Virus record (IMG/VR): IMGVR_UViG_2703718778_000001
Location: 1 to 5,567 of that record
Direction: 5' to 3' (one strand)
Source: a virus
Lineage: Duplodnaviria; Heunggongvirae; Uroviricota; Caudoviricetes
Length of the DNA: 5,567 nt
In this document: piece by piece, positions 1 to 5,567 of the stretch
Layout: the number at the start of each line of letters is the position of its first letter
How positions within the stretch are numbered: the first letter of the stretch is position 1
Position numbers and translations under genes: made by a program
Notes under the pieces: generated by a model
The model's input: only the letters and a program-made list of their open reading frames with translations
What the model was told of the DNA's origin: nothing
The model's database searches: none

Positions 1-367
1 CCTGCGCAACGCAGAGGGAACAGAGCTGGCAGCAGTGACCGAATTTCTGGCGTTCATTTCACGCAATATGCATGACGAAAGCCCGGGCAATTCACTGACC
101 ATATGGTGCAAGGGCGCATCCTTCGATTTCCCGATCCTGAAATCCGCCATAACACGCACAGCCGGAGAAAAAAGCATTCCGTGGTGCTACTGGAACGAGC
201 GCTGTATGCGCCCGCTTATCGCCATGGCTGAGTCAACGGGCTGGAAAATGCCAGGCAGATCAGGAAAAGAGGCCATTGCTCACACCGCACTAAGCGACGC
301 CATTTACCAGGCAAAGATCGTGTCAGAAATCTGGCAGCGCTTCACAACACCATTCCTGAACATATGA
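1..367 (+). CDS. DnaQ/DEDDh-like 3'-5' exonuclease, C-terminal part (5' end lies outside the window)
   Basis: The reading frame is open from position 2 to the TAA/TGA stop at 365-367, so the listed GTG at 35 is probably internal and the gene starts upstream. The C-terminal region carries an H-x-A-L-x-D-A motif (AHTALSDAIYQ) resembling the Exo III motif of DnaQ/RNase T-type exonucleases. Family assignment is from motif recall only. Confidence 0.55.
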   Translation, partial: LRNAEGTELAAVTEFLAFISRNMHDESPGNSLTIWCKGASFDFPILKSAITRTAGEKSIPWCYWNERCMRPLIAMAESTGWKMPGRSGKEAIAHTALSDAIYQAKIVSEIWQRFTTPFLNI

Positions 368-599
368 GGTGAAGCCATGGTCGCAATCCTGAATATGCGT
401 TGCCGCCCCCCCTGAACGTGGAAACAAAAGCCCGCACGTCTCTGCGCTTATTTCGCAACGGAGCGCGGAATTTTTCACGCATAAAGCCCCACGACTACCT
501 GGTCATAAGAATCGGTTTTCGCTGGCGATTACTGAGCAAAAACAACGGGAAGTCATGGGATTTATTAACGCACGAAACCTATAACAGAGAGGCCGCGTT

Positions 600-1574
600 A
601 TGAGCGAAAAACTGTTATCCGGCACACCGCTGAAATGGGTGGGCGGAAAAAACCGCATCATGGACACACTGAAGGCGCACCTGCCAGAAGCTGACTGCCT
701 GGTTGAGCCGTTCGTGGGTGGCGCATCGGTATTCATGAACACCCGTTACAGCCGCTGCATCCTTGGAGATTCCAACGGTGCGCTGATTAATTTCTGGCGG
801 GCAGCACGGGACAACACCGACAGCCTGATCGATGAGGCAAAAGACCTGTTCCTGGAACATAACAACAGGGCTGACTATCTCGCCATCCGCAACACCTTTA
901 ATGCAGAGAATCATGCATTCCTGAGCACGGGAATAAGCGACCGTCGGAAACTGCGACTGGCCGCCATGTTTTTGTACCTCAACCGACACTGTTTTAACGG
1001 CCTGTTCCGCGTGAATGGAAAAGGCGATTTTAACGTTCCTTTCGGCAGCTACAGCAAACCTTATTTTCCTGAGCGGGAGATCCGCGCATTTGCAGACAAG
1101 GCAAACAGCACCCGAACACTGCTTGTTCATGGCGATTTTCGAAAAACGCTGAGCTGTGCCAGCCACCTGTTCAGCATGGGTAACACGCTTTGCGTGTACT
1201 GCGATCCCCCTTACCTGCCATTCAGTGGCCGGGACAATTTCACCGCCTATGGAAAACCATTCACGAAGGACGACCACATTCGCCTGAGAGCAGCGCTTGA
1301 CCGCCTTTCACAGGAAACGGGCGGCATGACCAGCATCACCATCTCCAATTCCGACACACCGGAAACCAGACGCATTTATCAGGGTTACCGGATGAACTGC
1401 ATACAGGCACCACGAAGCGTTGGCGCAAGAACCAGTGAACCCGCAATGGAAGTTATCGCCACCCTGAAGCAGTGCGACACCTGCGGTCGCCATGGCGGTG
1501 GCTGGTGCCCGGACTGCGGCCCGGCGACGGGAGATGCAACGTACAGCGCGATGTTTACCTCTGCTCACCCGTGA
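600..1574 (+). CDS. dam: Dam-family N6-adenine DNA methyltransferase (probably GATC-specific), with a ~35-aa Cys-rich C-terminal tail
   Basis: ATG at 600 is preceded by AGAGAGG (585-591). The protein has the Dam hallmarks LKWVGGK near the N-terminus, CLVEPFVGGASVF, FLYLNR..FNG..R.N..G.FNVPFG.Y.KPYFPE, and the catalytic DPPY motif (VYCDPPYLPFS), co-linear with E. coli Dam as I recall it. The extra tail contains CDTCGRHGGGWCPDCG (CxxC-x7-CxxC). Confidence 0.92.
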   Translation: MSEKLLSGTPLKWVGGKNRIMDTLKAHLPEADCLVEPFVGGASVFMNTRYSRCILGDSNGALINFWRAARDNTDSLIDEAKDLFLEHNNRADYLAIRNTFNAENHAFLSTGISDRRKLRLAAMFLYLNRHCFNGLFRVNGKGDFNVPFGSYSKPYFPEREIRAFADKANSTRTLLVHGDFRKTLSCASHLFSMGNTLCVYCDPPYLPFSGRDNFTAYGKPFTKDDHIRLRAALDRLSQETGGMTSITISNSDTPETRRIYQGYRMNCIQAPRSVGARTSEPAMEVIATLKQCDTCGRHGGGWCPDCGPATGDATYSAMFTSAHP

Positions 1575-1609
1575 ATAACCAGATGAATCAGCAACACAGG
1601 AGTCAACCG

Positions 1610-1855
1610 GTGAATAACAAAAGCACGCAGCAATCAATCGTCGTTTCAGCACTGAGATATCTGGCCTGCATCAAACAACAGGAAGCAAGAGAGGCGGTGG
1701 AGAAGCGGGATTCGGGGATATTTGTGGCACTTGGACACAGCTATACGGCAATGCTTGCCAGCAGGTCCGCTGAATTCATTGAGGAGCAGCAACGGGAAAT
1801 TGAGGCACTTAAAACCGCAGCAAACAAGGAACGGAGAGGAAGGGGCGAACAATGA
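1610..1855 (+). CDS. hypothetical small protein (~81 aa) with a charged, coiled-coil-like C-terminus
   Basis: GTG at 1610 is preceded by AGGAG (1598-1602) at 7-nt spacing; an in-frame ATG at 1583 without a Shine-Dalgarno is the alternative start. The listed ORF start at 1472 lies inside dam and is rejected. The TGA stop at 1853-1855 overlaps the next ATG (ATGA). Confidence 0.5.
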   Translation: MNNKSTQQSIVVSALRYLACIKQQEAREAVEKRDSGIFVALGHSYTAMLASRSAEFIEEQQREIEALKTAANKERRGRGEQ

Positions 1856-2070
1856 TCCAGGAATCAACCATTATCCGGTTCACAGCCAACGGCCGTCAGT
1901 ACGAAGTCGACGAAAGCCTGATTGACCCGGGCATGACACGCCAGGACTCACGCAATCCTGAGATGCATCACATCCGCCTTATCAACGGTTCGCACTTCTG
2001 CGCCACAAACGTGGAAGAAGTACGCGTGCTGACAGCAACACGCAATACGGGAGGTAAAGCATGGCAGTGA
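1852..2070 (+). CDS. hypothetical protein (72 aa)
   Basis: ATG at 1852 is preceded by GGAGAGGAAGGGG and overlaps the upstream stop as ATGA, suggesting translational coupling. Its 3' end overlaps the next gene's start by 10 nt. No recognisable motif. Confidence 0.55.
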   Translation: MIQESTIIRFTANGRQYEVDESLIDPGMTRQDSRNPEMHHIRLINGSHFCATNVEEVRVLTATRNTGGKAWQ

Positions 2071-2411
2071 TTTATATCGCCGGTCCCATGACCGGATGCA
2101 AAGACCACAACAGGACGGCATTTTGCGCGGAGGACCTGAAACTTCGGTGCGCCGGAAACATCGTTCTTAATCCTGCCGTGCTGCCTGACGGATTAAGCCA
2201 GCAGCAGTACATGAGCATTTGTATTCCGATGCTCATGTGTGCCGATGCCATTTACTTACTGGATGGATGGGAAGAGTCCGCTGGCGCACGGGCTGAGTAC
2301 GCAATGGCACTCAAGCTGAACATGCCGGTGTCATTCCCGGAAAATCGGGCGGCCGGCGAAACTGTCGCACAGCTGCTTGGCAAATCAAAAGCCGCACAGG
2401 CGACTGAGTAA
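2061..2411 (+). CDS. DUF4406 / nucleoside 2-deoxyribosyltransferase-like (NDT-fold) protein
   Basis: ATG at 2061 is preceded by GGGAGG (2049-2054). The N-terminal YIAGPMTG motif resembles the conserved YxAGP motif of the nucleoside 2-deoxyribosyltransferase-like superfamily. The protein is small (116 aa) and standalone. Family assignment is from motif recall and needs an HMM check. Confidence 0.65.
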   Translation: MAVIYIAGPMTGCKDHNRTAFCAEDLKLRCAGNIVLNPAVLPDGLSQQQYMSICIPMLMCADAIYLLDGWEESAGARAEYAMALKLNMPVSFPENRAAGETVAQLLGKSKAAQATE

Positions 2412-2909
2412 CCGACCGGAGATCGAAACATGATTGCGCGAAGAGCTGCCAACCGCCTCACAGGCTTTATTCCAGGCAAGATTAATCATGCACTCCATGA
2501 TGGGACTGTCACTTTCCTCAACAAAGGAGAGGCGCGCAATCATGCATTCCTTACTAATCACATGGCGCTGACTGATAAGGCGCTGGTAACTGACTGCCTG
2601 CCATTCAGCCTTTTCAGCCCTGCGTTCAAAACTGGCAGCCATGCACTGCCAGAGCAGAAACAGAACCACACTGAAGAGTACCAACACAACAAAATCACAC
2701 AGGACAAACGCCGCAACACCAACCAGAAAGGCGCTGATTCGCAGAGCAGCAGAAACGCGTCGGTGAAACACACATGTAATACGTTCAAGCCAGTAGCTGT
2801 ACCACAGGTCAAAAAGAATGTCGTAATCAGAAGGGAGCTTATCACTCATCAGAAACACCCCGCGTATGCAGACAATCACCCGTTGCCAGGTGATATTAAT
2901 TCGCCACAT
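2385..2909 (-). CDS. candidate hypothetical membrane protein (one predicted transmembrane helix); low-confidence gene
   Basis: The minus-strand ORF is open from 2933 to 2385, with ATG candidates at 2909 and 2849 and only weak Shine-Dalgarno support. It has a ~30-aa hydrophobic segment (ISAFLVGVAAFVLCDFVVLVLFSVVLFLLW). Over the first ~168 codon triplets of the region (2430-2933), first-codon-position composition is more gene-like on the minus strand (G about 32%, T about 21%) than on the + strand shadow frame (G about 25%, T about 10%), by manual count. Its 3' end overlaps the DUF4406 gene convergently by 27 nt. Confidence 0.3.
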   Translation of the reverse strand: MWRINITWQRVIVCIRGVFLMSDKLPSDYDILFDLWYSYWLERITCVFHRRVSAALRISAFLVGVAAFVLCDFVVLVLFSVVLFLLWQCMAASFERRAEKAEWQAVSYQRLISQRHVISKECMIARLSFVEESDSPIMECMINLAWNKACEAVGSSSRNHVSISGRLLSRLCGF

Positions 2910-3032
2910 TCTAACCACATCAGCACGCAACACAAAAACCGCTTGCCAGCGCTCGTCGTGTCAGGTTACATTTCCGCTGCACCTCATAAAACGGGTGCCG
3001 GGATTGGAACCCCGCCGACTAGCAAAGCGCAC

Positions 3033-3053
3033 AACCGCGCCAGCGGTTTTTTT
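3033..3053 (+). terminator. candidate intrinsic terminator: short GC stem-loop followed by a T7 run
   Basis: AACCGC (3033-3038) pairs with GCGGTT (3043-3048) around a GCCA loop, then TTTTTTT spans 3047-3053. The U-tract follows the stem only on the + strand. The stem is short (4 G-C plus 2 A-U pairs), so strength is uncertain. Confidence 0.35.
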
Positions 3054-3106
3054 GTGCGTACTGTATCGCCACGTCTTTTTCGCGTCAGAATAATGGCGGG
3101 GCGTAC

Positions 3107-3130
3107 GGGGCCGACTTCGGTCGGGCCGGG
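3107..3130 (+). other. GC-rich stem-loop with a UUCG tetraloop (structured RNA or DNA element)
   Basis: CCGAC (3111-3115) pairs with GTCGG (3120-3124) around TTCG (3116-3119), with flanking G/C pairs able to extend the stem across one mismatch. It is followed by GGGTTCTTT. It sits in the region with no convincing + strand gene. Confidence 0.4.
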
Positions 3131-3232
3131 TTCTTTGCTAGCCGGTAGTTCCAACCCTGTACGTCTCGCCACCCTGAGCTTGGAACCTCGGGTTGGTGAG
3201 TTTTCAGAACTTACTAGCAAAGAGGCCACACC

Positions 3233-3460
3233 ATGGCAAACCGCAAGCAACAGCGCGCCCGCGCTGAGCGTCTTCACATCCGCACTGAAATCAACCGCAG
3301 ACTTTTCCGCGCCTCACGCGTCGCGCAAATCATGCACATCAATATGCTGCATGAGCGCACTCACGCTCTGTCAAACCGTTACTGTGCCGCTGTTTTCAGC
3401 TACCTGGCGGATGATCTCGCGGAGCTGCAGGACCTTATCAACCAGCAACACCACCACTAA
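3233..3460 (+). CDS. hypothetical small basic protein (75 aa)
   Basis: ATG at 3233 is preceded by AGAGG (3221-3225) at 7-nt spacing. The N-terminus is strongly basic (MANRKQQRARAERLHIRTEINRR) and the protein ends in HHH. Its position two genes upstream of the replication gene matches the small-ORF cluster of P2-like phages. Confidence 0.55.
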   Translation: MANRKQQRARAERLHIRTEINRRLFRASRVAQIMHINMLHERTHALSNRYCAAVFSYLADDLAELQDLINQQHHH

Positions 3461-3528
3461 ACAACATCCTGAAGCCATCCCGCACCCGTGCGCGGGAGGC
3501 TTCCGCACGTCTGTTACCGGAGGTTCTC

Positions 3529-3945
3529 ATGAAGAGCGTTAAGGGACTTTCAGATATTCAGGACTTTTTTAACTGGATGTGGGCGGTGGATCCCCTGCTG
3601 GCTTCCCGCCTGAACAACTGGCACGACTACTACCGCCGCGCCTGTAAACAGGCCGCCCGCAGCATCACCACATACGGGGATTTCTCCTTCACCGTTGACG
3701 GTCGTTACCGCGTGGACGTGAAAGGTGACGGTGATGGCTTTGGTTTATTTCACATCAACGGCACCGACAGTACCGCCATCAGCTGGTCATCGTCAGAGAT
3801 GGCACTGGTTCTGGAAATGACAACCCACAGCGTGGCCGTGAAAGGCATATACACCGCAGAAGACTTTATCGGTGAATACCAGCGCCTTCTCGTGCTGTAC
3901 CGCGCGGCGTTTCAGGAGGTCACTGGCGGGGAGTACGACGCATGA
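3529..3945 (+). CDS. hypothetical protein (138 aa)
   Basis: ATG at 3529 is preceded by GGAGG (3519-3523). The TGA stop at 3943-3945 overlaps the ATG of the downstream replication gene (ATGA at 3942-3945). No recognisable motif. Confidence 0.65.
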   Translation: MKSVKGLSDIQDFFNWMWAVDPLLASRLNNWHDYYRRACKQAARSITTYGDFSFTVDGRYRVDVKGDGDGFGLFHINGTDSTAISWSSSEMALVLEMTTHSVAVKGIYTAEDFIGEYQRLLVLYRAAFQEVTGGEYDA

Positions 3946-5567
3946 GTGACCGCAATGCACAGCTGGCGTACCCGTGGAACGCACCGCTACCGGTTATCGA
4001 TCCTGAAACGTTCGGCAGAGCACAACCAACCGCATTACGCCAGGCCATTCAGAGCTACATCAACGAGGACATTCGCATTGATGCCAGACTGGATGAAGAA
4101 ACCGTCTCCTTCCTGACAAACACAGACGAAGGCAAGCGAATTAATTCGCATCTTCACCACGACGAAGAGCGTCGGGTCAGACTGGAAAAACTGGCGAAGC
4201 ACAAACGCGAGAATCCGCCCACGGTGGTATCGGAAGCCATGGCAGAACTTCGCGCCCTGCCCTCGTTTCTTGGCAACGTGCTCATTCGTGATCTGGCGCG
4301 TTTAAACCGCAAACAACAAAGCGCCCGCAATGAAGGCGTGAAAAACAACAACACTCACGTGGCCGATAACTTCGTTCGCCGTGGACTGCGCACACGCCTG
4401 AAACGCATCGAACAGGTGAATGAATGCTTCGCCACGACGGCATTCAAAGCCACCGCAGCGCGTCATCGCCTTGATGAATTACTCATGCTGCCACAACTCA
4501 ACCGTGATCAAATTCAGCGCCTTGCCACACTAACGGCGGCGGCATTTTCCACCGAACTGGAACGCAGATGTGATGAAGTTACTGAGCGGACAGGAAAAGG
4601 CGACGATAACCTGTTTACCTGGTTGCTGACTTACCAGCAGCTGGCGCGCATGGCAATAAAACTGGGCGTGAACCCACCATACTGGCCGTCACTCGAGATC
4701 AGACGTGACCGCCGCACGGCACCAGACCCTGAACTGGTACCGGGCGCGGTAATGCGTATCACCTGCGCCACCTGGTGGAACAACCAGCTGCGCCACCTCG
4801 CTGATCTCTGGCGGGAGGAATTACTGCGTGCCGCCGGAAGAGTATCGCGCAAGGCATCCCCCTACATCAGCCATGAGTCACTCCAGGAATTCCGGGAGAA
4901 ACGCCAGCGCACCCGTGATTTTCTCAAAAGCTGGGACATTGAAAACGAAGACGGTGAACGCCTGAGCCTGGAGGACGTGTACTGGTCAGGGCTGGGGAAT
5001 CCGCGCAACCGCCGCAACGAGATGATGGCCTGCGTCAGAGGGATGGAACAGGTCGCCGAATCGCGTGGTGACTCCGCGTTCTTCGTGACAGTGACCTGCC
5101 CTTCCCGCTTTCACAGCGTAAACGAGGACGGCAGCCTGAACCCGAAATACAACGGTGCCACCGTGCGCGATGCCAGTGATTATCTGGTTTACGACGTCTT
5201 TGCAGCTGCAAGAAAAAAACTCAACAAAGAAGGCCTGAGCTGGTACGGGGTGCGCACCGTTGAGCCACACCATGACGGCACACCGCACTGGCACATGCTG
5301 GTATTCACCGCCCCGGACAATGAAGAACGCATCATTGAAATCATGCGTGACGCAGCAATCAAATCAGATCGCGCAGAACTGGGGAATGATATTTCTCCGC
5401 GCTTCAAATGCGAAAAAATCGACCCGGCAAAAGGCACACCGGCAAGCTACATCGCAACCTATATTGGCAAGAACCTGGACGCCAGCACCTTTCACGACAA
5501 TGACCCGAAAACCGGCAAACCTTACGCCGATAAAGAATCGGGAAAAACCATGGCGGAAACCGTGGAA
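3942..5567 (+). CDS. A: P2 gpA-family rolling-circle replication initiation endonuclease, N-terminal ~542 codons (3' end lies outside the window)
   Basis: The ORF starts at ATG 3942, preceded by GGGGAG, and by manual translation has no stop through the window end at 5567. It is absent from the supplied ORF track only because it has no stop in the window. It contains an HUH-type motif (PHWHMLVF, codons at 5283-5306) typical of the HUH endonuclease superfamily to which P2 gpA belongs. Overall similarity to P2/186 A protein is from recall. Confidence 0.88.
   Translation, partial: MSDRNAQLAYPWNAPLPVIDPETFGRAQPTALRQAIQSYINEDIRIDARLDEETVSFLTNTDEGKRINSHLHHDEERRVRLEKLAKHKRENPPTVVSEAMAELRALPSFLGNVLIRDLARLNRKQQSARNEGVKNNNTHVADNFVRRGLRTRLKRIEQVNECFATTAFKATAARHRLDELLMLPQLNRDQIQRLATLTAAAFSTELERRCDEVTERTGKGDDNLFTWLLTYQQLARMAIKLGVNPPYWPSLEIRRDRRTAPDPELVPGAVMRITCATWWNNQLRHLADLWREELLRAAGRVSRKASPYISHESLQEFREKRQRTRDFLKSWDIENEDGERLSLEDVYWSGLGNPRNRRNEMMACVRGMEQVAESRGDSAFFVTVTCPSRFHSVNEDGSLNPKYNGATVRDASDYLVYDVFAAARKKLNKEGLSWYGVRTVEPHHDGTPHWHMLVFTAPDNEERIIEIMRDAAIKSDRAELGNDISPRFKCEKIDPAKGTPASYIATYIGKNLDASTFHDNDPKTGKPYADKESGKTMAETVE

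Follow-up and report, generated by a model that had tools for sequence, protein, structure and literature searches.

The stretch of DNA analysed here, called the window in the following (5,567 nucleotides), belongs to a P2-like prophage, of which it forms the early region, and shares 97.6% identity with an E. coli chromosome. The near-identical prophage L001 contains int, C and cox-side early genes, gpA, portal, terminase and P2 capsid genes, and its annotation bears out the P2-like early operon setting proposed in a previous sequence-only reading. Positions 1-2411 carry six closely packed ORFs on the plus strand. Among them are the three genes on which that reading was built, encoding an exonuclease, a Dam methylase and an NDT-like enzyme, and their identities and positions hold, with matches to PF16473, to PF02086 and TIGR00571, and to PF14359 and phrog_355, respectively, at scores far beyond chance. 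The three genes are not consecutive as had been stated, because a ParE-like ORF is situated between the exonuclease and Dam genes and two small ORFs separate dam from the NDT-like gene.

Two of the ORF junctions are ATGA overlaps (600-603 and 1852-1855), a third is a 10-nt overlap (2061-2070) and the other gaps do not exceed 35 nt. Ribosome-binding sites are seen at overlapping or abutting ORFs. The sole good promoter-like site on the plus strand of L001 is Pe-like and is situated in the interval that separates the C repressor gene from the first early gene, and a scan of L001 and the window gave no convincing plus-strand terminator from this early promoter to the isrK terminator. Given overlapping start and stop codons and the lack of an intervening plus-strand terminator, the co-transcription claimed earlier is plausible, with the transcription unit itself deduced from these features. 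Most likely, the six ORFs are expressed as one transcript after infection or lytic induction and stay repressed in the lysogenic state. The window does not contain tRNA genes, and PADLOC gave no matches for its non-methylase genes. With 16 GATC sites against 19.4±4.4 expected, the window is unremarkable; neither depletion nor clustering of GATC was found, and there is thus no sign of selection on this motif.

The window opens with the C-terminal 121 codons (1..367, plus strand) of a gene for a DEDDh 3'-5' exonuclease of the Rv2179c-like type that starts further upstream. The fragment matches PF16473 (E=2.6e-22, profile positions 82-177 of 177) and phrog_255 ('exonuclease'), and the full gene in L001 (14798-15367, 189 aa, annotated as '3'-5' exonuclease') matches PF16473 with E=4.1e-49. 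The ExoII (ASFDFP) and ExoIII (HTALSD) motifs are present in the window translation and ExoI (IDTET) in the N-terminus of the L001 protein, so that profile and all three motifs agree on family membership. A related domain forms the C-terminal part of lambdoid RecE-N/Rv2179c proteins of about 820 aa (phrog_2082, phrog_20376). These are large single fusions encoded in recombination operons and lack a methylase domain, unlike the prophage genes. With only 38% identity between the exonuclease domains, we rejected the idea that the prophage exonuclease is a recent derivative of such a fusion.

The second ORF (400..603, plus strand) starts with TTG400 and encodes a ParE-like protein of 67 aa (PF24732, E=4.7e-18, 65.4 bits with a cut-off of 24.4; phrog_1525) that had been missed in the sequence-only reading. 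The profile match places it in the ParE-like domain family, and the RefSeq annotation of L001 calls it 'ParE family toxin-like protein'. Its stop codon overlaps the Dam start in the ATGA at 600-603. A poly-C tract of seven residues at its 5' end (406..412, plus strand) varies in length among near-identical prophages, with C7 in the window and L082, C8 in L001, L003 and L005 and C9 in L002; the C7 version puts the ATG at 395 into another reading frame. According to the annotation and the visible ORFs, no cognate antitoxin gene adjoins the ParE-like gene, its neighbours being the exonuclease gene upstream and dam downstream.

The third ORF (600..1574, plus strand) encodes an orphan Dam-family N6-adenine DNA methyltransferase of the D12 class (324 aa). 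It matches PF02086 (E=6.3e-52, 177.2 bits, cut-off 22) and TIGR00571 (230.7 bits, cut-off 114.85), and its best PADLOC match is 'orphan methyltransferase'. The D12 fold, the SAM-binding motif and DPPY are shared with E. coli Dam and with orphan GATC methylases of phages, among which T4 Dam and DpnM serve as solved relatives. An alignment with E. coli Dam (2g1p, E=2.8e-53) includes the SAM-binding motif EPFVGGASVF and the catalytic CDPPYLP. K9, N120, L122, R124, N126, P134 and DPPY are retained, while Y119 is replaced by F and R137 by S. We take K9, Y119, N120, L122, R124, N126 and P134 to be the GATC-reading residues of E. coli Dam, and on this basis GATC specificity is predicted for the prophage enzyme. 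The two proteins resemble each other in the GATC-reading residues of the beta-hairpin and in having no partner endonuclease, but the prophage protein differs by 11 residues inserted around positions 107-117 and by an extra C-terminal mini-domain with four cysteines (CDTCGRHGGGWCPDCGPATGDATY; 1473..1544, plus strand). Against the model for the housekeeping E. coli enzyme (NF008152), it reaches 220.2 bits with a cut-off of 441 and is thus a member of the Dam family, not the host orthologue. The Cys4 tail matches positions 516-556 of the RecE/ExoVIII model NF007259 as well as phrog_20376 ('exonuclease'). The same motif (CxxCG…GGGxCPDCG…GDATY) directly precedes the exonuclease domain of the lambdoid proteins of about 820 aa mentioned above. 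In our first locus set, only four of 63 Dam ORFs carry this tail.

Two small ORFs follow on the plus strand, neither of which has a Pfam match. The first (1610..1855) is hypothetical in L001, encodes 81 aa (start GTG1610) or 90 aa (start ATG1583), is preceded by AGGAG at a distance of 7 nt and matches phrog_9338 weakly. The second (1852..2070, 72 aa) is joined to it by the ATGA overlap and matches phrog_3459 (E=2.1e-33). The last gene of the run (2061..2411, plus strand) encodes the NDT-like protein, a DUF4406 protein of 116 aa. The run is ended by a convergent minus-strand ORF (2385..2933, 174-182 aa, hypothetical in L001; phrog_6315, E=3.3e-54) that encodes a hydrophobic segment and overlaps the 3' end of the DUF4406 gene by 27 nt; a terminator-like hairpin is located on the minus strand at 2405-2390. 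Further downstream, all on the plus strand, are the isrK sRNA (2979-3053; RF01394, 67.9 bits) with a terminator at 3033-3048 and the C4 antisense RNA (3089-3176; RF01695, 84.2 bits), both above the Rfam gathering score and each with a promoter-like site. They are followed by an ORF for a 'derepression protein' (3233-3460, phrog_3688) and one for a 138-aa protein (3529-3945, phrog_3237), identified by RefSeq names in L001, and by the N-terminal part of a P2 gpA-type replication endonuclease gene (3942..5567; 'replication endonuclease' in L001) that runs off the window and whose translation starts MSDRNAQLAYPWNAPLPV.

The DUF4406 protein matches PF14359 with E=6.6e-33 and falls into phrog_355 ('nucleoside 2-deoxyribosyltransferase'). 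It exhibits the flavodoxin-like NDT fold shared by NDT, DNPH1 and MilB, albeit in a small format, as DUF4406 comprises about 100 residues compared with 135-160 in the NDT superfamily (DNPH1/Rcl, MilB, NDT and phage DmtZ). The catalytic triad of the NDT family consists of Tyr, Asp or Asn, and Glu (PMC12884076). Y5 in strand 1 and E79 in helix 3 are placed as expected and are invariant in 36 homologues, and the S73-x5-E79 arrangement resembles the Ser-Glu spacing of DNPH1. The middle position is less clear, as both N37, which never varies, and residue 52, an S here where most homologues have D, come into question. Pfam matches are limited to PF14359 and a weak one to PF09152, and PF05014 is not matched. 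A sequence link to solved NDT, DNPH1 or MilB structures was rejected because phmmer, a profile search against the PDB and hhalign did not reveal any; for DNPH1, the hhalign probability was 0.8% with an approximate query. DUF4406 is therefore linked to NDT and DNPH1 by fold alone. DmtZ, an NDT-like enzyme of phage origin, has dAMP N-glycosidase activity. It is covered by no Pfam model (PMC12884076), and for this reason it was rejected as a DUF4406 member and serves as a precedent only. We found no literature specific to any DUF4406 protein. By analogy with DNPH1, MilB and DmtZ, DUF4406 would most likely be a small N-glycosidase of the NDT superfamily with free (deoxy)nucleoside monophosphates as substrates, which would make it an enzyme of the nucleotide pool and not a partner in DNA modification.

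A fold related to both TIR and NDT proteins also brings immune signalling into play. The exonuclease could degrade messengers consisting of small DNA or oligonucleotides, for example retron msDNA or cyclic or linear oligonucleotides, and DUF4406 could hydrolyse a signalling nucleotide, such that the region would counter nucleotide- or DNA-based defence. Dam and the exonuclease RecE do both act on retron msDNA, but in doing so they trigger retron-Sen2 and are not inhibitors of the defence (bioRxiv 10.1101/2020.06.22.160242). The Thoeris inhibitor Tad3 occurs once among the neighbours of DUF4406. However, the NDT-family matches of DUF4406 outscore its TIR matches, neither the exonuclease nor the ParE-like protein nor DUF4406 matches a PADLOC or other anti-defence family, and outside the lineage of the window an exonuclease is never found near DUF4406. 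We consider such a counter-defence function very improbable.

The closest known arrangements are present in the Klebsiella phages ST16-OXA48phi5.4 (Reipivirus) and 3LV2017 (Reginaelenavirus), both of which share the order int, C, cox, DUF4761, exonuclease, ParE_like, Dam and gpA. They encode an Rv2179c-like exonuclease (35% identical to that of the window), a ParE-like protein of 75 aa (62%, as calculated for gp10 of ST16-OXA48phi5.4) and a D12 Dam with the same Cys4 tail (51%), and the stop codon of the ParE-like ORF overlaps the Dam start just as in the window. By contrast, gpA is only 32.5% identical and is directly abutted by dam, and DUF4406, the two small ORFs, the convergent minus-strand gene and the isrK/C4/derepression unit are all lacking. 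The ST16-OXA48phi5.4 exonuclease differs from that of the prophage in lacking the ExoI Glu, and the role of the exonuclease may thus not be catalytic everywhere. Escherichia phage P88 (Xuanwuvirus) and related P2-like prophages of E. coli represent the opposite case. They share the cox, DUF4761 and DUF4754 backbone and the isrK/C4-'derepression protein'-gpA block (86% DNA identity over 2913-3451), but the slot is filled with wHTH, Ead/Ea22, membrane and lipoprotein genes and contains none of the exonuclease, ParE-like, Dam or DUF4406 genes. This wholly different cargo in the same place agrees with the earlier proposal that the genes are accessory and do not serve core replication. The slot is hypervariable: apart from P88 with its unrelated cargo, the prophage of strain Bongo lacks the ParE-like gene, DUF4406 and the minus-strand ORF.

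Conservation across related phages was assessed with 138 P2-like loci anchored on gpA. Dam is encoded upstream of gpA in 49 of these, adjoining it in about half of the 49. An exonuclease occurs only where Dam is present (4/49 versus 0/89 loci without Dam, p=0.015) and the ParE-like gene behaves likewise (7/49 versus 0/89, p=5e-4), although these counts ignore shared ancestry and gene order is conserved in P2-like phages anyway. Among 84 IMG/VR loci anchored on the ParE-like gene, 59 from Peduoviridae of Klebsiella, Salmonella and E. coli show the order exonuclease-ParE_like-Dam. This cassette spans three clusters of ParE-like proteins with 60-66% mutual identity, uncorrected for shared ancestry, in addition to the isolates ST16-OXA48phi5.4 and 3LV2017. 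The methylase position can be exchanged: phage SI7 carries a C5 methylase and five loci a gene with a PAPS-reductase domain. The census numbers are approximate since the HMM for C5 methylases is insensitive (it missed the SI7 enzyme) and the gene caller gives false calls. The trio of exonuclease, Dam and DUF4406 is confined to the lineage of the window, with 27 of 5,426 E. coli genomes and 10 of the 84 ParE-anchored loci; DUF4406 itself was detected in 30 of the 5,426 genomes and marks one rare lineage. The co-occurrence of the three named genes across related phages thus does not extend beyond this lineage, and of the module originally proposed, the association of exonuclease and Dam survives while the NDT-like gene drops out. 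Judged from these comparisons, the true conserved unit is exonuclease-ParE_like-methylase rather than exonuclease-Dam-NDT, with the ParE-like protein as its best conserved member (62% identity). We found no literature dealing specifically with a P2-like exonuclease/Dam module.

DUF4406 is present in 442 phage records from many hosts, where it stands alone in the early regions of many unrelated phages. Neighbouring genes were called with a greedy ORF caller into which the anchoring DUF4406 ORF was forced, a procedure that yields some false calls such as a spurious 370-aa ORF at 2430-3542. Neighbours include a PF04447 dATP/dGTP pyrophosphohydrolase and dCMP deaminase, and PHROG families join DUF4406 to MazG-like and hydrolase domains. 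Not one of 668 gene positions within four genes of DUF4406 in other lineages is occupied by an exonuclease, which together with its occurrence mostly in unrelated phages argues against membership in the module. DNA methylases are enriched directly beside DUF4406 (9/173 positions at ±1 versus 6/792 at positions 5-10, p=3e-4), but not significantly so when compared with positions three to four genes away (p=0.12), and some 80% of the lineages with DUF4406 lack a methylase at a distance of up to two genes. An unbiased Pfam census of 50 dereplicated lineages gave at least three methylases at ±1, at least three at ±2 and at least one at ±6-7, and five of seven isolated phages have one within 2.6 kb. 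In a local HMM census, methylases became gradually rarer with distance instead of being strictly adjacent, and an obligate pairing was rejected. DUF4406 hence shows no more than a tendency to share a neighbourhood with DNA methylases, and none towards exonucleases. The enrichment leaves room for a functional link, which we nevertheless discount.

These observations bear on the possibility of a true DNA-modification or anti-restriction module in which the exonuclease, the ParE-fold protein, an interchangeable enzyme (Dam, C5 methylase or PAPS-reductase-like) and DUF4406 act together, the ParE-fold protein as regulator or partner of the enzyme that follows it and DUF4406 by clearing, for example, S-adenosylhomocysteine or methylated dNMP. 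In the cassette loci, the slot 3' of the ParE-like gene always holds an enzyme of the DNA-modification type, and translational coupling exists both to D12 Dam (window and ST16-OXA48phi5.4) and to the C5 methylase of SI7. The ParE-like gene is also biased towards Dam-containing loci. Furthermore, methylases from four different families are located next to DUF4406 in a number of phage groups (N15 gp57-gp58, H66, PF05869 Dam in lambdoid loci and the Dam-DUF4406 pair of L084), but the 'cytosine methyltransferase' next to DUF4406 in Alfacinha1 was not confirmed by Pfam. In Sortsne, ECML-606-1, Scapp and ST405-OXA48phi1.2, no methylase is annotated next to the homologue of the ParE-like protein, and a general role as methylase partner was rejected outside P2-like phages. 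With the uncorrected ancestry and the weak adjacency of DUF4406 to methylases also speaking against it, we regard joint action of all these components as unlikely. A related reading, to which we assign a low but somewhat better chance, takes the cassette with its swappable enzyme as a dedicated modification or anti-restriction unit with the ParE-fold protein as regulator or partner, not toxin; DUF4406 would then be a methylase-associated NDT-fold N-glycosidase that may clear, e.g., S-adenosylhomocysteine or methylated (d)NMPs and may have joined the cassette in E. coli and Salmonella lineages.

In many P2-like phages the cassette position is directly 5' of gpA, often with dam adjoining gpA, and this can also be read as pointing to support of phage replication or host takeover instead of defence evasion. 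The ParE-like protein might poison host gyrase or replication at induction, the exonuclease might process DNA ends or proofread, and Dam might tune gpA/ori or mismatch repair. The ParE-family Pfam assignment without an antitoxin candidate nearby and expression presumably only once the C repressor is lifted would fit. On the other hand, the ParE-like protein is short (about 67 aa), and any toxicity would be putative. Moreover, 89 of the 138 P2-like loci do without Dam and nearly all without the exonuclease, such that P2-type replication can proceed without any of these genes. We therefore hold this alternative to be quite unlikely.

Taken as a whole, the region is probably the accessory tail of the early (Pe) operon, with an exonuclease-ParE_like-modifying-enzyme cassette and DUF4406 as later cargo. 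It would represent the non-essential distal part of this operon in a P2-like (Peduoviridae) E. coli prophage, and the conserved core of exonuclease, ParE-like protein and DNA-modifying enzyme, here an orphan Dam, would be typical of a subgroup of enterobacterial Peduoviridae that carry it directly ahead of the gene for the replication initiator gpA. As the E. coli host is usually Dam-positive itself, the benefit of a phage-encoded Dam is not obvious. Conceivably, it methylates GATC on fast rolling-circle products that host Dam would leave under-methylated, and fully methylated progeny DNA might then be protected from GATC-cleaving restriction and evade host functions that depend on hemimethylation. 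The DEDDh exonuclease and the ParE-fold protein would be co-inherited partners of Dam, while DUF4406 and the two tiny ORFs would be later mosaic additions. An anti-restriction function of the genes is conjecture.

Apart from the conserved exonuclease-ParE_like-methylase cassette, the region is ordinary mosaic phage cargo. All genes fall into already annotated families, the same arrangement under the same names already exists in RefSeq E. coli genomes, and an orphan Dam before gpA is common in P2-like phages. Redefining the conserved unit and recognizing that its methylase slot is exchangeable are modestly useful. With its NDT/DNPH1-like fold and intact Tyr and Glu, the uncharacterised and widespread DUF4406 offers a cheap biochemical target. 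Should the cassette indeed be one functional unit, it would introduce a new class of accessory proteins for phage DNA-modification systems.

The whole window is matched at 97.6% identity by the E. coli chromosome NZ_AP045176, where its counterpart belongs to a P2-like prophage adjoining rraA, with int and a C-type repressor gene on one side of the region and gpA (the P2-type replication endonuclease), portal, terminase, GPO scaffold, P2-family capsid and lysis genes on the other. Within positions 1-2411, six plus-strand ORFs emerged from an ORF listing combined with domain searches. These are the C-terminal 121 codons (to 367) of an Rv2179c-like DEDDh 3'-5' exonuclease (PF16473, E=2.6e-22), a ParE_like ORF of 67 aa (400-603; PF24732, E=4.7e-18), a D12-class Dam of 324 aa (600-1574; PF02086, E=6.3e-52; TIGR00571, 230.7 bits), two small ORFs without Pfam match, ORF81 (1610-1855) and ORF72 (1852-2070; phrog_3459), and a DUF4406 protein of 116 aa (2061-2411; PF14359, E=6.6e-33; phrog_355, 'nucleoside 2-deoxyribosyltransferase'). 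RefSeq names in the prophage are '3'-5' exonuclease', 'ParE family toxin-like protein', 'DNA adenine methylase' and 'DUF4406 domain-containing protein'. The exonuclease, Dam and NDT-like (DUF4406) genes of the sequence-only reading are thus real; they are not the consecutive trio described there, as ParE_like, ORF81 and ORF72 intervene.

The ParE_like stop overlaps the Dam start in an ATGA at 600-603, ORF81 and ORF72 share another ATGA at 1852-1855, ORF72 runs 10 nt into DUF4406, and the remaining junctions are gaps of no more than 35 nt, with a Shine-Dalgarno-like sequence in every case. In L001, a near-identical prophage locus with RefSeq annotation, the stretch separating the repressor gene from the first early gene holds the top plus-strand promoter-like site (TTGACA-18-TATCCT), and scans of L001 and the window found no convincing plus-strand terminator upstream of that of isrK. 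Tight junctions, an early promoter-like site and the lack of a convincing terminator before isrK make co-transcription from the early promoter plausible, and the genes would probably be expressed together, early after induction.

When the comparison was anchored on ParE_like, the immediate upstream neighbor was the exonuclease and the immediate downstream neighbor a D12 Dam in 59 of 84 loci, an order common to three ParE_like clusters with mutual identities of 60-66%. The isolated Klebsiella phage ST16-OXA48phi5.4 resembles the window in carrying exonuclease–ParE_like–Dam, there followed by gpA. Its identities to the window are 35% for the exonuclease, 62% for ParE_like, 51% for Dam and 32.5% for gpA, which makes ParE_like, overlooked in the sequence-only reading, the best-conserved cassette member. 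In phage 3LV2017 the order is exonuclease, Dam, gpA, with the first two adjacent. Salmonella phage SI7 has a C5 cytosine methylase after ParE_like, with a D12 Dam just upstream as well, and five Klebsiella-type P2-like loci carry a PAPS-reductase-domain gene in place of Dam (coordinates of non-Dam genes in this position: L453:4969-6116 and L475:4849-6142). The slot after ParE_like is exchangeable among DNA-modification-type enzymes. L084, a Salmonella/Shigella-type relative, contains ParE_like, Dam and DUF4406 without the exonuclease (protein identities to the window: Dam 47%, DUF4406 59%, gpA 76%).

A second sample, anchored on gpA, comprised 160 P2-like loci drawn from IMG/VR and from GTDB species genomes; 4 kb or more of upstream sequence was available for 138. 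Of these 138, 49 (36%) have Dam upstream of gpA, and in about half of the 49 the two genes adjoin. The exonuclease was found in four, ParE_like in seven and DUF4406 in three of the 138, invariably together with Dam (Fisher p=0.015, 5e-4 and 0.04, respectively, uncorrected for shared ancestry). Positions 1-2411 were found in only 30 of 5,426 complete E. coli genomes; the trio is complete in 27, two carry just the exonuclease and Dam, and one carries the exonuclease alone.

The fourth sample, 287 DUF4406-anchored loci obtained with four seeds and dereplicated to 50 or 87 lineages, consists mostly of non-P2 phages, in which DUF4406 is located downstream of replication genes and neighbored by DUF977, HTH, Ead/Ea22, NinB/NinG, SSB, PF04447 pyrophosphohydrolase and dCMP deaminase genes. 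As an alternative reading of the window's genes, a set serving replication or host takeover has a low probability in our view. DNA methylases of four families occur at 9/173 positions ±1 from DUF4406, 5/171 at ±2, 8/324 at ±3-4 and 6/792 at 5-10 (±1 versus 5-10, p=3e-4; ±1 versus ±3-4, p=0.12), and the exonuclease was absent from all 668 positions within four genes of DUF4406. From the four samples it follows that the proposed three-gene module is not supported as such. Its exonuclease–Dam part is supported as a putative co-inherited cassette.

All three Exo motifs are present in the exonuclease, with ExoI read from the L001 N-terminus, outside the window. In ST16-OXA48phi5.4 (L452:3693-4259) the IDxET of the window's lineage and 3LV2017 is replaced by IDLIN; the ExoI Glu is thereby lost, and the exonuclease of that lineage may therefore be catalytically dead although the cassette is retained. 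At the 5' end of ParE_like, a poly-C tract (406-412, within 395-412) is C7 in the window and L082, C8 in L001, L003 and L005 and C9 in L002. The C7 form puts the ATG at 395 out of frame and leaves TTG400 as the sole start of the ORF. The length differences may reflect slipped-strand variation, a frameshifted allele or homopolymer sequencing error.

Dam aligns to E. coli Dam 2g1p with E=2.8e-53. The SAM motif, DPPY, K9, N120, L122, R124, N126 and P134 are conserved, and Y119 is replaced by F; we take K9, Y119, N120, L122, R124, N126 and P134 to be the GATC contacts of the E. coli enzyme in Dam-DNA structures. The host Dam equivalog cut-off is not reached (220 versus 441 bits) and the top PADLOC match is 'orphan methyltransferase'. 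An extra Cys4 tail at the C-terminus (1473-1544; CDTCGRHGGGWCPDCGPATGDATY) recurs in Dam of ST16-OXA48phi5.4, in RecE-type models and just upstream of the Rv2179c domain in lambdoid RecE-N/Rv2179c exonucleases of ~820 aa (e.g. L100:1044-3518, minus strand). The motif has the look of a mobile, zinc-ribbon-like mini-domain that links methylases with exonucleases. Multicopy DNA outstrips the host Dam supply (bioRxiv 10.1101/2020.06.22.160242), so the phage enzyme would most likely methylate GATC on replicating phage DNA. The window shows neither depletion nor clustering of GATC (16 sites versus 19.4±4.4 expected). We assign a low probability to a true modification or anti-restriction cassette.

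No solved relative of DUF4406 is detectable by sequence, and no paper deals with the family. Y5, N37, S73 and E79 are invariant across 36 homologues; the strand 1 Tyr and the helix 3 S-x-G-x3-E are similar to DNPH1's Tyr, phosphate-binding Ser and nucleophile Glu, an equivalence that hhalign did not confirm. For the middle residue of the triad there are two candidates, the invariant N37 and residue 52, which is D in most homologues but S in the window. DmtZ, a phage NDT-like enzyme of different lineage with a Tyr/Asn/Glu triad, is a dAMP N-glycosidase and deoxyribose-5-phosphate transferase (PMC12884076). By analogy with its structural relatives, DUF4406 would most likely act on free nucleotides; counter-defence against nucleotide signalling is improbable. 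By tblastn the family occurs in 442 phage records from Vibrio, Gordonia, Arthrobacter, Mycobacterium, Pseudomonas and other hosts. It also forms the N-terminal domain of a 203-aa protein in phage D6 (L247:2480-3091) and many E. coli prophages and of a 303-aa protein in Acidovorax phage Alfacinha1 (L246:2501-3412). The 117-aa E. coli protein P0033 matches PF02086 and PF14359 together and probably arose by a deletion that fused Dam to DUF4406.

A minus-strand ORF (2385-2933; phrog_6315; 174-182 aa) converges on DUF4406, overlapping its 3' end by 27 nt, with a terminator-like hairpin at 2405-2390 on the minus strand. It has a long hydrophobic stretch (ISAFLVGVAAFVLCDFVVLVLFSVVLFLLW), matches nothing in Pfam or PADLOC and is a possible membrane moron or exclusion gene. 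Both it and DUF4406 are absent from the strain Bongo prophage (L241). Then follow, on the plus strand, isrK sRNA (2979-3053; 67.9 bits) and C4 antisense RNA (3089-3176; 84.2 bits), both above the Rfam gathering score and each with a promoter-like site, and the 75-aa ORF that RefSeq names 'derepression protein' (3233-3460). This arrangement (2913-3460) looks like a P1 immI-like antirepressor control unit in the P2-like early region just before gpA. A 138-aa ORF and the start of the gpA-type gene (from 3942) lie downstream. The longest ORF listed, 370 aa on the plus strand at 2430-3542, crosses the minus-strand gene, isrK, C4 and the derepression ORF, lacks a family match, is absent from the RefSeq annotation and is almost certainly spurious. 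Matches of 85% identity or more to isolated phages (P88 group) are confined to positions 2913-3460. P88 has the backbone and the isrK/C4/derepression/gpA block in common with the window, but its exonuclease–DUF4406 slot is filled with unrelated cargo. Some part of the window is matched at 80-90% identity in ~1,178 E. coli genomes.

The region is ordinary, already-annotated phage accessory cargo, and we consider it rather unlikely to be a swappable DNA-modification cassette in which a ParE-fold protein acts as partner and an NDT-fold enzyme as auxiliary. The conserved unit is exonuclease, ParE_like and DNA-modifying enzyme, in that order, which a subgroup of enterobacterial Peduoviridae carries ahead of gpA. 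Mosaic additions of the E. coli lineage are DUF4406, ORF81 and ORF72, the convergent gene and the sRNA/antirepressor unit.

Follow-up and report, generated by a model that had tools for sequence, protein, structure and literature searches.

The DNA analyzed here (the window; 5,567 nucleotides, positions 1 to 5,567 of the IMG/VR record IMGVR_UViG_2703718778_000001) is the early operon of a P2-like Escherichia coli prophage. With a P2-like prophage of the E. coli JNEC-KY179 chromosome, integrated after rraA, it shares 97.6% identity; that prophage has an integrase and HTH repressor at one boundary and genes for P2-type portal, terminase, capsid and tail proteins at the opposite one. The window starts with the C-terminus of an Rv2179c-like 3'-5' exonuclease (35-367), followed on the plus strand by a ParE-like ORF of 67 aa (400-603; PF24732, E=4.7e-18) and the gene of a D12-class Dam DNA adenine methyltransferase (600-1574). 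The Dam start codon lies in a 4-nt overlap with the ParE-like ORF, for which no antitoxin-like partner was apparent within the window. The gene under study (2061-2411, plus strand) encodes a protein of 116 aa with an ATG start, of which residues 3-91 form the DUF4406 (PF14359) core domain. The initial annotation placed it in an early operon beside a DNA methyltransferase gene; operon and strand are indeed shared with Dam, but the two genes are not direct neighbors, being separated by plus-strand ORFs of 81 aa (1610-1855) and 72 aa (1852-2070; phrog_3459), which apparently belong to the same operon. A Shine-Dalgarno site, GGAGG (2050-2054, plus strand), could be read from the sequence 6 nt 5' of the ATG at 2061, and this ATG overlaps by 10 nt the end of the 72-aa ORF, whose stop codon occupies 2068-2070. 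Such a start/stop overlap is the usual mark of coupled translation in phage operons and suggests that translation of the DUF4406 gene depends on that of the upstream ORF.

Downstream, a minus-strand ORF in convergent orientation (2385-2933; phrog_6315) shares its last 27 nt with the 3'-terminal part of the DUF4406 gene. It encodes a long hydrophobic segment, ISAFLVGVAAFVLCDFVVLVLFSVVLFLLW, its annotated length differs among prophages (465, 525 or 648 nt), and its terminator-like hairpin (2405-2390, minus strand) sits within the DUF4406 coding sequence; the ORF has the look of a moron-like insertion. It is followed by an isrK-like RNA (2979-3053; 67.9 bits), a C4-like antisense RNA (3089-3176; 84.2 bits), a 'Derepression'-family gene of 75 aa (3233-3460; PF25738, E=3e-7), an ORF with no assigned function (3529-3945) and the replication endonuclease gene A (from 3942). 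A tRNA/tmRNA scan found neither in the window.

The region 2979-3460 looks like an RNA immunity module of the P1 c4/ant or P4 CI/epsilon type, positioned in the P2-like early operon just upstream of gene A. The C4 loop TCTTTGCTAG (3132-3141) matches the complement of CTAGCAAAGA (3214-3223) at every position, this site overlapping the Shine-Dalgarno of the 'Derepression'-family gene, and the loop is also complementary at 12 of 13 positions to 3015-3027 within the isrK-like RNA. The block 2913-3451 is common to P88-like phages at ~86% identity. A plus-strand ORF of 370 aa (2430-3542) also runs through this region; its sole Pfam signal, a weak match to Phage_ASH (E=9e-5, residues 180-269), falls exactly on the DNA of the isrK and C4 RNA genes, and the ORF is almost certainly spurious. 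The 'Ash protein family' may be, in part, a translation of the conserved isrK/C4 RNA region.

Family assignment and allelic variation

The ORF at 2061-2411 was confirmed as a real gene and a typical member of DUF4406. The membership proposed in the initial annotation holds, as the match to PF14359 lies far above threshold (E=6.6e-33; 113.4 bits vs. a cut-off of 22) and covers residues 3-91 of the protein and positions 2-90 of the 91-position profile. The NDT family profile proposed for the same HMM check gave the opposite outcome, with no match to PF05014 at E<=0.1. Among further Pfam families, DUF1937 appeared as a sub-threshold cross-match, and in PHROGs the protein matched phrog_355, named 'nucleoside 2-deoxyribosyltransferase' (E=1.3e-39). 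No NCBIfam model was matched, and none of the PADLOC models, retron NDT effectors included, was matched at E<=0.01. NCBI lists a 100%-identical protein under the name 'DUF4406 domain-containing protein [Escherichia coli]', and in the NZ_AP045176 prophage, 97.6% identical to the window, this gene is annotated as DUF4406 domain-containing by RefSeq. Since both the protein and its family label are publicly annotated, the gene as such is nothing new. Its DUF4406 label is an ordinary, correct annotation within an abundant family, to which our analysis adds nothing for the window itself, while the hypothesis on what the family does has become sharper and testable.

The family is large. When 1.84 billion representatives of 50%-identity clusters were searched with a profile, 18,916 proteins were retrieved at E<=0.001, and by tblastn the domain was present in 522 of 50,697 sequenced phage records; the records with the domain spread over phages of Proteobacteria and Actinobacteria, including those associated with Vibrio, Gordonia, Arthrobacter, Mycobacterium and Pseudomonas as well as the P1-like phage D6 and the N15-like phage phiKO2. 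With ~19,000 clusters at 50% identity, DUF4406 nevertheless has essentially no literature: no functional study of DUF4406, PF14359 or phage NDT-like anti-defence proteins was found in the literature searched. Pfam places PF14359 in a clan of N-(deoxy)ribosyltransferase-like domains. The 116-aa protein carries all the family-invariant residues, and its temperate phage/prophage setting is typical for the family. The E. coli P2-like clade to which it belongs differs from the rest in a clade-specific helical C-terminal tail of ~25 aa (about 93-114) and in a Gln at position 49, where the family has Glu or Asp. Some actinophage relatives match PF05014 weakly, below the cut-off.

Longer versions of the protein also occur. 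A variant of 203 aa, with DUF4406 at residues 7-96 followed by ~100 residues without a Pfam match, is common in E. coli and P1-like phages; examples are orf89 of phage D6 (2980-3591 of the retrieved locus), whose record notes similarity to N15 gp57, and the relatives that we numbered P0064, P0093 and P0107-P0117. Gp55 of mycobacteriophage Mufasa has the reversed layout, with an N-terminal part of 150 aa without assignment followed by DUF4406. No second Pfam domain was detected among the 40 longest close relatives, the extra length of which is unannotated sequence or the product of mis-called starts.

Within E. coli, the clade of the 116-aa protein is rare (31 of 5,426 complete genomes). Among eight E. 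coli alleles, dN/dS was 0.09-0.46 where computable and mostly 0.2-0.45, as expected for a gene that is translated and under purifying selection. Amino-acid changes among the alleles fall mostly in surface helix alpha1 (residues 22-35) and in the C-terminal tail, and the motif residues described below are all unaltered. Comparison with the closest prophage (window 2061-2411 vs. 22062-22412 of that prophage locus) revealed a sharp local peak of divergence: 47 of the 132 mismatches over 5.5 kb fall in the 351-bp DUF4406 gene, while Dam is identical. Diversifying selection was considered as the cause of this peak and ruled out, as dS of the divergent allele pair is also high (0.33, with dN of 0.10 and omega of ~0.3); high dS together with this omega instead identifies the peak as a recombinational allele swap. 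Moreover, the NZ_CP075697 prophage shows the reverse: its DUF4406 gene is near-identical and its Dam divergent. Together with the omega of ~0.3, this marks the DUF4406 gene as a mosaic cassette under purifying selection. Of the seven prophages compared, five carry an unrelated allele (dN ~0.7) in place of the neighboring 81-aa ORF (1610-1855).

Predicted fold and active-site residues

The AlphaFold2 model of the protein, built from a 30-sequence alignment, reached a pLDDT of 89.6 and a pTM of 0.84, with secondary structure elements in the order beta1-alpha1-beta2-alpha2-beta3-alpha3-(beta4)-tail helices. This predicted structure has the three-layer alpha/beta fold of the NDT superfamily (DrHyd, N-(deoxy)ribosyltransferase-like). 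The NDT-like fold claimed at the outset was thereby recovered, as the first matches of the model were NDT-superfamily structures: Foldseek ranked Trypanosoma brucei NDT first, followed by DNPH1, MilB, BcmB and other NDTs. An unrelated fold, the refuting outcome named in the initial annotation, was thus not seen. The link by sequence is more distant. A direct phmmer search of PDB sequences with the 116-aa protein returned nothing, and the first family profile gave insignificant PDB matches only; a broader profile of 50 sequences reached T. brucei NDT with E=0.0023. By hhalign, human DNPH1 was aligned with E=0.084, a score that is not significant by itself. In the alignment with Lactobacillus leichmannii NDT only the N-terminal 42 residues were covered, so that catalytic residues cannot be mapped from it. 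The sequences used for human DNPH1 and L. leichmannii NDT were checked against PDB chains.

Conservation was counted across 267 relatives. Motif 1, Y5-I-A-G-P-M-T-G12 (2073-2096, plus strand), comprises beta1 and the following loop and places Y5 on the catalytic Tyr of NDT and DNPH1; among 258 relatives this position is Tyr in 235 and Phe in 22, G8 is kept in 258/258, and T/S11-G12 are conserved. N17-R18 (2109-2114, plus strand) lie in a flexible loop modeled with low confidence and occur in ~95% of relatives (N17 in 252 of 262, R18 in 249 of 263); they are a candidate phosphate contact. F21 is kept in all 263 relatives compared. After beta2 comes a family-specific loop, L36-N-P-A-x-L-P-x-G-L45 (2166-2195, plus strand), with P38 and P42 invariant or almost invariant, and in helix alpha2, one turn before the position of the general-acid Asp of NDT and DNPH1, stands Y50 (2208-2210, plus strand; 265 of 267 relatives). 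Motif 2, W70-E-E-S73-A-G75-A76-R-A-E79 (2268-2297, plus strand), aligns S73, kept in 264/264 relatives, with Ser98 of DNPH1 and Asp92 of NDT. The catalytic Glu, a check for which was proposed in the initial annotation, is found in this motif as well: E79 aligns with the nucleophile Glu of both T. brucei NDT and human DNPH1 and is kept in 259 of 263 relatives. The window protein possesses all the family-conserved residues (G8, F21, P38, P42, Y50, S73, N17, R18, W70, G75, A76 and E79).

In the profile alignment with T. brucei NDT, YIAGP falls on YIAGP with Y5 on its Tyr, D62 on the strand-initial Asp, S73 on the Asp of 'DCGT' (DxGT), G75-A76 on G-T, and E79 on the catalytic Glu of 'GTAFEVG'. The hhalign alignment with DNPH1 pairs Y5 with Y24, D62 with D88, S73 with S98 and E79 with E104, while C54 stands opposite D80, and E55-H56 lie opposite a gap. 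Position 54, the apparent register-equivalent of the general acid (D72 in NDT, D80 in DNPH1), is thus Cys here and Cys, Gly, Asp or Ala in the family. The L. leichmannii NDT residue D92 is a ligand of the nucleoside 5'-OH, and nucleoside-specific NDTs carry Asp at this position. In DNPH1, the catalytic triad consists of Y24, D80 and E104, with E104 as the residue of the covalent intermediate, and the 5'-phosphate is bound by S98 and by S128' of the partner subunit (PMC10603095). By these alignments, the nucleophile Glu and its Tyr appear to be present in the DUF4406 protein, and the position that separates nucleoside enzymes (Asp92) from nucleotide enzymes (Ser98) appears to be the nucleotide-type Ser, S73.

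Of the known enzymes, the protein would putatively work most like DNPH1 and MilB. It shares with DNPH1/Rcl (2'-deoxynucleoside 5'-phosphate N-hydrolase) the counterparts of Y24, E104 and the phosphate-binding Ser98 (SxGxxxE), namely Y5, E79 and S73, but has no conserved counterpart of D80, E55 or H56 and apparently lacks both the helical extension that bears S128' and the last strand. With MilB and BcmB, N-glycosidases of CMP and hydroxymethyl-CMP, it has the Glu position in common at 18% identity; MilB is an enzyme of antibiotic biosynthesis of ~160 aa, compared with 116 aa here. The likeness therefore does not extend to the general acid, to the C-terminal part or to statistical significance in sequence comparison. 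The domain stops after beta4 and would hence be without the C-terminal elements by which NDTs and DNPH1 complete the neighboring active site; its clade-specific tail helix (102-114) has no homology to the S128'-bearing extension. The LNPAxLPxGL loop, Y50 and N17-R18 could substitute for the missing catalytic elements. DUF1937 (PF09152; PDB 1T1J, a hypothetical protein of Pseudomonas aeruginosa), at 18% identity, is a separate Pfam family.

Gene neighborhoods and proposed function

Eighty viral loci with a DUF4406 gene were retrieved, the usable ones were reduced to 43 distinct contexts, and three genes on each side were scanned against Pfam in 42 of them. Upstream neighbors are mostly replication genes (IstB/DnaC-like in 8, Phage_rep_O in 7 and DnaB in 7 contexts), and downstream neighbors are small genes of the nin-region type (Ead/Ea22 in 9, DUF551 in 4 and NinX in 2). 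The DUF4406 gene is thus placed directly behind replication genes, amid accessory genes of DNA metabolism. Clustering of the neighbors revealed no obligate partner gene in the 43 de-duplicated contexts, the largest cluster being present in eight. DNA methyltransferases of four families lie up to three genes upstream in 9 of the 42 contexts, and one directly adjoins the DUF4406 gene in Shewanella phage 1/41 and mycobacteriophage Brujita. Since such regions are rich in methyltransferases anyway, this association is suggestive but weak, and methyltransferase linkage was set aside as a functional clue.

The link to all-alpha NTP pyrophosphohydrolases, enzymes that make NMPs, is more specific. Two mycobacteriophages show it: Nebkiss, where a MazG gene and the DUF4406 gene (mislabeled as dCMP deaminase) overlap, and LittleE, where a single small ORF separates the DUF4406 gene from a PRA-PH/MazG-like gene. 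In one proteobacterial context a PF04447 dATP/dGTP pyrophosphohydrolase is a neighbor. Further, two proteins in BFVD (A0A6J5LQ71 and A0A6J5S4N9; 34-37% identity) contain a DUF4406-like domain fused to the N-terminal domain of a dATP/dGTP diphosphohydrolase, and in one other BFVD protein the domain is fused to DUF4326.

The roles raised in the initial annotation, namely an effect on nucleotide pools or DNA modification or the breakdown of an immune signal, stay hypothetical. Cumulatively, the evidence tilts toward an N-glycosidase of 5'-phosphorylated nucleotides and away from a true deoxyribosyltransferase. We tentatively propose, at a probability of roughly 40%, that the DUF4406 protein is a minimal NDT/DrHyd N-glycosidase, not a transferase, which acts on a 5'-phosphorylated nucleotide and shapes or cleans the nucleotide pool early in phage growth. 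The enzyme, probably a dimer, would be produced early in lytic growth of the P2-like prophage and would hydrolyze the N-glycosidic bond of a canonical or modified dNMP or NMP in the manner of DNPH1/Rcl and MilB. E79, positioned by Y5, would attack at C1', giving a covalent ribosyl-enzyme intermediate, with the phosphate held by S73, the T11-G12 loop and N17-R18, and the outcome would be a nucleotide pool reshaped or cleaned during phage DNA replication. The pattern of residues, in which the Glu is kept, Asp92 is replaced by the DNPH1-type Ser and the general acid is lost, together with the pyrophosphohydrolase fusions makes this a concrete biochemical hypothesis that is cheap to test. If the enzyme does remove particular (d)NMPs early, it would add a step to the management of nucleotide pools by temperate phages, with possible consequences for nucleotide-based immunity.

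A second explanation is counter-defence, in which the protein cleaves or sequesters a nucleotide-derived immune signal or substrate, such as NAD-derived ADPR/cADPR isomers or a base-modified nucleotide, or offsets NDT-type effectors of the host such as those of the methyltransferase-triggered retrons Ec86 and Sen2. The clade includes TIR and SLOG enzymes that act on NAD-derived signals, the Kongming system is defeated by depletion of dAMP, and phage methyltransferases trigger retrons with NDT-like effectors, all of which would fit. We nonetheless regard counter-defence as unlikely, as nothing experimental or contextual is specific to it: the PADLOC search was negative, a link between DUF4406 and defence was not found in the literature searched, methyltransferases accompany the gene in a modest 9 of 42 contexts, and the gene resides among replication and nin-type genes and not in known anti-defence clusters. 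P2-like phages are also not known to carry a dNMP kinase, the trigger of Kongming. TIR domains, ThsB and the NDT-like effector of retron Ec86, which serve host defence as NADases, signal synthases or effectors that deplete adenine nucleotides, differ from the DUF4406 protein in motifs and partners. The broadest version of the idea, that DUF4406 proteins at large are widespread early enzymes by which phages disarm nucleotide-based immunity, is improbable in our estimation. They would do so by N-glycosidic cleavage of a messenger or its precursor (an ADPR-derived signal, or a precursor of the dAMP/dITP type) or by compensating for NDT-type effectors that fire when a phage methyltransferase marks the msDNA of a retron, which would also account for the recurrent but non-obligatory presence of phage methyltransferases nearby.

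The same pocket could also have been kept for binding alone, which would make the protein a non-catalytic nucleotide sensor or sponge with a regulatory role. Inactive, binding versions occur throughout the TIR-DrHyd-SLOG clade, and both the missing general acid and the very small size of the protein are in keeping with this. A Glu retained in 98% of relatives along with the Tyr/Phe and Ser positions is, however, more typical of enzymes, and the fusions to pyrophosphohydrolases suggest a metabolic pathway; we consider a pure binder hardly probable for these reasons.

A genuine nucleoside 2-deoxyribosyltransferase, exchanging the bases of deoxynucleosides for salvage, is what phrog_355 and many GenBank records name, and real transferase activity is reported for a phage NDT of PF05014 (bioRxiv 10.1101/2025.10.22.683976). 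NDTs (PF05014; L. leichmannii, T. brucei and Chroococcidiopsis thermalis) share the fold and the nucleophile Glu (E98 in the DxGTxxE helix), which is matched by E79. Yet the 5'-OH ligand Asp92 is replaced by an invariant Ser, Asp72, the general acid and a ligand of the base, has no conserved equivalent by sequence alignment, the C-terminal third that forms part of the acceptor-base site is absent, and PF05014 is not matched at E<=0.1; a true deoxyribosyltransferase is therefore very unlikely. No assay stands behind the names in these records, which were transferred by homology. That the ORF is a chance reading frame, for which its small size and nothing else speaks, is refuted to near certainty by the Pfam match (E=6.6e-33), the 18,916 cluster representatives, the Shine-Dalgarno site and a dN/dS below 1.

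Naming of the family in phage records is inconsistent, with NDT, hydrolase, dCMP deaminase, MazG-like and hypothetical all in use, and for DUF4406 the labels 'nucleoside 2-deoxyribosyltransferase' and 'dCMP deaminase' are probably wrong. Three actinophage genes may serve as examples. Nebkiss gp126 and Leona gp53 are named 'deoxycytidylate deaminase' and LittleE gp170 'MazG-like pyrophosphatase' in GenBank, and these names are annotation errors, since Pfam detects DUF4406 alone in the encoded proteins; the mislabeled loci in our set are L089 (2501-2788), L091 (2489-2860) and L088 (2474-2830).

Follow-up and report, generated by a model that had tools for sequence, protein, structure and literature searches.

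A membrane-protein gene antisense to a stop-free early-operon reading frame, next to a C4/IsrK-type RNA module, in a P2-like phage

Positions 2412-3232 of a P2-like phage sequence (IMG/VR record IMGVR_UViG_2703718778_000001, positions 1 to 5,567; from here: the window, 5,567 nt) hold three overlapping layers, namely a minus-strand gene, a plus-strand RNA immunity module and a plus-strand open reading frame (ORF). We report that the minus-strand ORF running from 2849 to 2385 is a real membrane-protein gene. Judged by the codon content of related loci, the plus-strand ORF 2430-3542 opposite to it is not a chance shadow but is kept stop-free by selection. A sequence-only reading of the same DNA had described the interval as lacking a convincing plus-strand gene within an otherwise densely packed operon. 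The coordinates and sequence facts given there are all correct, among them the plus frame open over 2430-3542 (370 aa), the minus frame of the same register open over 2385-2933 (182 aa) and the tight packing of the flanking plus-strand genes. Both open frames are longer than expected by chance. That reading missed isrK and C4, the minus-strand start at ATG 2849 and the start signal of the plus-strand ORF. The features, from left to right, are the following.

2061-2411, plus strand: DUF4406 gene, nucleoside 2-deoxyribosyltransferase-like (Pfam PF14359, 113 bits; PGAP CDS in a 99.5%-identical E. coli record)
2385-2849, minus strand: gene for a 154-aa inner-membrane protein (dN/dS, phrog_6315, homologues, AF2, hydropathy)
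2390-2405, minus strand: weak terminator-like hairpin and T-run, overlapping the stop codon of the minus-strand gene (consensus scan)
2418-2432, plus strand: start signals of the bridge ORF, GGAG at 2418-2421 and ATG at 2430, with 8-nt spacing
2430-3542, plus strand: 370-codon eta/Ash-like bridge ORF (open frame; Phage_ASH and PHROG matches in its middle)
2908-2935, minus strand: candidate sigma-70 promoter of the minus-strand gene, TTGTGT-16 nt-TAGAAT (read from the sequence)
2943-2972, plus strand: predicted promoter of the IsrK/C4 transcript, TTGCCA-18 nt-TACATT (promoter scan)
2979-3053, plus strand: IsrK / P4 seqA-like small RNA (Rfam RF01394, 67.9 bits vs gathering threshold 50)
3089-3176, plus strand: C4 / P4 CI-like antisense immunity RNA (Rfam RF01695, 84.2 bits vs gathering threshold 45)
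3180-3232, plus strand: leader of the derepression gene, with b2 (3180-3186), a2 (3214-3222) and Shine-Dalgarno sequence AAGAGG (3220-3225)
3233-3460, plus strand: derepression gene, P4 epsilon-like antirepressor (Pfam PF25738, phrog_3688)
3529-3945, plus strand: orf138 (phrog_3237), followed by replication gene A from ATG 3942

The DUF4406 gene is the last ordinary early gene ahead of the interval, and its final 27 nt overlap the 3′ end of the minus-strand gene. On the other side, the product of 3233-3460, a 75-aa epsilon-like protein named "derepression protein" by PGAP, matched Pfam PF25738 at 30.5 bits (cutoff 27) and phrog_3688 at E=6e-41. Its gene has a dN/dS of 0.06 and is presumed to be the regulated output of the RNA module.

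The proposal that a membrane protein is encoded antisense to the early operon was borne out by substitution patterns and by the position of its family at moron sites. Over the overlap of the two frames, dN/dS was 0.20 for the minus frame vs 1.14-1.24 for the plus frame, which is without amino-acid constraint there, while the other two minus-strand frames yielded 1.1-1.9. Variable sites fell on minus-strand codon positions 3, 1 and 2 in the numbers 48, 27 and 17, and in an independent lineage in the numbers 55, 16 and 6. The product is hydrophobic as had been noted, with a 40-residue stretch (residues 34-74 of the 154-aa form) that is split by Asp51 in the hydropathy analysis.

The true start of this gene is most likely ATG 2849, where the family alignments and the PHROG profile begin. 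The longer forms starting at GTG 2933 or ATG 2909 were rejected because a candidate -10 element lies downstream of 2909 and because the 84 nt of the region 2850-2933 contain 3 variable sites, every one at codon position 2. PGAP annotates a 174-aa version of the gene (WP_089563215) in the 99.5%-identical E. coli record. The candidate promoter matches 8 of 12 consensus positions, which is below the threshold of the promoter scan, and stands back-to-back with the isrK promoter. The L008 lineage has the same promoter geometry with a perfect TATAAT, though the 5′ UTRs are otherwise unalignable. The 5′ UTR of the minus-strand gene folded no better than shuffled sequences, and neither did its terminator-like hairpin (z=+0.24).

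Judged by its Rfam matches, the right-hand 270 bp of the interval is the known C4/IsrK RNA immunity module. The view that this part is without plus-strand function could not be upheld, since two Rfam RNA genes lie there. The promoter at 2943-2972 puts the predicted transcription start at ~2979, the first base of the Rfam isrK match, and both of its hexamers are invariant in six diverged loci. The IsrK-like RNA carries the boxes b1 (3004-3010) and a1 (3019-3027), which are complementary to C4, and a predicted intrinsic terminator. This terminator-like hairpin with its T-run (3033-3053) corresponds to the "terminator near 3050" of the sequence-only reading, which is present. The plus-strand transcript ending there had been thought to overlap the minus-strand gene, but the terminator is predicted to end the IsrK-like sRNA, which starts at ~2979, is divergent from that gene and does not overlap it.

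The C4 match spans model positions 1-87 of 87, with a predicted fold of -48.5 kcal/mol and the boxes a′ (3133-3141) and b′ (3148-3154). The predicted duplex of a′ with a2 (-20.7 kcal/mol) extends to 3224, into the Shine-Dalgarno sequence AAGAGG. The element CTAGCAAAG has 3 occurrences in the window vs 0.01 expected, in direct form at 3019 and 3214 and as the complement at 3133; TTGGAAC likewise stands in direct form at 3004 and 3180 and as the complement at 3148. Across six loci, one of them of recombinant type, cognate pairing covered 9-10 nt for a/a′ and 7-8 nt for b/b′, and non-cognate pairing mostly 3-6 nt. The exceptions were locus pairs sharing a box type and three b′/b cross-pairs, in which b′ of L007 and L012 pairs over 8 nt with b1/b2 of L011, and b′ of L008 and L013 over 6 nt with b2 of L007 and L012. 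By these predicted pairings the C4 boxes covary three ways with their target boxes across phages. Mature C4-type RNA is processed from a longer transcript, by RNase P in P1 and P4.

The third layer, the bridge ORF, begins with an ATG 18 nt past the stop codon of the DUF4406 gene and in the same frame. Its codons 1-140 lie antisense to the membrane gene, and codons ~165-270 run over isrK with its promoter and over C4; beyond these, the ORF overlaps the derepression gene out of frame and terminates 14 nt inside orf138. In relatives that are 87% identical, the ORF is kept at 374-376 codons with the same Shine-Dalgarno-ATG arrangement. P88-type phages without the membrane gene have a 215-218-codon version, which begins just past the upstream gene and ends in an ATGA stop/start overlap with the next gene. 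In P88 and L040, as here, the ORF begins beside the preceding gene, ahead of the internal promoter, and encloses isrK and C4. Shine-Dalgarno and start signals for the operon-strand ORF were present in 7 of 10 lineages. The middle of the bridge ORF appears to belong to the Ash/eta ORF family, the host of such RNAs in P4. Phage_ASH (PF10554) matched aa 180-269 just under the Pfam cutoff of 26 (23.2 bits, E=9.8e-5), and the PHROG families 821, 995 and 6928 matched at 1e-17 to 1e-18, the homology covering aa 165-296. A tblastn search with the ORF yielded 98 phage records, mostly annotated as Rha, antirepressor or Ash. The openness of the frame across the derepression gene was marginally unusual (P 0.02-0.14) and was dropped as independent evidence.

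The two frames may form a true antisense dual-coding pair over 2430-2849, in which the hydrophilic N-terminal 140 aa of the plus-strand ORF would be a working polypeptide and might neutralise the membrane protein during lytic growth. A frame kept open in at least 10 lineages and the presence of Shine-Dalgarno-start signals would agree with such a product, and in Yersinia phage vB_YenM_42.18 it was the operon-strand ORF (gp08), not the membrane gene, that had been annotated. Moreover, Eta and Kil of P4 are real products (PMC10111431). Nevertheless, we consider dual coding unlikely on account of the plus-frame dN/dS of ~1.2 and of the dS of the minus frame, which at 0.66-0.68 is not depressed relative to the neighbouring genes (0.49-0.58). 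Outside the overlap, substitutions in the operon-strand ORF show no third-position peak (18/8/8), its length and ends vary among lineages from 184 to 376 codons, and the search against Pfam gave no match for it.

The 154-aa protein itself matched phrog_6315 at E=3e-54. It has 24 full-length distant homologues of ~154 aa each with identities down to 20-25%, and with a third profile search the family still stayed limited to proteins of ~154 aa. The family comprises ~60 clusters from temperate phages only and is mostly antisense to its neighbours, in contexts that include Q-holin, cI-adjacent, P2/186 early, Mu-like and P4-like sites. These observations support the view that it behaves like prophage cargo, occupying classic moron sites in an orientation usually antisense to the surrounding operon. 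A divergent pair of membrane gene and isrK/C4 in 9 of 9 viral loci prompted the idea of an obligatory pairing, which was rejected because 186-like, Firavirus, lambdoid, Mu-like and P4-like contexts exist without isrK or C4.

The presence of the gene is patchy, with 25 complete E. coli genomes carrying it vs 1235 with the adjacent RNA module, but the E. coli junction query found no genome with the same flanks and without the membrane gene. A simple insertion was rejected, as DUF4406 is joined straight to isrK in no E. coli genome; all 25 genomes carry the gene and none has this junction, and therefore the left flank is mosaic rather than an empty site.

In the AF2 model (pLDDT 91.3), the protein has an N-terminal helix, followed by a hairpin of two TM segments (residues 34-74) and a helical C-terminal domain of ~80 aa; both soluble parts, before and after the hairpin, are probably cytoplasmic. 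Function searches in Pfam, NCBIfam, PADLOC and PDB sequences gave nothing significant, and among the PADLOC-DB 2.0 defence models 0 families matched at E<=0.1. The HMM and structure searches proposed earlier for the minus-strand protein returned its own family, phrog_6315, but no significant match to a function-bearing family. In Foldseek searches of BFVD, 6 SLATT-annotated proteins were within the top 31 matches with E-values of 0.06-1.7, below significance, and probabilities of 0.21-0.99 (0.97-0.99 for the best four). The fold signal weighed for the function of the protein has Foldseek E-values of 0.06-0.25. Single family members also gave faint matches to Pfam SLATT_3 and SLATT_4 (E 0.1-0.6, cutoffs ~26 bits). 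The predicted layout resembles that of SLATT (SMODS and SLOG-associating 2TM effector) proteins in its N-terminal helix, two-TM hairpin and C-terminal helices. In contrast to SLATT systems, there is no associated nucleotide-signalling gene here, and all match scores are below significance.

Given its genomic contexts and the weak SLATT-like fold, it is plausible that the membrane protein is moron-like prophage cargo with a role in superinfection exclusion or abortive infection, and the ~60-cluster family is a candidate new effector of this kind. It resembles known morons and exclusion genes (lambda rexAB and sieB, P22 sieA/sieB, HK97 gp15) in its small size, its membrane-protein product and its own candidate promoter, in the location of its lambdoid homologues at Q-holin and cI-adjacent hot spots and in its patchy occurrence among related prophages. 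No sequence or profile similarity to these genes was found, and unlike them, the gene in P2/186-like phages is nested antisense inside an operon-strand ORF.

Type I toxins are short (under ~60 aa) and hydrophobic, with a dedicated small antisense RNA. The earlier idea of a cis-antisense-regulated toxin of this type was not sustained, as the protein is long (154 aa), contains a conserved soluble domain and has no discrete sRNA antisense to its gene; the sole transcript antisense to the gene is the predicted early-operon mRNA reading through from the early promoter, and IsrK starts at 2979, outside the gene. In a broader form of this idea, the protein would be the toxic half of a kill switch, in addiction or lysis timing, with convergent early transcription as its sole regulator. 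The early transcript overlaps the gene fully and would silence it on induction, its product is small, with two TM helices and a weak resemblance to the SLATT fold, and in one lambdoid phage (L020) a homologue lies co-directional just upstream of the holin gene. We regard a kill switch as quite improbable, however, because a protein of this length with a conserved 80-aa cytoplasmic domain does not resemble type I toxins, the various contexts of the gene share no discrete antisense RNA or antitoxin gene beside it, and 25 complete E. coli genomes carry it in stable prophages.

The evidence for selection on the plus frame comes from the codons of the membrane gene. The codons TTA, CTA and TCA are the reverse complements of stop codons. 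In every P2/186-like phage with the antisense membrane gene, this gene is without all three, and the operon-strand frame therefore stays open. Apart from those at the ORF boundaries, in-frame antisense stops are absent from all P2/186-like lineages and from one P4-like element. The per-lineage P values were 5e-6, 5e-6, 2e-5, 5e-5, 2e-4, 6e-4, 0.009-0.01, 0.03 and 0.12-0.16. The Vibrio, Yersinia, 186-like and P4-like lineages had 0 stop-complement codons vs 6-10 expected (P 5e-6 to 6e-4). Taken singly, the E. coli lineages show a weak depletion, with P=0.16 for this window. Lambdoid homologues at similar GC content contain 4-18 such codons, and the other two antisense frames carry 3-18 stops. 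Antisense contexts that are not stop-free exist as well, namely the Mu-like L043 (7 stops) and L044 (2 stops), in which the transcription layout is not established; the stop-free rule is therefore not universal.

That the plus-strand ORF is an unselected shadow over the membrane gene, with early transcripts untranslated there or gene A served by the internal promoter, would fit the same-register antisense frame being the one most prone to long spurious ORFs, a product without protein-like composition, the plus-frame dN/dS, the P value of this window alone and the stops tolerated in L043 and L044, but we hold it to be the least credible reading in view of the zero counts in four groups of lineages, the codons present in lambdoid homologues, the stops in the other antisense frames and the coupling of the ORF start and end to neighbouring genes. 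The earlier remark that one frame may be the shadow of the other was not supported: the plus frame lacks amino-acid constraint over the overlap, yet selection keeps it stop-free, and its middle appears to be of the Ash/eta family.

We consider it rather probable that the three layers work together as a cargo gene, an RNA switch and a translated eta-like bridge. Starting from the observed gene, RNAs, covariation and stop-free frame, we infer the promoter of the cargo gene, the timing of expression, the function of its protein and an anti-termination role of the bridge. In the lysogen, the membrane gene would be expressed from its own candidate promoter at ~2908-2935, and the protein would act at the membrane as an accessory protein of the exclusion or abortive-infection type. 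The promoter at 2943-2972 would be constitutive and yield the short IsrK/seqA-like RNA stopping at 3053, and read-through past 3053 would yield the C4/CI-like RNA. The a′/b′ loops of C4 would then pair with the boxes in IsrK and with those over the ribosome-binding site of the derepression gene, silencing this gene in the lysogen, and probably also the downstream orf138 and A.

The bridge ORF starts upstream of the internal promoter and is therefore translatable only on transcripts from the early promoter. In the proposed mechanism its translation, not its product, would be what counts. Ribosomes would first occupy the C-rich RNA antisense to the membrane gene and, further on, the IsrK terminator together with the C4 targets, and this cover would block both Rho-dependent and RNA-mediated termination, allowing early transcription to reach gene A. 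Expression of orf138 and gene A would thus need passage through the interval, and the membrane gene would have been purged of TTA, CTA and TCA to permit bridge translation. The anti-termination role is suggested by the stop-free frame and by the precedent of Eta translation in P4. The plus-strand RNA over 2600-2978 has a C/G ratio of 1.55-1.87, and no 78-nt segment elsewhere in the window exceeds those at 2841-2950 in C/G.

A more general proposal is one that we put forward tentatively, as possible but a little short of probable. In operons without processive antitermination (P2/186-like, P4-like), antisense cargo would persist only if the operon strand is translatable across it. The cargo would be purged of TTA, CTA and TCA, an otherwise meaningless bridge ORF would be created or extended, and the C-rich antisense RNA would be shielded from Rho; here, an eta-like anti-termination ORF would have been stretched upstream. 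If true, this would be a previously unrecognised selective constraint by which transcription of one strand influences the codons used by a gene on the other, and the P4 eta principle of translation as an anti-terminator would extend to P2-like helper-type phages and to 186-like phages without the RNA module. The locus described here is a concrete case in which opposite-strand translation appears to shape codon usage. The passage of early transcription through the C4/IsrK switch also bears on prophage induction.

In the immunity region of P4, the nested eta/kil ORFs enclose the PLE promoter, seqA, CI RNA and seqC, and epsilon and alpha come next (PMC10111431, summarising Forti et al. 1999, J Bacteriol 181:5225; PMC4825925), and "Eta translation prevents termination" (PMC10111431). 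As in P4, an internal, presumably constitutive promoter lies within a longer ORF that starts beside the preceding gene, RNAs of seqA type (isrK) and CI type (C4) have complementary boxes to either side, replication genes follow a derepression gene of epsilon type, and the ORF over the RNA region matches the Ash/eta family, with Phage_ASH just under the Pfam cutoff. P4 is a satellite, whereas the phage that carries the module here is of the P2-like helper type and has a C repressor of its own. In addition, the ORF lacks a Bro/Rha-type C-terminal domain and runs out of frame across the derepression gene, and its first 140 codons are antisense to an unrelated membrane-protein gene that is absent from P4.

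Similarities also exist to the immI region of P1/P7 (c4 RNA, icd, ant), where the a′/b′ loops likewise have two sets of partners, a1/b1 upstream and a2/b2 covering a ribosome-binding site, and the output is an antirepressor. The established heteroimmunity pattern of P1/P7, in which specificity types differ between related phages via co-varying boxes, is also seen here. In contrast to immI, an icd/ant pair is missing, the gene targeted encodes a 75-aa epsilon-like protein, and the upstream boxes belong to an sRNA that ends at a terminator (IsrK). In the isrK-orf45(STnc1160)-anrP locus of Salmonella Gifsy-1, IsrK with its terminator is followed by an ~80-nt processed RNA and then by the antirepressor gene (PMC4825925). 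The order of terminated IsrK, C4-like RNA and antirepressor gene and the complementarity of IsrK to the downstream RNA are the same here. However, the 45-codon ORF over the C4-like RNA of Gifsy-1 ends in an AUGA overlap with anrP that couples translation, whereas the frame over C4 in the window passes the derepression start without a stop, and the antirepressor families differ.

The region is handled inconsistently by annotation pipelines. No record retrieved for this comparison annotates the isrK and C4 RNA genes. PGAP extends the minus-strand gene to 174-215 aa, over a promoter and even isrK, and marks "ash family" pseudogenes atop the C4 RNA, while the Yersinia phage record annotates the bridge ORF in place of the membrane gene. 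In ~23% of the complete genomes of E. coli, a C4/IsrK switch precedes replication gene A.

The window represents the early region of an E. coli prophage of P2-like type (Peduoviridae, P88/Xuanwuvirus-type), with 99.5% identity to the prophage of strain LZSFT34. In that prophage, C repressor and Cox are followed in order by several small genes, a 3'-5' exonuclease, a ParE-like gene, Dam methylase, two short ORFs, DUF4406, a hypothetical on the minus strand, derepression protein, a second hypothetical and replication endonuclease A. The sequence-only reading had recognized a plus-strand frame open at 2430-3542 (370 aa) and a minus-strand frame in the same register open at 2385-2933 (182 aa), both exactly. 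It interpreted the latter as an antisense membrane cargo gene, which stood, and saw no protein-like gene on the plus strand, which in fact holds two known RNAs plus an ORF under selection that is probably translated. The features concerned are:

2849-2385, minus strand: membrane gene, 154-aa protein
2935-2908, minus strand: candidate promoter of the membrane gene, TTGTGT-16-TAGAAT, below the promoter-scan threshold
2430-3542, plus strand: ORF overlapping the membrane gene
2943-2972, plus strand: promoter-like site of isrK, TTGCCA-18-TACATT
2979-3053, plus strand: isrK (Rfam, 67.9 bits)
3004-3010 and 3019-3027, plus strand: isrK boxes b1 and a1, complementary to C4 loops
3089-3176, plus strand: C4 (Rfam, 84.2 bits)
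3180-3186 and 3214-3222, plus strand: leader boxes b2 and a2, 5' of the derepression gene, complementary to C4 loops

The minus-strand gene is real. In an alignment of the window with five E. coli relatives, the variable sites within 2412-2849 are distributed 48/27/17 over minus-frame codon positions 3/1/2. Compared with two relatives of 87% identity, dN/dS was 0.20 in the minus frame and 0.06-0.27 in neighbouring genes, versus 1.14-1.24 in the plus frame and 1.1-1.9 in the two remaining frames of the minus strand. The product matches phrog_6315 (E=3e-54) and contains a 40-residue hydrophobic block, in agreement with the helix predicted earlier. Translation likely starts at ATG 2849, giving 154 aa: all family members and the PHROG profile begin at the equivalent position, and the 84 nt upstream hold only three variable sites, every one at codon position 2. 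The PGAP versions of 174 aa, 215 aa and longer therefore look over-extended.

An exhaustive HMMER search yielded 24 representatives of ~150-160 aa aligning end to end, and profile searches extended the family to ~60 clusters from Escherichia, Citrobacter, Klebsiella, Serratia, Yersinia, Photorhabdus and Vibrio. The AlphaFold2 model computed with the family alignment is confident (pLDDT 91.3): long helices at 8-50 and 54-93 contribute their distal halves to a membrane hairpin, and three short helices follow. Arg/Lys residues at each end of the predicted hairpin suggest that both termini are cytoplasmic. Among the comparison loci from other phages and prophages (L numbers), the gene occurs in these contexts:

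Q (late antiterminator)-holin site of lambdoid prophages: antisense in L016, L018 and L019, co-directional in L020
Adjoining cI-type repressors and convergent with them: L022-L027
Leftward early operon: L041
Antisense in P2-/186-/Firavirus-type early operons: window, L007-L015, Vibrio L017 and L028, Yersinia L029, L032-L038 (the last group directly 3' of a 186-type cII gene)
P4-like element: L042
Mu-like phages (n=2): L031 and L043
One unclassified element: L044

Such a spread over site types is the behaviour of mobile prophage cargo, of which the family is a new, uncharacterised member; a putative role in exclusion or abortive infection is plausible. The gene is rare (25 of 5426 complete E. 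coli genomes, the adjacent RNA module being present in 1235), and none of the complete E. coli genomes searched had the same flanks without it. In Yersinia phage vB_YenM_42.18 (L029, NC_070913) the deposited annotation of locus 4809-5474 gives an operon-strand ORF, gp08 (221 aa), and leaves out the antisense 2-TM gene at 4998-5465, whose product belongs to the family over its full length and shares 31.6% identity with the window protein.

The candidate promoter of the membrane gene stands back-to-back with that of isrK, and this geometry, with TATAAT, is kept in the lineage of L008. Expression in the lysogen is plausible, as is silencing by convergent early transcription after induction. A hairpin at the stop codon folds no better than shuffled sequence. 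Among the E. coli relatives, conservation in the locus peaks over 2850-2978, where 4 of 129 sites vary, compared to ~13% difference in the flanking genes; only the part from 2919 onwards is common to other isrK-bearing lineages. The remainder, 2850-2918, is the 5' UTR of the membrane gene, in which an 8-bp hairpin was not significant.

The RNA module is already known, since its architecture equals seqA-CI-seqC-epsilon of P4 and isrK-STnc1160-anrP of Gifsy-1 (PMC4825925). Transcription from the 2943-2972 site is predicted to start at the first base of isrK, and the terminator suspected near 3050 is that of isrK (hairpin and T-run at 3033-3053). The 9-mer CTAGCAAAG occurs in three copies versus 0.01 expected. 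The duplex between a2 and its C4 counterpart a' reaches 3224, entering the Shine-Dalgarno sequence AAGAGG; the regulated gene, 3233-3460, scores above the cutoff of Pfam's Derepression family (P4 epsilon-like). In a comparison of six diverged loci, each box covaries in all three copies, following the specificity logic known from P1/P7 c4. Cognate a boxes pair over 9-10 nt and cognate b boxes over 7-8 nt. Non-cognate boxes mostly pair over 3-6 nt, the exceptions being loci with a common box type and three b'/b cross-pairs (6-8 nt). L012, with the a type of L011 and the b type of L007 at all three positions (isrK, C4 and leader), is a recombinant immunity specificity.

A second promoter-like site (3066-3094, plus strand, TCGCCA-17-AATAAT) between the isrK terminator and C4 is kept in relatives, its predicted transcription start falling inside the C4 model; C4 may have a promoter of its own or may merely arise by processing of read-through RNA. 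A tandem duplication of the isrK/C4/derepression module occurs in L005 (NZ_CP075697.1, E. coli STEC2018-607, locus 2613-4566), with derepression genes at 3434-3655 and 4263-4484; as the copies are ~89% identical, their C4 specificities may differ. In many E. coli prophages PGAP places a pseudogene labelled "ash family protein" ("missing C-terminus") directly over C4, e.g. at 2590-2757 of L040 (NZ_AP028869.1), and leaves the RNA genes themselves unannotated.

Four observations argue that the plus-strand ORF is not the mere shadow it had been suspected to be. It is kept at 374-376 codons in the 87%-identical relatives, with the same start (GGAG-8 nt-ATG, 18 nt past the DUF4406 stop). P88-type phages without the membrane gene have a version of 215-218 codons that begins just past the upstream gene, ahead of the isrK promoter, traverses isrK and C4, crosses the derepression gene out of frame, and at its end overlaps the next gene in an ATGA. 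The Ash family is matched over residues 165-296, with 23.2 bits for Pfam Phage_ASH (slightly below the cutoff), 1e-17 to 1e-18 for PHROG families, and tblastn matches to 98 phage records annotated as Rha, antirepressor or Ash. The equivalent ORF of P4 is eta, which holds the constitutive promoter, seqA and CI, can be fully translated only from an upstream promoter and, when translated, prevents termination (Forti et al. 1999, as cited in PMC10111431). The fourth observation lies in the codons of the membrane gene.

TTA, CTA and TCA, whose complements are stops, are absent from the membrane gene wherever it is antisense in a P2/186-like or P4-like operon, the sole such codon in the window being the complement of the DUF4406 stop. 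This depletion is a new observation. With Leu and Ser codon usage in neighbouring genes as the null model, the probability of so few was 6e-6 and 5e-6 in Vibrio, 2e-5 in Yersinia, 5e-5, 1e-3 and 6e-4 in 186-like loci, 2e-4 in the P4-like element, 0.03 in L031, 0.01 in L007, 0.009-0.12 in the L008 group and 0.16 in the window. Lambdoid homologues of similar GC content have 4-18 such codons, above their own expectation, and the other two antisense frames always contain 3-18 stops. Stops are present in two further antisense contexts, Mu-like L043 (7) and the unclassified element L044 (2).

Operon-strand ORFs range from 184 to 376 codons across lineages and their ends differ, yet essentially the entire membrane gene is always covered; a recognisable Shine-Dalgarno sequence and start codon were present in 7 of 10 lineages. 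The plus product is hydrophilic and compositionally odd, and the plus frame gave no sign of amino-acid constraint (dN/dS ~1.2). Minus-frame dS is not depressed, and outside the overlap substitutions do not favour third codon positions of the operon-strand ORF (18/8/8). Two unrelated lineages have this ORF in the reading frame of the upstream gene, with one stop and 6-7 codons in between (window, DUF4406 2061-2411 and ORF 2430-3542; L033, cII-like CP76 gene, 4505-5008 and 3752-4483), which may be coincidence or hint at stop-codon read-through or re-initiation.

Starting from a frame that is kept open, we infer each further step by which the ORF would act as a translated bridge. Ribosomes on early-promoter transcripts would load after DUF4406 and cross three obstacles in turn. 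The first would be the antisense RNA of the membrane gene, C-rich and G-poor and, if naked, a good Rho loading site; plus-strand C/G stands at 1.55 in the antisense of the hairpin and at 1.87 in 2850-2978, and the highest 78-nt values of the entire window lie at 2841-2950. Next would come the isrK terminator and the set of C4 targets, and with these passed, transcription would extend to the derepression gene, orf138 and gene A. Internal-promoter transcripts, lacking the ORF start, would be untranslated and therefore terminate or be processed into immunity RNAs. P2-type operons are Rho-sensitive, which underlies polarity suppression by P4 Psu, and are not known to have N- or Q-like antitermination; this would explain why lambdoid homologues do not need an open frame. 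The arrangement, with a codon-purged gene nested antisense beneath an eta-like bridge ORF, constitutes a new variant and yields a clear experimental prediction.

Elsewhere in the window, the end of a 61-67-aa ORF (400-603, plus strand) overlaps the Dam methylase start at 600 in an ATGA. This ORF is called "ParE family toxin-like protein" by PGAP in relatives; no match was found in NCBIfam and no obvious antitoxin beside it. The Dam methylase ends (1440-1574, plus strand) in a Cys-rich tail, CDTCGRHGGGWCPDCG, which is atypical of the Dam core and looks like a small zinc ribbon.

Follow-up and report, generated by a model that had tools for sequence, protein, structure and literature searches.

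Organization of the locus

The window, the whole 5,567-nt stretch of DNA that was analysed, belongs to a P2-like E. coli prophage, a full phage with capsid genes. On its + strand, a predicted promoter is followed by two RNA genes, a structured leader and three protein-coding genes. A tRNA/tmRNA scan of the window found none. The features are as follows.

2943-2972, +: predicted sigma-70 promoter (promoter scan), −35 TTGCCA at 2943-2948, 18-nt spacer, −10 TACATT at 2967-2972
2979-3053, +: IsrK-like small RNA, full-length match to Rfam RF01394 (67.9 bits; gathering score 50; E 1.9e-13)
2979-2984 paired with 2993-2998, +: IsrK hairpin H1
2999-3002 (CGGG) paired with 3011-3014 (CCCG), +: IsrK hairpin H2, with a1 in its loop AUUGGAAC (3003-3010)
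3019-3027, +: b1 target, CTAGCAAAG, on the single-stranded IsrK linker
3033-3048 plus U7 (3047-3053), +: IsrK intrinsic terminator (terminator scan)
3089-3176, +: C4/CI-type antisense RNA, match to Rfam RF01695, model positions 1-87 (84.2 bits; gathering score 45; E 3.6e-16)
3094-3110 paired with 3155-3171, +: C4 helix P1
3111-3115 (CCGAC) paired with 3120-3124 (GUCGG), +: C4 helix P2, 5 bp, UUCG loop
3125-3129 paired with 3142-3146, +: C4 helix P3, whose loop holds b′, CTTTGCTAG (3133-3141)
3148-3157, +: C4 a′, GTTCCAACCC, in the junction
C4 3′ tail, +: CCCUG
3165-3200, +: a2 leader structure (exact complement runs; covariation)
3165-3173 paired with 3191-3200, +: outer leader helix, sharing the last bases of the C4 P1 3′ strand and the tail
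CCUGAG (3173-3178) paired with CUCGGG (3187-3192), including 3176-3178 with 3187-3189, +: inner leader hairpin, stacked on the outer helix (3165-3171 × 3194-3200)
3179-3186, +: 8-nt leader loop, CUUGGAAC, containing a2 TTGGAAC (3180-3186)
3214-3225, +: b2 target, CTAGCAAAGA(G) (3214-3223/4), overlapping the Shine-Dalgarno sequence GAGG (3222-3225) of the ORF at 3233
3233-3460, +: epsilon-like gene, 75 aa, Pfam PF25738 'Derepression' (E 3e-7; 30.5 bits; gathering score 27)
3529-3945, +: ORF138, 138 aa, function unknown (ORF list; phrog_3237, E 4e-53)
3942-5567, +: replication gene A, P2 gpA-type replication endonuclease (Pfam PF05840 Phage_GPA, E 3.7e-108; RefSeq 'replication endonuclease')

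According to sequence comparison, the 75-aa protein is a homologue of the P4 epsilon helper-derepression protein. BLASTP aligned the two proteins with 32% identity over 50 aa (E 8e-8), and the RefSeq orthologue is named 'derepression protein'. The 5′ part of the gene is C-rich and G-poor (C/G 1.7-1.9 at 3219-3340), a composition suggestive of Rho-dependent termination. The stop codon of ORF138 overlaps the start of gene A (ATGA, 3942-3945); a tblastn search of a phage collection with ORF138 gave no match, despite the strong PHROG match. Gene A, incomplete at the window end, is the distal gene of the cassette's transcription unit.

The promoter and the IsrK-like RNA

Transcription of the cassette is predicted to start at about G2979. 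In 35 divergent cassettes, those of P4 and P88 among them, the 5′ end of isrK is preceded at a fixed distance by a −35 of the form TTG.. and a −10 of the form TA.A.T, with a spacer between them that varies in sequence. The promoter is the predicted equivalent of P4 PLE and of PisrK. The IsrK-like element is thereby predicted to be, as expected of an isrK RNA, a primary transcript from its own promoter. A search for LexA boxes near this promoter returned only loose CTG-N10-CAG matches, located elsewhere.

The RNA itself has three hairpins, the last of which is an intrinsic terminator. This terminator (AACCGC-GCCA-GCGGTT plus T7; hairpin energy −9.0 kcal/mol) lies at 3033-3053, exactly where a reading made from the sequence alone had placed a terminator-like hairpin. 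Among 35 homologues, 95.8% of the cells in the isrK fold were paired, as compared to 33-45% in slid controls, and both sides had changed in 10 of the 17 pairs. A second Rfam model, RF03163 (c4-a1b1), scored 18.4 bits at 2966-3018, below its gathering score of 46.7; it scored 44.1 bits in P4 and 48.1 bits in Gifsy-1. Since the RF03163 match overlaps the isrK match in each of these two elements, the two models describe the same element. The IsrK-like RNA is the equivalent of P4 seqA and of P1 a1-b1.

The C4 antisense RNA

The sequence-only reading had proposed a structured non-coding RNA in this region, to be checked with Infernal against Rfam and by looking for compensatory changes in homologues. 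Both checks were positive. The scan returned two families above their gathering scores, RF01394 and RF01695, with both RNA genes full length and on the + strand (isrK at 2979-3053, C4 at 3089-3176), and both folds carry compensatory changes. The fold of 2970-3240 had a z-score of −4.25, and none of 200 shuffles was equally stable.

The C4 RNA shows the long closing helix and two hairpins of its family. Across 44 homologues, 99.4% of this fold was paired (slid controls, 31-55%), and 16 of the 27 pairs had changed on both sides. The minimum-free-energy fold of the isolated RNA (−48.5 kcal/mol) is the three-helix family structure, which by itself scores −47.2 kcal/mol. A UUCG-capped hairpin previously drawn at 3107-3130 is present as P2, but those limits also take in portions of P1 and P3, and the helix that has support is 5 bp long.

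In P1 and P4, C4/CI RNAs are excised from a longer transcript. By homology, the C4 RNA of the window would likewise be cut from a longer transcript, with RNase P acting at its 5′ end, in line with the processing site that the sequence-only reading had raised. In most cassettes the isrK-C4 spacer is only about 25 nt, and a separate C4 promoter therefore has no room. A second promoter-like site in the window, TCGCCA-17-AATAAT (3066-3094), was considered as a C4 promoter and rejected: a start 6-8 nt past its −10 falls within the 5′ strand of P1, and the short distance between the isrK terminator and C4 in most cassettes also speaks against it.

Antisense targets and the leader

The b′ loop is exactly complementary to b1 over 9 nt and to b2 over 10 nt of Watson-Crick pairs, or 11 nt with G-U. 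Within the window, b1 and b2 are the only two sites of the 9-mer CTAGCAAAG, and its complement is present just once, in the C4 loop. The a′ segment matches a1 in an exact run of 7 nt and a2 over 7 nt. A distant inverted repeat had been noted here: it is present, as GGATTGGAAC at 3001-3010 and GTTCCAACCC at 3148-3157, both coordinates having been given off by one, and it corresponds to a1 and a′, target and antisense. All 10 bases of the repeat pair if a one-base bulge is allowed (GGG-A-TTGGAAC, 3000-3010). Thus a′ and b′ are each complementary to one upstream and one downstream site, as in C4/CI RNAs, and b2, the downstream target of b′, lies over the ribosome-binding site of the first ORF. 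For most cassettes, the gap from the end of b2 to the first start codon is 9-11 nt, and a2 lies at +2 to +4 past the C4 3′ end.

To compare self with foreign pairing we used 35 distinct b′ loop types, the comparative set as a whole comprising about 40 to 58 related cassettes drawn from viral contigs. Downstream, the mean longest run with the cassette's own loop as opposed to foreign loops was 8.4 versus 4.4 nt for b2 and 6.5 versus 3.9 nt for a2; upstream, it was 7.2 versus 4.9 nt for b1 and 6.8 versus 4.8 nt for a1. The window's combination of a′ and b′ was shared in full by no other sampled cassette, and there is therefore no sign among these cassettes of C4 targeting another element.

The leader between C4 and b2 also shows covariation. 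In 32 homologues, 90.5% of the leader helix was paired (slid controls, 27-51%), and both sides had changed in 9 of 12 pairs; the minimum-free-energy fold of 3166-3200 was −17.3 kcal/mol. Most cassettes share CACCACC, which makes the self-versus-foreign control weak for the outer leader helix; this helix was judged by the pair-count test instead. A hairpin AACC-TCG-GGTT proposed for this segment is literally present (3184-3194), but the leader covariation indicates that homologues conserve another fold.

A model for the cassette

Overall, we consider it quite likely that region 2943-3225 is one copy of an IsrK-C4 antisense-RNA immunity cassette that acts as follows. The promoter would be constitutive, with transcription from about 2979, and most transcripts would end at the U7 terminator to yield a roughly 75-nt IsrK-like RNA carrying the targets a1 and b1. 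A read-through fraction would contain the C4 RNA, which by homology would be released through RNase P cleavage at about 3094 and trimming of its 3′ end. Its exposed segments, b′ in the P3 loop and a′ in the junction, would then pair with b2 (3214-3224) and a2, the latter being met in a hairpin loop. With the Shine-Dalgarno sequence overlapped by b2, ribosomes would fail to start on the epsilon-like derepression gene, and Rho would probably stop transcription on the untranslated, C-rich RNA. Such a stop might also deny ORF138 and gene A to transcripts from the cassette promoter. The IsrK-like RNA would act as a decoy through a1 and b1, pairing with C4 in cis, as an inactive precursor, or in trans, and so set a threshold.

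The later steps of this model are drawn by analogy from P1, P4 and Gifsy-1: read-through, RNase P processing, the translational block, Rho polarity and the presumed antirepressor role of the epsilon-like protein. For P4, the work of Forti, Sabbattini, Briani, Deho and Ghisotti (1995-2002) reportedly covers RNase P processing, the kil/seqC translational block and the Rho-dependent timm. The c4 RNA of P1/P7 blocks ant mRNA at its ribosome site (PMC12197685). In Gifsy-1, read-through of the IsrK terminator is documented, a fraction of isrK transcripts reading on into the downstream RNA and mRNA, and STnc1160 is lost on deletion of PisrK (PMC4825925). By homology, the 3033-3053 hairpin would accordingly be the partial terminator that the sequence-only reading had suggested. 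Its idea that read-through into the replication genes is metered did not hold up in that form: the module would most directly control the epsilon-like gene, and any effect on gene A would be indirect.

Some observations count against this model. The a2 site is a 7-nt exact match that is partly duplicated (3180-3186 and, as the partial a′ match GGGTTGG, 3190-3196), and the a2 duplex energy, −13.1, falls within that of shuffles (shuffled minimum −19.1). The conserved helix 3165-3173 × 3191-3200, which is in competition with the base of C4 P1, is unaccounted for by the model; joining the C4 3′ strand to the leader, it may be a maturation or switch element not described before.

Transcripts from an upstream early promoter also enter the cassette, which was likewise counted against the model.

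Alternative explanations

The foremost alternative, which we regard as unlikely, is an activator logic of the type published for Gifsy-1. In this scheme the read-through transcript would be kept silent by cis pairing of a1/b1 with a′/b′, and the IsrK-like RNA would open it in trans. Translation of a small ORF from a conserved AUG in the C4 5′ strand would then reach the downstream gene by coupling, and C4 would be mainly an mRNA segment. Such an AUG is found in the window at 3093-3095, and the minimum-free-energy fold of 2970-3240 pairs a1/b1 with a′/b′ in cis, as in Gifsy-1, where the compensatory mutants G28A/C162U and G31A/C159U back the cis helix (PMC4825925). In that phage IsrK in trans lifts anrP translation more than 100-fold, constitutive STnc1160 strengthened rather than weakened IsrK toxicity, and the published reading is IsrK activation via 'orf45' translation, not C4 repression (PMC4825925). 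By contrast, the AUG frame is not conserved as an ORF, being 8 to 123 codons long across cassettes or open beyond the examined sequence. In the window, the frame from ATG 3093 belongs to the ORF that ends at 3542 and so runs for about 149 codons, overlapping the epsilon-like gene out of frame, with no stop-start coupling. The covariation is of the RNA type, with compensatory changes in the C4 stems, and it is established that the homologous RNA is a repressor in P1 and P4 (PMC12197685). The activator and repressor views are also compatible, in that an IsrK decoy titrating C4 would give the same genetics.

Two further explanations are much less probable. In the first, the T7 hairpin would be plain operon punctuation that attenuates the early operon into the replication genes, with the other hairpins being incidental or a processing site without an antisense role. 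The terminator at 3033-3053 is indeed real and lies within a long + strand operon. Nevertheless, the loops and targets co-vary over 35 specificity types, a dedicated conserved promoter lies upstream, and the same cassette precedes unrelated genes in lambdoid, P4-like and P2-like elements; we consider this explanation very improbable.

In the second, slightly less probable still, the locus would encode an 'Ash family' protein or a 5′ extension of the downstream protein, in a + strand ORF (2430-3542) or a − strand ORF (2984-3277). The + frame is open from 2430 to 3542, Pfam Phage_ASH matches its residues 180-269 (E 9.8e-5), and databases label the position 'ash family protein' or 'hypothetical protein'. 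This match, however, is below the gathering score of PF10554 (23.2 versus 26 bits) and falls exactly on the RNA cassette (nt 2967-3236), here translated as though it were coding. Phage_ASH also matches the old P4 'cI protein' ORF, now recognized as the CI RNA locus. The frame length is not conserved, the stems show compensatory double changes, and the − strand ORF has no family match. In favour of a protein, a western blot of SPA-tagged orf45 is among the methods given for Gifsy-1 (PMC4825925).

Finally, a retron-like msr-msd element, a resemblance raised earlier from the flanking inverted repeats and nothing else, can be dismissed, as no reverse transcriptase domain was found among the 9 ORFs scanned, no retron RNA family appeared in the Rfam scan at E ≤ 1, and the repeats are accounted for as the a1-a′ target/antisense pair.

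Spread and significance

The IsrK-C4 cassette is a very common and well-known type of phage regulatory module. Its parts are named PLE-seqA-CI-seqC in P4 and a1b1-c4-a2b2 in P1/P7. The equivalences of IsrK with seqA and of C4 with CI RNA have been given previously (PMC3632133), and GenBank record LC710661 already carries isrK and C4 annotations side by side. The cassette is present in 1161 of 5426 complete E. coli genomes, such that about one fifth of them hold a close copy. A copy with 100% identity is carried by E. coli STEC2018-607 (NZ_CP075697). Similar cassettes precede unrelated genes in lambdoid, P4-like and P2-like elements, the first gene encoding Rha, Bro-N, a small P4-like ORF (62-81 aa) or an epsilon-like protein. 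The RNA element as such is nothing unusual: Rfam has a curated family for each of the two RNAs, and their pairing as an 'IsrK-C4 immunity system' is already published. The practical value of the present assignment lies in annotation. RefSeq and GenBank mostly describe the locus as 'hypothetical protein', as 'ash family protein' or as the 5′ portion of an antirepressor; the true features at this mislabelled locus are two RNAs and a short leader.

The biological point is modest: in P88-like prophages of the P2 family, the cassette would gate a P4-epsilon-like gene upstream of gene A. Such gating would put RNA-based control into the lysis-lysogeny switch of a helper-type phage. We suggest, tentatively and with some doubt, that a complete P2-like phage (helper-type, P88/Xuanwuvirus-like) carries an RNA immunity module and an epsilon-type derepressor, textbook features of the parasite P4, wired before its own gene A. 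Should the epsilon-like protein act by inactivating the C-type repressor of the same phage, an orthologue of WP_000247831, the result would be a two-layer immunity like that of P1, with a protein repressor and an RNA-gated antirepressor. This would be an induction route distinct from those of P2, which is non-inducible, and of 186, which uses LexA-Tum. Another possibility is that the module serves as a weapon or decoy in conflicts between helper and satellite, a role that has been speculated for lambdoid prophages (PMC3632133). A search of the literature on regulation in P88/Xuanwuvirus or on epsilon-like genes in P2-like phages found nothing relevant.

Comparison with known systems

The immunity region of P4 has the order PLE - seqA - CI RNA/seqB - seqC - kil/eta ... 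epsilon - orf151 - alpha. The isrK model matched P4 at 8615-8692 (60.8 bits, seqA region) and the C4 model at 8420-8507 (74.9 bits, CI RNA), with the order and strand as in the window. As here, the promoter lies at an equal distance and the loops have complementary targets on either flank; a b2/seqC-like site stops 10 nt before the first ATG. Both elements have an epsilon homologue and a replication gene downstream. By contrast, the isrK-C4 spacer is 35 nt here and about 107 nt in P4, and the loop sequences, hence the specificity, differ. The window has the epsilon gene of a P4-type operon downstream of the RNA and lacks kil/eta as first ORF, orf151 and the alpha primase-helicase. Its first ORF is epsilon-like, whereas a 65-aa ORF, presumably kil, follows the CI RNA in P4. 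ORF138 is unrelated to P4 orf151 (no similarity; E 18), and the replication gene is of the P2 gpA type rather than an alpha primase. Finally, the window comes from a complete P2-like phage that has capsid genes, whereas P4 is a satellite.

The c4 RNA of P1/P7 is the founding member of the Rfam C4 family, and the immI locus, c4 - icd - ant, was reportedly described by Citron and Schuster in 1990. As in the window, an antisense RNA exposes a′ and b′, with a1/b1 upstream and a2/b2 downstream. In P1/P7, the first ORF has its ribosome site at b2, and the output is an antirepressor. Unlike in immI, a domain search of the downstream ORFs of the window found no icd or ant homologues, and the a1/b1 element here is a discrete terminated isrK-type RNA. 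Cassettes of lambdoid Stx2, mEp460 and SfV-like phages, located before Rha/Bro-N antirepressor genes, are 72-75% identical to the window over 2972-3226, with isrK and C4 both above threshold; they differ from the window in loop specificity and in the family of the gene downstream.

Gifsy-1, a lambdoid phage, scored 79.3 bits for isrK and 69 bits for C4, the latter 26 nt downstream. The C4 match overlaps the published 'orf45'/STnc1160, and ATG 34210 corresponds to transcript position 107, the 'first AUG A107' of the paper (PMC4825925). Gifsy-1 has a 45-codon frame with a stop that overlaps the anrP ATG; this frame is absent from the window, where the corresponding one runs to 3542. The regulated gene encodes AnrP in Gifsy-1 and an epsilon-like protein here, and the published Gifsy-1 mechanism is activation by IsrK (PMC4825925). 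Terminator read-through and a processed, stable PisrK-dependent RNA were shown experimentally in that phage (Hershko-Shalev 2016, PMC4825925). Its layout is that of the window, namely isrK, a short spacer, the C4 match, an a2 hairpin and b2 on the Shine-Dalgarno sequence, and the next gene after b2 is of the antirepressor type.

Genomic setting

The window covers part of the early region of a P2-like (Peduoviridae, P88/Xuanwuvirus-like) E. coli prophage. A prophage adjoining rraA/menA in strain JNEC-KY179 shares 97.6% identity with the window; besides a long + strand early operon, that prophage has genes for an integrase, an HTH repressor, a Cox-like protein and the P2-type capsid. A gap of ~300 nt separates the − strand ORF (2385-2933) from the 75-aa ORF; an IsrK–C4 antisense-RNA immunity cassette occupies 2943-3225 (+).

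Genes and cassette elements of the window (a' and b', exposed C4 segments)
window (+): 3'-5' exonuclease gene
600-1574 (+): Dam methylase gene
window (+): small ORFs
window (+): DUF4406 protein gene
2385-2933 (−): single − strand ORF, after the DUF4406 gene
2943-2948 and 2967-2972 (+): predicted cassette promoter, conserved pair of −35 TTGCCA and −10 TACATT
3000-3010 (+): a1, GGG-A-TTGGAAC, 8-nt loop of isrK hairpin 2
3019-3027 (+): b1, single-stranded isrK linker, exact complement of b'
3180-3186 (+): a2, TTGGAAC, match to a'
3214-3223/4 (+): b2, exact complement of b', running into the Shine-Dalgarno GAGG at 3222-3225
3233-3460 (+): 75-aa ORF, homologue of phage P4 epsilon
3529-3945 (+): 138-aa ORF (ORF138)
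from 3942 (+): replication gene A

The ORF138 stop and the gene A start share ATGA (3942-3945), an overlap that suggests translational coupling of gene A to ORF138. The sole − strand gene within the + strand early operon (2385-2933) encodes 182 aa with hydrophobic stretches (phrog_6315, function unknown); it overlaps the DUF4406 gene at its 3' end, and the − strand has a terminator-like site at 2405-2390. Lying immediately 5' of the cassette promoter, the gene is a possible moron or lysogenic-conversion gene. The RefSeq orthologue of a small ORF between the exonuclease and Dam methylase genes (400-603, +) is named 'ParE family toxin-like protein'; RefSeq has no adjacent antitoxin annotation.

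Two structured RNAs and their leader

A sequence-only reading had proposed, among other possibilities, a structured non-coding RNA here from four elements, all of which are in the sequence, although two of its coordinates were shifted by one and its limits for the UUCG hairpin were too wide. The proposal is borne out. According to an Rfam scan of the entire window, isrK (RF01394; 2979-3053, +; 67.9 bits, E 1.9e-13) and C4 antisense RNA (RF01695; 3089-3176, +; 84.2 bits, E 3.6e-16) both match at full length and above their gathering scores. The hairpin with the T7 run is the isrK 3' terminator, and the UUCG hairpin is C4 helix P2. The region folds better than 200 of 200 shuffles (z = −4.25). 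The window contains no tRNA.

For comparison, a pattern scan of viral contigs together with P88, Stx2 phages, mEp460 and P4 yielded 58 distinct C4 cassettes. An isrK-like terminated element precedes nearly all of them, and the −35/−10 pair lies at a fixed distance 5' of every isrK 5' end, with a variable spacer sequence. Compensatory changes in homologues support all three folds.

Pairing and compensatory change in homologues
C4: 44 homologues; 99.4% of cells paired; 16/27 pairs changed on both sides; slid controls 31-55%
isrK: 35 homologues; 95.8% of cells paired; 10/17 pairs changed on both sides; slid controls 33-45%
a2 leader: 32 homologues; 90.5% of cells paired; 9/12 pairs changed on both sides; slid controls 27-51%

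The third hairpin was partly misread: the AACC-TCG-GGTT sequence is there, but homologues keep a different small hairpin, whose 8-nt loop displays a2. Its window coordinates are 3176-3178 × 3187-3189, extended in the energy fold to 3173-3178 × 3187-3192. It stacks on a conserved, co-varying helix that encloses it (alignment A3), in which the leader (3191-3200) pairs with 3165-3173, the end of the C4 P1 3' strand plus the tail. The leader structure (3165-3200) is much weaker than P1 (−17.3 vs −48.5 kcal/mol). Its helix and the base of P1 compete and are mutually exclusive.

Antisense loops and their targets

The b' segment, CTTTGCTAG (3133-3141), lies in the C4 P3 loop; its exact complement occurs at just two window sites, b1 and b2. 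The Shine-Dalgarno sequence that b2 enters serves the ATG at 3233. The a' segment, GTTCCAACCC (3148-3157), lies in the C4 junction and matches a1 and a2. Since a' matches a1, the loop of isrK hairpin 2, the distant near-inverted repeat of the sequence-only reading is real but is the a1/a' pair, not a retron-like arrangement.

Among the cassettes, b' has 35 distinct types, and the targets change along with the loops. We compared the mean longest Watson-Crick run of each cassette's own loop against its own flank with that of foreign loops. Own loops gave 8.4 nt at b2 (foreign, 4.4), 7.2 nt at b1 (4.9), 6.5 nt at a2 (3.9) and 6.8 nt at a1 (4.8). The positions of a2 and b2 are fixed, at 2-4 and 30-38 nt past the C4 3' end, respectively, and in most cassettes the first start codon follows the b2 end by 9-11 nt. 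The genes directly downstream are Rha-family or Bro-N antirepressor-type, small P4-like ORFs (62-81 aa) or epsilon-like. Overall, these data show the identity, folds, promoter, complementarity, covariation and geometry of the cassette.

Some viral contigs carry tandem cassettes, with two or three complete isrK-C4 copies ~650 nt apart (L062 9709-11209, −; L033 4577-5421, +; and L087). The loop specificities of the copies differ, and a small Rha-like ORF follows each.

Proposed mechanism

The cassette most likely follows the logic of phages P1 and P4. Transcription would start at the cassette promoter, and the U7 terminator would end most transcripts to give an IsrK-like RNA; read-through transcripts would yield C4 after processing. 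Pairing of C4 with a2 and b2 would block ribosome entry on the epsilon-like gene. The RNA is C-rich at 3219-3340 (C/G 1.7-1.9); left untranslated, it would probably permit Rho-dependent termination, lowering expression of ORF138 and gene A from the cassette promoter. Processing, translational block, polarity and an antirepressor activity of the epsilon-like protein are predicted from homologues.

The IsrK-like RNA would carry decoy targets and could keep the precursor cis-paired and inactive. The minimum-free-energy fold of 2970-3240 pairs a1/b1 with a'/b'. In addition, the IsrK-like RNA could act in trans by titrating C4, and this would bring the model into line with the activation by IsrK seen in Gifsy-1.

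Alternative readings

In Gifsy-1, the published orf45 has its 'first AUG' at transcript position 107, and this codon is the AUG conserved in the C4 P1 5' strand; 'orf45'/STnc1160 thus coincides with a C4 gene. The published model invokes orf45 translation. Applied to the window locus, it is weakened because the frame opened by this AUG is not conserved in length: among the cassettes its stop comes after 8 to 123 codons, or lies beyond the sequence examined. In the window the frame runs from 3093 to a stop at 3542 (~149 codons) and is not in register with the epsilon-like gene. The Gifsy-1 orf45 (L127 34073-34210, −) runs from this AUG across all of C4, a2, b2 and the Shine-Dalgarno sequence, and ends at a stop codon that overlaps the anrP ATG. 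The frame is open through the ~300 nt examined downstream in about half of the cassettes, and in some Rha-type cassettes, such as L002, it enters the downstream gene in frame.

A protein-coding 'Ash' reading is an annotation artefact. The PF10554 match is exactly the translated cassette, both in the window (2967-3236, +; residues 180-269 of ORF 2430-3542; 23.2 bits, below threshold) and in the obsolete phage P4 'cI gene product' ORF (L006 8168-8584, −; 59.7 bits). A third match falls in the upstream-extended part of a lambdoid 'antirepressor' CDS (L002 2646-3797; 54.8 bits). The 'Ash protein family' seems to be a protein-level model of an ncRNA locus. PF10554 is also a source of 'ash family protein' labels and of antirepressor CDSs with ~200 codons of upstream extension.

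Plain attenuation is contradicted by the co-variation of loops with their targets and by the conserved promoter. The suggested resemblance to a retron msr-msd is contradicted as well: the Rfam scan of the window matched no retron family, and the 9 ORFs scanned have no reverse transcriptase domain.

Distribution and comparison with known systems

Of 5426 complete E. coli genomes, 1161 have a cassette copy (≥80% coverage), and a single genome can hold as many as four. RefSeq E. coli records show no ncRNA feature at this locus; one GenBank phage record carries both RNAs annotated side by side. In the P88 GenBank record (L001), a − strand 'hypothetical protein' CDS (AIZ95121.1, 4055-4243) lies wholly over isrK and C4. 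The main practical gain is a corrected annotation of the cassette locus.

In phage P4, the C4 model matches the CI RNA (8420-8507, 74.9 bits) and the isrK model the seqA region (8615-8692, 60.8 bits). Barquist et al. 2013 (PMC3632133) equated IsrK with seqA and C4 with the CI RNA, and reported this system for P4-like and lambdoid prophages as well as for P1, P7 and N15. The 75-aa protein is homologous to the helper derepression protein of P4, epsilon, at 32% identity across 50 aa (E 8e-8); it matches PF25738 (30.5 bits) and RefSeq names it 'derepression protein'. In Gifsy-1, matches to isrK (79.3 bits) and C4 (69 bits) come first, then an a2 hairpin, a b2 site on the Shine-Dalgarno sequence and finally the antirepressor gene anrP.

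We found no paper on a P4-style module with an epsilon-like gene before the replication gene of a P2-like phage. The cassette is a standard, already described regulatory element; only its context is mildly unusual, in that a helper-type P2-like phage has its own replication gene directly preceded by a P4-style RNA immunity module and an epsilon-like gene.
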